IMG/VR virus record: IMGVR_UViG_3300020204_000065
Location: 470 to 64,469 of that record
Source of the DNA: a virus
Lineage: Duplodnaviria; Caudoviricetes
Strand: one strand, 5' to 3'
DNA length: 64,000 nt
Part shown: piece after piece, positions 1 through 64,000 of the stretch
Position numbering within the stretch: the first letter of the stretch is position 1
Layout of the letters: each line of letters starts with the position of its first letter
Notes under the pieces: model-generated
Told to the model about the DNA's origin: nothing
Seen by the model: the letters and a program-made list of their open reading frames with translations, nothing else
Database searches by the model: none
Translations under genes and position numbers: made by a program

Positions 1-477
1 ATGCAAAGCATTAGTACAAACAAAGGACAGCCAAGTAATGTGCAGATGATGCAGCAACTGATTGATGGTTTAACTAACAAAGGTCTTGTTTTTGAAGATG
101 AAACCGGTTTAGTTGAGTTAACACCTGGTGGTATTAACCTAAAATCAAATCGTGGATGGTCTGCTGGCATTAACCCACTTGGTGGTGAGGTTAATATTGG
201 ACCAATAGGCATACAAGGTACATGGGCTGGAGACAAAAGTATTCAAGCAAAAATTAATCTGCAACCAGAAAGAATTTATCCAATGATGATGAGTAGCTTC
301 TTGCCACCAGAAGTTGAAGAAGAAGGTCCTCAATACTATGGCTTTGGGTTGCAGCAAAAAGTTCCTGTTGGAATGCAAAGAGGTCAAGGTTCCATTCCAT
401 TGTCTGCAGGCAGGCAATTAATGGAAGAACAAACTGAAGATTACATGAGGCGGAATCCTAATTATCGATACCAATAA
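1..477 (+). CDS. hypothetical protein with beta-strand-rich middle, possibly 5'-truncated by the window
   Basis: 158-aa ORF; Gly/aromatic alternating segments (GWSAGINP, YYGFGLQQK). Confidence 0.55.
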   Translation: MQSISTNKGQPSNVQMMQQLIDGLTNKGLVFEDETGLVELTPGGINLKSNRGWSAGINPLGGEVNIGPIGIQGTWAGDKSIQAKINLQPERIYPMMMSSFLPPEVEEEGPQYYGFGLQQKVPVGMQRGQGSIPLSAGRQLMEEQTEDYMRRNPNYRYQ

Positions 478-647
478 ATTGTTGGTATTTCTATTCGTTG
501 ACATGTGTATACATAAGATGAAGCTGTGCAAATGTAGTCTCTATTGAAACCATCCCAGATAAAGTTTTGACCATCTGAGTTGGCAATGTAACCAGTGCCA
601 AGGTACTGTTGAATACAGACTACAGTTGTACAAACGAAGTTAAGCAT
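462..647 (-). CDS. small hypothetical early protein
   Basis: 61-aa ORF preceded by the C/A-rich leader CAACTTCACTTCAATTCACC typical of this cluster. Confidence 0.55.
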   Translation of the reverse strand: MLNFVCTTVVCIQQYLGTGYIANSDGQNFIWDGFNRDYICTASSYVYTCQRIEIPTIYWYR

Positions 648-675
648 GGTGAATTGAAGTGAAGTTGGATTAAAG

Positions 676-716
676 CCTGGGACTTACATACCGTACTTAC
701 GTCGGTAATGCCCAGG
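676..716 (-). other. intergenic stem-loop, GUAAG-bulge motif copy A
   Basis: minus strand CCTGGGCAT-TACCG-loop-CGGTA-TGTAAGT-CCCAGG. Confidence 0.6.
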
Positions 717-755
717 TATTGGCATGTATTGGCTATTTGCGAATGGCAAACAATA

Positions 756-1025
756 CTACGGAAGTATTGTACAGTCATGAGGCAATCGTGGTGGAAGCAT
801 AATCCAACTTGTGTAGTTGGCACTGCTTCTGTCTACACGTATCAAACCATATTGTTCAAGTTTGATCAAGGCATTGAGATATTGTTCAAGCCTTGAGTTT
901 TGACCGGGACACCTTGGCACATAACACGGTGTGTTCTTGTACTTATTCCTGTGATTCAGGAAGTACATGTAGAGGTTTCGTTGGTTGATACTCAACCCTA
1001 CAGGTGTTGCCAATGTTGCCGTCAT
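756..1025 (-). CDS. hypothetical early protein
   Basis: 89-aa ORF in tightly packed minus-strand cluster. Confidence 0.6.
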   Translation of the reverse strand: MTATLATPVGLSINQRNLYMYFLNHRNKYKNTPCYVPRCPGQNSRLEQYLNALIKLEQYGLIRVDRSSANYTSWIMLPPRLPHDCTILP

Positions 1026-1033
1026 CGGTTTGA

Positions 1034-1402
1034 TCAGCAGTAGTGTGGTTTGGATTCGGAGTAGACCTTAGCGTAGTCGTTGGAGAAGTTGACTTCGTAG
1101 TTCGAGTACGTTGTTGAGAGGCCGAGGCTTGGCTGCTCGGCGATCTCGTATTCGTCAAAGTATTGGATGAAGGTTTGGACCGCTTGCTTCTTGGAGAAGA
1201 TGCAGTGGGTAAGGACTGGATATCCTGCATGGTAGTACCATCCACCTTCTTCTGGACCGCCGTAGTTGAGCGTGGTTTCGTGGACGGTGATAGTCGTTGG
1301 GTCTTGGTGCTCCCACTCTTGGTGAGTGGAGTATCGTTGGATGGCAAGTCTTGCTTTCCACGTACGTGGGTAGAACTTGCGGAGTTCAGAGACGTAAGAC
1401 AT
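1034..1402 (-). CDS. hypothetical phage protein (YGGPEEGGWYY motif)
   Basis: 122-aa ORF; YGGPEEGGW motif recurrent in small phage proteins. Confidence 0.7.
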   Translation of the reverse strand: MSYVSELRKFYPRTWKARLAIQRYSTHQEWEHQDPTTITVHETTLNYGGPEEGGWYYHAGYPVLTHCIFSKKQAVQTFIQYFDEYEIAEQPSLGLSTTYSNYEVNFSNDYAKVYSESKPHYC

Positions 1403-1483
1403 TTGAGTGCGTCGATGAGGATTTCAATGAGGATGGAAATGATGACAATGATGTGAAGAACAATGTCATCTTCTTGAAGTTTC

Positions 1484-1675
1484 TTAGTCATTGATAATGT
1501 ACCTCTCGTTGTAGTGGTCACAAGCATTGCGTTCGGCAGATGAAATTTCATCAATGCCATCCCAATCAGATTGATTGGATTCACGCATAGCTTCTTCTAG
1601 TTCGTATGCACGATCAGCCATGGCATCAAGCAGATCAGTATTGTAGTTTTCATCAAGTGTTTGAAGGTTAGTCAT
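1484..1675 (-). CDS. small acidic hypothetical protein
   Basis: start moved to MTNLQT after the CACTCAATTCAAACC leader. Confidence 0.6.
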   Translation of the reverse strand: MTNLQTLDENYNTDLLDAMADRAYELEEAMRESNQSDWDGIDEISSAERNACDHYNERYIIND

Positions 1676-1703
1676 GGTTTGAATTGAGTGAAATGAACGG
1701 TTT

Positions 1704-1910
1704 TCAAAAGGTATTGGCAACTCTTGTGGCTAATTCGTCAACAAGAGTTGGACCATCTTCTTTGAATGCAATCTCATATTGTTCACGCTCGTCTTCGTCA
1801 AGCAAAGAACCAAGCGTGTGATGAGCATGATAAAAAGCTAGTGCATTGACGATGGCATACTTCTCATCAACGTTGATGATGAGGTGATACCGTTTGTTGT
1901 CTTCAGTCAT
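1704..1910 (-). CDS. hypothetical protein
   Basis: start moved to MTEDNK; the upstream part of the track ORF is a structured intergenic element. Confidence 0.6.
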   Translation of the reverse strand: MTEDNKRYHLIINVDEKYAIVNALAFYHAHHTLGSLLDEDEREQYEIAFKEDGPTLVDELATRVANTF

Positions 1911-1933
1911 GTTGAAGTGAACTGAATGAATGT

Positions 1934-1985
1934 CCTGGGGCTTACACCACTTGTTGAGAATGATTCTCAATAGTGGAGGCCCAGG
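1934..1985 (-). other. intergenic stem-loop, GUAAG-bulge motif copy B, enclosing a Fur-box-like palindrome (1954-1970)
   Basis: CCTGGGCCT-CCACT...AGTGG-TGTAAGC-CCCAGG; TTGAGAATGATTCTCAA inside. Confidence 0.6.
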
Positions 1986-2006
1986 TGTTTGTGGTGTTGC
2001 CGTTGA

Positions 2007-2486
2007 TCAGATCTTGACTTGACGCCAAGACAAACCCTTATGAATGTTGGAAATTGTGTGGTGGCTAACTGAATAGCCTTCGGCAATCTTTTCGTAAGCT
2101 TGCTGCCTAGAACCAAAACGATTCATCGTCTTGTCATCAGACAGCATCAGCTTAATTTCACGAACAGACTCAGGTGTTAACTTGCAGTTACCTATAGGTG
2201 GCTTACGTTGTTTCATGGCAACAACAGTAGTCTTCTTTGAGCTTTTCCTTGCCAGCTCTTCGAGATAAGCAAGGCCTTCTTCCTTGGACATAGTCAGCCC
2301 ATCCTCCCGTACCTGCGACTGTTGCAGAGGGGGACGGGGGGTTGTCTGGATCCAAGGTGTTTTGACGGGAAAGCCAAGAGTGACAGATGTTCCATCCTTA
2401 AGGACAGAGATTGTTACCTTGCCATCCCTGGTAATGACAGAGACGTGGTCTGGTGCTGTGACATCAAACTGGCTGAGTGCGTCCAT
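2007..2486 (-). CDS. DNA-binding protein with C-terminal HTH of the homing-endonuclease-associated type
   Basis: KLTPESVREIK...IAEGYSVSHHTISNIHKGLSW. Confidence 0.6.
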   Translation of the reverse strand: MDALSQFDVTAPDHVSVITRDGKVTISVLKDGTSVTLGFPVKTPWIQTTPRPPLQQSQVREDGLTMSKEEGLAYLEELARKSSKKTTVVAMKQRKPPIGNCKLTPESVREIKLMLSDDKTMNRFGSRQQAYEKIAEGYSVSHHTISNIHKGLSWRQVKI

Positions 2487-2594
2487 GTCTTTAATTGAGA
2501 TGAGTGCAGTGGATGCAAGTAGAGAATAGCTGGCACCTGCAAAGATGCAAGTACCAGCTGTAGCGTCTTACGTTTGCGTGACACCAGATGTGGT

Positions 2595-2822
2595 CTAGTC
2601 GTGTGGAATGAAGTCGGAATCGTTAAGCAGCTGATGCACTGACAAGCAGTCCTCAGCAATTTCATCTGGGGTGCAGCCTTCCCAATCCTCTGTTTGATTC
2701 TCAACCACCTCGCAGCCAATGTCTTCGAGTTGATCAGAGAACAAAACAAAGGTTTGAGCTGTGCCCCAGACGTGGGCATAACGACCGCTTTGATCAGCGA
2801 CCAGGGCGACGTGTGTTCTCAT
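2595..2822 (-). CDS. hypothetical acidic protein
   Basis: 75 aa from MRTHVA. Confidence 0.55.
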   Translation of the reverse strand: MRTHVALVADQSGRYAHVWGTAQTFVLFSDQLEDIGCEVVENQTEDWEGCTPDEIAEDCLSVHQLLNDSDFIPHD

Positions 2823-2997
2823 TGTTCTGTGGATTGAGGTTAGTAATGTCGACGCCAACCATGGCACCTGCCGTCATCACTGCGATAGCAATGACGAAGA
2901 GGGTGCATAAGACATTGAAACGGCGTGTCTCACGAGACTCACCGTAAGAATCAAGTCTGATGTAACGGTTGCGTCCGAGTCGTGTTGTGTGTTTCAT
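2794..2997 (-). CDS. small membrane protein
   Basis: 67 aa from MKHTTR, one hydrophobic helix (VLCTLFVIAIAVMTAGAMVGV). Confidence 0.55.
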   Translation of the reverse strand: MKHTTRLGRNRYIRLDSYGESRETRRFNVLCTLFVIAIAVMTAGAMVGVDITNLNPQNNENTRRPGR

Positions 2998-2998
2998 G

Positions 2999-3268
2999 TC
3001 AGTTAGTAGCGAGGATGTAACGAACACAAACCAAAGGATCTGGTTTGAACCCAGGCGGTAGTTCTTCTGCGTAGAACCACTCGCCTTTGACATCAATTGA
3101 GATTGTGTCGTAGTTTTCAATAAGTCCCAAAGCATTGTTGTACTTGGTGCACCAAATGATGTATACACAATTGGACTCAAACAATATGTAGTAAGAGTCT
3201 TTGTCTATTCCAAAATCATTGAGTGCCTTTTGAATGTCTGAGTTGTCAATTGTGATTGGTAATGACAT
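2999..3268 (-). CDS. hypothetical protein
   Basis: 89 aa from MSLPIT. Confidence 0.55.
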   Translation of the reverse strand: MSLPITIDNSDIQKALNDFGIDKDSYYILFESNCVYIIWCTKYNNALGLIENYDTISIDVKGEWFYAEELPPGFKPDPLVCVRYILATN

Positions 3269-3346
3269 AGTGTTGTATGCAATGGATGCAGGATTTTCAG
3301 TCCTGCAGAAACCCATCGAAATCGATGGGAATGTGCAAGAGTGATA

Positions 3347-3742
3347 TCAGAAAGCAATCTCTTCCAGCGTAGGAGTTGCCATTGGTGTAGCCTCCGGCTT
3401 AGGCTGAGGCTTGGAACCAAAGGCATAACTCATGCAACGGAATTGTACTTCCGGCATCTTGAGCGGTGTCAGGACATCGTCTTTCATGTAGAAAGCACGA
3501 ATGCCTCTGATGGTACCGCTGATGGTCAGCTCTTGCCCTACGACAAGAGTGCCATTGTTGTATGCCGTAAGCAACCCGTTGCTGTTGGTGAACTTGATAC
3601 GGAGGTCTGCTGTTTCGGAGATGGTATGGACCAGGGATACAGCAAGGAACTTGCGATCCTGGTACTCAGCCACCTCCATGTGAGCAATACGTCCGTGCAG
3701 TACGGTTTGCTGGAAGTCAGGGAGCTTCTTGTAGTCAGTCAT
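3347..3742 (-). CDS. single-stranded DNA-binding protein-like (OB fold)
   Basis: VLHGRI...VGQELTISGTI pattern and acidic-Phe tail EEIAF resembling SSB DDIPF. Confidence 0.6.
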   Translation of the reverse strand: MTDYKKLPDFQQTVLHGRIAHMEVAEYQDRKFLAVSLVHTISETADLRIKFTNSNGLLTAYNNGTLVVGQELTISGTIRGIRAFYMKDDVLTPLKMPEVQFRCMSYAFGSKPQPKPEATPMATPTLEEIAF

Positions 3743-3815
3743 TTGAATTGAGTTGAGTTGAACAAAGCAGGAGTTGAGTCCTGCAGTAAAGGGCCGTAGC
3801 CCCTTAGAGCAAGAA

Positions 3816-4025
3816 TCATTGGTTGACAATGTATTTAGTCTCGATGCAGTAATATGTATCGCCAAGAAAGCCACGGGAGAGAATCAGGTTATGACCTGGT
3901 CTCTGATGGCATGTGTCCTTGTAATACTGGTTGAGCATCTTCTGACCGATAACGGACAGAATCATGCCAACACCAGTGCCAAGGACAACGGCAATTACTG
4001 AATCTGAGAAGTAGTTGCGTGTCAT
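3816..4025 (-). CDS. small membrane protein
   Basis: 69 aa, N-terminal hydrophobic helix, two Cys. Confidence 0.6.
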   Translation of the reverse strand: MTRNYFSDSVIAVVLGTGVGMILSVIGQKMLNQYYKDTCHQRPGHNLILSRGFLGDTYYCIETKYIVNQ

Positions 4026-4056
4026 GTTTCAGTTGAGTTGATTGTGTTGACTAAGA

Positions 4057-4305
4057 TCACATCATTTGGTAGATGCGTTCTTGTTCAAGGATGATACCTT
4101 CGTGATAGTAGTTCTCCATCTCGAGAAGCATCTCCTTGATACCTGCGGGAACACCAAAGCCAAGGGTACGGACATCTCTGTCGTACCACTCGCCTTGAAT
4201 GTTGAGCTTCTCGAAGTGAAGTTGTGTACTCTCACCGCCATACCATGCAACACGCAGGTTGTGTTCGCAGGAAGGCTGATAGATCATTACAGGAGTCATG
4301 GTCAC
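4057..4305 (-). CDS. hypothetical protein
   Basis: 82-aa ORF whose start overlaps the upstream stop (GTGA). Confidence 0.6.
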   Translation of the reverse strand: MTMTPVMIYQPSCEHNLRVAWYGGESTQLHFEKLNIQGEWYDRDVRTLGFGVPAGIKEMLLEMENYYHEGIILEQERIYQMM

Positions 4306-4469
4306 TTGGTAGAGATGAGGTTGGCTAGTGCGTTGCGGTAACCATTAACTTCATGAGTCAATGCTTCACGACGCACTTTGAGCTGAGCTTTGACGTGCTC
4401 AGGAGTTTGGTTTTGAGCAACCTTGACCGCTGCTGCGGCAAGGAGCTGGGACAAACGTTGACGAATCAT
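4302..4469 (-). CDS. small hypothetical protein (not in ORF track)
   Basis: 55 aa MIRQRLSQLLAAAAVKVAQ...LISTK. Confidence 0.55.
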   Translation of the reverse strand: MIRQRLSQLLAAAAVKVAQNQTPEHVKAQLKVRREALTHEVNGYRNALANLISTK

Positions 4470-4547
4470 GTTGCGTTAAGTGGATGCCACGGGATTGTGG
4501 CAAGTCCTGGCCAAGGGATTGCACCCTGGCACGCCGCTTTAACGGAC

Positions 4548-4736
4548 TCAGATGTTGTAACCGTTGGTGATGCACCAGTCACGGTGGATTTGATCAGCCT
4601 CCTTAGGCCAGTCATGCGTACGACATTGTTCGGCAGTTGCCTTATCAATGAAGTATGCAGCGACTGGACCGCCAAGGATGCCAGAAACAAATGCAGTAAC
4701 GATGACTGCTGCAAAAACGTTACGTGGTTCGATCAC
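4548..4736 (-). CDS. small membrane protein
   Basis: 62 aa, hydrophobic helix then CRTHDWP...DWC. Confidence 0.6.
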   Translation of the reverse strand: MIEPRNVFAAVIVTAFVSGILGGPVAAYFIDKATAEQCRTHDWPKEADQIHRDWCITNGYNI

Positions 4737-4824
4737 TTGCGTGTCCTGTGGTGTGTGCGGTGCCCATCTCCGCTGGGGGCAATGCTGAGTGGGGGATTCG
4801 ATCCCCCGGCATCACGCCTGGCAC

Positions 4825-5070
4825 TCAGTAGCAGTTGCAATAATCCAACTTGATCATTGCGTGTTTAACTGGAACCCATCCTCGGTTGGACTCCCTCTCT
4901 TCAGTGAATCTGATGTAGCGAGCTTGATGTTCATCTGTTGCGCCCTTCTTCCATGCAACAACTGTTGCCATGTCAAGAACGTCGCTCTGGTCCAGCTGAA
5001 CCCGCGCTTCCCATCCCATTGCCTCGGCTTTCGCCTTGGCTTCCATCGCCATCTTGTTAGTCTTGTTCAT
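4825..5070 (-). CDS. hypothetical protein, first gene of the minus-strand cluster
   Basis: 81-aa ORF. Confidence 0.55.
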   Translation of the reverse strand: MNKTNKMAMEAKAKAEAMGWEARVQLDQSDVLDMATVVAWKKGATDEHQARYIRFTEERESNRGWVPVKHAMIKLDYCNCY

Positions 5071-5218
5071 GAGTAACTCGTTGTGTTGCGGTGGTGTAGT
5101 GCTACGTTTAACGTCCAGCTCGACGTGAACGAATCAATCCCTCATTGTTAACACAAAGTAAAGATTGAAGTCCGTTCTCGCTCACTGTCCTATTTCGAGC
5201 GCCAGAGAACGCGGGAAG

Positions 5219-5251
5219 TTTTCCACAATTTGGTGTGGAAACTGTGGAAAA
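5219..5251. promoter_or_regulatory. cluster of cyanobacterial-type DnaA-box-like 9-mers
   Basis: TTTTCCACA 5219-5227; TGTGGAAAC 5234-5242; TGTGGAAAA 5243-5251. Confidence 0.5.
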
Positions 5252-5305
5252 ACCCCCACATTCCTCGGTCGATACGAATTCGTATCAAAAATCCGATGAT
5301 ATTAA

Positions 5306-5320
5306 TGAGAATCATTCTCA
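5306..5320. promoter_or_regulatory. Fur-box-like 7-1-7 palindrome
   Basis: TGAGAAT-C-ATTCTCA in the non-coding region. Confidence 0.5.
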
Positions 5321-5505
5321 ATTAACTCACGCGGTTCTTTTTTTCTACGCACGCTCTCCCTCGGTTGGGGGGTGGGAGAAGCGTCAGGTAATTTTGTACC
5401 CTTTTCAGAACTGTATAGGGCCTCTTTTTGTACGTGTAGATACAAAAAATTAGGTATTATCCCTACTTTGTACGTAAACTTCCTTGTTATCCCAAAAATT
5501 TACAC

Positions 5506-5531
5506 AAAAAAGCCGGGTTCAACCCCGGCTT
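5506..5531 (-). terminator. rho-independent terminator
   Basis: GC-rich hairpin followed by T-run on the minus strand after ORF 5557-5769. Confidence 0.7.
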
Positions 5532-5556
5532 ACTACCTGAAAATTACATTGTTGTT

Positions 5557-5769
5557 TTAGACGGCGCCTTTTTGTACGTACTGAGTCGCCAAACTGACCG
5601 CTTGTTGATATTTTTCTGTGTCCGGCACAGCTTGAGCCAACTCCTGGTTCGCGGCTGACCGTAGATTTTGGACTTCAAAGGGATGCATACCACCTTCGCG
5701 CAGTTCATTGGCGCGTTGGTCAATTGTTTGACGTACGTTTTCGCGCCTTTCCCTGAGTGCTTCGTCCAT
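5557..5769 (-). CDS. hypothetical protein
   Basis: 70-aa helical ORF followed by terminator. Confidence 0.65.
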   Translation of the reverse strand: MDEALRERRENVRQTIDQRANELREGGMHPFEVQNLRSAANQELAQAVPDTEKYQQAVSLATQYVQKGAV

Positions 5770-5890
5770 TTTTAAATTTTTTACCGCACTTCACGGTTTA
5801 TATTCCTTAGTTTACAGGATAATTACGTTTTTTAATTATCCAAAGTTAGAATGTAACCATCAAAAGAACATAAATACATCTGTAAACGTT

Positions 5891-7759
5891 ATGGCGATCT
5901 CCCCTGCTGACTTTTACGCCTACAGTCGTGCCACTGGAGCGCCAATCCCAGAAGATCCAGAGGAAAAGGCGCAGATGGCGCCAGAAGTTCTGGAATTTCG
6001 CCGTAATCAACTCAAAGCCCCACAACAAGAGTCCAATCCACTTGCCGCGTTAGGCACTGCAGCCCTCGGCTTGGGTGCATTGGCAGGTTTGGGGTTTGGT
6101 GCCAGGGCATTGATGGGACGTGGCCGTCAGCTTCCTAAAGGTCCAGCTAAATCGGCAACTGCTGGTGTACGCCAGGTCAATCTTGCGGACATGGAACAGG
6201 CTGTTCGCCGTGTGGCTGCAGAACCAGGCGTACCGGCTTCTAAGGTACCGCCATCAGCTGAACGTAGCCGCGTATATGCAGAAGTTGCTGCAAAACCAGA
6301 GGCTGAACTTCCACGTGTTTACAGACCAAAAGGTGGCTTAGAAGATATTCTTCCCGAGGGACGAGCAGAAGAACTTAACGTTTTAATTACAGATCCAAAC
6401 ACAGGTGAAGTTTTTAGGCGCGGACAAAGTCCAGAAAGTTTTGCGCAAACCTACATTAGTTTGCGTCCAGAGTTAACAGGGCAAAAAACCAACCTTCCGC
6501 TTAACCGAACTCCTGGTACGTTTAAAGAGTTCAGTGAATCTATTTCTTTAACCGATATTCAAAAAACCCAAGCACTTGCAAATACAGAGCAATTTATCAA
6601 TGCAGTTGAATCTGGTGAGGACCAATTAACTGGACGTGTCATTAAACAAATTAACATTGCAGATCCCTGGGGCGAAGCAACCGTTCCTCCCGACGCCATC
6701 AATCAGCAACAAACTATTCCTTTACTTCCTGCAGCTGCTGCTAGTCCACGGGAGCAAGCGCAACAGTTCCTTCAAAATAAGTTTGAAGAATTAGGTGCCA
6801 CGATCCCAGGTCGTTACCGGCGTGAACGTGCAATGGGCCAAGATCCCGCCATTGCAGAAGCAATGGAACTATATGCCTCTACTGGCGATCCGTCTGTTTT
6901 GTCTCGTCTGTCTGCAACACCCTCCTCTCCACTAACAGTAATACCGCGTGTTCAAACTGAGCTTCGCGAAAAGGAAGAGATTCCAACTGGTATGTTCTTT
7001 AAACCGACGGGGCAAGGTGAGTTTGTTGACGACTTGTTTGAAAAAGACATTGCATTAACAAATAAAATTTCAAGCCTAGGCGTTGAAAAACAAAATATCT
7101 TAAATCGTTTAGAACAAATTGACCAACTTGAGCCGCAGCTACGTTTTGCTGCTGCAGATGAACCAGACCAAGGTGGGTATTACACCCGGATGCTTAACAA
7201 GATGATGTTTGAGCGTCAGAGTTTAAATCCTGATGCAATTAACGCTGATCTTGGTGATGCAATTGCACAACGTGATTTTGTGCGTTCTCAAATGGAGTCT
7301 TTGGAATCTCTTGGATCTCAATACCAAATGATACCGCGCCAAGAAGGTGTACGTCCTTTCTTTGAAGTTGATCCAGTTACTGGTGAACCAATTGCTGAAA
7401 CCCTTGAAATTCGCAGCGGTCGTCCTTCCGTTCAGCTAGAAGAACAAAAAACGGGTGGAGGACGTTATTTTATGTCCGCTTACGATCCTGACGCGCAAAC
7501 AGGCTCTTCCATTGGAATTTATGGTATCGAGCCTCGTAATTTCCCAATTGCTGATCCCGAGCTGAGGCCAACTGCTCTTCAACGAGAAGAAACTAAAATG
7601 ACGCTTCGTCGGGGAAGCTACCCTGAATTCAAAACAACAATTACTTCTACACCTGAGCAAAAACGCCGTTCCTTGGAAGTAAGCGAAGCATTACGTCGAG
7701 CTACAATTGAAGGACGCGACCCCCAATCGGTTCTTAAACAGTTTGGTATCGGTATCTGA
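5891..7759 (+). CDS. large hypothetical virion/internal protein
   Basis: 622 aa, N-terminal Gly/Ala hydrophobic segment, start of structural block. Confidence 0.6.
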   Translation: MAISPADFYAYSRATGAPIPEDPEEKAQMAPEVLEFRRNQLKAPQQESNPLAALGTAALGLGALAGLGFGARALMGRGRQLPKGPAKSATAGVRQVNLADMEQAVRRVAAEPGVPASKVPPSAERSRVYAEVAAKPEAELPRVYRPKGGLEDILPEGRAEELNVLITDPNTGEVFRRGQSPESFAQTYISLRPELTGQKTNLPLNRTPGTFKEFSESISLTDIQKTQALANTEQFINAVESGEDQLTGRVIKQINIADPWGEATVPPDAINQQQTIPLLPAAAASPREQAQQFLQNKFEELGATIPGRYRRERAMGQDPAIAEAMELYASTGDPSVLSRLSATPSSPLTVIPRVQTELREKEEIPTGMFFKPTGQGEFVDDLFEKDIALTNKISSLGVEKQNILNRLEQIDQLEPQLRFAAADEPDQGGYYTRMLNKMMFERQSLNPDAINADLGDAIAQRDFVRSQMESLESLGSQYQMIPRQEGVRPFFEVDPVTGEPIAETLEIRSGRPSVQLEEQKTGGGRYFMSAYDPDAQTGSSIGIYGIEPRNFPIADPELRPTALQREETKMTLRRGSYPEFKTTITSTPEQKRRSLEVSEALRRATIEGRDPQSVLKQFGIGI

Positions 7760-7761
7760 TC

Positions 7762-7974
7762 ATGTCTAAAAATAAAGAAGATAAAAAATGGATTCAGGGT
7801 GCTGATATTAAAGAAGGCGCTTTTACCGCTAAAGCCAGATCCCGTGGAATCAGTACAGCCCAACTCCAGGAGAATGTGCTGTCTCATCCTGACAAGTACG
7901 ATCCTAAAACGGTAAAGCAAGCAAACTTACGTAAAACCTTGGTAGGCTTACATAAGAAAAAGAAAGCTAAATGA
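7762..7974 (+). CDS. small basic protein
   Basis: KKWIQGADIKEGAFTAKA...QANLRKTL, recurrent small phage protein type. Confidence 0.7.
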   Translation: MSKNKEDKKWIQGADIKEGAFTAKARSRGISTAQLQENVLSHPDKYDPKTVKQANLRKTLVGLHKKKKAK

Positions 7975-8501
7975 AAATAGATCGGCCGCGCACTACACCG
8001 GGTGATTACATTAAATTTGGCGGCAACAAAGATAAAAAACTAAACTTCAAAGATCAATACGATCTCAAGGCTGCAGTACAAGAAACGCCTTGGATCACAT
8101 CGCGTTTTGGTCCTCAAGATTTAACCAAACGTGTTGCTAACAGGCGGTTAAATCTCAACGAGCTTAACTTTGTTCCAGAAGGCGAGCTTCAGAATGGATA
8201 TGAGATGTTCCCTGGACGGGGACGTTTCAATATGGAAACGGACTATGACTTCACCATTGGTCGTCCATCCACTCCAAATTATCCAGAGCAGCAGCCTGAC
8301 TTTGACCCGGAGTGGAATAATTCCTATAGCTTAAGTCCAGTCATACCCCCTGGTGAAAAGATTAAAAATCCTTTTCCACGTCAAGATAACATTGATCCCA
8401 ATGGCTACCTTTCTGCGATGTTGGCAGAAGGAATCAATACGGATATCCCCAAATTGCCTGATCTCATCAATGAGAACCCTCAGGCCTCGGTATCAATTTA
8501 A
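7971..8501 (+). CDS. hypothetical protein
   Basis: 176 aa, overlaps upstream stop by 4 nt. Confidence 0.65.
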   Translation: MKIDRPRTTPGDYIKFGGNKDKKLNFKDQYDLKAAVQETPWITSRFGPQDLTKRVANRRLNLNELNFVPEGELQNGYEMFPGRGRFNMETDYDFTIGRPSTPNYPEQQPDFDPEWNNSYSLSPVIPPGEKIKNPFPRQDNIDPNGYLSAMLAEGINTDIPKLPDLINENPQASVSI

Positions 8502-8539
8502 GCTAATCAATTTAAAATAAAAGAATATCGGTAAACAAT

Positions 8540-9118
8540 ATGAACCCCTTTTCACGCCTGCTTAGTTACGCCGCAAAGAATAAAGATGTTGTTGGTAGCG
8601 TCGCAGCAGGTAGTGCGTTGTCTGCAGGCTTTGGTTTGATGGCGGGGGGTCCAGGGGCAGCTCTTGCCTACGGTCTTGGCGACTTGGTAACTGCACTTCC
8701 TCTAACCTTAGGCGCACGTAAACTTAGGCCGCCGAAGTCAACGGGGCGTCGTATTGAAGTTGCTCCTGGAAAGTTTGAAGCAGAGATTGTTCCTTCCAGG
8801 CTTGAATCTGCTGCCAATATTGGAGGATCGTTAATTTCTCCTTTTTTAACGGAGTCGTTGGTCGGTGGCTTGATGACGCAGCCCCAACCAACACCCACGC
8901 AGATCTCGCAAGAACAACAAATCATGCAGCAGATGATGCAACGTCAAGGCATCAATGATCTGCAGGTACCACAGGCTGTAGCCCCTGGCACGCAATTCCA
9001 AGCTCAGGGCATTGAGCAGACATTTCTTAATGACTACCGCCAGCAAGTCACCAAGATGCTTCCAAACTTACCTCCTGGTTACATTGACCAGTTGGTTATG
9101 GCTGGAGGAGCAGGCTGA
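8540..9118 (+). CDS. putative virion protein, Gly/Ala hydrophobic and Gln-rich
   Basis: 192-aa ORF. Confidence 0.65.
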   Translation: MNPFSRLLSYAAKNKDVVGSVAAGSALSAGFGLMAGGPGAALAYGLGDLVTALPLTLGARKLRPPKSTGRRIEVAPGKFEAEIVPSRLESAANIGGSLISPFLTESLVGGLMTQPQPTPTQISQEQQIMQQMMQRQGINDLQVPQAVAPGTQFQAQGIEQTFLNDYRQQVTKMLPNLPPGYIDQLVMAGGAG

Positions 9119-10068
9119 TGAATCCTCTTCAGTTCCTAAAAGAATTCATAGGTGAATACGTCAGCGGTATTAAAACTGCTGATCGTGTTCAACGTGAAAT
9201 GATTAAAGCCAGGGATGAAATCCTTAGTCAAGGAAACCTTGGTTATGGTCAAAGCGTTTTAGATCCACGCTTTAAAAAAGACATCAAAAAACAAGGCGTG
9301 AGTGTTAGACAAACGCCAGCTCAAGCCGCTGGCGCTTATACGTCTCGTGCCTTGGTGGACGCTGCAAACGATGGTACGCGAACTTATTGGTGGCGCTGGA
9401 ACCATCCACTGGCTATCGCCCAGCGTCTTGTAGAAACAGGTCTTGGCAAGATTGAAAGCCCAACTGCCAAGGCAGTCGCCGGTCTTGCAATTTCGGTACC
9501 AGCGATTGCAGCAGCTGGTACATATGACATTACCAATCCAGAAGAACAATTCCGCCCAGAGGGCTACGCTCAGTCTTATTCGCCAAAGGGTGCAGAGGAT
9601 CGCCGTAAGACAGGCCAACCTGTTCAAGAATTATTTGAACGTTTCTTCTTGGGACGTACAGGTGATCCGCTGAAATATGCCACTGCTAAAGAAGAAATTC
9701 CAAGCTTGACGCCAGAGCGTTACGGTAATTATCTCAACTACCTTTACCAGGACAAAGGACTTCTTGGTCTTGGTGTTGTCAAGGGAACCATGGAGAATCT
9801 CCAAGGGTATCCAGAAGCTCGTATGTTGGGCTTCCCAATCAATCTACCCATGGCAGGTGGTTTTGCTGCTGGTACAGCAGGTGCAAAGATTGCGTCTTCT
9901 ATGCCAGGTACTGCACGTCAACGTGCCATTCGTGGAATCATTGGTGGCGCAGCTGGGTCATTGCTGGGTGTAACCGGTGGTAATGTTGCAAATGAAATCA
10001 TTGCTTCTGGTAATCGACCAAAACTACCAACAGTTGCAGAATACGAAATGACTACTGATAAAATTTAA
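9118..10068 (+). CDS. putative virion protein with C-terminal glycine-zipper-like helices
   Basis: 316 aa, TGATG coupling. Confidence 0.65.
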   Translation: MNPLQFLKEFIGEYVSGIKTADRVQREMIKARDEILSQGNLGYGQSVLDPRFKKDIKKQGVSVRQTPAQAAGAYTSRALVDAANDGTRTYWWRWNHPLAIAQRLVETGLGKIESPTAKAVAGLAISVPAIAAAGTYDITNPEEQFRPEGYAQSYSPKGAEDRRKTGQPVQELFERFFLGRTGDPLKYATAKEEIPSLTPERYGNYLNYLYQDKGLLGLGVVKGTMENLQGYPEARMLGFPINLPMAGGFAAGTAGAKIASSMPGTARQRAIRGIIGGAAGSLLGVTGGNVANEIIASGNRPKLPTVAEYEMTTDKI

Positions 10069-10103
10069 GATATAAGAAATATAAGCAATCGGCGGTCGAT
10101 CCA

Positions 10104-10955
10104 ATGTTAGTTGATCAGTACGGCAGGCCTTTAGATATTCCAACGGCAACAATGCCACAACCTCAGAGTCGTCGTGCACAAGCGCAACAATTCCTTGAGG
10201 ATCAAGCTGCACGCCTGCAAGTTGGTCTTGGGCCTGCCTTTGAATACATTAAGAAGAAACCAGTACGTGCCGGGCTTCGCGGTGGTTTAGCCGGTGGCGC
10301 ACTGATGGCAATTCCTTCCTTGATGGAAGGCCGTCCTGCTGAAGCAGTTGGTGGTGTTGCCGGTTCTGCCGCTGGCGCAGCAGCTGGTGCAGCCCTTGGC
10401 TCTGTTGTCCCAGGTGTTGGCACTGTTATTGGCGGTCTCGCTGGTTCTGTTCTTGGCGGGATGCTTGGTGGCACCGCAGCAGAAGCAGTAGTTTCTGCGT
10501 ACACAGGTAAACCTCCCACTGGCAAGACCGGTACTGAAACTGCCCAGCCTCCTCGTTACATTGAAACTCCCCTGGGCCGCATTAACTTAAATGATGCCGC
10601 TGCCCAAGAAGATTTCATGAACCGTAATCAAAAGCGTCAGCTTGAGTATTACGGCACCATGATGGGTATGACTACGTCGAATCTGAAAGATCTGACGCAG
10701 TTCCAGAATGATCAGGAAGTGACCATGGCAAAAGCCATGCTTCCTATTACAACCAAACTTGCCAACGATCAGCTGACTCGCTCCCAGGCACTGATCAATA
10801 CCCAGAACAACGCTTATATCCAACAGATGATGGTTGGTGCACAAGCCAACCTTGCTCTTGGTGCACAACGTGAGCGTGGTGCAACGATGCGTCAAGCACT
10901 TGCTAGCAATCCTTATGTGGTTGCCCTCAGTGCTCCAAATATTTCGATTAGCTGA
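10104..10955 (+). CDS. glycine-zipper protein, putative ejection/pilot protein
   Basis: GAAAGAALGSVVPGVGTVIGGLAGSVLGGMLGG then Q/M-rich helical tail. Confidence 0.65.
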   Translation: MLVDQYGRPLDIPTATMPQPQSRRAQAQQFLEDQAARLQVGLGPAFEYIKKKPVRAGLRGGLAGGALMAIPSLMEGRPAEAVGGVAGSAAGAAAGAALGSVVPGVGTVIGGLAGSVLGGMLGGTAAEAVVSAYTGKPPTGKTGTETAQPPRYIETPLGRINLNDAAAQEDFMNRNQKRQLEYYGTMMGMTTSNLKDLTQFQNDQEVTMAKAMLPITTKLANDQLTRSQALINTQNNAYIQQMMVGAQANLALGAQRERGATMRQALASNPYVVALSAPNISIS

Positions 10956-10966
10956 GGCTTAGCTCA

Positions 10967-11422
10967 ATGGCAGAAAATTCTTCGTTTGGAGCTTTTTCCC
11001 TAGCAGGTGCTGGCATGGGTAATCCCATGACACCACAAGCGGGTGCTTATGAACCCTGGGAGCAAGAACTTCTAAATAAGATGAGCCCAGATATTGCTGG
11101 CGCTCTACTTTTAAACCGTAAGCGTGAAGACGTTTATAACGATCCCGCACGTTTCGGTGAGCTTCTCAAAGTGATGAAGGAGTTTCGCGCAGAAGAAGCT
11201 GCTGCTGCTGCCAAAATTCAAGCTGAACGTGACAAGCGTGCTTTCCAGTACAACTTAATGGCAAGCATCCCTCAAACCATTAGTCAGATCGGAAGTAATC
11301 TGGCGCAGATGCGTTACAACGCACCACGCCTTCAAATCCTGGCAGGCATCCCAGATCAAATGCGTGCTGCCTACGGTTCGATGCCAGCCATTGATATTCC
11401 TCGTGGCCGAACCTTTAGCTAA
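10967..11422 (+). CDS. hypothetical virion protein
   Basis: 151-aa ORF. Confidence 0.65.
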   Translation: MAENSSFGAFSLAGAGMGNPMTPQAGAYEPWEQELLNKMSPDIAGALLLNRKREDVYNDPARFGELLKVMKEFRAEEAAAAAKIQAERDKRAFQYNLMASIPQTISQIGSNLAQMRYNAPRLQILAGIPDQMRAAYGSMPAIDIPRGRTFS

Positions 11423-11442
11423 CACTGGCATATAATTAAGTC

Positions 11443-11964
11443 ATGGCTTTATCCGATGGCTGGCAGCAATACGCTACCTATGCGCCAATTGCGCCTATCA
11501 ATCAAGCTTTTCCAACTGCTTCTTCGGCGACATCAACAACAACAACAACTTCAGCTAAACCTACCAGTATGGATCCCTTTTCAATTGGCTTAGGTGTTGC
11601 AAATATCGGAGCATCTATCTTTGGTGCTTCTGCACAACAAAGAGCTGCAGAAGAACAAGCTCAAGCAGTAGAAGAAGCTTCCAAACGTGCGGCGGCTGCC
11701 ACCAAGCAAGCAGCGGAAATTGGCGCTGTTGCCCAATTGCGGGGCAAGCAAGCGGGTTTTGGTTACGACTACCTCACCTCTCGGTACGAAGGGGGTGCAG
11801 GCGGTGCTCTCGCCCGTTTAAACGAAGCACGAGATCTTGTCCAGAAAGCAAATATTCAAGCTAATAATCCAGCCTTTAATACGCTGCGCTCGGTTGAGCG
11901 TTACGAAGATCGCCTCCGTGGCGCAATGCCTGGCTTTATGCCACCTTATGCTTTGTTTACGTGA
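11443..11964 (+). CDS. putative internal virion (ejection-type) protein
   Basis: MDPFSIGLGVANIGASIFG followed by Ala/Gln coiled coil. Confidence 0.6.
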   Translation: MALSDGWQQYATYAPIAPINQAFPTASSATSTTTTTSAKPTSMDPFSIGLGVANIGASIFGASAQQRAAEEQAQAVEEASKRAAAATKQAAEIGAVAQLRGKQAGFGYDYLTSRYEGGAGGALARLNEARDLVQKANIQANNPAFNTLRSVERYEDRLRGAMPGFMPPYALFT

Positions 11965-11994
11965 TCTAAAATAAAGACAATTCAATAAAGTGTT

Positions 11995-12732
11995 ATGGCA
12001 GGCAATAGCCCTTTTGAGTATTTAACCAAGCGTACTTCTGGAGATACGGAAGACGTATCTGATCGTCTTGGTGCAATTGAAGAAAAACTAGGCATTGCCC
12101 CAGTTACGGCACTTGGAAGTTTCTTTGGTGGTGACCAACCAAAACCTACGGAAAAGAAAAAGGGTTCTGGCTTTAAAGCAGCGATTCGTGACGTTAAAAA
12201 GATCGGCGCTATTCCTGTTAAAGCAATTGAAAAATCCGAAGAGGCAACTAAAAAATCTGCTGCTGATTATGCTCAGTTTCTTGCGGGGCAGGTGTCTCGT
12301 GGCGAACGTAGCCCGATTGAAGCATCTGACGAGTTTGCCAACTTTGGGTTGGCTTATAGGATTCCAGATGCATTTAAAATTGCTGAACAGCTTGGAAGCT
12401 TAAAAGCAGGTTTAGCGCCAGAAGGTACTGTAGAAAAATATCGTCCGTTCCAGGAATTTGCAGCGCGTTCGCTTGGTATTGGTTTAACGGAAGAAGACAT
12501 CAAGTCTACAGAAGCCGCCGCTCGTGCACTTGGTAAAACGTCGCCTGAGGCATTTTCTCAATTCTTGGGACAAAAGATGCTTTCGTCTCCGGAATACGTT
12601 CGCAAAAACCCTCTCGCCTTTGCTGCTAATCTTCCTGGCGGTGGCAAATACGGCGTTGGTTATCAAACTCCCGATGGCACTTTTACAGGTACTTATCGCT
12701 TCAAACCAGGCTCAACTGTAAATTACAATTGA
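11995..12732 (+). CDS. hypothetical virion protein
   Basis: 245-aa ORF. Confidence 0.65.
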   Translation: MAGNSPFEYLTKRTSGDTEDVSDRLGAIEEKLGIAPVTALGSFFGGDQPKPTEKKKGSGFKAAIRDVKKIGAIPVKAIEKSEEATKKSAADYAQFLAGQVSRGERSPIEASDEFANFGLAYRIPDAFKIAEQLGSLKAGLAPEGTVEKYRPFQEFAARSLGIGLTEEDIKSTEAAARALGKTSPEAFSQFLGQKMLSSPEYVRKNPLAFAANLPGGGKYGVGYQTPDGTFTGTYRFKPGSTVNYN

Positions 12733-12771
12733 TTTTACCTTTTATACTGATAAATAACGGATAGATAGTAA

Positions 12772-13515
12772 ATGGCTGACGCTCTTGAGTCTTTAATTGA
12801 ACAGGCCCGCCTTAGAGGCGTTCAGTTGTCTGGTGCCCCTAAAAAAGAATTAACCAAATCTATCCAGCAAGCAGGTAAAAAAGGACAAGGTAAAACCATT
12901 ACAGCAGCCGAAGTTCGTGGCGGCAAAAAAGTTTATGAAAAAGCTGGTGGCACTGATTATCTTTCAACTATTGGTCGTACATATGCCGCTAATCAATTAG
13001 CAAAAGATCTTCGCAAGAAGTTTGAAAAGAAAGGGTATACTCAACAAGACGGGTATTACACCAAAGCCGGTAACATCACGGAAGATGTGTTGAAGAAGGC
13101 AACCGACGCCGGTTTTGCAAACAAAGATATTCGCTCTTATCTTGCTGGTAAATTTGCTTACGATGAATTAGATGATCAAGTATCTAAATTTATGGGTCAG
13201 GGCAATTATGAGTTAGATCGTGCTACCGGCCGTTGGTCTGAAAAACCAGAAATCACAGTGACAGGTAGTGGCACTACTCCTGCACCAACCACAGTTCCCT
13301 CTGGAACTGTTAGTGGCATTTATGCTGGCATCAACCCAGACAAAGCCCCTGGTTCTACGATTGCTGAGATGGAATACATGACTCTGATTGATCCTTATAA
13401 AATCCAAGCCAAGTCTGCAGAGCGCCGTGCTCGTATGGAGCAAGCAACGGATCTTACAAAGTCACGGATGCAACAGGCTAATTACTTGTACAACTTGATT
13501 CCTTCTGCTTTCTAA
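12772..13515 (+). CDS. hypothetical virion protein
   Basis: 247-aa ORF. Confidence 0.65.
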   Translation: MADALESLIEQARLRGVQLSGAPKKELTKSIQQAGKKGQGKTITAAEVRGGKKVYEKAGGTDYLSTIGRTYAANQLAKDLRKKFEKKGYTQQDGYYTKAGNITEDVLKKATDAGFANKDIRSYLAGKFAYDELDDQVSKFMGQGNYELDRATGRWSEKPEITVTGSGTTPAPTTVPSGTVSGIYAGINPDKAPGSTIAEMEYMTLIDPYKIQAKSAERRARMEQATDLTKSRMQQANYLYNLIPSAF

Positions 13516-13547
13516 GGCTGCTGATATAATTAATTTTAGTTAATACC

Positions 13548-13694
13548 ATGGACTTTAATTCTGCCGCTCCGAAGGAGCCATCTGATGATGCTCCCTTTGA
13601 TCTTCAAGGATTCAAAAATTTACTTGATACTTTGAAACAATCAAAAGAGCAGCGAGAAAATAAAGCAAAACCTGTATACAACCCAGAGGAGTAA
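13548..13694 (+). CDS. 48-aa protein (not in track) resembling the C-terminus of the next gene
   Basis: MDFNSAAPKEPSDDAPFDLQGFKNLLDTLKQSKEQRENKAKPVYNPEE; TATAAT upstream. Confidence 0.6.
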   Translation: MDFNSAAPKEPSDDAPFDLQGFKNLLDTLKQSKEQRENKAKPVYNPEE

Positions 13695-13696
13695 AT

Positions 13697-14566
13697 ATGG
13701 CTAAAGGTGGCGGCGGCAAAGGAAGCGGAGGAAAAAACGCCCCCAGTGGTGGTGCCAGTCCTAAAAGGGGCGGCGGAAATGCTCCTAGTGGTGGTGGCGG
13801 CAGTCCTAAATCCTCGCCAACTTCAGCCATACCAGCTCCTGGTCCCAAGCCACCTGCGGCTCCCACTGGGGGTGGTGGTAGTGCACAGTCCGCTCCTGCC
13901 AAAGCAGTTAATGCTGCCAAAGCGTTTCAATCAACGTCGCGCTCTTCCTCTCCTTCTCAACAAAAAGAAAAGAAGCAAGAACAAAAAGAAAAGAAGCAAG
14001 AACGAGTTAAAGCTTTAACAACTAAAGCCAAAACTTTAATCACGGGTGCTACCAGTGAGGGCATTGCGGATCCCGGTAAATTTAAAGATATTCTTGGAAA
14101 GTTAAAAGATCTTGGTAAAGATAAAAGAGTGCAAAACTTGCAAACACAAAAGAAAACTGCTGTTTCCACTGCAAAAGCGGCAGCTCAAGCCCCTGGAGGA
14201 AATAAATTTAGTCAAGAGGACTTAGATAAAGCAGTTCAAGATGCATTAAGTAAAGCAGGTAATTCAGGAATTACACAAGAAGATTTGGACGCTGCCTTGG
14301 CAAACGTTGGGAAGACAGGCCTTACGCAAGAAGATCTGGATGAAGCGTTATCAAGATACAGCCCTCAAACAAACCCCTTGGATACTGGTGCAGCTGCTGC
14401 AGGTACGAGCGAGTTTGATGACTGGATTAAATCATTTGAATCACAACAAGATGCCGGTGCATTTGATCCAGATCTGTTCAGAGGCCTCCTGGGCGAGTTA
14501 GAATCTTCTAAGCGTCGTCAGAAGGATTGGAATGAGCGTTCAGCAAAAGCGTCTTACAAGTACTAA
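13697..14566 (+). CDS. low-complexity G/K/P-rich protein with three QEDLD repeats
   Basis: 289 aa; GAGGAG upstream. Confidence 0.7.
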   Translation: MAKGGGGKGSGGKNAPSGGASPKRGGGNAPSGGGGSPKSSPTSAIPAPGPKPPAAPTGGGGSAQSAPAKAVNAAKAFQSTSRSSSPSQQKEKKQEQKEKKQERVKALTTKAKTLITGATSEGIADPGKFKDILGKLKDLGKDKRVQNLQTQKKTAVSTAKAAAQAPGGNKFSQEDLDKAVQDALSKAGNSGITQEDLDAALANVGKTGLTQEDLDEALSRYSPQTNPLDTGAAAAGTSEFDDWIKSFESQQDAGAFDPDLFRGLLGELESSKRRQKDWNERSAKASYKY

Positions 14567-15086
14567 GACAGATTCGGCTACCGGCTATTTAGACGTCAGC
14601 GCCTTTGAAGAGTGGTTTCTTGAGCAGCCTGGCGATGCTCAAGAAGCTTTTCATGCTTTTTCTTGTGAAAATTATTCATTCATTGAATGTTTTCTCTATG
14701 CCCGTTTCCTCGGTTATGTAGGCAACATTATCTCGTGTGAGGCTTGGATCAAAGACCAATACCCAAAGCCAGATCACCGGAAAATGCTCCTAATGGAAAT
14801 CGAAGAAATGCGGGAAGATATTCGCAAACTCCGTGAGGACATTGAAAATTGTGCCGTGAAACGGGATGCCGGCGTTGCTCGTATTGCAGCGATGGAAAAA
14901 GAATTGCGCGGCACGATTAATCAAGTTGAACAATACACATCCGTCAAAGACCGCAAAGGTTTACTCATGGCTGGGGCTGATCGCGCCATTCGTGAGTTGA
15001 TGTTTATTTTTAAAGACGATCCAATTGAATCACCTCTTCACGAAGCAAGCATGAGCGTCTGGGCACGCATGCAACTGGAAGAATAA
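14532..15086 (+). CDS. terminase small subunit candidate
   Basis: helical coiled-coil protein just upstream of TerL (position-based inference). Confidence 0.45.
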   Translation: MSVQQKRLTSTKTDSATGYLDVSAFEEWFLEQPGDAQEAFHAFSCENYSFIECFLYARFLGYVGNIISCEAWIKDQYPKPDHRKMLLMEIEEMREDIRKLREDIENCAVKRDAGVARIAAMEKELRGTINQVEQYTSVKDRKGLLMAGADRAIRELMFIFKDDPIESPLHEASMSVWARMQLEE

Positions 15087-15117
15087 ACGGACATTAAAAT
15101 AAAGAAAAACATTTGTT

Positions 15118-15279
15118 ATGGCCAAAGGAAAAATGCCTCCTCAACTTCTTGAGCACTTCAAGAAGAAAGAAGCCAAGAAAGAGGATGGCACTGAGATGAA
15201 TGATAAGGAAAAACGTCGCGCTGCTTTGGATAAAGCACGTAAGTATCAAAACAAAAAGCGCAAAGAACAAGAAGACTGA
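15118..15279 (+). CDS. small basic protein (not in track)
   Basis: 53 aa MAKGKMPPQLLEHFKKKEAKK... Confidence 0.65.
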   Translation: MAKGKMPPQLLEHFKKKEAKKEDGTEMNDKEKRRAALDKARKYQNKKRKEQED

Positions 15280-15311
15280 GTTAGTATTCAATAACTGATT
15301 GAATATTATCT

Positions 15312-16838
15312 GTGCCTTCGTATCTTCATCTGGCTTATCGCAGGAATGCACGCGTTGCTTCCAAAAACTATGCGATTAAGCCACATAAAGATATTGATTC
15401 ACTTAAGAAAGCACGCGAAGATTTTGGTTTCTTTTGTGAATACGTAGCTGATAAACCTCCTGCCCAGCACCACAAAGACTGGCATCGTCACTTTGTGACT
15501 GAAGAAGATAGCAGTTGCCTTCTTCGTATTGCTGGTCCAAACGTGGATCTACTTGCACCACGAGGATCCGCCAAATCCACAGTCCTTGGTTTGCTAACCG
15601 CCTGGGCTATTGGCATCCATACACAAGCTAAACGTCCCCTACAAATTCTGTACCTTTCTTATACGGTTGATATTGCTCGCTCCAAGTCAGCAACAATCAA
15701 ACGAATCATTGAAAGCAAACGATATCAAGAAGTTTTTCCTGAAGTCCGCCTTCTGAAGAACGTTACTAGTAATGAGTACTGGTCTATTGACCATAAGTTT
15801 GCTGGTATTGACGTAACCGGTGATGAACAATTTACGCTCTGCGCCGCAGGTCTAAAAGGCTCGGTGACCTCCAAGCGTTCTCATCTGGTGATGATTGATG
15901 ACGCCATTAAATCAGCTGCGGATATTTCAAACCCTGACATCCGAAAGATGATGCAGGACAACTGGAACGCGGTGATTGCACCCACCATGTTCGAGGGTGG
16001 GCGGGCCATTTGTCTTGGTACGCGCTTCCGTCATGACGATATTCATGCCACGACATTCAACGAACAAAACAATTGGACGCAGATTGTTCTTTCCGCAATT
16101 CAAAATGATCCAAAAACAGGGGATGAAATTTCGTATTGGCCAGAGATGTGGTCATTGGATTATTTAAAGGAAAAGAAAAGGCAGGCGCCAATTGCTTTTT
16201 CATTCCAGTACATGAATCAAATTATCAGGCAGAACGAGCTTTCGCTCGCACCTGAACTGATTGTTAAAGCTGAAATCTCAACTGAATTTGATACGTTGGG
16301 TGTTGGGGTTGATCTGTCTGCTGGCACTAAAGAGAAAAACGATTACACCGTTATGGTTCTTGGTGGTCGTATTGGTGATCGCATTCATATTATTGATTAC
16401 CGTCGATTGCGCGTGATGGGCAACCTTGAAAAATTAGATGCTCTCAAAGAACTCTTGAATGATTGGTCGATTCTCGGCAAGGATGCAAACGATAATTATT
16501 TTCCTACTTATTCCACGTGTGACATTTGGAGTGAAGCGGTCCAGTACCAGGCATCCCTGGAGGCAGACTTCAAACGTGTTTGCTTAAATCAAGAAAGTCT
16601 CTACAACTTAATCTGGCATCCGGTCAAAGGATTCCGTGCCGATAAACTGGCTCGCTTCCGTGGAATTATGGGCATGTTTGAAGATCGCAAGATCATCTTT
16701 AATCGATACCGTAACTTCACCAACATGTTTGAAGAACTTACAAATTTTGGTGTCAGCAGTCACGACGACTGTGTTGACGCACTTGTTTGGTTGGTTACAG
16801 GTTTAGCGCGTAAAGGACAGCTTCAACTTGATTACTAA
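15312..16838 (+). CDS. terL: terminase large subunit
   Basis: Walker A APRGSAKST, Walker B VMIDD, coupling motif GTR, nuclease GVDLS and HDDCVDAL. Confidence 0.95.
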   Translation: MPSYLHLAYRRNARVASKNYAIKPHKDIDSLKKAREDFGFFCEYVADKPPAQHHKDWHRHFVTEEDSSCLLRIAGPNVDLLAPRGSAKSTVLGLLTAWAIGIHTQAKRPLQILYLSYTVDIARSKSATIKRIIESKRYQEVFPEVRLLKNVTSNEYWSIDHKFAGIDVTGDEQFTLCAAGLKGSVTSKRSHLVMIDDAIKSAADISNPDIRKMMQDNWNAVIAPTMFEGGRAICLGTRFRHDDIHATTFNEQNNWTQIVLSAIQNDPKTGDEISYWPEMWSLDYLKEKKRQAPIAFSFQYMNQIIRQNELSLAPELIVKAEISTEFDTLGVGVDLSAGTKEKNDYTVMVLGGRIGDRIHIIDYRRLRVMGNLEKLDALKELLNDWSILGKDANDNYFPTYSTCDIWSEAVQYQASLEADFKRVCLNQESLYNLIWHPVKGFRADKLARFRGIMGMFEDRKIIFNRYRNFTNMFEELTNFGVSSHDDCVDALVWLVTGLARKGQLQLDY

Positions 16839-16868
16839 ACTTAGAATAATAAAAAATACGTTTAGGCT

Positions 16869-17165
16869 GTGGGTCCGGAATACATTGCTATCGGTTTGAC
16901 GGCCGTTGTATCAGCTATTACTGGTGGAAGTTGGGTTGCCGGTAAGATCCTGAGCCGGCAGAATGATCAAATCCAACAAGCTTTCAATTATATTAGCTCT
17001 CAGAAACGCAGGATTGACATCTTGGAAGACGATTTAAAACACATGCCTTTGGAATATGTTTTAAAGGTTGATTTCTTAAGAGAAATTCAACAAATGCACG
17101 ATAACTTTAATCAGATTAACGCTAAGCTTGATAAACTAGTCGAGAAACTGCTTGAAGCAAAATGA
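16869..17165 (+). CDS. membrane-anchored coiled-coil protein
   Basis: N-terminal hydrophobic helix, C-terminal INAKLDKLVEKLL. Confidence 0.65.
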   Translation: MGPEYIAIGLTAVVSAITGGSWVAGKILSRQNDQIQQAFNYISSQKRRIDILEDDLKHMPLEYVLKVDFLREIQQMHDNFNQINAKLDKLVEKLLEAK

Positions 17166-17347
17166 GAAGTTACGTTCTTGAAGTAGAAGAGAACGAGAAC
17201 GGAGAGCAATTTATCACCTTTCCTGAAGAAGTTATCGAAGAGCTTGGATGGCAAGAAGGAGATATTCTCAATTGGGATGTGCGAGGAGAAGGCATCATTC
17301 TTTCCAAGGTCCACGATGCCTCCGGCTACGAAGTTATAGAAGAGTAG
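17162..17347 (+). CDS. AbrB/MazE-like DNA-binding protein
   Basis: ITFPEEVIEELGWQEGDILNWDV. Confidence 0.7.
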   Translation: MRSYVLEVEENENGEQFITFPEEVIEELGWQEGDILNWDVRGEGIILSKVHDASGYEVIEE

Positions 17348-17369
17348 AATATAGAAAATAGGCAAAAAA

Positions 17370-18008
17370 ATGCGTTATTACGGCGGCCAACCTGTTGACC
17401 TGGGAAATGCAGGAGCATTTAGTAACTTAATGGCGGGTAGCCCAAGTTTTGATATTGGTCCACGAAGCCCGTTCAAAGGGATGCCGCAAGAAGAATTAAA
17501 TAAACTGAAAGAATGGGATCAACGTCCGCAAGACTTGCAAAAATATTATGAACGTATTAATGCCCCTGGACCAAAACTTCCATTTGCGCTTGGTCTTGAT
17601 GCAAATCCATTAATTGCTCAAGCTTATCCAGGTGGCCAAGCTCTTGGCAATGCAGCAGCACTTGGTGGTCAAATGGGAGTTGGTCCCCAGAATTACGAAG
17701 CGATGATGCAACAGCTTCAGCAGATGGGGGCACAGGGTGGCGGCCAACCTCCCATTAATTTTGGCGTAGACATTGAAAACGAGAAGGTTAAAAATCTTCG
17801 CGGTAATGTCCGTGCTCAAATTGATAAAAACCAAAGTGTCAACTTTGGTGGTCAATATAATGTTCAGGATCAAAGCGGTCGTTTCGGCCTTGGTTACCAA
17901 ACACCAACTTTTGGTTTTGATGTGAATGTTACGCGCACTCAACCAATGCCTGGCATGCCGGGTCCTGGAGGCTACGGCGCCATGATGAACATGGGAGGAC
18001 GTTTCTGA
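17370..18008 (+). CDS. hypothetical protein with C-terminal amphipathic beta-strands
   Basis: 212 aa ending GYGAMMNMGGRF. Confidence 0.65.
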   Translation: MRYYGGQPVDLGNAGAFSNLMAGSPSFDIGPRSPFKGMPQEELNKLKEWDQRPQDLQKYYERINAPGPKLPFALGLDANPLIAQAYPGGQALGNAAALGGQMGVGPQNYEAMMQQLQQMGAQGGGQPPINFGVDIENEKVKNLRGNVRAQIDKNQSVNFGGQYNVQDQSGRFGLGYQTPTFGFDVNVTRTQPMPGMPGPGGYGAMMNMGGRF

Positions 18009-18009
18009 T

Positions 18010-18270
18010 ATGTACTACCAATCCACGCCGCCCATTGGTAATGTGGCCGGGATGGCAAACGCTCAATTCTTTAAAGGTCCACAGTACGGCCAAGCATTTG
18101 ATGCGATTGCCATGGAACCTCCTTATACAGCACGTGAACGAGCAGAAGATCAAATTATTTTGCGTTCTTTGCAGAAAGGAGAAATGGGCTCTGGCCCTTT
18201 GATTGAAAAGGCTATTCAGGACTTAATTCAACGCACCAGTCTTGGAGGCACCGGCTTTCGTGGTGTTTGA
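18010..18270 (+). CDS. hypothetical protein
   Basis: 86-aa ORF. Confidence 0.6.
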   Translation: MYYQSTPPIGNVAGMANAQFFKGPQYGQAFDAIAMEPPYTARERAEDQIILRSLQKGEMGSGPLIEKAIQDLIQRTSLGGTGFRGV

Positions 18271-18325
18271 TTTACAAGAAGCAAGCGAAACCTGCTAAGA
18301 TCAAAAAAGAAAAGGAAAATAGTTA

Positions 18326-20575
18326 ATGGCTGTAGACGCTAAGGCCAGACTTAACGAAATTGTTGAGTCGTATCTAGAGAAAGACTCTGGTACGGTCGTA
18401 GATACGGGCGTTGTTGCGTCGCACCTAGCCCAGATGAAACTCTTTGGTATTCGCCAAGGAGTTGAATTTTTTCCAGGTCAAGACAACTTTGGCGCCCAGC
18501 GCAAAGACTTTATTGACCGTGTAATTAAATACAACCAAATTGACATTCGCCTTGATTCTATTTGGGATTACTTCCTGTGCGATGGTAAAGGCATTTTCTA
18601 TATACGGCCCACCAAGCAAAACTATCGTATTTATTATTTCCGCGAACACGAGTATCGCAGTTATTACAACGTAGATGGTGAGCTCGATGAGGTGGTGATC
18701 ATCTACAGCTACAAGGTGCGTAAAGCGGGTAGCTCGCATGATGGTATTAATGTCACCAACATAACCGGCACTTCAATTACGGGTGAGCCAGGAGCAAAGC
18801 GTTATATTCGTTTATCAATCAAAGCAAATGAAATTGAGGAAACTCATTCTGATGCTGAGATGACTTTTGACATGCCATCTGGTATGTCTCCCGGTAAAAC
18901 AAAAACATTTAAAAATTCGCTTGGGTTTATCCCCTGCGTTGAGATCTTTAATAATCCGAAGGGATTTGCAAAAGAAGGTGTTGGAGAATTTGACGCATTA
19001 GCCAATCACATCGTGACGCACGATGATTTGGTGCGTACCATGCGTAAAAACGTTCAGTTCTTTGGTAACCCAACTCTCCTTTCGTCTCGCCCCAAGACTG
19101 ACCTTATGGAGTCAGGCGGCGACTCGGTTGTTCAGCGTCCTTCGATTGCGGCAAACTCTGGCTTCGCTGGTGCCAGCCCACTGAGCCGTTCAACCTTTAA
19201 GTCCGATCCAATTTCCCGTGGTGTTGACGGTCAGATCCGCGTGCCACGTGTGATTGCAAACCTGGAGCCAAACGACCGTGTCGGTTACATTGTTCCAGAC
19301 GCCATCACTGGTGATCAAAATAATTTTGCACGTCAATACCGAGAGGAAATTCGTACTGCCTTAGGCGGCGTTGACGAACTTTCAATTTCTGCAGGCGTTA
19401 CCGCAACGGAGTACAAATCTCTGTTCGGCCGTGTGTCGGCAACATCGAAAAAGAAAGCAAATGCAGTTTACACCTATGGCATTTGTCGTTGCCTCGAACT
19501 GATTATATATCAAGAAGAGCAACTGTTTCGGATGTCACTTGCTGCCGCACTTGGTATTGAGCGTCCAATTGAACCTGCAGCTGATGCTTCTAAAGAAGAA
19601 AAAGATGCCTATACGGAGGCTGCAACTCAATTTGAAGCACAAGTCCAGGATGCAATTAATGCTGCTATTCAGGCACAAACTGTTCCCCCTGGTGTAACTG
19701 GACTCATCCCAGATGGTGATGTCACTATGCTGTGGAGGTGGACGGGGCCTGTTTATGAGGACTCCACGCAAGACGTACTTAACAACTCCATTGTGGTGCG
19801 CAACTTACAAGAATTAGGTGTTGATAGCATTGAAGCACTGAAATACCTCTTCCCGTCTAAAACGGATGAGGAACGGGCCGAGATGTTATCTGGGTTCCCG
19901 TTCAGGATGGTGAGTGAACTACAGGGCGCTTTTGCTCAATTCTCTCGCCTGGTGGGTGGCCTGATGCAGACCCCTCACCCGCAGTCACCGAACCTTCCGA
20001 TGGCTGCCGATCCCAGGTTGGATTTAACTCCATATCTGTATCGAACATTAGAGGCTTTACAAAAGGAGATGAGTTATGCAGGACGCTACCGTCCAATCGA
20101 TCCCACAGACGAGCCCGACTCCGGCAGTAGCGCCGAGCAGTTACGTGACTCCGTCTTACCAGCCGAGCCAAGCCCCGGTCTCGTACCAAGCAGCCCCGGT
20201 GAGCTACCAGGCGGCAGCACCTCAGGCGGCCCCGGTTTACCAACCCTCAGCCCCTACTCAGTACGCCCCCCAATACCAACCGGCGGAAGTACAGAGCAAC
20301 CCCTGGGAATCGGCGTTCAACAAAGTAGTGAATCTACTGAGCGCACCAGTTCAATCCCCGTTCCAGGGTCAACCGTCAGCTCCGACGACGACCTACGCCC
20401 CGGCCAATTACGGTTCGACCAGCAGCCCAGCTACGCAACCATCGGTTCCGCAGACCTGGTCAACCAACCAGGTTTACTCGCCCAGCTCTTCCCCAACCTA
20501 CTCGGAGGGTCTGAGCCAGGAAAGCCAGCAAGTAATCGCAGCGTTCGGAAGCGAAGCTCCCGCAATTCTAAATAA
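18326..20575 (+). CDS. portal protein with long overlapping C-terminal tail
   Basis: 749 aa between TerL and MCP; NSLGFIPCVEIFNNP resembles the portal LGxxPxV motif. Confidence 0.8.
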   Translation: MAVDAKARLNEIVESYLEKDSGTVVDTGVVASHLAQMKLFGIRQGVEFFPGQDNFGAQRKDFIDRVIKYNQIDIRLDSIWDYFLCDGKGIFYIRPTKQNYRIYYFREHEYRSYYNVDGELDEVVIIYSYKVRKAGSSHDGINVTNITGTSITGEPGAKRYIRLSIKANEIEETHSDAEMTFDMPSGMSPGKTKTFKNSLGFIPCVEIFNNPKGFAKEGVGEFDALANHIVTHDDLVRTMRKNVQFFGNPTLLSSRPKTDLMESGGDSVVQRPSIAANSGFAGASPLSRSTFKSDPISRGVDGQIRVPRVIANLEPNDRVGYIVPDAITGDQNNFARQYREEIRTALGGVDELSISAGVTATEYKSLFGRVSATSKKKANAVYTYGICRCLELIIYQEEQLFRMSLAAALGIERPIEPAADASKEEKDAYTEAATQFEAQVQDAINAAIQAQTVPPGVTGLIPDGDVTMLWRWTGPVYEDSTQDVLNNSIVVRNLQELGVDSIEALKYLFPSKTDEERAEMLSGFPFRMVSELQGAFAQFSRLVGGLMQTPHPQSPNLPMAADPRLDLTPYLYRTLEALQKEMSYAGRYRPIDPTDEPDSGSSAEQLRDSVLPAEPSPGLVPSSPGELPGGSTSGGPGLPTLSPYSVRPPIPTGGSTEQPLGIGVQQSSESTERTSSIPVPGSTVSSDDDLRPGQLRFDQQPSYATIGSADLVNQPGLLAQLFPNLLGGSEPGKPASNRSVRKRSSRNSK

Positions 20576-21002
20576 TTATGCCCTTCAGCTTGAAGGTCTG
20601 CTGGATAGTGCTGTCGCTTGGGGTCAGGAAATGACCGAAACTCTCAAGCAATATGCCGAATTTGCTACCAATGAGCACACCGAGAATCTTGCTTATAACG
20701 AGATTCTGACTAACCCTGATGTGCTGAGCGATTACACCCTTCGGTTCTTCGGTCCCGAAGGTCCGTACCCTGTGCATGAAGGTGAGGAAGACCTGGAAGC
20801 TTACGGCTATCCAACTGAGCAAGTTGATCCATATGCTTATGGTGAATTCCCTGCTCCTCCCGCCGCATCTGCTCCCCAGCAGCCCGCCAACTTCTGGGGC
20901 ACCTTCAACGAGATCATGGCGCGTGATCCCCAGAATGCATGGCGCGTTCTGAACCAGGCTCAGCCCAACATGGTGTCAAACAAACTCTTCGTAATGGAGT
21001 GA
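20076..21002 (+). CDS. capsid scaffolding protein candidate
   Basis: AAGGAG SD upstream; P/Q/Y low-complexity N-half, acidic helical C-half; precedes MCP. Confidence 0.7.
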   Translation: MQDATVQSIPQTSPTPAVAPSSYVTPSYQPSQAPVSYQAAPVSYQAAAPQAAPVYQPSAPTQYAPQYQPAEVQSNPWESAFNKVVNLLSAPVQSPFQGQPSAPTTTYAPANYGSTSSPATQPSVPQTWSTNQVYSPSSSPTYSEGLSQESQQVIAAFGSEAPAILNNYALQLEGLLDSAVAWGQEMTETLKQYAEFATNEHTENLAYNEILTNPDVLSDYTLRFFGPEGPYPVHEGEEDLEAYGYPTEQVDPYAYGEFPAPPAASAPQQPANFWGTFNEIMARDPQNAWRVLNQAQPNMVSNKLFVME

Positions 21003-21007
21003 GGCAC

Positions 21008-21523
21008 ATGCGACCGCTAGGACAAACCCGTCCTCTGCTCGCCTACGGAGTCCCCGTCGCTGCCGGTCTGGTGGCTGGCGGGGCTCTTGCCGCACAGGGC
21101 GAAGATCCAGGTAGTGCTGTTCTTGGTGGCGTTGCCGCCGGTCTTGGCGCTCGCGGCGCCCTTGGCGCTGCTCGTCTGGCAGGTAAATATGCTGGTAAAG
21201 CACGTGCTGGCCTGGCATCCAGGGCTATCGAGAACCTTGGCAAAGCCGAAGGAATTCTTCCCGCTCAGTTTATTAATGCTGAGATGGGTAGACAGGCTGA
21301 TCTTATTAACCGTTTTGTTAGCGACAAATCGGCCAAAGGAGCAGCTGCAGCAGTAGGTGTTCCTCTTGCCGCCGGTCTTGCCGGCATGGGTGGTCTAGCT
21401 GCAGGCAGTCTTGCAGGAGCGATTGGAATTCCTGGCTTCCAGCAAGGCATTGATCCCGAAGGCTACAGCTCCAACAACACGGAGATGGCACGGATGGGCG
21501 TGCCAACTATGCAGTACATGTAA
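21008..21523 (+). CDS. Ala/Gly-rich hydrophobic virion protein
   Basis: start moved to MRPLGQ after GAGG. Confidence 0.65.
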   Translation: MRPLGQTRPLLAYGVPVAAGLVAGGALAAQGEDPGSAVLGGVAAGLGARGALGAARLAGKYAGKARAGLASRAIENLGKAEGILPAQFINAEMGRQADLINRFVSDKSAKGAAAAVGVPLAAGLAGMGGLAAGSLAGAIGIPGFQQGIDPEGYSSNNTEMARMGVPTMQYM

Positions 21524-21620
21524 CTTTTGAGTTACCACCTGCTAAAATTTTTGTTAGATAAGACACATGTGTCTTTATCTTTCACCCGATAAAAACACTG
21601 ACACTGGAGGATAAACCAAA

Positions 21621-23609
21621 GTGTTCATTGATAGCTAGTTCAGATCCTGGTAGGTATGACCCTTCAAGATTTGGTAAATAGCTCCGTGGTTGCAATCAAA
21701 CTTTTCAGCAATCTTTCGATAAGAAAGTCCAGCCTCTTTTAAAGATTTGATCTGAGCCACGTCATCCGAAGAAAACTTTCTCAAAGACTTCTTCGGTTTT
21801 CCTTTACTGGCAAAACCATTGTTTTTATAACAACCGTTTTTCCAGGCTCTTGTTAAATTCTTTTGTTTGGTAACGATCTCAAGATTGTCAAGTTGATTAT
21901 TTCTCTTGTCATTATCTTTGTGATCAACTTGCAAGGAAAAGTTACTGGTTCCATGGGAACGCAGGTCTAATCCTAAAAAAGCAACAGCCATCAAGACGTG
22001 AAGATGAAAACGTTTTCTCTTCCCATCAACAAGAACTGAAACACGGTCATAAACACTGGTCGAACGAACAGGAATCTCTCGAAAATATTCTTGATTATCG
22101 GGATCAAGTTGTTTTTCAAAAGGTTTTCCTTCTTCTGTTAAGTAAAGATTACCAAATCCAGGTACAAGTTTTGGACTCATGTTGTTCATAAACAAGTTTC
22201 CAAATGATAATATACCTCAACTGAACGCTCAACGTTGTCACCTCACCGAGCAATCGATGAGTGCAAACCGGATGAATTCAGGGAAGCCCTAACGTAAAGA
22301 CGAGGGTAATCCTGAGCCAAGCCAATCAAGTCGTGATTGGAAGGTGCAGAGACTACTGGGGGTAACACGATCTTGTTACGTAATACCAGATTTAGCGTCC
22401 GGCATCCCTCAGGGATGAAGAGATAGTCCACCCCTCTAAGAAACTAGAGACCAGGAGAACGACTTTCCAAAGATTTTAGGTGCGGAACTTTATCGTCCCC
22501 ACCCTGCATATATTGCCGAGATGGCAGTCGAGCCTGTGGTCGTTCATGACTTCACTCGTCAGCCTGGTCAGACCGTTCAGTTAGACCGCTATAAGTTCTG
22601 GGGTACCCCTGGTACTAAGGACAGCCGTGAGCGTATTGCCGATCAGACCATCGGTACCGCCAACAGCCGTAACATCACCAAGGAGAAAGTCCTGGTGGTG
22701 CTTAAGGAATACACTGGTCCTGCAGATCCGGGTGATCCGACCCAGCCTTCGACCTTCAAGATTGCTCGTGAAACCCTGATTACCGCCCAGCGCCTGCTGC
22801 TGGACACCGGTAATCTCAACATGTTCCACCAGTCAATTGGTAGCCTCACCCTGTTGGATGACTACCGCCGCTGGCGCGACCGTGTCTTTATTGACGAACT
22901 TGCCAAAGCAGAAGCTAACGGTGAAGCTTCCAGCACCCAGGGTGGTTACTACTTCCCAGGTAGCAAGAACAAAGCTGCCAATGGTTCGATCTCTTACACC
23001 GCTGCTGAGTTCACCGCTGAAGTGCAGCAGTTCCAGGTGCGCACTGACCTTCTGACCATTGTTAAGGACCTGCGTAAGCGCAACGTTCCTACCTTCGCTG
23101 ATGGTCTGTATCGTTGCATCTGCGATCCCACCTTCATGATGCACCTGCGTCGTGATACTGACTTCCGTGAGATCGCTCGTTACGCTGGTAACCCTGGCCA
23201 AGGCATGTACATGGGCAACCCCATGATGCCTAACAACGCCAGCTTCTACATGGGTCCCCAGGCTGGTCAAGGTTACTTCCTGGCTGGCGAACCTGTGATG
23301 CCTACCGGCGTTCAGTTCGAAGGTGTGAAGTTCTTCGAGTCGACCAACTTCCCCACTAAGAACGTTCAAGCTTCGTTCGATGCTGGCTCCAGCTACAGCT
23401 CCCAGGAAGTGGCCCAAGGTTACTTCTTCGGTCCTCAGTCTGTCGGTGTGGGTATTGGCGGTCCGAACGCACAAGTTCTGATCAACAATAACGACGATTT
23501 CAGTCGTTTTATCATCCTGATTTGGCAACTTTACGCTGGTTTCGAGATCCTCAACAAGGACTTTGTTACCACCGCGTTCAGCTTCGTGTCTGATGACGGC
23601 AACGTCTGA
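21621..23609 (+). CDS. major capsid protein, spliced: exon 1 21621-21632 + exon 2 22458-23609 (387 aa)
   Basis: GGAGG SD then GTG TTC ATT GAT; joining gives MFID|NDFPKILGAELYRPHPAYIAE-MAVEP in frame; strong C-ending codon bias; GVKFFEST. Confidence 0.88.
21633..22457 (+). mobile_element. group I self-splicing intron (825 nt)
   Basis: exon ends in U, intron ends in G; P AATTCAGGGAA 22275, Q AATCCTGAGC 22308, R GTGCAGAGACTA 22344, S GAAGAGATAGTCC 22417; P3 CCGGATG/CGTCCGG; IGS GTTGTCA 22234-22240. Confidence 0.93.
21635..22195 (-). CDS. intron-encoded HNH homing endonuclease (antisense)
   Basis: HVLMAVAFL...VDHKDNDKRNNQLDNLEIVTKQKN plus C-terminal HTH. Confidence 0.9.
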   Translation of the reverse strand: MFMNNMSPKLVPGFGNLYLTEEGKPFEKQLDPDNQEYFREIPVRSTSVYDRVSVLVDGKRKRFHLHVLMAVAFLGLDLRSHGTSNFSLQVDHKDNDKRNNQLDNLEIVTKQKNLTRAWKNGCYKNNGFASKGKPKKSLRKFSSDDVAQIKSLKEAGLSYRKIAEKFDCNHGAIYQILKGHTYQDLN

Positions 23610-23645
23610 TAATTAACAAATAAACCACAACATAGGAAAAAATAA

Positions 23646-24452
23646 ATGACCTATTTGTCTTCTAAGAAGATCTATCCAGGTAACTGGACCAACGCCCTGA
23701 ACGGCTGGTATAAGAACATTGATACCAACGACAACGGTACCAATGATGCTTCCAAGGGTGGCCCCACCTCTGTGCTGGCCGTCCCTGGTTACCGCTACTT
23801 CCAGCAGCGTGGTTACGTTGCTGTGGCCTGGGCCTCTGGCGATGCCGCCACCAAGGGTCAGACCATGGATGTGATCGTTCCTTCGCCTTACCGCCAGGAC
23901 GACACCCGCCCTGACATCACCGGCATGGTGATCTCTGGCAGCTCCACCCAGCCTGCTTTCGTGTATCGCGCTGCGGTTTCAGTTGCTTCTGGTTGGGGTG
24001 ATGGCCGTGTTGCCACTGGTATCTACGCTGCTACCGGCAACGTGGTGACCTTTGGTCGTAATGACAGCGGCCCTGTGGCTGTGACCGGTGTGGGTGAGCC
24101 TATCGCTCAAGCTAACCTTACCTCCACCGTGTCCGGTGACGCTTCGGCCAAGATTCTGTTTGCCGCTGGTTCTCAGGCCCTCAGCTCCACGCCTTTCCTG
24201 ACCGCTACTGGTGCCACTGGTGTTGGTCCTTCGGGCGTGTACAAGTCCTTGACTGCTGCTACCACCTTCAAGGTGTTTGCTCGCGGTACCAACACTGATA
24301 CCGGCGTGTCTGGTGGCGTGTATCTGGCCGACGCTGATTACAACGCTGGTCTGAAGGGTTACCTGGTGGTTGAGGTGTGCTACATCCAGCCTGATGACGC
24401 CCCTGGCTACGAAGATATCGAAGAGTATATCCTCGGCCGCACTGTTAGCTGA
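23646..24452 (+). CDS. abundant structural protein (second capsid or decoration candidate)
   Basis: 268 aa directly after MCP with the same strong codon bias. Confidence 0.7.
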   Translation: MTYLSSKKIYPGNWTNALNGWYKNIDTNDNGTNDASKGGPTSVLAVPGYRYFQQRGYVAVAWASGDAATKGQTMDVIVPSPYRQDDTRPDITGMVISGSSTQPAFVYRAAVSVASGWGDGRVATGIYAATGNVVTFGRNDSGPVAVTGVGEPIAQANLTSTVSGDASAKILFAAGSQALSSTPFLTATGATGVGPSGVYKSLTAATTFKVFARGTNTDTGVSGGVYLADADYNAGLKGYLVVEVCYIQPDDAPGYEDIEEYILGRTVS

Positions 24453-24493
24453 TTAGGTTAAACTAGGACCAGAAATTAAAACATCTGGTCCTT

Positions 24494-24904
24494 ATGCTTT
24501 ACCAGCATCGTAAAACCGGCGCTCGCGTCAAAGTTGTAAGCGAATGGGATAACGGCGATTGGTTCATGGTCGAAGATCAGGACGGTCGCCTTTATACCGC
24601 TTACAAAAATGAATTGATCCCTGATGAAGTTGCAACCAAGAAAGTTGCCACTCTTCAGGTTAAAGATAAGGCAGCCCAAGAAGAGCCTCGTACTTTCCCA
24701 CCCGAAACGCGTTTAAACATCAATACCGCTACCCCACAAATGATCGCTGATCATATTAAAGGTATCGGCGTCAAGACAGCTCGAGAGATTAAAGATCTTC
24801 AGATGTCCTTATCGGGTGAGAAGTTTAATAGCCTTGAGCAATTGAAACAGATTAAGCGTGTGGACTGGGATGCAGTTCTGGCAGCCGACCTGATCAGGGT
24901 TTGA
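24494..24904 (+). CDS. helix-hairpin-helix (ComEA-like) DNA-binding protein
   Basis: LNINTAT...IKGIGVKTAREI...FNSLEQLKQI. Confidence 0.8.
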   Translation: MLYQHRKTGARVKVVSEWDNGDWFMVEDQDGRLYTAYKNELIPDEVATKKVATLQVKDKAAQEEPRTFPPETRLNINTATPQMIADHIKGIGVKTAREIKDLQMSLSGEKFNSLEQLKQIKRVDWDAVLAADLIRV

Positions 24905-24920
24905 TCCATTTACCACAGAT

Positions 24921-24947
24921 AAGCCCCTGGGAAACCAGGGGTTTTTT
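24921..24947 (+). terminator. rho-independent terminator
   Basis: GCCCCTGG-GAAA-CCAGGGGT-TTTTT. Confidence 0.9.
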
Positions 24948-24973
24948 CGTTTTAAAATAAAAAGAAAAAGATA

Positions 24974-25642
24974 ATGGCTGGTATTCAGTATTTCGGGCAA
25001 GTTGGATCGACTGGTGTATCAACCGGTCCGCATAAACATGTTTATGTGAAAGAGTTAGCCACTGGGAAGTACCTGGATCCAGCAACCATTCGTACGCCTT
25101 TACTTGGTTTACGCATCGGGGAAAAGAAAATACCGGCACTGATTAAGACACCAGAAGGCAAGATTGAATTCAATCCAGCTGCTGGAATTACTCTCACATC
25201 TCGTTACGGTCCACGTAGTGCGCCAACTGCTGGTGCCAGTACCTTCCACCAAGGAGAGGATTGGGCGCTACCAGAAGGCACTCCTATTTACTACGAAGGC
25301 GGTGGTAAGTTTGTTCCGAAAGCAAACCAAGGTGGTTACGGTAATCTTGCCACTCTGATTACAAGCGATAACAAATACGAAGTTGGCTTGGGCCACATGA
25401 AAACGCTTGGTGGCGCATCTGAGTTACCGCCAACAACCCTGCCAGTTGATACTTCTGCTTCTGCAGAAACGAATGATTTGTCAACTTTATTATCTTTATT
25501 GCAGCTAACCAAGCCAAAGCAAAAAACATTACAAGAATCACTTCTTGAGCAGACCTTGGGGGAAGCTTTAACTCCAAAACCAAGCATGACGCAGCAATTC
25601 CTCATGGAGTATATGAATTCTCCACTGCCAGGACTTGCTTAA
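24974..25642 (+). CDS. M23-family peptidase, circularly permuted
   Basis: GSTGVSTGPHKH at N-terminus; HQGED, GGYGN and GHM downstream. Confidence 0.8.
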   Translation: MAGIQYFGQVGSTGVSTGPHKHVYVKELATGKYLDPATIRTPLLGLRIGEKKIPALIKTPEGKIEFNPAAGITLTSRYGPRSAPTAGASTFHQGEDWALPEGTPIYYEGGGKFVPKANQGGYGNLATLITSDNKYEVGLGHMKTLGGASELPPTTLPVDTSASAETNDLSTLLSLLQLTKPKQKTLQESLLEQTLGEALTPKPSMTQQFLMEYMNSPLPGLA

Positions 25643-25681
25643 ATTGATTACTTTATAATTAAACTATAACGAAAGGTAGAC

Positions 25682-26143
25682 GTGCAGTTATCTGACTTTG
25701 ACAAAAGTAGAGTTAGGTATCACCTGGGCTACTTTACCGTGTCTGTTCCAGCGGGTGACTATGCTCGCCTGGAAGAAGCGATGAATACCATCCCGGATTC
25801 ATACTTCTATGACAAGGTTGTTATTCAACTTGGTCGTTGCGATACGGCTGAGAAGAAAACAGAAGTTGCATCGACGCCTTCTACGCGAATCGAAAGCATC
25901 CTCGGTGACGTGGATCGTACGATTCGCTCCAGCAATGCCAAAGAGGCATTAAAGGTTTGGGATGAGATTTATCTCTACGAAACCAATCGTCTCGCCGGCA
26001 TTCTTTACGTTCCTAACTATAAAGATCCATTCCAGGCTCGATATCGTTATGAACGCTCAGGTGCGGAATTTATTCAAGCTCTACCTGGTCCTGCTGACAC
26101 TGCAGTGGGCTCTCGTCTTTATCTTCATGAGGTTTGGCGCTAA
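25682..26143 (+). CDS. head-tail adaptor candidate
   Basis: 153 aa, VRYHLG; position after capsid genes. Confidence 0.5.
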   Translation: MQLSDFDKSRVRYHLGYFTVSVPAGDYARLEEAMNTIPDSYFYDKVVIQLGRCDTAEKKTEVASTPSTRIESILGDVDRTIRSSNAKEALKVWDEIYLYETNRLAGILYVPNYKDPFQARYRYERSGAEFIQALPGPADTAVGSRLYLHEVWR

Positions 26144-26940
26144 TCATGGCCATTGATATCTTTAAAGCGATTCAAGCTGCAGGAGTTCCGTCTTCTGTGT
26201 TTCAACGGCAGAAAGCTAAGCCTAAATCTTTTATTGAGATGGCTGCTTCTGCTCCAATGGCAGCTTCTCCGTTATTTAAGTTTCCTGGGCAGACCGCAGA
26301 TTATGCTGTACCAGCAACGGTGCCAGCTACTCAGGTGAATCCTGGAGCTACAGCCGCAGCAGAACGTGCATATCAAACGGAGAAAGCACGTGTTGCTCAG
26401 ATGGCAGCACAAAACCCTGAGCTCCAGCGTTACGAAGCAGCACGCTTGAAAGCAGTAGCCCCCGGCGCAACGCCAGAACAAGTGCAATCTGCGGAAGATC
26501 TTGGGATGCAGATCTGGGCTCAAAAATATGGCAAGACCCTAGCTCCAAAGGTTAAGCCTGGTCAAGCTGGTTACGATGTTATCCAAAAAACTTTGTATCC
26601 AGGTGGCGCACCGTTGCCCGAATTGCCCGCAGAGTCAGTTGCAATGCTGAATGCCATCGCACCAGCTGATGCAACGGGTATTCGTCCTGATATCACACCG
26701 ATGCCCGGTGCACTGCCAGTATTCTCGGATGTTTCCGATGCCATGTACCAGGCTGTAATAGGAGGTCAAAGCACCTTGGTACCACCCGCACCGCAATTAG
26801 CTTCTCCTTCTGCAGTTTCTCCTCAGGAAACGGGAGGCATTTCCTTCCAGGATGCTTCTTTTGAGACTCCTGCAACCAAGCGTCGCTCTGATTTATTTGC
26901 ACAGTTACTTTCTGGTATTCGTCAGTACGGTGGCATGTAA
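26134..26940 (+). CDS. hypothetical Ala/Pro-rich virion protein
   Basis: 268-aa ORF. Confidence 0.65.
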   Translation: MALIMAIDIFKAIQAAGVPSSVFQRQKAKPKSFIEMAASAPMAASPLFKFPGQTADYAVPATVPATQVNPGATAAAERAYQTEKARVAQMAAQNPELQRYEAARLKAVAPGATPEQVQSAEDLGMQIWAQKYGKTLAPKVKPGQAGYDVIQKTLYPGGAPLPELPAESVAMLNAIAPADATGIRPDITPMPGALPVFSDVSDAMYQAVIGGQSTLVPPAPQLASPSAVSPQETGGISFQDASFETPATKRRSDLFAQLLSGIRQYGGM

Positions 26941-27025
26941 TTAACTGGCATTGCTTTGCATGTAAGCCCAGCCTGCTGGACACGAATCTTTGATTCACGG
27001 GGGCCAGCGTTGTTGCTTTAAAACC

Positions 27026-27142
27026 ATGATTCTCTGTCCCAAATTTGTTAAACGATCCCTGACTCATCTGGCAGTCGCACTTACTCTTCAAACAGTGTTT
27101 ATTCCCGGTCTCAGGGCAAGTTCAAATTGGGTAGGAGAATAA
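27026..27142 (+). CDS. 38-aa signal-peptide-like ORF (not in track)
   Basis: [38 protein letters not shown]. Confidence 0.5.
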
Positions 27143-27152
27143 GCAGAAAACC

Positions 27153-27779
27153 ATGTCTTACACCAGCGAACAACTTAAAGAAATTGCGAGGCAGAAAGCC
27201 CGCACTTATGGTGTAAATGAAGACATCTTTCTGCGTCTTGTAGGAGCAGAGTCTGGCTGGAATCCACGTGCCAAAAGCGGTGCTGGTGCCATGGGTCTTG
27301 TTCAGCTCATGCCTGGTACTGCACAAGGACTTGGTGTTTCGGATCCTTATGATCCTGTCCAAAGTCTGACGGGTGGTGCCCGTTATTTGAGCCAACAACT
27401 CAAGCGTTTTGGTTCTTATGACAAAGCTTTGGCCGCATACAATGCTGGTCCTGGCAATGTTGAACGATATGGTGGAATCCCGCCATTTAAGGAAACACAG
27501 AATTATGTGAAAAAAATCCTTGGTGGTGTTGATGTTGCAGCCAAACCAAAACCACAGACACAAGAACCACCCGCCTCTGGATCACAAGTACAAGATTTCT
27601 TGAAGGGTTTTCTCCTTCAAAATTTCTTACTTAATGATCAAAACGTTGCACCTTCCATTGGCGAGCAGTTACTCAAGACTGCATTCCAACGCCCAATGAC
27701 TGGAGTTGAAACGGATATCTCAACGGCGTCCTTATTTACACCAAGGACACCATTCTTGGAATCCCTCACTCAGTTCTAG
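27153..27779 (+). CDS. lytic transglycosylase (SLT domain)
   Basis: [37 protein letters not shown]. Confidence 0.95.
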
Positions 27780-27847
27780 TAGATTGCAACAGACTTGTTT
27801 GCATTAGAATGCAAGCATATAATTGATTCGATAGAGAGTAAGCGTAC

Positions 27848-28627
27848 ATGTCCTCGACTTCCTCGAACAAACAACCACTGTTTATTGATCGTCCGTTGTT
27901 TGATACGGTGCGTGTCACTACTCAGACTGTTGGCAGTCAAGCCAGTAATACGGTGTTTGTCCAGGGTGGACAGGCACCTTCTATTCTGGTGGACATGGAC
28001 GCTGCTTTCAGCGAAGACAATAACAATGGTGGTGTCGTTGATTCCATTACGATCACACGCGATGATCGCTATCGGGATGCCGATTACACTGTCAACGCAA
28101 GCACCTCTGGCACCGTTGTTTCTTTGAGGAGCGGTCAGGTCGTCTACGTTGCCTCCACAGCCGTTCTTACCAATGGTACCGCCAGTGGTGTTGGTTATTA
28201 TACTTACACCGGCTCTGGCACCTTAACGGGCGTCAATACGGCCCTTAACTACTCAGGCGCAACGGCAAGCGGTTTCCAGTACCAAGGCGTTGCTTATGGT
28301 TATCAACCTGCTGTAACTTTTGTTTTCTATCAGACTCGTAACACCACCACTCCAATTCCGGCAAGTGGTGATTATCGTATTTTGTTCGCAAGAACAGTCC
28401 CTGCTAACAGTGGTGTAGTTGACTGTTCGGACGTGATGCCACAGCTTGCTGTACCCATGCCTTCTGCAGGTAATACCAATGGTTTAGGTGCAGGCTCCCC
28501 GCTACGCAACAAAGGAATCTACCTGGAACGTGGCGACCGTATTTACGTCGGCGTTTTTGCAGAAGGTCCAAATATTTCTGGATACACCCCAGGTGCACAT
28601 GTCTATGCACAAGGCGGATTCTTCTAA
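27848..28627 (+). CDS. structural protein (tail/neck candidate)
   Basis: 259 aa, S/T/G/V beta-rich. Confidence 0.65.
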   Translation: MSSTSSNKQPLFIDRPLFDTVRVTTQTVGSQASNTVFVQGGQAPSILVDMDAAFSEDNNNGGVVDSITITRDDRYRDADYTVNASTSGTVVSLRSGQVVYVASTAVLTNGTASGVGYYTYTGSGTLTGVNTALNYSGATASGFQYQGVAYGYQPAVTFVFYQTRNTTTPIPASGDYRILFARTVPANSGVVDCSDVMPQLAVPMPSAGNTNGLGAGSPLRNKGIYLERGDRIYVGVFAEGPNISGYTPGAHVYAQGGFF

Positions 28628-28630
28628 TGT

Positions 28631-30421
28631 ATGGCCCCAAGACAAGGAAATAGTTTTGGTTCTTTCAGCAGTTTCCTTCAAGCAAAGGACACTGATCCTT
28701 TCAAATTAAAACCAATTACAACAGAATTCTCAAAAGGATCTGTACCTGATTCTTTGAGCACTATCAACCGTGAGTCTGCTTGGTCACGATGGCGCCGTGG
28801 TTATGAATTGGCCACGGCTACTTTCTATGACAACGATTTTTCATATCCTTTTGAATATCAGATTCCTACACCGTCTGGAAGCGTAGATCCGAACGTTAAT
28901 CCTTACCCTGTTGTCTCAGGTGTATTTACAGGATTCCCGACAACAAATCGGGATCTTGGCATGCATTGGGCCGTATGGCGTTATGCCGGATCAACAAGAA
29001 CAGATAAATTAACTGACCCGGTTAGCAGTAACACCTTAGCCGTTGCATCTGTTACAGAGGACGCCGAAAATTGGTATGTAACACTCTCTGGCACCTGGAG
29101 CACAGGCAATCCATTACCACCGCCTTTTTATATTCCAGTCCCAGGTCAAACCGAAGGACTGAAACCAATGAATACGGAGATCTTTGAAGATCGTATCATT
29201 ACAGCCAATGGTCCTTTAATTACAGCCGACAGCATTGATCCCAATACTCAACGTCGCTACGGCTACGCCCAGGCTGTGCTTGTAGACACAGATCCGTTCA
29301 ACGGAATTTTGACATTTAGAAAAGACGGATCCGTTCAAATTACATTTGACAAGGAGTATCGAACGCCGTCTTCCTTTGGCTTCCAAGTTGGTAGGTTCTT
29401 AAATACAGGCGCAAGATTTTCTTGCTCTTGCCAAGATTTTACGCATAGAGATTATCGGTATCTTCACAACATAAGTGAACGATCTTATAAAAAAGCTTAC
29501 CCAAGGTCTAGTATTGCTTCGATTAAACCTGGCCGTTTTGAGCAAACGAGTACGGTCGTTTTATCGACCCCTGTTTTATTTGACGCAATAACAGCAAATG
29601 GATCAACGATCACTGTTGCTACCACAGTGCCGCCGCCTGTGAACAGTTTTATTTCTGTACAGGGAACAGCTGGCGCAGTTGCTGATGGCTTCTATGAAAT
29701 CACGGAGGTAAATCCGCGCGTTAGTTTTAAGTATGTCATCAATGGAAATGCAGGCGTTGGAAGCATTCTCAATGCAGGCGTCACGAAAATATTTGAAGCA
29801 AGTGCGCGGGTTCTCAATACGGCTATGGTGCCAGCCACGCAAAGTAATACCTTAAACGTGTATGCGCCCCCTGGGTATACACCTGAGCTGGGTGCGTCGA
29901 CCAATAATATCACTAAACAAAATTCAAACAGGGACAACCCAGGTGTCTACCGAGAGTTTGGTGCAACGTATTTGCGAAGCACTTCAAACCCTGGCATCAA
30001 AGGCTCTACTGCGGAGGGTATCCCTGGATACAACGACTACTCTTCATCTCAAAATGTCATTACGTCATTGACTGACAACTGGACGCCACTTTTAGATGAA
30101 ATGCGTTATTGCAAACATATTTATGCGTTGCGTTTTAGGGACGGTGTATTTCCACCAGAGCCATCTGATTTTCCTGTACAGATTGGTTCAATGACTGCGT
30201 GGGAGCAACAACTTGTAGAAAGAACAGAAGCAGAACAACAAGAACTAAGAGCTGCACGAATGACACGCAAATCTTTATCGTTGATGGACGTGCCTCCTTA
30301 CAATTGTCAGTCTCCGAACATGCTGCCGTTCCTGCAGAAGTTGTTTAATGTGCCCGCGTCTTATATCACAGTGGAGAACTTTACAATGTTCGATAAGGAC
30401 GGTAACCCTTATAAACCGTAA
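28631..30421 (+). CDS. structural protein with split SWIM-type Zn-finger motif
   Basis: FSCSCQDF ... YCKHIYAL. Confidence 0.65.
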   Translation: MAPRQGNSFGSFSSFLQAKDTDPFKLKPITTEFSKGSVPDSLSTINRESAWSRWRRGYELATATFYDNDFSYPFEYQIPTPSGSVDPNVNPYPVVSGVFTGFPTTNRDLGMHWAVWRYAGSTRTDKLTDPVSSNTLAVASVTEDAENWYVTLSGTWSTGNPLPPPFYIPVPGQTEGLKPMNTEIFEDRIITANGPLITADSIDPNTQRRYGYAQAVLVDTDPFNGILTFRKDGSVQITFDKEYRTPSSFGFQVGRFLNTGARFSCSCQDFTHRDYRYLHNISERSYKKAYPRSSIASIKPGRFEQTSTVVLSTPVLFDAITANGSTITVATTVPPPVNSFISVQGTAGAVADGFYEITEVNPRVSFKYVINGNAGVGSILNAGVTKIFEASARVLNTAMVPATQSNTLNVYAPPGYTPELGASTNNITKQNSNRDNPGVYREFGATYLRSTSNPGIKGSTAEGIPGYNDYSSSQNVITSLTDNWTPLLDEMRYCKHIYALRFRDGVFPPEPSDFPVQIGSMTAWEQQLVERTEAEQQELRAARMTRKSLSLMDVPPYNCQSPNMLPFLQKLFNVPASYITVENFTMFDKDGNPYKP

Positions 30422-30541
30422 TATTTATTTGCAATAAGGTATACTTATCTTAAGTCTCACGAGACTTGTTAGGAATTCCTTAAGAAGCGGCGACCAGTGA
30501 TCTACGATTCCTAGGTTCTGGGGACGCAGCTCATTTCAACC

Positions 30542-30964
30542 ATGACTCAGACCATCCCTGTAGACCAGAGGATCGTTGATGCGTACTTTCAACTGAAGAG
30601 CCAACGCGGCAACAAAGGTGCTGCTTGGCTTTTTGGCATGATCGCAACCTACGGCATTAAACCAGAAGAACTAACATCTTTTGATTGGGGGCCAGGAGCT
30701 TCCCTGGTACTACATAATAAAAAACGTCCGATCAACCCATTGCATCCACAGTGGGTTGTTTTGTTTGATTTAAATAAAAAACGGCCCTGCGACATGCAAG
30801 ACCGTTTAGATTCCCTTGTCCCTCAGCTGTATCGTCTAATGGCTCACCAAGCCATTGATGTTAATGTTACGGATTTGCTCTTGGCATACAGCATACGCAA
30901 GAACCATTACAAATCCATCAGGAAGCGGCAGCCATCTTCTCCTGTTTACGCAGGTGTTTCCTAA
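30542..30964 (+). CDS. truncated, catalytically degenerate tyrosine-recombinase-like protein
   Basis: WLFGMIATYGIKPEE, PLHPQWV, DLLLAYSIR echo cyanobacterial integrase motifs. Confidence 0.6.
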   Translation: MTQTIPVDQRIVDAYFQLKSQRGNKGAAWLFGMIATYGIKPEELTSFDWGPGASLVLHNKKRPINPLHPQWVVLFDLNKKRPCDMQDRLDSLVPQLYRLMAHQAIDVNVTDLLLAYSIRKNHYKSIRKRQPSSPVYAGVS

Positions 30965-31136
30965 CGGCTTCCACATTCCAGCGATAGCTATCCCTGGAGC
31001 GAGTCTCAGGGAAAGCAGCAAAATGCGGACCGAGCTTTAGAGTGCCGTCATCACGCATACGGAAGAGTTCCTTGCGATCCATTCCAAGGAGTTCTTCCGC
31101 CCGTGCGACGGAAACCCAACCTGTGCTTTGAGCCAT
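30918..31136 (-). CDS. excisionase/MerR-like HTH protein
   Basis: WVSVARAEELLGMDRKELFRMRDDGTLKLGPHF...YRWNV. Confidence 0.7.
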   Translation of the reverse strand: MAQSTGWVSVARAEELLGMDRKELFRMRDDGTLKLGPHFAAFPETRSRDSYRWNVEAVRKHLRKQEKMAAAS

Positions 31137-31275
31137 GACTTGGCGTCAGGGTGTATAACTCTCGTACGGTAACGGGAGGAATCCCTGGGTCAAGGGGATT
31201 CATACTTTTTTAAGGCTGGTGTGAACTTGTGTAAAGCTTAAGGAAATTAGAATGAGTTAACGGCAACTAAAGAGT

Positions 31276-31701
31276 ATGTACTACAGCGAGCATGAGCCGA
31301 TTGCTTTACTCGTTGAAGTCACTCCAAAATTAGCGAAGAAACGTTTTCGAGATGAAATCTATAAATCCTGGAACCACCAATGCGCCTATTGTGGTGACAA
31401 TGCGACGAGTTTAGATCACGTCATACCAAGGCATAAGTCTGGGGAAACAACACGCAAGAACCTAGTGCCAGCATGCCGTCGTTGTAATGCATCCAAGGCT
31501 TCTTACAAGCTCCATGAATGGTACATGGAGCAAGACTTCTTCTCCAAGGCTAGGTTAAATAGAATTGAAAGATGGATTGACCAAGATCCCTTCCAGATGC
31601 TGAATTGGGAAAAAGAGTCTGATCATTCTTTAGTACATTTTCACTATGTCGGACAAACCAAGGAAGGCGGTTGCAGCAGCCAAGCGTTATCAGAAGGATA
31701 A
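31276..31701 (+). CDS. HNH endonuclease (McrA/HNH_5 type)
   Basis: CAYCG...LDHVIPRHKSG...NLVPACRRCNASK. Confidence 0.9.
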   Translation: MYYSEHEPIALLVEVTPKLAKKRFRDEIYKSWNHQCAYCGDNATSLDHVIPRHKSGETTRKNLVPACRRCNASKASYKLHEWYMEQDFFSKARLNRIERWIDQDPFQMLNWEKESDHSLVHFHYVGQTKEGGCSSQALSEG

Positions 31702-31948
31702 GATGGCTTGCAATAAGCCACAACGCACTCCTGGTCATAAAACCAAAAGTCATATTGTCAAAGCTTGTAAAGGTGGAGAAGAGAAGATCATCCGCTTTGG
31801 CCAACAGGGTGTAAAGGGTGCGGGCAAGAATCCGCAAACGGCAAAAGACAAGGCACGCAAGAAGTCTTATTACGCCCGTCATAACGCACAGGATTCCAAT
31901 CCAGACAAGATGTCAGCTCGGTACTGGTCCCATAAAGTGAAGTGGTAA
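31646..31948 (+). CDS. small basic protein
   Basis: KIIRFGQQG...SYYARH...SARYWS. Confidence 0.75.
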   Translation: MSDKPRKAVAAAKRYQKDKMACNKPQRTPGHKTKSHIVKACKGGEEKIIRFGQQGVKGAGKNPQTAKDKARKKSYYARHNAQDSNPDKMSARYWSHKVKW

Positions 31949-31993
31949 TTCCAGGTTTTCTCGCTAAGCTGCGTAGGCCAACCTCAGTTCACC

Positions 31994-32119
31994 ATGGCAA
32001 AACCCAAATCATCTGGCGCCATCAAGATTGAATCCAAGCCAAAAAAGACACGCCAAGGCCAAGGATTACACTCCTTGCCTAATCATGGACGCAAGAAAAC
32101 TCGCGGCCAAGGCAAATAA
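31994..32119 (+). CDS. 41-aa basic protein (not in track)
   Basis: MAKPKSSGAIKIESKPKKTRQGQG...RGQGK. Confidence 0.7.
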   Translation: MAKPKSSGAIKIESKPKKTRQGQGLHSLPNHGRKKTRGQGK

Positions 32120-32154
32120 TTTGTGTATGATTGGGGGTAACTTAGTTACCCCTT

Positions 32155-32826
32155 ATGTCTGATTTTTCTGCGGCTATTGAGTTAATCAGAAAATACGAAG
32201 GGTATAACGAGAAGGCATACCCTGATCCAGCAACTGGTGGTGAGCCGTACACCATTGGTTATGGCACTCAGTATTACCCGGACGGATCTCCAGTCAGGCG
32301 CGGTCACCTCTGCACGAAACGCAAAGCTCTGGAGTACCTGTACCATGAGTTAGAAGTTCTGGATACGGAACTCAAAAGATTGAACCTTGGCCTGGATGAA
32401 TCGATGCACCAGGCTCTATTGTCATTTATTCATTCGGTTGGCTGGAATTCCTTCTTATACAGCAACATCATTGATTGTCTGGAACAAGAAGATTGGCGTG
32501 GTGCCAGCCAGGAGATTCCAAAGTGGGTCTTTGATCAAGACCACAAGATGGTGGGTTCTCTCCTCCACAGACGCCAGGAGGAGGTTAGCCTGTTCCTGCG
32601 GGAAGCTAACGACTGCGCCTGGCTCTCCACTGAGATTTTATTGACGGCATTCCGTAATTACACTGCTGCCGCTCACCAAGTGAGGGCCATTCGTCGCCTA
32701 GAGGAAGGCATCAATCCCTATACTTTGTCAGAGTTTGCTAACGAATTCAAGATTGACGAAGATCCATGGGATGTACCCTTTGATTCTTCTGATGAATTTG
32801 ATCTAACTGGCGTCTGTGACATTTAG
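32155..32826 (+). CDS. phage lysozyme (GH24)
   Basis: YEGYNEKAYPDP...TIGYG; LLHRRQEE. Confidence 0.9.
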   Translation: MSDFSAAIELIRKYEGYNEKAYPDPATGGEPYTIGYGTQYYPDGSPVRRGHLCTKRKALEYLYHELEVLDTELKRLNLGLDESMHQALLSFIHSVGWNSFLYSNIIDCLEQEDWRGASQEIPKWVFDQDHKMVGSLLHRRQEEVSLFLREANDCAWLSTEILLTAFRNYTAAAHQVRAIRRLEEGINPYTLSEFANEFKIDEDPWDVPFDSSDEFDLTGVCDI

Positions 32827-32850
32827 CTTTAAAATGATTTTAATTGAAGC

Positions 32851-33150
32851 ATGCAGCTAGGAATGGAAGGATCTATCGAGCCTCGTCAGTTTGAGCTTCC
32901 TCTGGAGCTTCAATTCTCCATGCGTAAGGCTGAACTCCAGGCCCAAGAGATGACCTGGGATCAGTTATATGGTGCACTCTTAAACCTATACCATCAACGG
33001 TTGATGGAATGGTATGCCGTTAAATCATTAATGGCCGATGAGAACATCGACTTGGAGTTCGACATTCCCACCGACCTTGAATTAGCCGAACTCGCCGCCG
33101 CATGCATTTACGACGACGAGGATGATGACGAAGAGCTTCAGCCGTTCTGA
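32851..33150 (+). CDS. nblA: NblA-like phycobilisome degradation adaptor with acidic tail
   Basis: LPLELQFSMR...MTWDQLYGALLNLYHQ matches the NblA pattern LxLEQxF...MSxEQ...LxxLxxQ. Confidence 0.6.
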   Translation: MQLGMEGSIEPRQFELPLELQFSMRKAELQAQEMTWDQLYGALLNLYHQRLMEWYAVKSLMADENIDLEFDIPTDLELAELAAACIYDDEDDDEELQPF

Positions 33151-33464
33151 GCTTCATCCAGTTGGATAAGGCGATCTAAGTACCACTGCGCTTTTTTCAG
33201 CGACTCGGTACCGCCCTTGTGACGTTCACGCCAAATGTATTTGATGCAGTTCGCCTTGCAGTAGCCACGGAATTCCTCGTTGGTTAATGCGGCCTCAATG
33301 GCTTCGATGGTCTCGATAGCGCCGTCAGTGTAATGAGACGGATGGTTGACCACATCCTCCTGGATTACAGGCGCTTCTTCCTTGACGGCCCAAGGCACCG
33401 GGCACACGCCATCTTTGCATTCCGTGGAGTTACCACCCAAAATTTGAATGGTATCGTCCGCCAT
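33138..33464 (-). CDS. DUF3310 (SaV/T7 gp1.7-like) protein
   Basis: VNHPSHY...IKYIWRERHKGGTESLKKAQWYL; start at TGATG junction. Confidence 0.85.
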   Translation of the reverse strand: MADDTIQILGGNSTECKDGVCPVPWAVKEEAPVIQEDVVNHPSHYTDGAIETIEAIEAALTNEEFRGYCKANCIKYIWRERHKGGTESLKKAQWYLDRLIQLDEAQNG

Positions 33465-33820
33465 CACCGGCTCAAACCACGTCTTTTCTGGGAAAGTAAT
33501 AACTCCATTTCCGGCGCTGAACCCAGATCCATCACTAAGTTCTTCGGACGTGGAGAGGAAGTTGGGTACAGCTCCACCGCTTCCTCCATCGACGGAATAT
33601 AACCCGTCATTCCAGGCCGTGCCCCCTCGAGTTCCAGACTCTGCCTGGGTATTCCTTCCTCGCATAGTGTCAGTCCGCGATTGTACTGATCATATAATGG
33701 CACATCATTTTCTTCATTGTCGAGATCAGTGCCAAATGTTGCCTGATTCAAACAACGACAGATGACCTCATCAATGATATTTTGACCAAGGCCGTCGCGG
33801 TAATCTGCGGGGTTATGCAT
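33464..33820 (-). CDS. hypothetical protein
   Basis: 118 aa, coupled to the DUF3310 gene. Confidence 0.65.
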   Translation of the reverse strand: MHNPADYRDGLGQNIIDEVICRCLNQATFGTDLDNEENDVPLYDQYNRGLTLCEEGIPRQSLELEGARPGMTGYIPSMEEAVELYPTSSPRPKNLVMDLGSAPEMELLLSQKRRGLSR

Positions 33821-33861
33821 TTGAATATCTTGGCCTAAATTGCCTCGATTACAATATTATC

Positions 33862-34323
33862 ATGGCAAGATTTTATAACCCACGTCAAGAAAATATCGAT
33901 CAACCGGTGGATACACCCGTTGGTTACAGAGGACGTGTTCAGTACGATCCACGCCAAGACTCTGGTTCCTCTGGCGGTGAAGTTACCGACCTTACGCCAG
34001 AGCGTCAATATGACGTTGATCTTCGGCGTCTTGGTCAAGACAATGCCGTAACTGCAGCAGCTGCTGATACAGAGAACTCGATCCAACAAAATCGTGTCGA
34101 ACGCTTCTTGAGTGCATCGCGTATTGCCAATAAGTACAAGCAACAAGCCGATATTCAGTATCCAAATACCGGCAGTTCTCCAAGGAGGGAACCTGTTTCC
34201 AGGCAAGGCGTTACATTGCCGACACTTGGCGAAGTCCCTGGAGCACGAGGAAGTATCAACTACCCCAACAAACCTCAACCAAGGTCGGGCAAGCCTTACA
34301 ACTGGCGTGATTCCTTCGCTTAA
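33862..34323 (+). CDS. hypothetical protein
   Basis: 153 aa, TACAAT upstream. Confidence 0.65.
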   Translation: MARFYNPRQENIDQPVDTPVGYRGRVQYDPRQDSGSSGGEVTDLTPERQYDVDLRRLGQDNAVTAAAADTENSIQQNRVERFLSASRIANKYKQQADIQYPNTGSSPRREPVSRQGVTLPTLGEVPGARGSINYPNKPQPRSGKPYNWRDSFA

Positions 34324-34911
34324 TCAGACCTTACTAAAGACCACTTCTGGGGCCTGGTTCTGATATTTACCCTTGCGGTCTTGGTAGCTGACTTCACATG
34401 GGTTGCCGCGATAAAAGAGGAGCTGGGTTACGCCCTCATCGGCGTAGATACGATTGAAAAGTCCGGTGCAGTTGCTGATTTCCAGGGTGAGATAACCTTC
34501 CCAGCCACTTTCTGCTGGTGTGATATTCACCAGGATGCCAGAGCGGGCATAGGTTGATTTGCCAACTGCGACGACGGTCACATCACGAGGAAGTTTCAGG
34601 CGCTCCCGTGCCACGCCAAGGCAGTAGCCGTAAGGAGGAAGCAGGAAATACTTGCCCTTCTCGTCTTCCAAAAGTTCAGCTTTGTTTAAGATTTCAGGTT
34701 TGAAATCCTTTGGATCACACTCACCTTCGGAGATTCGTCCAAAGACCAAGCATTGCTCTGGCGATAGGCGGATATCGTAACCGTAAGAGCTAAGGCCATA
34801 GCTTAAAATACGACGACCGTTTTCTTTACTGACGAGACGATCCTGGAACGGAACAATCATCTCCTCTTCTTCCGCAAGACGACGGATTTCCTTATCGCAA
34901 AGAACGCTCAT
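34324..34911 (-). CDS. dcd: dCTP deaminase
   Basis: SYGLSSYGYD, GKSTYARSG, SYQDRKGKYQNQ. Confidence 0.95.
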   Translation of the reverse strand: MSVLCDKEIRRLAEEEEMIVPFQDRLVSKENGRRILSYGLSSYGYDIRLSPEQCLVFGRISEGECDPKDFKPEILNKAELLEDEKGKYFLLPPYGYCLGVARERLKLPRDVTVVAVGKSTYARSGILVNITPAESGWEGYLTLEISNCTGLFNRIYADEGVTQLLFYRGNPCEVSYQDRKGKYQNQAPEVVFSKV

Positions 34912-34943
34912 AGACCCATTTAAGCTTTTTCAATATAGGTCAT

Positions 34944-35531
34944 TCAGCAAAGAATGCGCCCTTTGTCTGAGTAAATGTCAATGAATCGCTGGGTTGCTTC
35001 TCCTACGTCGTGCTTTGGTTGCAAATAAACCAAAAACGAAGTACATGTGTTATGTCTCTTGACCCCCTCATTAGTGCGTGCAAACAATGTTGGCACTGCC
35101 TTTAGGATGCAAACAGGGAAATCAAAGAGGCGTTGTTCGTAACGAAACATGTCAGGGCAATTGGAAAAGTACAACCCTTCTTCGATTTCGTTATGGAACC
35201 AGGCTTTAAATAAACGCCTAAACCACACAGCATGGGACGATGTCAAGGTAGGGGAACAGGCCCTTGTCATCTTCCAGCGTTCATTCTTTTTATCGAGGTA
35301 GTAGGTACCGCTGGGCGGAAACAAATAAACCTTGCCGAACCACTCTTGATCATTCAGCCCATCATCACTGGGAGTGAAGTAGTTTTTGGCATGGACGTAT
35401 TCATTGGCAAAGTCTGAACTGGCTACATCCAGATCGATGTGACCCATCAGTTCATGCGCTGCTGCTGCCAGATCTGCGTTGGTAATCAACTCAAGATCTT
35501 CACGGCGCATGCCGCTTTTAGTGATTGCCAT
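34944..35531 (-). CDS. phage N6-adenine methyltransferase-like protein with altered motif IV
   Basis: IDLDVASS, DDGL..EWFGKVYLFPPS (NPPY expected). Confidence 0.7.
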   Translation of the reverse strand: MAITKSGMRREDLELITNADLAAAAHELMGHIDLDVASSDFANEYVHAKNYFTPSDDGLNDQEWFGKVYLFPPSGTYYLDKKNERWKMTRACSPTLTSSHAVWFRRLFKAWFHNEIEEGLYFSNCPDMFRYEQRLFDFPVCILKAVPTLFARTNEGVKRHNTCTSFLVYLQPKHDVGEATQRFIDIYSDKGRILC

Positions 35532-35917
35532 TACTGATTGGTTGCCTTGTTGTAATCAATCTCGAAATAACGGATGCCTTCTTGATCGTTGATGACGTAA
35601 CCCGCCTTTTCGGTTGGGTCAATCTTCTGTGCTGCCGAGAGAATGCGTCGGAACGTTTCCGCCATATCACCATCATTAGCTCGTTCGCACTCTTCTTGTG
35701 CGGAGTGAATTTCCTTGAGTGTCCAGAAGAACATCGAACGTTCTTTGTTATCAGGTTGGAAGACCATCACACCTGGCCCCTCCACTTCCCACATCTTGCA
35801 ATACTGCTGACCCATGTCCCCAAGGATGACGCGCACTGTTGCGTCCAGCATTCTCACCTTGGTCTCGTCCAGGTCAGGACCGATGGCTTGGGCAATTAGT
35901 TTTTCACGCCTGTTCAT
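35531..35917 (-). CDS. hypothetical protein
   Basis: 128 aa, TAATG coupling. Confidence 0.7.
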   Translation of the reverse strand: MNRREKLIAQAIGPDLDETKVRMLDATVRVILGDMGQQYCKMWEVEGPGVMVFQPDNKERSMFFWTLKEIHSAQEECERANDGDMAETFRRILSAAQKIDPTEKAGYVINDQEGIRYFEIDYNKATNQ

Positions 35918-36392
35918 TTTGTATCAGTCCTTGCTTTTGGAGAACGTCTTGGAGCTTAGGGAGTGGCTGATAAATTACGACTAATTTACCAAGAATGCCG
36001 CGTTTCTTAATTAATTTTCCTTTTTCATCTCGTAGTTTATCAAATTCGCCAGAGCGAATCAGGTACTCGGCCACGCAACGGAGTCTACGTTTTAAGGCCA
36101 GTTCTGCAGCCGGGAATTTACTGCAGATGGTATCAGGCTTCATGTCACTGAAGGCAACACGCAAACGGTTAGCCAGCGTCATACTGGAATTGACGTCCTC
36201 TTCTTCGTAAGTCTTGATGACTTCCAAGTAACGACGCAGGCATCCATCATCGAAAGAACCTTCGGGTGGCAGAAAATTTTCAACCTGCAGACAAAGAGAT
36301 GTTGGCAAAAGCTCTCTGTGGTTTTCAACGGTTACTTCATCAATGATGAAAGTTTCAAACCGATGCGCCAATGGTATCGTCGTTTTCTGCAT
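35904..36392 (-). CDS. hypothetical protein, possible winged-helix C-terminus
   Basis: 162-aa ORF. Confidence 0.65.
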   Translation of the reverse strand: MQKTTIPLAHRFETFIIDEVTVENHRELLPTSLCLQVENFLPPEGSFDDGCLRRYLEVIKTYEEEDVNSSMTLANRLRVAFSDMKPDTICSKFPAAELALKRRLRCVAEYLIRSGEFDKLRDEKGKLIKKRGILGKLVVIYQPLPKLQDVLQKQGLIQNEQA

Positions 36393-36840
36393 CGGTGTCT
36401 GTTTCTAAGGAAGCAAGGTAGGCGTCAATCGAGTAAGGCTGAGCTTTGTACGCCTTCTCACTATGTTTAAAGGTGTAGTCAGTATTTTTAATTTTCGGAT
36501 TCTTGACAAAGGATCTCACCAGATGGTTCCAGGGCACTCGGATTTTGGTCCTGGTGCCAGGCACTGGATTGACGTTGACGTAATGAATACCCTCAATCCA
36601 ACCTTTGGTCTTATCGCCCCTGCGCCCTAGGGCAATCCAGTTCCTTAAGGTTTGGTCAGAGACCCCAAGGCGCCTGGCACATTCCTCTGTCGAGATGTAC
36701 TCATCGGCATAGGCTTCGGGATTGGTGGTGCTCATCTGACTTGCGCCGTCCTGCAATGCCCAGATGCTGGAGAGGATGTTGCGAATTCCCTTTAATTCGT
36801 ATGCAACATCTTCCAAACCTTTTCTAATTCCGTGGTTCAT
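36355..36840 (-). CDS. MerR/Xis-like HTH protein
   Basis: YISTEECARRLGVSDQTLRNWI...EGIHY; start moved to MNHGIR. Confidence 0.75.
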   Translation of the reverse strand: MNHGIRKGLEDVAYELKGIRNILSSIWALQDGASQMSTTNPEAYADEYISTEECARRLGVSDQTLRNWIALGRRGDKTKGWIEGIHYVNVNPVPGTRTKIRVPWNHLVRSFVKNPKIKNTDYTFKHSEKAYKAQPYSIDAYLASLETDTDAENDDTIGASV

Positions 36841-36893
36841 ACAGCAGATGTTTTGGTTAAATGCTAGGGTATTTGCAACAGAATTGTTAGACC

Positions 36894-37235
36894 ATGGAAG
36901 ACCAAATCCCTGGAAGTACACCGCCAGAGTTCTCCAATCCTCCCAAGCTTTCAGCAGAGCAAGTCGAGATGCTGAAGGTGATTGCTCGTGAACGGGCCAT
37001 TGCTCAAGCTGGGGCAGAACCCCTGCAGCAACCTCAGAGAATGGTGGCGCCACCCCCTTCTTTCCAGCCACCTATCCCGCAGCCCAAGCCAGAAATTATT
37101 TATTTGCGCCGTAATTTAACGGTTGCTGAATTAATTCTTGTCCTTCTTTTGTCTTGTGGACTGGTAACCGGAGTGCAAGCTCTTTGGGGATTTGGGTCGC
37201 GTATCTTACCTCAGATCGAAGTAAGGGTCAAATAA
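36894..37235 (+). CDS. membrane protein
   Basis: C-terminal hydrophobic helix. Confidence 0.65.
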   Translation: MEDQIPGSTPPEFSNPPKLSAEQVEMLKVIARERAIAQAGAEPLQQPQRMVAPPPSFQPPIPQPKPEIIYLRRNLTVAELILVLLLSCGLVTGVQALWGFGSRILPQIEVRVK

Positions 37236-37287
37236 AATACGACAAACCTAAACTATAATTTTAGTTATAAGGTTTGCGAGCGTGTAG

Positions 37288-39090
37288 GTGGCCAATAGGC
37301 GGATCTCGGATTTACCTGCAATCAGTTCGGTCGACATCGCTGATGCCGATCTATTTACTATTGTCCATGTTGCGGAAGTAGATCCTGGGTTAAAGAATAA
37401 GAAGTTTACGGTTTCTGAACATAAGTCATATCTCAATAATTACTATCTGCAGTTAACGGGTGGCACTATTACCACCTTAACTGTTACCAATAACTTAAAC
37501 GTATCCGGCAACACGAATATTCGGGGCAACCTGGATGTCATCGGCACCGGTACGTTTGGCGTACTGACCATTAATAATCTGATTGCAACTGGAACAATCA
37601 GTGGCACCACGATTACTGGTCAGAGTATTCAGGGTGTCAATATTAACGGTAACAATGGTTACTTCACAAACCTTCAGTATATTAACGCTGTTGGTACAAT
37701 TTTAGAAGGTAGCCTGATCAGTGGCGCTACGATCACTGGCAATGTCATCCGTGGTAGTGGCATTACAGGCCAGGTAATTTCTGGCAATACTGTCAACGTA
37801 ATCAACCTTGCAACTCAAACATTAACAGGCACTTCAGGTGTCTTCACTTCTAATTTATCTGGCGCCGTCATCACTGGTGACGCTGGTCAATTCTCGAACA
37901 TCACTGGTGTTTCCGGTGTTTTCACTACCAGGCTTTCTGGTAACACCATTACCGGAAACACTGGACTCTTTGCAAACCTGACTGGAGTTTCCGGAACTTT
38001 TACCGACAGACTCTCTGGTGCTGTTATTACAGGCAACACCGGACAATTTACGCAACTTACTGCAACAACCGGTCAATTTACTTATGCGTCTGGCATAACA
38101 GTCACTGGCTCTACCGGTTTATTTAATGGGCTAACCGCAAATTACATCACCGGAATAATCACTGTTTCTGGCACCACAGTTACAGGCTTATCCGGTATCT
38201 TTGGTAATACTGTTTCTGAAACTGGCGTTTATACCACCAGTATTTCTGGAGCTTTAATCACAGGTGATACTGCGCAGTTTACTCAACTAACTGGAGTATC
38301 GGGCACTTTTACGTCTAGGATTTCAGGTACAACAATCACCGGCGTTACTGGTTTATTCACAACCATTACGGCGGCCACTGGTACGTTCACTGATCAAATC
38401 AACGTCAGCACGATTGCTACGACGGGCAATCTTTCGGCAAGTGGCAACCTATTCATTGGAACTAGCGGGACAATTTCCACAAACCTCACGGTCAGTGGAA
38501 CGATTTCTGGCGCTACAGTCACTGGTACTGATGCATTCTTTGACACCGTTAGTGGCAACGGTGTTATCGGTGGAACAATTGTTTTTTCCCCAACCGTCAC
38601 TGGTAATTTTGTTTTAGGCACCTCGATCACTGGTGTGACAGGCGTCTTTACAAGTCGCCTAAGTGGTGCTGTTATCACGGGTAACACCTTTAGCGGAACC
38701 ACAGCTGTCTTTGGCAGTGGCGGATTTGTTCAATTGACCAGCACGACGGGTAATTTTAGTCGCGTCAGTGGCACTACCTATGTTGCTGGAAATACGATCT
38801 TTGTTTCTGGCGCTGGTGACGTTCGGCCCTTTAACCAGTTCTCCTTCCCGCCTAGCCCTGGCACATCCGGATATGTACTAACGACCCTGGGTAATGGTCA
38901 GACGACATGGGCCATTGCAACAAGTACAGGCATCTTAACGTCCTCGCCAATCTTAGAAAGCAAAATTATCATCGATACTAATTATGCGATTACAATTGGA
39001 TATAACGGAGGATCCATTGGGCCTGTTGAAATTGCGTCGGGCATCATCGTCACCGTGCCTTCTGGATCAATCTGGAAGATCTTGAATTAA
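37288..39090 (+). CDS. tail fibre-like protein with SGxxITG repeats
   Basis: RISDLPA N-terminus, repeated ITG/VSG beta units, VTVPSGSIWKIL end. Confidence 0.8.
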   Translation: MANRRISDLPAISSVDIADADLFTIVHVAEVDPGLKNKKFTVSEHKSYLNNYYLQLTGGTITTLTVTNNLNVSGNTNIRGNLDVIGTGTFGVLTINNLIATGTISGTTITGQSIQGVNINGNNGYFTNLQYINAVGTILEGSLISGATITGNVIRGSGITGQVISGNTVNVINLATQTLTGTSGVFTSNLSGAVITGDAGQFSNITGVSGVFTTRLSGNTITGNTGLFANLTGVSGTFTDRLSGAVITGNTGQFTQLTATTGQFTYASGITVTGSTGLFNGLTANYITGIITVSGTTVTGLSGIFGNTVSETGVYTTSISGALITGDTAQFTQLTGVSGTFTSRISGTTITGVTGLFTTITAATGTFTDQINVSTIATTGNLSASGNLFIGTSGTISTNLTVSGTISGATVTGTDAFFDTVSGNGVIGGTIVFSPTVTGNFVLGTSITGVTGVFTSRLSGAVITGNTFSGTTAVFGSGGFVQLTSTTGNFSRVSGTTYVAGNTIFVSGAGDVRPFNQFSFPPSPGTSGYVLTTLGNGQTTWAIATSTGILTSSPILESKIIIDTNYAITIGYNGGSIGPVEIASGIIVTVPSGSIWKILN

Positions 39091-39117
39091 ACTAGAAAAA
39101 TAAAACTTTAGTTACTG

Positions 39118-39702
39118 ATGGCATACGGGAACTTAAAGGTTGATAATTTAGTTTATTCAACTCCAACTGGGGATATTACTTTTCCCGTCAGTGGGATTGT
39201 TTATTTAGGTGCTCCTTTAATCTCTGGTGTTTCTGGCGTATTTACGACAGTTTACGCACCTCTGGTTAGTGGTGGTTCCGGTGTCTTCTTGTCGGGTGTT
39301 ACCAGCCCTATCATCAGTGGTGTCTCCGGTATCTTCACGACCAGCGTCAGCGGTGCAACTGTTACAGGTGGCTCGCTCCTTGGCACCACAATTACTGGTA
39401 CGTCAATTTCCGGTGCCAACATCACTGGCGTTTCTGGAACATTTACAGATCGGATCTCTGGCGCAACGATTACTGGTGGAAACTTCAACGGTGTTTCCGG
39501 TGTCTTTACCACCAGTGTTAGCGGTGCAACAGTCCAAGGGAATACAGTTGTTGTGAATAGCGGCAACTTTGCTTCCGGTTTATTAACCTCTGGAACCATT
39601 CAGTCCACAACAGGTGGCTTCAAGTTTCCAGACGGTACCACCCAAACAACTGCAGCCACCGCAGGCGTAAGTCTTGGTCTTGTAATCGCCCTTGGCGGTT
39701 AA
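39118..39702 (+). CDS. tail fibre-like protein
   Basis: YGNLKVD, same repeats, GFKFPDGTTQTTA. Confidence 0.75.
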   Translation: MAYGNLKVDNLVYSTPTGDITFPVSGIVYLGAPLISGVSGVFTTVYAPLVSGGSGVFLSGVTSPIISGVSGIFTTSVSGATVTGGSLLGTTITGTSISGANITGVSGTFTDRISGATITGGNFNGVSGVFTTSVSGATVQGNTVVVNSGNFASGLLTSGTIQSTTGGFKFPDGTTQTTAATAGVSLGLVIALGG

Positions 39703-39739
39703 TTTATTGCTCTTATAATTAACGAAAAGAGTTTCGGAA

Positions 39740-40129
39740 ATGGCTGAGTATTTTGAATTTAAAGGTACTGTATTAACCACAACTGGTGTTGCAGATATCT
39801 ATAACCCAACTAATGGTGTAGACGGAAATCTCACCAACAGCAGTGGCACATCCGTTATTTTGTCTGCTTTAGCAGCCAATGTGAGTAGCGGCAACGTTTC
39901 TGTTAACCTTTACACGACGTTAACCGGTTCGACTAGCACGGCCACCGGAACTGTTCTAACTGAAAGCGGAAGCTTCTCGATGGCTGAGTCTATTGTTGTT
40001 CCAGCCTACGCGTCGTTAGAGATGATTGTCAATAAGGCAAACGTTCCTTATGGCAGTAAGTTACGTGCACGTTCATCCGTGGCATCCGGCATTGTTTTTA
40101 CCGTTTCTGCTGTTGATATTCAGCCTTGA
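39740..40129 (+). CDS. tail-associated protein
   Basis: 129 aa, ANVS...IVVPAYASLEMI. Confidence 0.65.
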   Translation: MAEYFEFKGTVLTTTGVADIYNPTNGVDGNLTNSSGTSVILSALAANVSSGNVSVNLYTTLTGSTSTATGTVLTESGSFSMAESIVVPAYASLEMIVNKANVPYGSKLRARSSVASGIVFTVSAVDIQP

Positions 40130-40160
40130 TTGTTATCATTAAATAACTAGCTGAAGAGCA

Positions 40161-41156
40161 ATGGGAAAGAAAAGGGAAGGGGGATATTTAGGTGCTACGC
40201 CAAGCACGTGGAGTAGCACGGTTCGTCCAGGTATATGGAATCTTAGAAGCCAATTTAACTTAAAAAAAGAGGGTACGTGGCCAGGCTTGTATAGCACTTT
40301 GGCACTTGAGTACCTTGTTGTCGCAGGTGGCGGTGGAGGTGGCGGTAGATATTATGGCGGTGGCGGCGGAGCCGGTGGTTTTCGTACGAATGCCGGGCCT
40401 TCTGGTGGTGGAGCATCTGCAGAAGGCAGTTTTACAATTACTTTAGGTAGTTCTTACACAGTCACAACCGGCGGCGGTGGTGCAGGAGGACTGTCTGGAG
40501 CAAGAGGAACTCAGGGTTCTAATTCTGTTTTTTCAAGTACTACATCAACAGGCGGCGGCGGTGGTGGCGGCAATACCGCCCCTAGTGGCGATGGTGGTGC
40601 AGGTGGCTCTGGCGGCGGCGCAAGTGGCTATTCAGCTACAAACGGCGTTGGTACTCCAAATCAAGGTTATAACGGTGGTGCTGGTGGTACTTACGCAGGA
40701 GGCGGTGGCGGTGGCGCCGGACAAGCTGGAAGCAATGGTCCGGCGGGTGATACAACAGGCGGTAAAGGAGGCAATGGAGTAGCTTCTTCTATCACAGGAT
40801 CCTCTGTAACCTACGCAGGTGGAGGTGGTGGTGCATACGGTTCCAGTTCCACTGCGGGGACATTGGGCGGTGCAGGTGGAACAGGCGGTGGCGGCCCAGC
40901 TTCTAACTTTGGGACAGCAGGAACAGCGGGAACGTCAAATACGGGAGGTGGAGGTGGCGCCACAGGTGGCCTTGGCGGATCACCAACGACAGGAGCCAAC
41001 GGGGGATCTGGCGTTGTGATTTTGAAAGTTGATGCAGGATTAACTGCAACTTTTAGCGGTGGAGTTACTTACTCAACGGCAACAGTTGGAGCCTTTAAAA
41101 TTTACACTATTACGGCTACTTCGACAACAAGTGAAACCGTAACTTTTAGTGCTTAA
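40161..41156 (+). CDS. glycine-rich tail/receptor-binding protein (1 module)
   Basis: EYLVVAGGGGGG ... GGSGVVIL. Confidence 0.85.
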   Translation: MGKKREGGYLGATPSTWSSTVRPGIWNLRSQFNLKKEGTWPGLYSTLALEYLVVAGGGGGGGRYYGGGGGAGGFRTNAGPSGGGASAEGSFTITLGSSYTVTTGGGGAGGLSGARGTQGSNSVFSSTTSTGGGGGGGNTAPSGDGGAGGSGGGASGYSATNGVGTPNQGYNGGAGGTYAGGGGGGAGQAGSNGPAGDTTGGKGGNGVASSITGSSVTYAGGGGGAYGSSSTAGTLGGAGGTGGGGPASNFGTAGTAGTSNTGGGGGATGGLGGSPTTGANGGSGVVILKVDAGLTATFSGGVTYSTATVGAFKIYTITATSTTSETVTFSA

Positions 41157-41199
41157 TTCATCTATAATTTATAGATAAGCTTGAACGCGCAATAATACT

Positions 41200-43887
41200 A
41201 TGGCCTCTCGTCCTCTAGGCGGTTACCTTGGTGCCACTCCGGCAACATGGAGTGCCACAAGTCGCACTGGAGAATGGGACTTAAAGCAACAATTTGACCT
41301 GCAAAAGCAAAGTTTATGGCCTATTCTTGGATTCACGGCTGATTATTTAGTTGTTGCAGGTGGCGGCGGTGGTGGCGGTACGCCTTCTACCGGAGGTTAT
41401 ACCGGTGCCGGTGGTGGTGGCGCAGGTGGTTTCCGTTCGATTACATCTCAAGCATTAAGCACAGGAACCAGTTACACCATCACTATCGGCGCTGGCGGTG
41501 CTGGTGGTGTATCCAATTCCAATGGAACCGCAGGTAGTAATTCCGTTTTCAAAGAAACAACATCTGCTGGCGGCGGCGGTGGTGGAACAGGTGGTACACC
41601 TACAGGAAATAGTGGTGGAGCAGGTGGTTCCGGCGGCGGTTCAGGCGGTTATTACCAAGATCCAACACCGGCAGGTGGTTTAGGGGGTGCAGGTAACACC
41701 CCTGCTACCAGCCCATCGCAAGGCAATCCTGGTGGAAGCTCTAAAACAAACAGTACGTATAACGCCCCTGGTGGCGGTGGCGCTGGAGCATCAGGAACAA
41801 ATGGTACATCTTCTGCTGCAGGCCCAGGTGGTATTGGTTCTACCAATGCTTACTTAGGAACTACTCTTTATTACGCTGGCGGCGGCGGTGGTGGCGCATT
41901 TGATCACAGTCCTCTTGCGTTAAAAGGTAACGGCGGGCGCGGTGGCGGCGGTCCAGGGGGACATGCAAGCAGCACTGGCAACGCAGGCGGAAGAGGTGTT
42001 GACGGAAGCTATAGAACAGGCGGTGGCGGTGGCGGCCGAGGAAAAAATGCAACGACCGTGGGCCTGGGCAGCGGTGGCGGTGGTGTTGTATTGCTACGTG
42101 TTCCAGAGAACATAATCGCTACCTTCTCTGGTGGTGTTTCCAGTGCTTTTTACAACTCACAAAGTGGTTATAACGTTTATTTAATTTACGCAACATCTAC
42201 TATTTATGAAACAGTTTCATTCAGTGAAAAACCCTCTGGTTTCACTGTTCAATCTTTAGTTGTTGCAGGTGGCGGCGGCGGTGGCAACAACTACGGTTCT
42301 GGTGCTGGAGCTGGTGGATACGTTGAAACTTTCCATACCAACCTTTCTTTATCAACAAATTACACTGTTACCGTTGGGGCAGGAGGCAGCGCTGCCACTG
42401 TTGGTGCAAATTCTGTTTTTGGAACGGTAACTGCTTATGGCGGTGGCAGAGGCAGTAACGCAGGCACAAGCGCAGGAAGCGGTGGATCTGGAGGTGGTGG
42501 TTCTTGGACGGGGGACGGGGGTTTAGCAGCTCCTGGTAGTGCAAGTCCTTCTGGCCAAGGATCACCTGGTGGCTATGGTGATGAAGGAGGCCTTTCTCCT
42601 TATGGCGGCCCAGGCGGCGGCGGTGGCGCCGGAACACCAGGGAGACCTGCAACCGCTGGTCAAGCAGGTGATGGCGGCGATGGTATTACGTCTTGGATTA
42701 ACGGATATGCCACAACACGTGGTGGTGGTGGCGGCGGCGGTGGTTCTAACAACTATGCATATGCAAGCGGAAATGGTGGAGAAGGCGGTGGCGGCGATGG
42801 GAGTTATCTCCCTTCTTCTACTCCTGGGTTCCCAGGTAAGGCGTTTACCGGCGGCGGCGGTGGCGGAGGCAGAGATACTCCTGGTACTGGTGGTGCAGGT
42901 GGCTCTGGTTGCGTTGTGCTCAGAATTCCTGACACTTATAAAGCAACGTTCTCATCTGGGGTTACTTACAGTACAAGCACTGTTACTGGATACGTTGTTT
43001 ATTGGGTTACCGCAACCTCAACAGCCAGTGAAACGGTTTCTTTCTCGGCTGCATCTGGTATTGCCGTTGAATATTTAGTTGTTTCTGGTGGTGGTGGAGC
43101 AGGTGGTGAAATTAGTGGTGGGGGCGGCCAGGCGGGTGGTGGAGCAGGTGGTGTTATCACCGGAACAATTACAGCACCTCTTTCTACTGGTCTAACCGTT
43201 ACTGTTGGAGCAGGTGGTTCTAGTGGCGGCCAGCGCGTTAATGGTGGTATTGGATCCAAGAGTAACTTCTTTGGCGTTAATCCTCTTGGCGGTGGTGGTG
43301 GTTTAACTTTCCAAAGCACCGCTTTAACCGGTGACGGTGGATCTGGCAGTGGCGCATCTGATCGCAGCTATAAAGCAACGGCTTATGGCACAGGTGTTCC
43401 CGGACAAGGTAATCGTGGTGGCCAAAGTGTAAACCCAATTGGCGGCGGTGGCGGTGGAGCAGGTGGTGTCGGAGGAGATTCGGTCAGTTCCCCTTACATC
43501 TCTGGAAACGGCGGTGTTGGTATTCAATGTTCTATTACTGGTAGTGCCACTTATTACGGCGGCGGTGGTGGCGCAGGTCAATTCAGCAATCCTGCTGGTG
43601 GTACTGGTGGTCAAGGTGGCGGCGGTGATGGTGGAACCCTTACTTCTGCCAACGGGAAGAGCGGTACAGCAAATACCGGCGGTGGTGGCGGTGGTGGTGC
43701 TGGCCTGGGCTCGAATACCAGTGGCGGCGGTGGTGGTTCCGGTATCGTCGTACTCAAAATCTCTAACGCATACACAGCTACCTTTAGTGGTGGGGTAACC
43801 TTTTCGCTTTCCACAGCTGTCGCAGGATATAAGATTTATACTGTAACTGCGACCTCTACTACTTCTGAAACTGTTACTTTTAGCTAA
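41200..43887 (+). CDS. glycine-rich tail/receptor-binding protein (3 modules)
   Basis: three LVV(A/S)GGG...GxVxL...TFSxGV...ETV(S/T)FS modules. Confidence 0.85.
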   Translation: MASRPLGGYLGATPATWSATSRTGEWDLKQQFDLQKQSLWPILGFTADYLVVAGGGGGGGTPSTGGYTGAGGGGAGGFRSITSQALSTGTSYTITIGAGGAGGVSNSNGTAGSNSVFKETTSAGGGGGGTGGTPTGNSGGAGGSGGGSGGYYQDPTPAGGLGGAGNTPATSPSQGNPGGSSKTNSTYNAPGGGGAGASGTNGTSSAAGPGGIGSTNAYLGTTLYYAGGGGGGAFDHSPLALKGNGGRGGGGPGGHASSTGNAGGRGVDGSYRTGGGGGGRGKNATTVGLGSGGGGVVLLRVPENIIATFSGGVSSAFYNSQSGYNVYLIYATSTIYETVSFSEKPSGFTVQSLVVAGGGGGGNNYGSGAGAGGYVETFHTNLSLSTNYTVTVGAGGSAATVGANSVFGTVTAYGGGRGSNAGTSAGSGGSGGGGSWTGDGGLAAPGSASPSGQGSPGGYGDEGGLSPYGGPGGGGGAGTPGRPATAGQAGDGGDGITSWINGYATTRGGGGGGGGSNNYAYASGNGGEGGGGDGSYLPSSTPGFPGKAFTGGGGGGGRDTPGTGGAGGSGCVVLRIPDTYKATFSSGVTYSTSTVTGYVVYWVTATSTASETVSFSAASGIAVEYLVVSGGGGAGGEISGGGGQAGGGAGGVITGTITAPLSTGLTVTVGAGGSSGGQRVNGGIGSKSNFFGVNPLGGGGGLTFQSTALTGDGGSGSGASDRSYKATAYGTGVPGQGNRGGQSVNPIGGGGGGAGGVGGDSVSSPYISGNGGVGIQCSITGSATYYGGGGGAGQFSNPAGGTGGQGGGGDGGTLTSANGKSGTANTGGGGGGGAGLGSNTSGGGGGSGIVVLKISNAYTATFSGGVTFSLSTAVAGYKIYTVTATSTTSETVTFS

Positions 43888-44282
43888 TGGCACACTTCGC
43901 ACTGCTCGACGATAACAACATCGTCACTTTTGTTACCGTTGGTCGTGATGAAGACAACGGTAAAGAGGCTGAACTCAGCGCACGTACTGGTCAAACCTAC
44001 AAACAAACCAGTTACAACACCCGTGGCGGCATTTACTACACCCCTGGTACCAGTACGCCAGACCCAGATCAGTCGAAAGCGTTCCGCAAAAACTATGCGG
44101 GCATTGGTTACAGCTACGACGCCACATTAAATGCCTTCATTCCTCCCAAGGAATTTGCATCTTGGTTGTTAAACACGACAACAGGTCTCTGGGAGCCACC
44201 TATTCCTTATCCCACTGACGGTAAAGTCTATCGTTGGGATGAAGACACTCAATCTTGGGTTGAAATCCCACCTCCTGCATAA
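43887..44282 (+). CDS. tail-fibre-associated protein
   Basis: MAHFA...QTSYN...FRKNYAGIG...WEPPIPYP. Confidence 0.85.
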   Translation: MAHFALLDDNNIVTFVTVGRDEDNGKEAELSARTGQTYKQTSYNTRGGIYYTPGTSTPDPDQSKAFRKNYAGIGYSYDATLNAFIPPKEFASWLLNTTTGLWEPPIPYPTDGKVYRWDEDTQSWVEIPPPA

Positions 44283-44296
44283 GTTGATTTAGGACA

Positions 44297-45319
44297 ATGA
44301 CAATAAAACTTGTTGATGCGGCTAAGTATTATAAAGAGCTTCCTCATCAGCAAGAAGCTCTGGAGTGGCTCGAAAAAGAGTTAACTCCAGAGCAATTAAA
44401 TACCTTTGCCACAAAGTACAGAACCGAGAAAAAACCAGCTGTACAAATTGAAAACAGCTGGGACGGCATTTATCAAGCTGCAAAATCAGCAGGGGCTAAA
44501 TTTCCGGAATGTGTTTGTGCACAGTGGGCACTCGAATCAGGCTGGGGCCAGCACTTTTCTGGTACCTGGAACGCATTTGGATTGAAAGGATCTGGAACAA
44601 GCGTCAATACACAGGAATTTATCAACGGTCAATGGGTCACCATCAAAGCAGGTTTTATTGACTTCCCTGATCTAAAAACCTGTGTTTACTATCTCGTTGA
44701 TCGTTGGTACAAAGACTTCAGTGTTTACCAGGGCGTTAACCGTGCAAGCACTCGCAATCAATGTGCTGAGTTATTAGTTAAAGAAAAATATGCTACAGAT
44801 CCCGACTACAGCACAAAATTAATCCAGATCATGGATCGAAAGCTTGGTACTGCAGGTAACAAGCCAGTAGAAGAACCTGCCAAGCCTGTTGAAAAACCAA
44901 AGTTCAATCCTTGGAGTCCCTTCACTTACAAGGTGACGCCAAATATCTCCTACGGTGAGCTAACGCTTAACCAAGAAGCCCGCCGTTTTAATAAACAGTA
45001 TCAATGCGATACAGCACTGGAACTGTGTAAGTTTCTTGAGAAAGTTAGGACAGCATTTGGCAACAAGCCATTGATCATCACCAGTGCATCACGTCCTGAA
45101 CCCATCAATACTCAAGTGGGAGGTGCAAAAAATAGTGAGCACACCTACAGCGCACCATCTAAAGGAGCTGTTGATTTCTACATCGAAGGAGTTGACATCT
45201 ATAAAGTGCAAGATTGGTGCGATAAAAACTGGCCTTATTCAGTTGGATACGGTGCGCCCAAGGGATTTGTTCATTTGGGAATGCGAGAAGGAAAGCCTAG
45301 AGTTCGCTGGGACTATTGA
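44297..45319 (+). CDS. endolysin: GH73 glucosaminidase + M15A peptidase
   Basis: AQWALESGWG, YATDPDY; ITSASR...NSEH...AVDF...FVHLG. Confidence 0.9.
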   Translation: MTIKLVDAAKYYKELPHQQEALEWLEKELTPEQLNTFATKYRTEKKPAVQIENSWDGIYQAAKSAGAKFPECVCAQWALESGWGQHFSGTWNAFGLKGSGTSVNTQEFINGQWVTIKAGFIDFPDLKTCVYYLVDRWYKDFSVYQGVNRASTRNQCAELLVKEKYATDPDYSTKLIQIMDRKLGTAGNKPVEEPAKPVEKPKFNPWSPFTYKVTPNISYGELTLNQEARRFNKQYQCDTALELCKFLEKVRTAFGNKPLIITSASRPEPINTQVGGAKNSEHTYSAPSKGAVDFYIEGVDIYKVQDWCDKNWPYSVGYGAPKGFVHLGMREGKPRVRWDY

Positions 45320-45320
45320 T

Positions 45321-45482
45321 GTGAAGAAATACAAGGAGCCGTACATACGCGTAAACGTATGTTATGAAGTTGGCAACGAAAAAAAATGCGTAACGCTGCC
45401 TAAAGAGCAAGCGTACGCAACAAGAGATTGGGTTGAAAGAAACAATGGTGTTTGCTTCTGGTTTCAGGCGTTACCTGATTAA
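45321..45482 (+). CDS. small hypothetical protein
   Basis: 53 aa from the GTG directly after the endolysin stop. Confidence 0.55.
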   Translation: MKKYKEPYIRVNVCYEVGNEKKCVTLPKEQAYATRDWVERNNGVCFWFQALPD

Positions 45483-45643
45483 CGCTGCTTAGCGCGGCCA
45501 ATCACAAGGCCACAGATTTCAATGAGACGGTACAGCTTGCGAACTGCAGCATCATCCTTGGGAGTTGGGGTGAGTGCACAAATGGCGGAACATGCGGCAT
45601 GAATAGCCAGTGCTACTTCTAAATAACGATTTAAATCGTGCAT
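45479..45643 (-). CDS. holin-like small membrane protein (not in track)
   Basis: 54 aa ...AICALTPTPKDDAAVRKLYRLIE... Confidence 0.6.
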   Translation of the reverse strand: MHDLNRYLEVALAIHAACSAICALTPTPKDDAAVRKLYRLIEICGLVIGRAKQR

Positions 45644-45829
45644 AATTGATCTCCTGATCTCCTTACATTCTATGTCTCTGTACTGAAGATTTTATTTAAT
45701 CTTCATAAATACGACAGGCCCTTTCCCAGGGATTTAAATCACAATACGATTTGAATGCTTTGGCAGGACTTGGCGTGCCAAGATGAAATCGTTTTGATAA
45801 CTTACAAACAAACCAGCTGTAAAACTTGA

Positions 45830-46570
45830 TCACGGTACTGTGGTAAGGGGTACAAGAAAGGCTGGAAAGCGGTCATCGGCTTGGTGCTCACGCTGCCATG
45901 CTTCCTCCCATTCACTTAAAGAATGATCGTGAACATCTTGACCTGCATAAGTTTCTGTGTGATCGTTCAGAATAAAATCATTGTTCTCTAAAAGAATATA
46001 TGTAAAATCTTCAAGCAACAACTCAAAGTCACCGGTTGGAAACTCAATGACAACACCAACCTCATAGTCAAGAAGCTCGTTGCGAGTCGTGGAAACACAC
46101 AATAAATACGTGCCAGTATTCAACGGATAGTACCGTTCATCTCCTTTATCTAAGCGGTTTGGATCAAAGATGTTATACAGATCGGACTGTGTATTCATCA
46201 CGTGTCCGACATATGGGTTATAGACTTCACCGTCAATGGTTGCTGTAATACTATCATCTTGAAAGATGCCACGTCCCTCAATAGGGACAAGGTTTAAGTC
46301 ATACACAGATGTGTTGATGTATTTAGGCCTTGGGCCTCCTTTGGCGACAATAATCCAAGCTTTTGAAGTAATGGTGAAACTAAACCAGTGATTGTATACA
46401 CCGCCACCGTAACCACCATTGGAATTCTGATTTGTATCCCGACGACCAACAACTTGATTTTTTGGCCCAAGACTTCCTTTTAGATTTCTTAAGGACAGCT
46501 GGCTGAATTGTCCCATATTTAAGGGATTGTCCTGCGTCCTTTGACGCTGGAGTTCCTGATTACGTGCCAT
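45830..46570 (-). CDS. hypothetical protein (possibly structural)
   Basis: 246 aa; LLLED...ILLEN motif. Confidence 0.65.
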   Translation of the reverse strand: MARNQELQRQRTQDNPLNMGQFSQLSLRNLKGSLGPKNQVVGRRDTNQNSNGGYGGGVYNHWFSFTITSKAWIIVAKGGPRPKYINTSVYDLNLVPIEGRGIFQDDSITATIDGEVYNPYVGHVMNTQSDLYNIFDPNRLDKGDERYYPLNTGTYLLCVSTTRNELLDYEVGVVIEFPTGDFELLLEDFTYILLENNDFILNDHTETYAGQDVHDHSLSEWEEAWQREHQADDRFPAFLVPLTTVP

Positions 46571-46598
46571 CTATAGTCTGCAGACCTTTAGATGTATT

Positions 46599-47261
46599 CT
46601 ACTCGTCTGGTATTTCTATGTTTTCGGGGAATGTAATGGCGTTCTTGAAAGACTGATTGAATACGAGAGGGCGTTCTTTGTTGTGGCCATACGCCATTAA
46701 TTTCTCAGCTTGAAACTCAAGCTCGAACGGATGAACAGCTGATGGCGGAAATAATTTATTCCAGCTAGACACCATATGCAGGGGATTACCACAACGTGGG
46801 TTCCCGCAGAGGCGTGTCACAACCATTCCCCCCACATCCCCCCAGGCGCAGTTGTATAACGCTTTATGAAAACTCAGGTTTTCAGACTTTTGGTGGCTAT
46901 AGGCAGAGCGATAGGACGGCATACACACACGCTTGGGGCTGTATGGGCCAGGGGTATTGATGGCCCAACAGTCTTCCGGGTCGCCAATCGTGACTTTCTG
47001 CCAAAGCTTGTGGTATTTGGCCTTGTACTCAACGTGTAGGTAGTTGAGGTCAAAGCCACAGATGTTGGACTGGATTTTATGGACGCAGTGGTAACACCAG
47101 TGCTCGGCAAGATCCCTGATCACATGGCCGTGTGGACAAACAAAACCTTTGTAGTACCCATGTGTCTCAAGAGACTCGTCATCAAGGGCGTCGATGTCTG
47201 GTACGAAGCGGAAAGCAACGGTTTCAAAAAGCTTTCGTTCCGACCGATGGAGATTTGCCAT
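46599..47261 (-). CDS. Zn-binding HNH/His-Me-finger-like protein
   Basis: CPHGH, CYHC, DCW, VTRLCGNPRCGNPLHM. Confidence 0.65.
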   Translation of the reverse strand: MANLHRSERKLFETVAFRFVPDIDALDDESLETHGYYKGFVCPHGHVIRDLAEHWCYHCVHKIQSNICGFDLNYLHVEYKAKYHKLWQKVTIGDPEDCWAINTPGPYSPKRVCMPSYRSAYSHQKSENLSFHKALYNCAWGDVGGMVVTRLCGNPRCGNPLHMVSSWNKLFPPSAVHPFELEFQAEKLMAYGHNKERPLVFNQSFKNAITFPENIEIPDE

Positions 47262-47263
47262 AG

Positions 47264-47623
47264 CTATTTCAGCATTATCATTTGAGTCTCATTGTGAGTT
47301 TGTTTCTTTTTTGCGTATTTGGTGGTGGCGACCAGGGTTTTGCGGTTGTCTTTGGTCTTATTGGACTCTTCGTGCAACACATCAGTATTGATGGGGTCGG
47401 TACCAGTACGTAAGTAGTACACCACTCGGTGTGCGAGGTAGACCACGTTGTCGATACAGACCATGTAATAGCCAGTGGTCTTGTTGAGGCGACCTGCCTG
47501 GCTGCCAGCAGCGTTACAGGCCTTCTTGATTCGCCATTCCAGGCCACTGGGGTACTGGTCCGATAGCTGGAGCAACTCCTGGACACGCCAAATAGGTGGC
47601 ATTTCCTTGTGGTTGCGGGACAT
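47264..47623 (-). CDS. degenerate HNH-endonuclease-like protein
   Basis: GY.MVCID...YLAHRVVYYLRTG...DVLH; canonical N...N motif eroded. Confidence 0.6.
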   Translation of the reverse strand: MSRNHKEMPPIWRVQELLQLSDQYPSGLEWRIKKACNAAGSQAGRLNKTTGYYMVCIDNVVYLAHRVVYYLRTGTDPINTDVLHEESNKTKDNRKTLVATTKYAKKKQTHNETQMIMLK

Positions 47624-47983
47624 CCGGGGGTACTGGGGCTGGAAAACATAGTAATAGGGGTTCCAAGGGAGGTCAAGCGTGCAGAAAAAACTAAGAATGC
47701 TTAATTTCACTCTTTATATACAGTTAAACGACGCCGCTTGACCAAAGTGTACGTACTTTATTTCTCTTTGCTTTCTTTCCGAACTTTTAGACATTACACC
47801 CTTTTTCATAGTGTCATTCGCCTTAGGGGGGGAGTAGACGGGGTCCTATTCTCTGTTCCTACGCACCTCACTTTAGTCTCAACCTAAGACTCGATGCGTA
47901 AAAAAAGGGGGTTCCAATGCACAAAAAAAGGAGCTACGTCCAACAGCTCCCTACCCGGATCGTCTCCTGGGGCACCTTAGCCC

Positions 47984-48325
47984 CTATTTGCGTCCGTAGT
48001 CATCACTGAGGCGGGTAATGTCCTCCTCGTACAGCTTGGCGCCCCTCTGGACCTCAATCAGAACAAGCTCCGAGTCGCCAGCCTCCAGGCGATGGACGGC
48101 ACCAACGGGGATAAAGGCAGTGGTACCGGGGGAAGCGAGGATTTCCGCATCTTCCACAGTGATGACACCAGTCCCTGTCACCACCACCCAGTGTTCCGAG
48201 CGGTGCTCGTGCTTCTGAAGACTGAGTCTCGACTGAGGCTTAACTGAGATTCGTTTGACTTTGTACGTCGGCCCCGAGCAGATCGTTTCAAACGTCCCCC
48301 AGGGCCTCTCTTCCGCATAGGTCAT
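47984..48325 (-). CDS. mannose-6-phosphate isomerase type II cupin domain
   Basis: RPWG, LSLQKHEHRSEHWVVV, EVQ.G...EEDITRLSDDYGR. Confidence 0.92.
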   Translation of the reverse strand: MTYAEERPWGTFETICSGPTYKVKRISVKPQSRLSLQKHEHRSEHWVVVTGTGVITVEDAEILASPGTTAFIPVGAVHRLEAGDSELVLIEVQRGAKLYEEDITRLSDDYGRK

Positions 48326-49593
48326 GCAGTCACCTCGGCCAGCTCCTTATTCTCAGCTTCTTTGCGTTGTTTTTTCCGCTTGCTGGTCTTGATCTGAGGC
48401 TCTTCCTTCTTGGTCAGCACCTCCTGGAACACCTCATTGAAGTCAGAGGCAACCGTATCCCAGTTGAAGCAAGGATCAGTGACGCGGTCGTAACACTTCT
48501 GTGCCACGTCATCGAGCTTGTCACGGTTTTCGTAAAGTTCTGTAAGGATGCTTGCTAGATGGTTGTCATCTGGGCAGGGCATGATGCGACCGAAGTTGGT
48601 ATCCACATCAGCGTGGAGGTTACGAATCAGGGGACCGCAGCCTTCAAAGATCTCTTTACAGGAGGTGTGATCGGGAACCACCTGGGCCACACGGCAGGCA
48701 GCGTGCTCGAAGTTGACCAGACCCCAGCCTTCCCCTTTGCAGGTGTTGACGCCCACATCAGCCACGTTGTAGATCGTATTGAGCAGGTCCACTGGTACCG
48801 AGGGGCCATGGGGAGTAGGCGCAGTCATGATTATGCGGCCATTGGGATCCAGACCTTGACGGCTCATCTCCCGATGGAAGAGAGGCATGATGTCCCAGCC
48901 CTGGTCCTTTTGACCCATATGCAGGTAGAGCTTGGCGTCTGGCTTATCGACTGCAAATTTGGCAAACGCCGAAATCGTTAGGTCAATACGCTTGCGGAAC
49001 TGGTTGCGGTTCCCGTTGAAAACAATGAAGTCATCAGGACTGAGGTTCAGCTCCTTCCGGCACTTTGCCTTGTCCTTGGGATAGAACTGACCAGCGGTTA
49101 CGCCGTGTGGAATCACCCAGATGGGCTTATCAACCCCAGCGCTCAACGTTTCTTCTGCGCCGAATTTGGTGTAGCAGACCGCTGCGTCCCACTCATTCAT
49201 GGTGTCAGTGAGGCAACCATACCAGCCGTAGGAGTCCATGGGGTAGTAACCCACGAACTTAAAGCCGATCTCATCACGAAGATCACGAATCTGACTCCAC
49301 TGGTTATTGATGATCCAGCAGTCATTGATCGTAAAGATCACGTCAGGCCGCACCCGTTCTGTTACTTCGCGAATCCGTGCCTCACCAAAAGGCTGGTTCT
49401 GATACATATTTGCTGCTGGATATAAGTAGTAATCCTTTTGCAGCGGGGTGTAGTCCCCATGCCAGTTGCAGCCCAGCACATGGATTTCGTACTGATCTTT
49501 CAGACGACTCAGTACATTTTCGGTAACACGCGCAAAACCGGTGGTAGCGACAATATCGCCCACCCACAAAAGCTTGGGCTTATTTTCAGTCAT
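48322..49593 (-). CDS. glycosyltransferase family 4
   Basis: TGFARVT, NRNQFRKRID, GEGWGLVNFE. Confidence 0.9.
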   Translation of the reverse strand: MTENKPKLLWVGDIVATTGFARVTENVLSRLKDQYEIHVLGCNWHGDYTPLQKDYYLYPAANMYQNQPFGEARIREVTERVRPDVIFTINDCWIINNQWSQIRDLRDEIGFKFVGYYPMDSYGWYGCLTDTMNEWDAAVCYTKFGAEETLSAGVDKPIWVIPHGVTAGQFYPKDKAKCRKELNLSPDDFIVFNGNRNQFRKRIDLTISAFAKFAVDKPDAKLYLHMGQKDQGWDIMPLFHREMSRQGLDPNGRIIMTAPTPHGPSVPVDLLNTIYNVADVGVNTCKGEGWGLVNFEHAACRVAQVVPDHTSCKEIFEGCGPLIRNLHADVDTNFGRIMPCPDDNHLASILTELYENRDKLDDVAQKCYDRVTDPCFNWDTVASDFNEVFQEVLTKKEEPQIKTSKRKKQRKEAENKELAEVTA

Positions 49594-49626
49594 TTAATTG
49601 TTTATTGACTGAAAACAGTATACGAA

Positions 49627-49977
49627 TTATTGAGGAGTTATAGACCGTACTAATTCTTTTTCCTCTGATTGTTTTGCTTTTAGCTTCTTCTTGAGGAATT
49701 CAGCAGCCCGATGGGTATTGGTTGTATCCCCACAGGTATAAAGATCGATAGCAACGTAGCCAAGTTCAGGCCAGCTGTGAATTGAGGCATGGGATTCAGC
49801 CAGCAATGCCAAGAGCGTTACACCTTGCGGTTGAAATTTTTCACCAAAGACCCGCAAAATTTTTGCACCTGCCATGTTGAGCGCCACCTGGAGCAATCGC
49901 TCTAGCTCATCGTAATCATCAAGAAGTTCTTGATCACATTCATAGAGATCAAGGATAAGGTGACGCCCGTTGCTCAC
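49627..49977 (-). CDS. speD: S-adenosylmethionine decarboxylase proenzyme
   Basis: GRHLILDL, LLAESHASIHSWPE, DLYTCG. Confidence 0.95.
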   Translation of the reverse strand: MSNGRHLILDLYECDQELLDDYDELERLLQVALNMAGAKILRVFGEKFQPQGVTLLALLAESHASIHSWPELGYVAIDLYTCGDTTNTHRAAEFLKKKLKAKQSEEKELVRSITPQ

Positions 49978-52604
49978 AGTTCTTCTGCTACCTCTTCCAT
50001 TGTCGCATTAGATGCTTTGTCAATAATGTCCCCGTAAAACGTACGCCATTCCTCTTTATTTAAGCCAACTTCCACAAGGGAGGGATACTGCTCGTACTTA
50101 GGACCGGACGCTCGCAGTGCGATGTTGACAACACGCATGCCGCGACTGTTCTTGAATTGGTAGACATTCAGCTTGAGCTGATGAACGCATACGTCCATCA
50201 AAAGGGATTCAAACCGGCTGCGACCAAGGATGTTGCTGTTTGAACCACGTGAGAATTCGCAGTAGCTGGCATACAACCACTTGTCCCAGTTGATGTACAG
50301 GTTGGAGACACCACCGGGCGCATGTTTTGCGAGGCCCACAGGAGTGGCAATACCTGGATCAAAAACAACACAATGCTGCATCCAATCAAGGATTTGGTTG
50401 GATTTAAGAATTTGTTCACGATGATGCTTGGCAAAGAAGTCGACTTTGTCGTTGGTCTCCATCAGGTATTCACGCATCTCAGCCTCGGACATATCGAGGA
50501 CCCAGTTCACAAGCCCTGGAAGCAAAGCCGCAAATTCTCCGAAGGGACGACCGTGATCATCCATATCAATCAAAGTTTTTTGTTCGGCAGAACTACCTGT
50601 GAATGGTTGATCGAACGGGATGGTGAGACGACGACGGGCTAAACCAGAGGTGGGGTCGGTTGTTTGAATAGGTTCATTGGCCGTAATCATGACCAGACCA
50701 TTGAACTTGAATGGCTTCTGACTACCGGCCTGGAACTTGCGCTCATTACGAATCAGGTCACGACCCGTAATTGCTTTCAAGACGGAGACCGATCCGCCGT
50801 AACGCTCCACATCATTGAAGAGCAACAGTTTCTTCTTATAGAGGTTGGCGGTTTCAAACCGGTTTTTTTCCAGGTGCTCTAGGGAAGAGATCATGGCATT
50901 GTCATCACCCACCAATGCATGAGCAAGGTTGGAGTAGGTGGACTTACCGGATTTACCGGGGCCGACAATCTCCACAAACTTTTGGATATCCGAGTGACTC
51001 AGAAGCGTGGCACGCAACCAAGCCCGCAGCACCTGGACACGACCCCAGCTGTCACGTTGCGTGGACTTCAACCATTTAATGATGGGTTCACAACTTGCGT
51101 AGGGATCGTATTCGTACGGCAGTTGTTGAGTGATGTACATCTCACGGTCAAAAGGAAGCAACTCCCTGGTATCAACCTTCAAGATTCCATTGGTAAAGAG
51201 CAGGTAGTCATTGCCTTCATACCAGTCATCAAAAATTGTCGAAATCCTCAATTGCTCCATTAAGTCGGAGATGAGGTTCATCGAGTAGCCACTGTGCAGC
51301 AGACCCTCTTTAATGGAATCAAGCTGGCCTTTGATATCGCCCTTCACCTCGTATTCCGACAGCTGTGACCACAGACCTTTCCTGTGGTATTGATACATGA
51401 AGAATGCACCATGCGACTGGCTATACCGAAGATTTCCTTGGTAGTTCTGCAATAAGATGGCTGCAATTACGTCAGAAGACGGATTGCGTGTTTTTTGTTT
51501 AGCGCCTTCTCCTCCGCCGTAGTTAGGACTGCTTCGACGACGATAAACCTTGGTATCACCTTCGACCGTTTCTTTTTTGGGAGGTGTGGCCAACCCCAGG
51601 TCTTCTTCAAATTCGGTCAATAATTTTGCGACGTGATCAAGCATGGTGTCATCTACATTCATTGCTTTGTGGTTTTCAGATGGCTTCCATCCGTTCTCCT
51701 TAGCTACATGCACTAGGGAGCCAACGCCTCGGCCACCACCTTTTGAGAAGGAAAGCCAACGCCGATGACATTCACCATCTTGATATTTATCCGATTGCCT
51801 GGACCATTCATCCCATTGATCAAGCAACGATTCATCCAATGAATGAAGTGACTGACCGACTGTGATCCAGATGTCGTAGTCATCAGTTGCTTCTGGCGGC
51901 ATACCCCACATTGCCTCCAGTGCCAGCTGCATATCCCGTTCAAGGGATATTTCAGCGTTGATGGCAAAAGAAGGACCAATGATGCGTGTGGTTTCTTTTG
52001 CGGGAACACCTTGCTTGACGTTCTTTTGAACAATGCAGTTCAGCAGCCAATCCGGAAACTCAGGCAATTGCTGGATCCATTCAAATCCTTGATCTGGAGC
52101 AGTGAAATAGCCTTCTGTTTCAGGGTGCAGACCCATGAGAACACCCTGGTGCCGCTTCCAGAGAATCTCTAGTTTTTCTTTAGGGCCTTCTGAGTGCCAG
52201 GTGTATTTATTGCGAACGAATTGTTTGTGTTGATCCCGTGACAATTTATACAGTTTCCGCTCGCGTCCTTCTTTACCACTAAGGATGGTCAGCGTTGGGG
52301 GCAATGCCTCATTAAATGGAAGGTCCGAGAGATTTTCAATGAGCTGGTAGACGGTAGGACCATCGACATCAACCCAGACAAAACCGTAGGGATGGTTGTA
52401 GACAGGACCACCAAGCAGACCAATTGCTTTACAGCGTCCACTCAAAATCTCATCTTCTATTTCTTTTGGACTAAGTGGCTTGTTTTGCCAACCTGCAATA
52501 TATGGATCTTTATTCGGACCCAAGGGAGTCAAGGGCCAGTCAACTGGGATGTAATCAAGCTTGATTTCGCCAGGCTTAAGTGTTTGCTGATTGGTATTAG
52601 TCAT
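49974..52604 (-). CDS. primase-helicase (Prim-Pol + PriCT-2 + D5/SF3 helicase)
   Basis: WVDVDG; YDIWITVGQSLH; GPGKSGKST; MITAN; RRRL. Confidence 0.92.
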   Translation of the reverse strand: MTNTNQQTLKPGEIKLDYIPVDWPLTPLGPNKDPYIAGWQNKPLSPKEIEDEILSGRCKAIGLLGGPVYNHPYGFVWVDVDGPTVYQLIENLSDLPFNEALPPTLTILSGKEGRERKLYKLSRDQHKQFVRNKYTWHSEGPKEKLEILWKRHQGVLMGLHPETEGYFTAPDQGFEWIQQLPEFPDWLLNCIVQKNVKQGVPAKETTRIIGPSFAINAEISLERDMQLALEAMWGMPPEATDDYDIWITVGQSLHSLDESLLDQWDEWSRQSDKYQDGECHRRWLSFSKGGGRGVGSLVHVAKENGWKPSENHKAMNVDDTMLDHVAKLLTEFEEDLGLATPPKKETVEGDTKVYRRRSSPNYGGGEGAKQKTRNPSSDVIAAILLQNYQGNLRYSQSHGAFFMYQYHRKGLWSQLSEYEVKGDIKGQLDSIKEGLLHSGYSMNLISDLMEQLRISTIFDDWYEGNDYLLFTNGILKVDTRELLPFDREMYITQQLPYEYDPYASCEPIIKWLKSTQRDSWGRVQVLRAWLRATLLSHSDIQKFVEIVGPGKSGKSTYSNLAHALVGDDNAMISSLEHLEKNRFETANLYKKKLLLFNDVERYGGSVSVLKAITGRDLIRNERKFQAGSQKPFKFNGLVMITANEPIQTTDPTSGLARRRLTIPFDQPFTGSSAEQKTLIDMDDHGRPFGEFAALLPGLVNWVLDMSEAEMREYLMETNDKVDFFAKHHREQILKSNQILDWMQHCVVFDPGIATPVGLAKHAPGGVSNLYINWDKWLYASYCEFSRGSNSNILGRSRFESLLMDVCVHQLKLNVYQFKNSRGMRVVNIALRASGPKYEQYPSLVEVGLNKEEWRTFYGDIIDKASNATMEEVAEEL

Positions 52605-52786
52605 GCCTGGGCTTCTCGTCGAACTTCTACTTTAAAGTTTTTATCTGCAAAAGCTGCCTCTTTCAACAAACAAAAAGCGTGGAGATGCATGTCAGTGGGC
52701 AGATAAAAACAGTCCCCATCCGTCGCACTTGTCATGCGACTCATGAGACTATTCATCCACTCACCCATTGCGACGTTGATGTCCAT
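52601..52786 (-). CDS. small hypothetical protein
   Basis: 61 aa from MDINVA, ATGA-coupled to primase. Confidence 0.6.
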   Translation of the reverse strand: MDINVAMGEWMNSLMSRMTSATDGDCFYLPTDMHLHAFCLLKEAAFADKNFKVEVRREAQA

Positions 52787-52988
52787 GGTGAGGGTTTGAC
52801 TTGTGTTTTCTAATCCTACGGCCGGCAATCCAAGCAAGCCATTACGAATTTCTGGAAATTAGCAAGTCTTATGAGACTTATTAATTGGATCAATCGTTTC
52901 AAATTGCTTCATTAATCGCTCGTAAACCTGCAGCGCATCTTCTTTCGTGACCACAACCACCTGGCACGCCACGTCCCAGGCGTGACGC

Positions 52989-53273
52989 TTACGGTTTTCC
53001 AGTTTGCTCATCTTGTTTTTGTTCATCTTTATACCAAGGCGCCGTTAACTGCATTGCTCCTCCAAGCTTTTGGGATTCACCTGTTTGGAGCACTGGATCA
53101 ATCGGATGCTCCCTGTAGATTGGTTTGTTTTGCTTTTCAAGCTCAATCTCAGCCTGGATCCGGTTCTCCAATTCGATCATATCAAGTCTGGCCTTTAGTT
53201 TTGCTTCAAACCAAATGCGTTTCCACCACTTGATTACAGCATCAATTAATTGTTTAAACAGAGAATTAAACAT
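52989..53273 (-). CDS. hypothetical protein
   Basis: 94-aa ORF. Confidence 0.65.
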   Translation of the reverse strand: MFNSLFKQLIDAVIKWWKRIWFEAKLKARLDMIELENRIQAEIELEKQNKPIYREHPIDPVLQTGESQKLGGAMQLTAPWYKDEQKQDEQTGKP

Positions 53274-53313
53274 GATATTCTTTAGATATAATTAGTTTAT
53301 AGATATTAAAGCT

Positions 53314-53775
53314 ATGAAGGACACCCGTGCAGGCGCAGAGCGTCAAAAACCAGTCAAGGGCGCTGTTGACAAAGCAGGCAAGAAGGGGATGCCCAAGCCT
53401 GCGGAACGTCCCGTCCAACAACCCAAACCAGCCAAGGCAGCTGAAGCAGGTAAAAAAATTCGTGCGCAAGAGAAAGGAAAAGCCCCCCGTGGAGAAGTTA
53501 CACCACGCATAGCTCCACCACCTGCACGAAAAGCACAAGCTACACGTCCCGCTTCTCGGCCTGCAGCTCGACCAGAAGGAAGAACCGGAGCCGCTGGCAC
53601 ACCTAAAAGCACAGCACCTACAGGGCCAGTCAAAAAAGCAGTTCCAGTGCCTCTACCCAAAGGTATATTCGTTCCCCCCAAAGATCGGGCACCTCGTGGC
53701 CGTGTTGTAGGAACTGGCCCAAAGCGTATTCCACCTAGCATTCCTGGATATAACCCTGGATTTCCAACCCTTTGA
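53314..53775 (+). CDS. basic K/P/A/R-rich protein
   Basis: 153 aa, histone-H1-like composition. Confidence 0.6.
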   Translation: MKDTRAGAERQKPVKGAVDKAGKKGMPKPAERPVQQPKPAKAAEAGKKIRAQEKGKAPRGEVTPRIAPPPARKAQATRPASRPAARPEGRTGAAGTPKSTAPTGPVKKAVPVPLPKGIFVPPKDRAPRGRVVGTGPKRIPPSIPGYNPGFPTL

Positions 53776-53787
53776 TCTTTAGTAATC

Positions 53788-54093
53788 ATGAAAATTTCCC
53801 CTAAAGAAGCAAAAGGGAAACTGGATCGGATGAAGGCTGAACGGACTGCTCAACGCAAGCCTAAGCCTTCGCGTCCCACTCGAACTGTTCCTAGCACCAA
53901 ACCAACCCCTGGGCGTGCAGCACCTAGTTATGGCATGACCCCTAGCTCTGTCGGGATTGGTACCAGCCCAGGTATTGGATTAGGTAACGCAAGTTTTCCA
54001 ATTAGCGGACCGAACTTTCCAATCAGTGCGTCAAACTTCCCTATTAGTGCGTCAAACTTCCCTATTAGTGGACCGAACTACGGCTTTCGTTAA
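53788..54093 (+). CDS. basic protein with C-terminal heptapeptide repeats
   Basis: (S/N)FPIS(GP/AS) x4. Confidence 0.6.
   Translation: MKISPKEAKGKLDRMKAERTAQRKPKPSRPTRTVPSTKPTPGRAAPSYGMTPSSVGIGTSPGIGLGNASFPISGPNFPISASNFPISASNFPISGPNYGFR
53992..54078 (+). repeat. 21-bp coding tandem repeat, about 4 units
   Basis: AACTTCCCTATTAGTGCGTCA-like units with synonymous variation. Confidence 0.85.
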
Positions 54094-54944
54094 ATAAGAT
54101 CAGGGTCATAGGCGTTACAGTTTTCTATCTGAGCATAGTATTCAGAAACCAACGCGAGCCAATCTTCCCTCAGGGAATCCAGGAATCTCCTGGAGATCTT
54201 AAAGACTTGAGTACGAACAGGCGTCGACACCAAGATTGCCGCCTGTTGTACTCTCATACCAAGAGTCTGCTCGATGGCAATGTCATACGCAGCGAGTTGT
54301 TTGCAAGTTTTTTTAAATTTCATGTGACCCCCGAGGAGATCACGCCATTCAGGCGAACCTTTCTCCAGATCTTTAGGCCACTTGCGGCTATAGGGTTTGA
54401 CGCTGGTTTTTAAGTCAGCAAGCGTTAGTTTGTTGTTGGCAACAGCAATAATGTCAGGAGCCCCAGCCCAAGCACGACCCTCGTCGTCACAACCCCAGAC
54501 GCGAGCAACATCGTCAGCACCAATAGTGAAATCAAATTTATCAAGGACGGGTGACTCCGCCCAAAGAACTTCTTCGAACTGATCCAGAATTCCTGGCATA
54601 CCAGCCCAAAAGTCCGCATATTCCTCTTTGATTTCAGGTGTTTTATTCCCCTTGAGATATTGCTCCATGCCGTAGTGGATTGCAGTACCACGTTCGGCAG
54701 CAGCTTCTTTAACACCTGGATTTGCTTTCGACCACATCTCAAGCTTCCGCTTGTTTGCTTCGGAAGCTGTTTCGCTAATGATAGTAGTTACGGACGGTGC
54801 AGGTCCAGTGGGTAACGGAGTTGTGTAGTGACGTTTTCCGTTAAGTGTTATCCTGGCTGCGGTCCGATTAATCGACCGCATTACTTCCGGTTGCTCTTCC
54901 TTGGCTTTAATCCAAGGATCTGATGTATTCAGTTTAGCAACCAT
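54090..54944 (-). CDS. PD-(D/E)xK exonuclease
   Basis: PSVTTII, RGTAIH, AGAPD...DLKTS, QLAAY. Confidence 0.88.
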   Translation of the reverse strand: MVAKLNTSDPWIKAKEEQPEVMRSINRTAARITLNGKRHYTTPLPTGPAPSVTTIISETASEANKRKLEMWSKANPGVKEAAAERGTAIHYGMEQYLKGNKTPEIKEEYADFWAGMPGILDQFEEVLWAESPVLDKFDFTIGADDVARVWGCDDEGRAWAGAPDIIAVANNKLTLADLKTSVKPYSRKWPKDLEKGSPEWRDLLGGHMKFKKTCKQLAAYDIAIEQTLGMRVQQAAILVSTPVRTQVFKISRRFLDSLREDWLALVSEYYAQIENCNAYDPDLI

Positions 54945-54992
54945 TAATAGGTTTTGTATATTGGCTACACTGTAGCAGATATAAAACTAAGA

Positions 54993-55082
54993 ATGCACGA
55001 ATTTAAGCTCATCATTCTGACGATTTTATTGTCTATGCTAATCACAATCGTTGTCGAGTTAGTTCCCCATTGGATCCACTAG
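54993..55082 (+). CDS. 29-aa single-helix membrane peptide (not in track)
   Basis: MHEFKLIILTILLSMLITIVVELVPHWIH. Confidence 0.4.
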   Translation: MHEFKLIILTILLSMLITIVVELVPHWIH

Positions 55083-55182
55083 AGCGAATTAAGTACTCCA
55101 TCAAGGGTTGGTGGGGCTGCCTGGGAGCCCTATTGCAAATTATCTGGATTGCAATCAAACTGAACTGGGAAGTTTTGACAGT

Positions 55183-55365
55183 ATGGCTTGCAACATTAGT
55201 CGTTTCTATTACTGTGATCCAAGCCTTGATCTCAAATCATTTCTTCAGATGGAACACCGCAGCCGAAACGGTGTTGCATTCGACGATATTGAGACCGTAG
55301 AAGCAGACGCCTTCGAGGAAAAATTAATCCAAGAAGGCGAACTCTACTTACGCGTTGATCTTTAG
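55183..55365 (+). CDS. small hypothetical protein
   Basis: 60 aa from MACNIS. Confidence 0.5.
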   Translation: MACNISRFYYCDPSLDLKSFLQMEHRSRNGVAFDDIETVEADAFEEKLIQEGELYLRVDL

Positions 55366-56384
55366 ACGGTTGCCAGATCGTAGGTGATCATTTCCTTCAC
55401 CAGATCTTCAAAGGAGATTCGTGGTTCCCAACCCAACTCCCGGTAAGCCTTGGTGCAATCACCCAGGAGAGTATCAACTTCAGCAGGACGATAGAACTGA
55501 GGGTTAATTGCGATTACCGTCTTGCCCAGTTTGGTGCTGTATCCGGTTTCGTTGACGCCTTCACCTTGCCATTCGAGACCAAGATCCAAGTAGTCAGCTG
55601 CAATTTCACAGAATTGCCGAACGCTGTGCTGGATACCACTTGCAATGACATAGTCTTTGGGCTGTGATTGTTGCAAGATCAGACGCATGGCATCGACATA
55701 GTCTTTGGCATGGCCCCAATCACGTTTAGCCTCCAGGTTCCCCAGCTCAAGAACAGGGATCTTACCTCTGATAATAGAAACTAATCCTTTAGTAATCTTC
55801 TTGGTGACAAAGTTATCGCCACGGATTGGACTCTCATGGTTAAAGAGGATCCCATTAGCTCCGAACATGTCGTAGCTCTCGCGGTAATTCACCGTTAGCC
55901 AGTAGCCAAAGAGCTTGGCAACACCATAGGGACTTCTGGGATAGAAGCCAGTCTCTTCATTTTGCGGAAACGATTGGACTTTCCCAAACATCTCGGAGGT
56001 AGATGCTTGATAGAACCGTGGATTTGCAGATCCAGCCCGGCATGCCTCCAGAACATTCATGACACCGATTGCGTTTGCCGCAGCAGTGCTGACAGGAGAC
56101 TTGAAGCTGACACCAACATGGCTTTGAGCAGCCAAGTTGTAGACCTCATCAGGACAAAAATCCTGAACAACTCTGGTCAGAGAGGGCGCATCCGTCAGAT
56201 CGGAGTATTCAATCTGCACATTACCCGGAAGTTCCCCACCAAAAACCCACTTGAGCTTGTCGAGATGGTTAGGTTGTGTGTGATTTCTAACAACACCACA
56301 AACGTTGTAGCCATTATCGATCAGGTTACGAGCCAAATAGGCGCCATCTTGGCCAGTAATTCCGGTGATTAGTGCGCGTTTCAT
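55362..56384 (-). CDS. gmd: GDP-mannose 4,6-dehydratase
   Basis: GITGQDG, LAAQSHV, YQASTSE, SPYGVAK, RDWGHA, RPAEVD. Confidence 0.96.
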   Translation of the reverse strand: MKRALITGITGQDGAYLARNLIDNGYNVCGVVRNHTQPNHLDKLKWVFGGELPGNVQIEYSDLTDAPSLTRVVQDFCPDEVYNLAAQSHVGVSFKSPVSTAAANAIGVMNVLEACRAGSANPRFYQASTSEMFGKVQSFPQNEETGFYPRSPYGVAKLFGYWLTVNYRESYDMFGANGILFNHESPIRGDNFVTKKITKGLVSIIRGKIPVLELGNLEAKRDWGHAKDYVDAMRLILQQSQPKDYVIASGIQHSVRQFCEIAADYLDLGLEWQGEGVNETGYSTKLGKTVIAINPQFYRPAEVDTLLGDCTKAYRELGWEPRISFEDLVKEMITYDLATV

Positions 56385-56433
56385 TTGCCATATCTGCGTG
56401 GTTAAAGTATAACCATTGAAATGACGTTTAGTT

Positions 56434-57618
56434 ATGTCGGCTTACTCGGTGTTTGATTGGCCGCTTCAGAAGAACACAATCGGCTGGAAAGAGCGCCTGG
56501 CACTGACAAAATTTATTCTGACTTCTGATCGTTTTACAAACGGTCCCGAATGCCGCCAATTTGAAGACGAATGGAGTGAGTGGCAGGGTGCACCGTATTC
56601 CTTGTATGTAGCCAACGGTTCTGTAGCCAATTTCCTACTGCTTGATGCCGTACACGAACATTATTTCCCCGACAAAAAACAGCTGACGATTTTTGCGCCA
56701 GCCATCAACTGGGCCACAAACATCTCGACGTTCTGCCAACAGAACCACAACGTATATTTTTATGACATTGATTACGAGACGTACAGCCCGACTCTCGAGT
56801 CAGCCCAGCAGTTGTTCTTCAAGGGACTCCAGCCTGACGTTGTTTACCTGACACATGTTCTTGGAGTCTCCAATGACATGGAAAGGATTAAAGAACTGTG
56901 GCCCCATGCCGCCATCATTGAAGATTGCTGCGAATCCCACGGTGCCCGCGATGCCAAAACTGGCGTCAAAGTCGGCAACACAGGCATCGGCTCAACCTTC
57001 TCGTTCTACTTTGGACATCATATGACCACCATTGAGGGTGGCATGATTTGTGTCCAAGACGAAAAACTATATAACCTCTTGCGTGCCAAGCGTTCTCATG
57101 GTCTGTCTCGTGAGATGTTGCCGTCCTACAGGGCCGAAATCCAGGAGAAGTATCCGGATGTGGACCCCACTTTCCTCTTCCCCACTAAGGGATACAACTT
57201 TCGAAATGTCGAACCCGCCGCAGTGTTAGGTCGCGTTCAACTTAAGAAGCTTGACAGTTGGAATGAGCAACGCAGCAAGAACTATGCGCAATTCCGCCTG
57301 GAAATGATTGGGCGCTTCTGGTTCGATACGCTCCCTAAGCCAGAAGGGAACAGTGCCATGACCCTTCCTTTCCATTGCAAAGACGAAGACATTGCCGCTG
57401 AACTTAAGAAGTTTCTTCAGTTAATTGGCATTGAAACCCGTCCGTTCCTGGTGGGCAACCTCCTGCGCCAGCCCTTCATGGAGGATTATGAATCGTTGAT
57501 TCCTCTACCCAATAGCGAACGGATGCACACCCATTCGTTCTACATAGGCAATAACCACTTCATTAAAGAAGCCGACATCAAAGAACTCTCGAAGGTGATG
57601 GACCGATGCGGGTATTGA
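56434..57618 (+). CDS. DegT-fold PLP enzyme, ColD/E1-type 3-dehydratase
   Basis: EDCCESHG; SFYFGHHMTTIEGG with His where aminotransferases have Lys. Confidence 0.85.
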   Translation: MSAYSVFDWPLQKNTIGWKERLALTKFILTSDRFTNGPECRQFEDEWSEWQGAPYSLYVANGSVANFLLLDAVHEHYFPDKKQLTIFAPAINWATNISTFCQQNHNVYFYDIDYETYSPTLESAQQLFFKGLQPDVVYLTHVLGVSNDMERIKELWPHAAIIEDCCESHGARDAKTGVKVGNTGIGSTFSFYFGHHMTTIEGGMICVQDEKLYNLLRAKRSHGLSREMLPSYRAEIQEKYPDVDPTFLFPTKGYNFRNVEPAAVLGRVQLKKLDSWNEQRSKNYAQFRLEMIGRFWFDTLPKPEGNSAMTLPFHCKDEDIAAELKKFLQLIGIETRPFLVGNLLRQPFMEDYESLIPLPNSERMHTHSFYIGNNHFIKEADIKELSKVMDRCGY

Positions 57619-58343
57619 TTTGTAGCATCATCCGAAACCGGGAGCCATTTTTGTTTGGATGGAAGGATCAAATCTTTTGCCTGAAGGACGAAAACCCTGG
57701 CATCACCTTTGATCTTTCCGTTTTTGAAAACGATTCAGATGACGGCAGTGTCGATTATCTGCGGATGATTGAACCCGAGTTAAAGGAAGAGCTGGGCAAC
57801 GTCTGGATCCAGTGCATCAAAAAGGACTGGCCCTATTTTGGTTCCGTACGTGCAGAAGATCGCGTCAAGTATTTAGCGGAGGCCCGCAACGAATGCCTGG
57901 AAAAAGCCGAGCAAGAAGTCGGGCTAGCTCAGTACGACAAGGTTGTATTCATTGAACCAGACATTGACTTTGATCCGGAGGAGATCAGCAAGCTCTTCTG
58001 GACTGACGACGACATTTGTTCACCGTATAGTGTTCATCCTCTAAACGTCCAAAGTCATCGTTGGATTTATGACAGCTGGGCCACCCGTCTTTCGGTTGAG
58101 GATGACATCTTCAAGGGTCCACGGATCTATGAGATGCCACCCCGCCTGGATGTTGTTGCCACATTCAATTGTTTTTGTGTGTATCGCGCCAAACCATTTG
58201 CAGAAGGTGCACGTTTCTCCGGCATTAACCCATGGACAAAAACCTGGGACTGCGATACCACAAACATCTGCTATGAGTTTAGTATGCGTGGGTACGACCG
58301 TATTGGGCTCTACAATATTCTCCTGACCCACCTAGGGAATTAA
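57606..58343 (+). CDS. glycosyltransferase (GT-A-like)
   Basis: FENDSDDGS, LAEARN, EPDID, YDSWA. Confidence 0.75.
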   Translation: MRVLICSIIRNREPFLFGWKDQIFCLKDENPGITFDLSVFENDSDDGSVDYLRMIEPELKEELGNVWIQCIKKDWPYFGSVRAEDRVKYLAEARNECLEKAEQEVGLAQYDKVVFIEPDIDFDPEEISKLFWTDDDICSPYSVHPLNVQSHRWIYDSWATRLSVEDDIFKGPRIYEMPPRLDVVATFNCFCVYRAKPFAEGARFSGINPWTKTWDCDTTNICYEFSMRGYDRIGLYNILLTHLGN

Positions 58344-58534
58344 GGCAAACCGTACTGTCCTTTCAAGTTCTCCGTATTTGATCTAAATGGAAAAACTGCC
58401 AGACTATATCCAAGCGATAGAAGAGGGCAAGACCCTGGTCGCAAACCACAACAACCTATTGAAAAGCCTATTACTATCGAGGCAAACCAATGACAACAAC
58501 GTTTATACTGACCAAACAACCAACGGAAGCACAG

Positions 58535-58765
58535 ATGTCCCTCTCAACACAGGTGAAAGATTCAGTCAACCAAGCGATTCAACATCTGCGTGATGCTCTT
58601 GCGTTTGCTGCTCGGTCAGAACATTCAATCACGATTGGCACAATTTCAGACATCTTAATTCGCTGTGAAAGCATTGAGTCAATGGATGAAATCATGAATC
58701 GTTTTGGCAGCAAGTCAAAATCAGGTAATATGCAGATGCCAGAAGATATGCAAAATCTCGGCTGA
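58535..58765 (+). CDS. cyanophage-type hypothetical protein
   Basis: MSLSTQV...LRDALAFAARSE. Confidence 0.7.
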   Translation: MSLSTQVKDSVNQAIQHLRDALAFAARSEHSITIGTISDILIRCESIESMDEIMNRFGSKSKSGNMQMPEDMQNLG

Positions 58766-58776
58766 GGTTAAAACCC

Positions 58777-59598
58777 ATGGACAACCTGTTCTTCTTAAAC
58801 GGTCTTCCCCGTAGCGGCAACACGTTATTTAGTTGCATCTTGAATCAGAACCCTGACCTTTGCGTAACTGCAAAGAGCCCAGTGGTTTACATTCTTGAGA
58901 ACTTTTATAACCAGCTTGAAGAAGAACAGGAAGTTCATCTGGCTAATTTTCCTGATTACAAATCTTTTGACAATGCAATCACAGGAGCTGTAGAGGGTTA
59001 CTACAAAAACTGGACAGCGCCTTACATCATTGACCGTGCCCATTGGGGCACTCCAAACAACATTGAACTGATTAAAAAATACATCACACCTTCTCCAAAA
59101 TTCATCTGTTTGTATCGTCCTCTAGAAGAAGTTGTTGCTTCTTTTATTAAATGGGGCACAGAAAATGACAACATTATTTTTGATTCTGATATGAATCAAG
59201 ATGAGTTGTTTGAACGAGCAATTGAAGAGAACAACATTATTTCAGAGTGTCTTTATGCGTTCATTAATTTAGTTTCTACTGTTCATCCCGAATCGCTCTT
59301 ATTTATTACATATGATGATCTTGTAAATAAAACAGAACAAGTTATTGAAAGAACGTATGCATTTTTAGGGCTACCTAAATATGAACACAACCTTAATCAA
59401 TTAGACCAATTTGAATTAAATGGTATCACCTATGATGATGAACAATATGCAGGCAAAAACTTGCATAAAATTAGAACAGATGATATTCGCAAAGATGTTT
59501 ATAATTTGAGCAACTACTTATCTCCAGAACAACTTGAGCAGATGCAAGGGACATCATCATTGATTGAAGCCTTGGTAAATGCAAGAGGTTTAAGTTGA
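58777..59598 (+). CDS. sulfotransferase-family protein
   Basis: GLPRSGNTL, RPLEEVVAS, ITYDDLV. Confidence 0.85.
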   Translation: MDNLFFLNGLPRSGNTLFSCILNQNPDLCVTAKSPVVYILENFYNQLEEEQEVHLANFPDYKSFDNAITGAVEGYYKNWTAPYIIDRAHWGTPNNIELIKKYITPSPKFICLYRPLEEVVASFIKWGTENDNIIFDSDMNQDELFERAIEENNIISECLYAFINLVSTVHPESLLFITYDDLVNKTEQVIERTYAFLGLPKYEHNLNQLDQFELNGITYDDEQYAGKNLHKIRTDDIRKDVYNLSNYLSPEQLEQMQGTSSLIEALVNARGLS

Positions 59599-59771
59599 AG
59601 GAATCAAATCGACATCGCCTTACAGAAGAAGATAGACTTCAGAAATACTTTTGGGATTTAGAAAAGTTAATCCCCAATCCGCCTGCAAACTGGGCGGTGA
59701 ATGCTAAACCATGTAAGTGGGCTAAAATATTAGCAGAACGTAAAAAGAATCCTGATGTCTCAGGAGAATAA
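59595..59771 (+). CDS. small hypothetical protein (not in track)
   Basis: 58 aa from a TTG overlapping the upstream stop. Confidence 0.45.
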   Translation: MKESNRHRLTEEDRLQKYFWDLEKLIPNPPANWAVNAKPCKWAKILAERKKNPDVSGE

Positions 59772-60036
59772 ATATACTAAGCCGGAGTTACGCGAACGAA
59801 TTAAAGATCGTGTGATGGCTGGATCGAAGGGCGGCAAGCCTGGGCAGTGGTCTGCGCGTAAGGCTCAGCTTGTCGCACAGGAATATAAGTCTGCTGGAGG
59901 TGGTTATAAAGGTGGCAAGGGCGAGAAGCAAAAGTCGTTGGAGAAGTGGGGCAAAGAGAAGTGGATGACGAAGGATGAATATGAAAAGCGTAGTAAAGCT
60001 AAAGCTGCTGCCAAAAAATACAAGGACTCCAAGTAA
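59755..60036 (+). CDS. DUF5872-like protein, N-terminal half
   Basis: YTKPELRERIK...GGKPGQWSARKAQL...GGGY. Confidence 0.75.
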   Translation: MSQENKYTKPELRERIKDRVMAGSKGGKPGQWSARKAQLVAQEYKSAGGGYKGGKGEKQKSLEKWGKEKWMTKDEYEKRSKAKAAAKKYKDSK

Positions 60037-61130
60037 TGGAATTATTTCAAAAATTTCTTAATAAAATTAACCAGGGCTACAAAGAAGCAGATAAACGTTT
60101 AGGGGGACTTTTACCTGGAGGCGGCACAGGAAATCCGATGAGCAAAACTGTTGCAGCAATTAATCCACAAGATGCTCTTGGATATGCTGTTATGACTACA
60201 GCCCGTCCTGTGCAACAAACTCTTAGTAAAGCTATAAACAAACACATTGACTCAGGAAGCTGGAAAACAACGCAGAAAAAAGTTCCTGCTTTAATGAGTG
60301 AAGCAACTCTTGCAATGCAACGCCTAGGTAAGCCTGGTATTTGGAGTACCGTTTTTCCTTCTGCACAGCAATATAAAGAAATGGGAACAGGTAGTTTACC
60401 TTCAGGTATTCAATTAGATGTACAAAAAGGTGGTTCATATTCTACATACGGGCCTCATTTTGTACCTGACGAATTAGCAGTACGTGTTGGACCACAGACT
60501 CCCCCCTGGATTACCGCACATGAATTGGGACATGCTATTGATTATTATAAAAATCCCAAGGAGTTTGAGCATTTTAAAGATATTAATACGCCCAAGGGAA
60601 TGCAAAATAATTCAATGAGACAGCTTAGTCCAATTGCATTAACACTTGGAACCAGTGCATTAAAAAATGACGATAGACAAAATTCTTTATTAAGTGCGGG
60701 TATTGAAGGTGCGCTTAGTGGCTTAGGTGCTGACCAAAATAAATTGCGCATGGAAGCAAGAGCCGATCGATATGGCATGCCCCTAGCACAAAAAGCAGGA
60801 GTATCTTGGAACCACCCACAAAATATAATTGCAAAAGGAACTTATTTAACCGGCGCTTTATATCCAGGTTTTGCCCAAGGCGTTGTAGGAGAAGTTTTAT
60901 CCAGAGGAGCAGACACACTTAGCGGTTTATTGGGAACAGCTGTAAAAGCATTAAAAGGAACACAGTTAAGTCCAATGGAGCAATCTCTTTCTAAATATGG
61001 ATATGACCCCAGGCAACATGCTTTATCATTTAAAGGAAATGAGATTCAATTAAGATCTCGCAACCAAGCAGAACAAGCTTTATATGATTACATAACAGAT
61101 CCAAATAAACGGTTAACAACTGGTTATTAA
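60036..61130 (+). CDS. zincin-like (HExxH) protein
   Basis: AHELGHAID; EARAD; AT-rich relative to flanks. Confidence 0.65.
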   Translation: MELFQKFLNKINQGYKEADKRLGGLLPGGGTGNPMSKTVAAINPQDALGYAVMTTARPVQQTLSKAINKHIDSGSWKTTQKKVPALMSEATLAMQRLGKPGIWSTVFPSAQQYKEMGTGSLPSGIQLDVQKGGSYSTYGPHFVPDELAVRVGPQTPPWITAHELGHAIDYYKNPKEFEHFKDINTPKGMQNNSMRQLSPIALTLGTSALKNDDRQNSLLSAGIEGALSGLGADQNKLRMEARADRYGMPLAQKAGVSWNHPQNIIAKGTYLTGALYPGFAQGVVGEVLSRGADTLSGLLGTAVKALKGTQLSPMEQSLSKYGYDPRQHALSFKGNEIQLRSRNQAEQALYDYITDPNKRLTTGY

Positions 61131-61166
61131 TAATGGATTAACTATGGCAGACAAGGACAGTAAGTA

Positions 61167-61433
61167 ATGGAACTAGCAGGGAAATACGAAAGCATGCTAA
61201 CGGGCTATACACCAGATACGTTTCCTGATCAAATGTTTATGCAAGAAATTGCAAAACAAAGTCAAAATGATCCAGAGATGAGAGAAGCAGCTCTTGACTA
61301 TCAATATCCTTTTAAGATGTCTGAGCTACTAAACAGTAATTATTCGCCGCGAGTTAAAGAAGTAATTGCAAACGCCGCCAAAGTTCAACAGCCAACTTGG
61401 TCTGAGGTAAAGAAAAAACATGGCTTACGATAA
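61167..61433 (+). CDS. hypothetical protein
   Basis: 88-aa ORF. Confidence 0.6.
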   Translation: MELAGKYESMLTGYTPDTFPDQMFMQEIAKQSQNDPEMREAALDYQYPFKMSELLNSNYSPRVKEVIANAAKVQQPTWSEVKKKHGLR

Positions 61434-61623
61434 AGCAATTCAAAAGGGATACACCAAACGCTACTTACCAGAAAGTGCATGGGCCTCACTGTCTAAAAAA
61501 GAACGTGAGGAGACTGACCAAAAGAAAAGAGCTGGTAGTAAACAAGGTAAACAGTTTGTGCCTAACACTGAACGTGCGAAGAAAGCAGGACGTGCCGCCC
61601 GTCGTTACAAACAAGGTAAGTAA
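61420..61623 (+). CDS. DUF5872-like protein, C-terminal half
   Basis: TKRYLPESAWASLS...KKRAGSKQGKQFVPNT. Confidence 0.75.
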   Translation: MAYDKAIQKGYTKRYLPESAWASLSKKEREETDQKKRAGSKQGKQFVPNTERAKKAGRAARRYKQGK

Positions 61624-61654
61624 GTATAGAATCAGTAGAGATACTTTAAAGATC

Positions 61655-61798
61655 ATGGCTAAAGCAGTTCCCTCCAAAGGTAAGGCAGTACCTCCCAAGG
61701 GCAAAGCAGGTACTACTGATAAGCAAGCTGCTGCACGCGACAAGTTTAAAGAGATGATCGCTAAGAAAAAAGAAGCTGCCGCTAAAAAGAAAAAATAG
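61655..61798 (+). CDS. 47-aa Lys/Ala-rich protein
   Basis: MAKAVPSKGKAVPPKGK...KKKK. Confidence 0.65.
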   Translation: MAKAVPSKGKAVPPKGKAGTTDKQAAARDKFKEMIAKKKEAAAKKKK

Positions 61799-61835
61799 TG
61801 ATATGCTGACACACAATAGTGATATGCTGACACAC
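61794..61835 (+). repeat. perfect 21-bp tandem duplication containing an extended -10 (TGATATGCT)
   Basis: AATAGTGATATGCTGACACAC x2. Confidence 0.9.
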
Positions 61836-61953
61836 GGAGCAATACCGCTCTGGGACCAATAGTCGAAAGTCCCTCCACGTTACGAACGTGGTGCTTAGCA
61901 ACAAGTTGAGTGGGAAGGAAGTTATGATCCCGGTATAACAACCGGGATTTTTT
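61836..61953 (+). ncRNA. candidate ~118-nt structured RNA or leader ending in a terminator
   Basis: four consecutive hairpins plus ATCCCGGT-N6-ACCGGGAT-TTTTT. Confidence 0.5.
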
Positions 61954-62631
61954 GTGACTACTCTTGTTGCCAACATACCGCCAGTCAAGGTTTGGGTACG
62001 GCGTGAGTACTTGCGTGACTTGCGTGATGGCCATGGTGAGTACACACCAGGGTATTGGGTGACGTGCAAGTCATTGAGTGGTCGCGCTCTTTACTTTGAG
62101 ACGTACCTAACTGAATACGGTGCGTTGTACGACAAGCTTCCCATCAGTGCATTTCTTGCGTGGGATTCTAACCATCCGGAAAAACCAGAAAGTCCAACAC
62201 CAGACCTGGAGCTAACTGACCTGCAGTTCTGGAATGGATTTGATACAGGTTTGACGGTAATCGAAAAGAACCTGATCTATAACATGGAGTTCCAAGTTAT
62301 GACACGCAGTGCCGGTGTAATGACGGGCACATACCTATTTACGATTGACAACTATCATCCACATAGGAACGAACCTGACTTTTATTTTGCGGAGTTCCCC
62401 GATGAACACAAATCCCATAACATCGTGGCTTTGGACAACGGTCAAATTGGCGCTTATCCCAACAATCGTTGTCGAATGGTTGATCCATCGCTCACCAACC
62501 ATGAGCTAAAGACACCAGACTTTAAGGTATCAACACGATATTTTGATGTAGAACACGCCCCCAAGTGGGGTCGTCTTGGAGAATGTGATGATTACTTTTG
62601 GAAAACTCCAACTGAAAAAGTTGTAGAATAA
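61954..62631 (+). CDS. phage hypothetical protein
   Basis: LVANIPP..VWVRREYL...YDKLPISAF...EHKS...YPNNR. Confidence 0.8.
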   Translation: MTTLVANIPPVKVWVRREYLRDLRDGHGEYTPGYWVTCKSLSGRALYFETYLTEYGALYDKLPISAFLAWDSNHPEKPESPTPDLELTDLQFWNGFDTGLTVIEKNLIYNMEFQVMTRSAGVMTGTYLFTIDNYHPHRNEPDFYFAEFPDEHKSHNIVALDNGQIGAYPNNRCRMVDPSLTNHELKTPDFKVSTRYFDVEHAPKWGRLGECDDYFWKTPTEKVVE

Positions 62632-62651
62632 ACAGGTTCCCCCTCTCTTTT

Positions 62652-62812
62652 GATGGGGCATCACCACCCATACTGCTCTGTCGGTATGGTGCGTCCCAGG
62701 ATACGCTTTATCGTTTCCAATGGGTGCGCGTGATAGAGGTGCAGTCACTGTCTGGATACGCCTGGTTAACTCACAGCCCGATTGTCGGTACGCCAGTCAC
62801 ACTGCATCCATC
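62652..62812 (+). ncRNA. candidate large structured RNA (possibly manA-like)
   Basis: closing GATGG/CCATC, several nested stems, three TACGC junction repeats; directly before tRNA. Confidence 0.55.
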
Positions 62813-62829
62813 TATTATTTAGGGTACAA

Positions 62830-62903
62830 CGGGGATTAGCGCAGTTTGGTAGCGCAATTGCTTTGGGAGCAATGGGTCGCAGGTTCAAATCCTGCATTCT
62901 CGA
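62830..62903 (+). tRNA. trnP: tRNA-Pro (TGG), CCA not encoded
   Basis: full cloverleaf; anticodon loop TTTGGGA; T-loop TTCAAAT. Confidence 0.95.
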
Positions 62904-62974
62904 TTATCGAGAATCTCAATAAATTGCGTTTATCAAGAATCCTGATAAATTAGTTATATTAAGAACACGAGTAA

Positions 62975-63325
62975 ATGTTCTTAATGCCCATAAAAAACGC
63001 AGACAAAAACAGAGAATATCAGCTGGAATGGTATCACCAAAACAAGGGCCGCTTGAAGGATCGGATCAAAGATCGACGGTACAAAAACAAGCGGTTGATT
63101 GATGACTACAAAGAGGAGTTGGGCTGTGTCTGCTATACCTGTAACAAGTTAGAGCACCCGTCTGCTCTTGACTTCCACCATATGAATGAGGAAGAAAAGG
63201 AGTATACAGTTTCAAAAATGGCTGGATACAAATGGGAAAGAATAGAACAAGAAATTAAGAAGTGTATTTTACTGTGTGCGTGTTGCCACAGAAAACTTCA
63301 TAAAGGTTTAATATCCCTTCTTTAA
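62975..63325 (+). CDS. HNH endonuclease (Zn-finger type)
   Basis: CYTC...LDFHH...CILLCACCHRKLH. Confidence 0.85.
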   Translation: MFLMPIKNADKNREYQLEWYHQNKGRLKDRIKDRRYKNKRLIDDYKEELGCVCYTCNKLEHPSALDFHHMNEEEKEYTVSKMAGYKWERIEQEIKKCILLCACCHRKLHKGLISLL

Positions 63326-63375
63326 TTAGAACCGAATACCCAATGCACCTAATTGTAGAGCCATCATCTGTTCCT

Positions 63376-63993
63376 CTAAAAGAAGTTAAGTGCAAGACGT
63401 GGTAAGTCAAATTTAGTTGGTGCTGCTGCACCAATGTTTGCAGCACCAAAGCGAGACTTTAATAAAACATCAGCAACTGCAGGGTTTTTTTGATTGGCTT
63501 TTAACCAGTCTTGCAAAGCACCGTGCATAGGTTGTTGAATTTCTCTACGAACTTCTTCAGTTGTTACGTTTGAACGTAGTAGATTATCTTTTTTTGCTTG
63601 TTGTAAAAGGCTTCCAACTAATCCCATATGTTTACCAGCTAAGGCTGGATTAACACCATAGGCTTGAAGCATTCCCCCAAATTGACCAACAACTTGAGAT
63701 GCAAGTCCTGGATTTTCTACAACTAAAGATCCCATAGGGCTCTTTAACGTATTGCGGATCATGCTGCGAGAAAAGTCAGGACTTTGTCCAACTTGCCCTA
63801 AGTAATAAAGACCTTCATACAATGCATCTGGTGTAATGTTTTTCTTAACAGCTTCTTGAGTAAAACGATCAATAATTTGACGCGCTTGACCACGCGTCAT
63901 TGCAATGTCACCGTATTCGACAGGAAGATTAGATACTGAAGCAGGATCAAAAAATTCCATCAACCGTTTCGCAACGTAGCTTTGATTTGCCAA
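63376..63993 (-). CDS. hypothetical protein, may extend beyond the window
   Basis: at least 205 aa. Confidence 0.6.
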   Translation of the reverse strand: MANQSYVAKRLMEFFDPASVSNLPVEYGDIAMTRGQARQIIDRFTQEAVKKNITPDALYEGLYYLGQVGQSPDFSRSMIRNTLKSPMGSLVVENPGLASQVVGQFGGMLQAYGVNPALAGKHMGLVGSLLQQAKKDNLLRSNVTTEEVRREIQQPMHGALQDWLKANQKNPAVADVLLKSRFGAANIGAAAPTKFDLPRLALNFF

Positions 63994-64000
63994 GCAGCCT

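What the first reader, a model, noticed from the sequence alone, without database searches (positions are those of the whole stretch)
21621..22457. Major capsid gene split after codon 4 by a group I intron whose P1 loop holds an antisense homing endonuclease
Seen: a 12-nt first exon (GTG TTC ATT GAT) behind GGAGG. Unspliced RNA stops at once (AGC TAG). The IGS GTTGTCA (22234-40) pairs with TGAT|AGC with the U-G wobble at the 5' splice site, and CGTT can pair with exon-2 AACG (P10). GTTCAG (21638-43) and CTGAAC (22221-26) close a ~580-nt loop filled by an HNH ORF on the opposite strand, with a possible promoter (TTGAGC-N17-TATCAT) overlapping the P1 3' strand. Known: phage group I introns mostly sit in DNA-metabolism genes and carry same-strand endonucleases. 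Inference: all capsid synthesis depends on splicing, and the antisense transcript is complementary to P1 and could gate capsid production.
Basis: partly seen in the sequence, partly recalled or inferred. Interest (0 to 1): 0.82.

Follow-up and report, generated by a model that had tools for sequence, protein, structure and literature searches.

The report
Capsid-gene intron carrying backwards homing endonuclease
The coat-protein gene of this freshwater cyanophage is interrupted after its fourth codon by a self-splicing, mobile group I intron that carries its DNA-cutting "homing" gene on the opposite strand; it is a clear example of a rare layout already reported once in a mycobacteriophage.

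Summary
Observation confirmed. Rfam RF00028 scores 96.9 bits at 22208-22450. Intronless relatives, including Synechococcus phage S-EIVl, read exon 1 and exon 2 as one continuous frame at exactly the predicted junction. Of 81 related loci, 54 lack the intron, 18 carry intron plus endonuclease gene, 2 carry a 276-nt intron without it, and 7 are cut by contig ends. The 276-nt forms place the endonuclease gene in the P1 loop.

The antisense HNH gene resembles I-HmuI. It is intact in 19 of 19 copies, with median dN/dS 0.10. It has a conserved -35 / TGn-TAnnnT promoter.

Intron presence is scattered on the capsid tree: 19 changes over 82 rows. It is tightly linked only to the 150 nt upstream: 3 changes against 13-15 elsewhere. 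This indicates active homing.

Metatranscriptome contigs contain the exact junction. They cannot be told apart from transcripts of intronless relatives.

The idea that the antisense transcript gates capsid synthesis has no evidence. A capsid-gene intron with a reverse-strand endonuclease gene is published for mycobacteriophage LittleE (PMC3706429). This scan also noted the same arrangement before, on other DNA (e1-6105717). Verdict: real, mobile, well supported, and a new member of a known kind.

The parts
21606..21610 (+). Shine-Dalgarno-like GGAGG, 10 nt upstream of the capsid start codon
   Evidence: Read directly. The same GGAGGA plus spacer plus GTG is found in relatives.
21621..21632 (+). 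Exon 1 of the major capsid gene: GTG TTC ATT GAT (M F I D)
   Evidence: Intronless alleles read the same 12 nt continuous with exon 2. Exon-1 variants differ only by synonymous or Ile/Leu changes.
21633..22457 (+). Group I intron, 825 nt, from the 5' splice site after U21632 to the terminal G22457
   Evidence: RF00028 core match. The boundaries are fixed by the intronless alleles L044 and S-EIVl. An 824-827-nt homologue sits at the same site in 18 related loci.
21629..21635 (+). P1 5' strand TGAT|AGC (the splice site follows U21632)
   Evidence: Pairs with 22234-22240 at 7 of 7 standard pairs, including the U.G wobble, in 21 of 21 complete introns. The pairs never vary.
21638..21643 (+). P1 extension, 5' strand GTTCAG; also encodes the last codons of the endonuclease on the other strand
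   Evidence: Six standard pairs with 22221-22226 in 21 of 21 introns. There is one compensatory double change, G-C to A-U, in L050.
21635..22180 (-). HNH homing endonuclease gene: 181 aa from the conserved ATG at 22180 (the ORF is open from TTG at 22195), stop TAG at 21637-21635, lying in the P1 loop antisense to the intron
   Evidence: Pfam HNH_3 E 1.2e-8. PHROG 59 HNH endonuclease E 5e-26. PDB 1u3e 'HNH homing endonuclease' E 1.4e-5. Intact in 19 of 19 copies, median dN/dS 0.10.
22204..22232 (-). Promoter of the endonuclease gene: -35 TTGAGC (22232-22227), 17-nt spacer, -10 TATCAT (22209-22204). The -35 lies in the internal loop between the P1 extension and the guide sequence
   Evidence: Consensus scan, 9 of 12 matches. 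Across 19 copies: -35 TTGAGC in 16, -10 TAnnnT in 17 with freely varying inner bases, TGn just upstream in 16.
22221..22226 (+). P1 extension, 3' strand CTGAAC
22233..22240 (+). Internal guide sequence: GTTGTCA (22234-22240) pairs with exon 1 and the intron start (P1); CGTT (22233-22236) can pair with exon-2 AACG (P10)
   Evidence: RNAalifold also pairs these columns with the exon-2 start. All these pairs are invariant, so there is no covariation test.
22208..22450 (+). Catalytic core (P2-P9) matched by Rfam RF00028
   Evidence: 96.9 bits, full-length model match. The consensus fold of 19 copies has 64 pairs, 13 of them with compensatory changes.
22458..23609 (+). Exon 2 of the major capsid gene (residues 5-387 and stop)
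   Evidence: In frame with exon 1. PHROG 1357 'major head protein' E 4.4e-17. 86.5% identical to the S-EIVl ORF. Nearest named Atlas clusters carry Phage_capsid_3/4.

Best explanation
This is a mobile group I intron (825 nt, 21633-22457) inserted after codon 4 of the major capsid gene of an S-EIV1-like freshwater cyanophage.

Splicing. The ribozyme folds with a long-range P1 helix. Exon-1 TGAT plus intron AGC pairs with the guide sequence GTTGTCA about 600 nt downstream, and a GTTCAG/CTGAAC extension closes a 577-nt loop. Splicing joins GAT to AAC and restores the 387-codon capsid frame. Unspliced RNA gives only the peptide MFIDS.

The endonuclease. The P1 loop is filled by an I-HmuI-like HNH homing endonuclease gene on the opposite strand. 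It is transcribed from its own sigma-70-type promoter, whose -35 sits in the P1 internal loop. The enzyme presumably nicks or cuts intronless capsid alleles during mixed infection. Repair then copies in the intron together with roughly 150 nt of upstream leader.

Why antisense (inferred). This orientation uncouples the nuclease from the very strong late capsid transcript. It also keeps ribosomes out of P1 and the ribozyme.

Shown here: the ribozyme, the splice sites, the loop position, purifying selection on the nuclease gene, promoter conservation, the patchy distribution and linkage to the 5' flank.

Inferred: splicing in vivo, nuclease activity and target, timing of expression, and the reason for the orientation.
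For: Ribozyme and splice sites
- RF00028 scores 96.9 bits, E 8.7e-24.
- Intronless S-EIVl and L044 read GTGTTCATTGAT directly followed by A(C/A)CGACTTTCC.
- All 54 of 54 intronless loci show the same junction.
- P1 (7 pairs), the P1 extension (6 pairs, one compensatory change in L050) and P10 (4 pairs) are standard pairs in 21 of 21 complete introns.
- 13 of the 64 consensus core pairs carry compensatory changes across 19 copies. P7 also covaries in L046 (read from the alignment).

Loop position
- Two natural 276-nt introns, L005 and L016, lack the endonuclease gene. They differ from the 825-nt form only between GGTA (21652) and CAACTGAAC.

Endonuclease gene
- Pfam HNH_3, PHROG 59 and PDB 1u3e at E 1.4e-5, with the motif VDHKDNDKRNNQLDNLEIVT aligned.
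- Intact in 19 of 19 copies.
- Median dN/dS 0.10, range 0.03-0.20, over the 167 of 171 pairs with dS above 0.05.
- GC content 37.5% against 53.1% for exon 2.
- Promoter elements conserved in 16-17 of 19 copies while the inner -10 bases vary.

Mobility
- 28 intron rows and 54 intronless rows need at least 19 changes on the capsid tree, 12 of them forced by well-supported branches. The shuffle mean is 23.
- Near-identical pairs differ in intron state, for example L003/L004 and L047/L049.
- A tree of the 150 nt upstream needs only 3 changes. The first 150 nt of exon 2 needs 13, the capsid body 14 and the far upstream region 15. This used 65 loci; shuffle means were about 17.5 and minima 13-14.

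N-terminus is coding
- In codons 5-25, variable sites number 5, 3 and 20 at codon positions 1, 2 and 3. 65 of 82 peptides are identical.
Against: No experiment or strand-specific RNA data show splicing or endonuclease expression in this phage.

The junction contigs in metatranscriptomes could come from intronless relatives. These are one X21 contig joining 21632 to 22458 with a side of only 29 nt, and two X20 contigs carrying exon-1 letters before 22458.

An unspliced 908-nt contig spanning 21569-22475 also stands in an RNA library, X24.

P1 and P10 never vary, apart from one pair of the extension, so covariation support for the splice-site helices is thin.

A single-sequence fold of the natural mini-intron did not recover P1, and its energy was not unusual (z -1.6).

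Linkage of the intron to the 5' flank could reflect target-site preference of the nuclease rather than co-conversion.

The C-terminal HTH match is below Pfam's cut-off (22 bits against 27).
Confidence: 0.92

Rival explanations
1. Regulatory add-on. The antisense endonuclease transcript, or its promoter firing head-on into the capsid gene, gates capsid production. It would do so by pairing with the 5' part of the capsid pre-mRNA (P1 extension, 5' splice site, exon 1, ribosome-binding site), or by transcriptional interference. Capsid synthesis would then start only when the antisense promoter is shut off.
For: The antisense promoter is conserved. The endonuclease stop codon lies only 2 nt inside the intron, so any read-through of 15-30 nt makes the transcript complementary to the 5' splice site, exon 1 and GGAGG. 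A cis-antisense RNA next to an intron and a homing endonuclease gene is documented in cyanophage S-PM2 psbA, with light-dependent splicing (PMC5931967, passages read).
Against: No strand-specific or time-course RNA data exist. The contigs laid cannot show strand. The two natural 276-nt introns lack the antisense gene, and such forms have diversified, so capsid expression does not need it. 54 of 81 relatives have no intron at all. The predicted transcript does not include the complement of the guide sequence. Selfish maintenance of the promoter for nuclease expression explains its conservation fully.
Confidence: 0.1
2. The intron no longer splices. The phage makes an N-terminally shortened capsid protein from the internal ATG at 22521 (MAVEP...), as automatic gene callers assume.
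For: ATG 22521 opens a 362-aa ORF. The ESM Atlas holds the protein only from that residue on. An unspliced contig stands in an RNA library.
Against: The ribozyme core is more conserved than silent sites of the endonuclease gene and keeps its helices through compensatory changes. Codons 5-25 upstream of that ATG evolve as coding sequence in 82 loci, including the intron-bearing ones. GTG plus GGAGG is conserved. The intron is present in 27 of 81 related loci from many samples.
Confidence: 0.03
3. The endonuclease gene is a decaying or domesticated passenger. The intron is now inherited only vertically and its scattered distribution comes from repeated loss.
For: Endonuclease-less introns exist and keep the last five endonuclease codons, so they look like deletion derivatives. 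Counts of changes on a tree cannot separate gain from loss.
Against: The gene is intact in 19 of 19 copies with dN/dS about 0.10. The promoter is conserved. Only the adjacent 150-nt 5' flank is linked to the intron, while sequence on both sides beyond it is unlinked. Vertical descent with simple loss does not predict that pattern.
Confidence: 0.05

Closest known systems
Mycobacteriophage LittleE major capsid gene intron (Pope et al. 2013, PMC3706429; passages read)
   Same: It is an intron of about 820 bp in a phage major capsid gene, with U before the 5' splice site and G at the intron end. Its homing endonuclease gene is on the bottom strand ('transcribed in the leftwards direction'). The intron is optional among close relatives.
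   Different: LittleE's ORF resembles a LAGLIDADG enzyme; this one is an HNH of the I-HmuI type. The authors called LittleE's intron type 'unclear, most likely group I'; here Rfam gives 96.9 bits. The host is an actinobacterial temperate siphovirus rather than a cyanophage. LittleE splicing was shown by RT-PCR and N-terminal sequencing; here it is not shown. The position after codon 4 and the P1-loop location are specific to this case.
Didymium iridis S956-2 nuclear rDNA group I intron with antisense I-DirII (PMC3073962, PMC3679873; passages read)
   Same: The homing endonuclease gene is antisense to the ribozyme and is expressed from its own promoter. Endonuclease genes are known to sit in peripheral loops, P1 included.
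   Different: That case is eukaryotic nucleolar rDNA, with a Pol II promoter, a spliceosomal intron and a poly(A) tail, and a different nuclease family. This case is in a protein-coding phage gene with a bacterial-type promoter.
Bacillus phage SPO1/SP82 DNA polymerase introns encoding I-HmuI/I-HmuII, and cyanophage Pf-WMP3 I-PfoP3I (PDB 1u3e; PMC3428280, passages read)
   Same: The nuclease family is the same: an HNH motif followed by a C-terminal DNA-binding region. All are phage group I introns. These enzymes are nickases that act a few nt from the insertion site.
   Different: In those phages the intron sits in the DNA polymerase gene, not a capsid gene. From recall, not from a call, their endonuclease genes lie on the sense strand. 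Nicking is not tested here.
Cyanophage S-PM2 psbA group I intron with the downstream free-standing F-CphI and the antisense RNA CfrI (PMC5931967, passages read; Millard 2010 seen only as a citation there)
   Same: A cyanophage group I intron is associated with a homing endonuclease and a cis-antisense transcript. Regulated splicing has been proposed.
   Different: There the endonuclease gene is outside the intron and the antisense RNA is non-coding. Here the antisense transcript would be the endonuclease mRNA itself, inside P1.
Lactococcal phage Tuc2009 capsid gene intron (seen only as a statement in the introduction of PMC3706429)
   Same: A group I intron in a phage capsid subunit gene.
   Different: Details were not seen here.

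Membership tests
Group I intron (Rfam RF00028) | Covariance-model score at or above the curated gathering score | tested here: met
   96.9 bits against 50, full-length match to model positions 1-253 at 22208-22450.
Group I intron (Rfam RF00028) | 5' splice site after a U that forms a U.G wobble with the internal guide sequence (P1) | tested here: met
   U21632 pairs with G22237 within a 7-bp P1. The helix is standard in 21 of 21 complete introns but invariant. The site is fixed independently by intronless alleles.
Group I intron (Rfam RF00028) | [quoted passage not shown] | tested here: met
   G22457 precedes exon 2. All 19 aligned copies end in G.
Group I intron (Rfam RF00028) | Conserved core helices P3-P8 kept by compensatory changes | tested here: met
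   The consensus fold of 19 of 22 available copies has 64 pairs, 13 with both-side changes, notably in P2, P6 and the P7.1/7.2-like hairpin. L035, L039 and L079 were left out as duplicates.
Group I intron (Rfam RF00028) | Guanosine-dependent self-splicing, or a spliced junction in RNA of the same phage | tested here: inconclusive
   Metatranscriptome contigs show the exact 21632->22458 joint in X21 and exon-1 letters in front of 22458 in X20. Intronless DNA alleles exist, so the source is ambiguous.
HNH homing endonuclease of the I-HmuI type | HNH catalytic motif | tested here: met
   Pfam HNH_3 at 34.9 bits against a cut-off of 24.8. The motif aligns with 1u3e over residues 43-176, E 1.4e-5.
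HNH homing endonuclease of the I-HmuI type | C-terminal helix-turn-helix DNA-binding module | tested here: inconclusive
   HTH_38 at 22 bits is below its cut-off of 27 and HTH_23 at 19.2 is below 24.6. PHROG 517 'HTH DNA binding protein' gives E 2e-7. The tail aligns with the I-HmuI C-terminus.
HNH homing endonuclease of the I-HmuI type | Site-specific nicking or cleavage of the intronless allele | not testable with these tools
   This needs purified protein and a target such as the L044- or S-EIVl-type junction.
Mobile (homing) intron | Optional presence among close relatives at one fixed site, with flanking-marker linkage | tested here: met
   27 of 81 related loci have the intron, always at the same site. 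The capsid tree needs 19 changes. The 150-nt 5' flank tree needs 3 changes against 13-15 for the other segments.
Group I introns with an antisense endonuclease gene (LittleE, Didymium S956-2) | Endonuclease ORF on the strand opposite to the ribozyme, under selection | tested here: met
   The ORF at 21635-22180 is on the minus strand. It is intact in 19 of 19 copies with dN/dS 0.10.
Group I introns with an antisense endonuclease gene (LittleE, Didymium S956-2) | Independent promoter driving the antisense gene | tested here: inconclusive
   The sequence pattern is conserved: -35 in 16 of 19 copies, TAnnnT in 17 of 19, TGn in 16 of 19. No transcript start has been mapped.

The most novel reading that the evidence does not exclude
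The conserved antisense promoter built into the P1 region makes the endonuclease mRNA a timing device. Early in infection, host-polymerase transcription from 22232-22204 runs head-on through the 5' splice site, exon 1 and the ribosome-binding site of the capsid gene. This would block P1 formation or translation start. Full capsid synthesis would begin only when late transcription overwhelms it. The 5' splice site lies only 12 nt after the start codon, inside the footprint of an initiating ribosome. Splicing, translation start and antisense pairing would therefore all compete for the same 30 nt.
Probability: 0.1. Interest if true: 0.72.

Novelty: new member of a known kind. Interest (0 to 1): 0.38.

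Why it matters
First, it corrects the annotation of a widespread freshwater cyanophage lineage. Gene callers start the capsid protein at MAVEP, 25 residues too late, and miss both the intron and the 12-nt first exon.

Second, it offers an unusually complete natural series in one population: no intron, intron alone, and intron plus antisense endonuclease gene. That makes homing, co-conversion and the endonuclease gain/loss cycle directly measurable from metagenomes. Here the intron drags about 150 nt of the capsid leader with it.

Third, the most highly expressed late gene depends on a ribozyme whose 5' splice site lies within the translation-initiation region. This makes it a good system for studying the interplay of splicing and translation in bacteria.

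It is not a new principle, because the layout has a published precedent.

Tried and rejected
Single-sequence folding of the natural 276-nt intron L005 with its exon ends gave neither P1 nor an unusual energy (z -1.6, 12 of 200 shuffles as good). This is uninformative for a pseudoknotted ribozyme.

Pfam gave nothing for the capsid protein or its neighbours, and the PDB sequence search gave no hit for the capsid protein. The capsid assignment rests on PHROG 1357, Atlas neighbours and gene order. No structure was predicted.

Depth differences between exon 2 and the intron in the RNA contigs were not used. The tool states that contig depth cannot rank parts of a gene, and intronless relatives contribute to exon depth. 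Parts without cover in X19 and X24 are likewise not evidence.

The terminator scan gave 5 sites against 2.3 expected. The only site downstream of the endonuclease gene (21598-21569, minus strand) is a poor call with no real T-run, so the 3' end of the antisense transcript is unknown.

I tested whether the capsid-sense strand across the endonuclease gene is kept open, a 'mirror frame' noted by earlier agents on other phages. It is not: there are 14, 4 and 6 stops in the three frames.

There is no second copy of the endonuclease in the window and no second group I intron in the 64,469-base record.

Literature searches listed no paper describing an intron in the capsid gene of S-EIV1-like cyanophages. 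Of the 6 papers holding both 'S-EIV1' and 'intron' I opened 2; their intron mentions concern other genes. The S-EIV1 genome paper (Chenard 2015) is not held, so I could not check virion proteomics. Supplements were not consulted. The supplements of PMC3706429 may hold more detail on the LittleE intron.

The remark that ribosomes and in-frame stops influence td intron splicing is recalled, not from a call.
Full report
WHAT IS THERE. The window is a 64,469-base IMG/VR virus record, about 81% complete. Its closest named relative is Synechococcus phage S-EIVl, a polar freshwater cyanophage. At the finding's coordinates the sequence reads GGAGG (21606-10), then 10 nt, then GTG TTC ATT GAT (21621-32), then AGC TAG. 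A minus-strand ORF fills 21635-22195. From 22458 the frame AAC GAC TTT CCA AAG... runs without a stop into the 362-aa ORF that gene callers start at ATG 22521, and on to 23609.

IT IS A GROUP I INTRON. Rfam RF00028 matches 22208-22450 full length at 96.9 bits against a gathering score of 50, E 8.7e-24. It is the only such match in the record. The model's own P1 was forced onto local sequence with mismatches, as expected if the true 5' strand lies far upstream. By blastn the core is related at about 70-78% identity to introns in terminase, DNA polymerase and psbA genes of other phages. Between P7 and the 3' strand of P3 there is an extra hairpin pair, CUGG...CCAG around GUAACA...UGUUAC. I read this, from memory of the classification, as the P7.1/P7.2 extension of subgroup IA. 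That subgroup label is not a tool result.

THE SPLICE SITES ARE FIXED BY INTRONLESS ALLELES. S-EIVl reads GTGTTCATTGAT ACCGACTTTCCTAAG as one ORF of 383 aa beginning MFIDTDFPKILGAELYRPHPAYICEMAVEP. Environmental locus L044 reads GTGTTCATTGAT AACGACTTTCCAAAG, which is exactly the predicted ligated exons. A search of IMG/VR with exon 2 confirmed 596 relatives, of which the tool kept the best 80. I classified those 80 plus S-EIVl:
- 54 are intronless, all with the same junction.
- 18 have an 824-827-nt intron with the ORF.
- 2 (L005, L016) have a 276-nt intron without the ORF.
- 7 have the intron but are cut by a contig end.
The insertion site is the same in all 27 intron-bearing loci. The A at 21633 equals the A at 22458, so the product alone would allow a 1-nt shift. 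Only the GAT| ... GAG| choice places a U before the 5' site and a G at the intron end.

THE N-TERMINUS IS REAL CODING SEQUENCE. Across 82 sequences, codons 5-25 (upstream of the internal ATG) have 5, 3 and 20 variable sites at codon positions 1, 2 and 3. 65 of the 82 peptides are identical. Exon-1 variants are synonymous or Ile/Leu changes, and the GTG is invariant in the 75 exon-1 matches counted. That test comes out in favour of the finding. The ESM Atlas holds this protein only from residue 22 of exon 2, read as M. Automatic annotation is therefore misled by the intron.

THE GENE IS THE MAJOR CAPSID GENE. PHROG 1357 'major head protein' matches at E 4.4e-17. The nearest named Atlas clusters carry Phage_capsid_3/4 on a minority to a majority of their members. 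The gene follows a 749-aa virion structural (portal-like) gene, PHROG 20475. Pfam and the PDB sequence search gave nothing. I did not predict a structure.

RIBOZYME STRUCTURE AND COVARIATION. In 21 of 21 complete introns three helices are all standard pairs:
- P1: TGAT|AGC with GTTGTCA, 7 pairs.
- The P1 extension: GTTCAG with CTGAAC, 6 pairs.
- P10: exon-2 AACG with CGTT, 4 pairs.
P1 and P10 never vary, so they are neither supported nor contradicted by covariation. The extension has one compensatory G-C to A-U change, in L050, across the roughly 580-nt insert. A consensus fold of 19 copies recovers P2 (with a GCAA tetraloop), P3, P4, P5, P6, the extra hairpin, P8 and P9. It has 64 pairs, 13 of them with both-side changes. 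Three duplicates of the 22 available copies were left out. L046 changes both strands of P7 in step (alignment).

THE ENDONUCLEASE GENE SITS IN THE P1 LOOP, ANTISENSE. The two natural 276-nt introns are collinear with the 825-nt form. The exception is that GGTA (21649-52) is followed by a short hairpin (AAACAA-loop-TTGTTT) and then CAACTGAAC. Two further loop variants of this short form appear in metatranscriptome contigs (table 5c). The insert therefore lies between the two strands of the P1 extension. The short forms keep the complement of the last five endonuclease codons (YQDLN), with the stop changed. This suggests they arose by deletion of the gene. That direction is an inference.

THE ENDONUCLEASE PROTEIN. 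It matches Pfam HNH_3, PHROG 59 and the crystal-structure sequence 1u3e 'HNH homing endonuclease' over residues 43-176. The name I-HmuI of phage SPO1 for that entry is my recollection, consistent with PMC3428280. About 30%-identical HNH homing endonucleases occur in many phages. Further properties:
- All 19 copies, window included, are intact with a TAG stop.
- 18 of 19 start at the ATG corresponding to 22180; L021 has GTG.
- Median dN/dS is 0.10 over the 167 of 171 pairs with dS above 0.05, and 107 of 181 residues are invariant.
- Silent divergence reaches dS of about 1.25 against a copy (L021) whose ribozyme core is still 92% identical.
- GC content is 37.5% against 53.1% for exon 2.

ITS PROMOTER. 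On the minus strand the scan finds TTGAGC-17-TATCAT at 22232-22204. As a single site this is not above chance. In the alignment of 19 copies the -35 is TTGAGC in 16. The -10 is TAnnnT in 17, with the three inner bases varying freely. TGn precedes it in 16; the window itself lacks the TG. This is the conservation pattern expected of a working extended -10 promoter. The -35 is the complement of GCTCAA (22227-32), in the internal loop between the P1 extension and the guide sequence. Those bases therefore serve both the RNA and the promoter. The predicted start, near 22197, lies downstream of the guide sequence, so the antisense RNA does not contain its complement. Its 3' coding end is complementary to the 5' strand of the P1 extension. 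Read-through of 15-30 nt would also cover the 5' splice site, exon 1 and the GGAGG.

MOBILITY. A tree was built on exon-2 nucleotides 151-1140 for 82 rows, 28 with the intron. Intron state needs at least 19 changes, 12 of them forced by well-supported branches. Shuffled labels need 23 on average, and 8-13 of 500 shuffles were as low. Pairs such as L003/L004 and L047/L049 differ by under 1% in the capsid body yet differ in intron state.

In such pairs the mismatches pile up just upstream of the site. For L078/L053 they are dense from -7 to -143, with only 3 between -320 and -1100.

The formal test used 65 loci with at least 700 nt upstream, 21 of them with the intron. Changes of intron state needed on trees of different segments were:
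- the 150 nt upstream, including exon 1: 3
- the first 150 nt of exon 2: 13
- the capsid body: 14
- the region -700 to -350: 15
Shuffle means were about 17.5 and minima 13-14. The intron thus travels with about 150 nt of capsid leader and with nothing else. This is the signature of homing with asymmetric co-conversion. Alternatively, the nuclease may accept only that leader haplotype. The related HNH intron enzymes are nickases acting a few nt from the insertion site (PMC3428280, passages read).

RNA EVIDENCE. Four metatranscriptome runs, held as contigs only, were laid at 90% likeness or better:
- One X21 contig joins 21632 to 22458, skipping 825 nt, with a shorter side of 29 nt.
- Two X20 contigs starting at 22458 carry AAAGTGTTCATTGAT in front.
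- X19 and X20 hold the short intron form.
- X24 holds a 908-nt contig across the whole unspliced region.
- One low-depth X21 contig joins 22457 back to 22190.
Intronless alleles exist as DNA and contigs carry no strand. None of this shows splicing of this phage's RNA or expression of the antisense gene. It shows only that the junction sequence is present in environmental RNA libraries.

HOW IT MOST LIKELY WORKS. Shown: the anatomy described above. Inferred:
- Late capsid pre-mRNA folds P1 across the 577-nt loop, binds guanosine, splices and yields the 387-codon mRNA.
- On unspliced RNA, ribosomes make only MFIDS. Their footprint covers the 5' splice site, 12 nt after the start codon, so initiation and P1 formation should compete.
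- The nuclease is made from its own promoter, probably by host polymerase before late transcription dominates. It then attacks intronless alleles in mixed infections.
- The antisense orientation is most simply explained as insulation. The nuclease is uncoupled from the strongest late transcript, and no ribosome has to unwind P1 to translate it.
Endonuclease-less introns and intronless phages thrive, so it is not needed.

COMPARISON AND NOVELTY. Capsid-gene introns are in print for Tuc2009 and LittleE. LittleE's intron of about 820 bp carries its endonuclease ORF on the bottom strand and was shown to splice (PMC3706429). Antisense endonuclease genes with their own promoter, and P1-loop insertions, are known in nuclear rDNA introns (PMC3073962 and PMC3679873). 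An antisense RNA beside an intron and a homing endonuclease gene is known in cyanophage S-PM2 (PMC5931967). This scan has already reported the same codon-4, P1-loop, antisense-HNH arrangement on another genome (e1-6105717). It has also reported antisense LAGLIDADG genes in capsid introns of other uncultured phages.

What is specific to this case:
- the HNH family of the endonuclease
- the exact P1-loop placement, proven by natural deletion forms
- the position inside the translation-initiation region
- population evidence for promoter conservation and for linkage to the 5' flank

I file it as a new member of a known kind, of moderate interest.

Noticed in passing
L001 2917-4143 (GenBank KJ410740.1 60784-62010): In the S-EIVl record the capsid ORF (GTG at locus 2992 to 4143, 383 aa) is not annotated as such. 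The record has a reverse-strand 'hypothetical protein' at 2917-3678 and a short plus-strand CDS at 3673-4143 instead.
   Followed up: partly
window 21560-21584: A near-perfect palindrome (AGATAAGACAC ATG TGTCTTTATCT) lies in the capsid leader. A diverged but still palindromic version is present in S-EIVl. It lies inside the 150-nt flank that travels with the intron. Its function is unknown; it could be a terminator of the upstream gene, an operator or a processing site.
   Followed up: no
window 22457 -> 22190 (RNA run X21): One low-depth metatranscriptome contig joins the last intron base back to 22190, just upstream of the ribozyme core (table 5). This could be a truncated intron circle of about 268 nt or an assembly artefact. 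It cannot be resolved from contigs.
   Followed up: no
L005 1346-1621; L016 1824-2099; RNA runs X19, X20: Endonuclease-less 276-nt introns cap P1 with a hairpin whose stem (AACAA/TTGTT) is constant while its loop differs in four versions. The short form therefore seems to have persisted and diversified.
   Followed up: partly
window 21635-22180 against 22458-23609: The endonuclease gene has 37.5% GC against 53.1% for capsid exon 2 and 46.9% for the window. This is consistent with a foreign origin.
   Followed up: no
window 62830-62903: A tRNA gene, Rfam RF00005 at 65.2 bits, lies near the end of the window.
   Followed up: no
window 20076-20575: The 749-aa portal-like ORF (18326-20575) overlaps the next ORF (20076-21002) by 500 nt in another frame. 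I did not examine it here.
   Followed up: no
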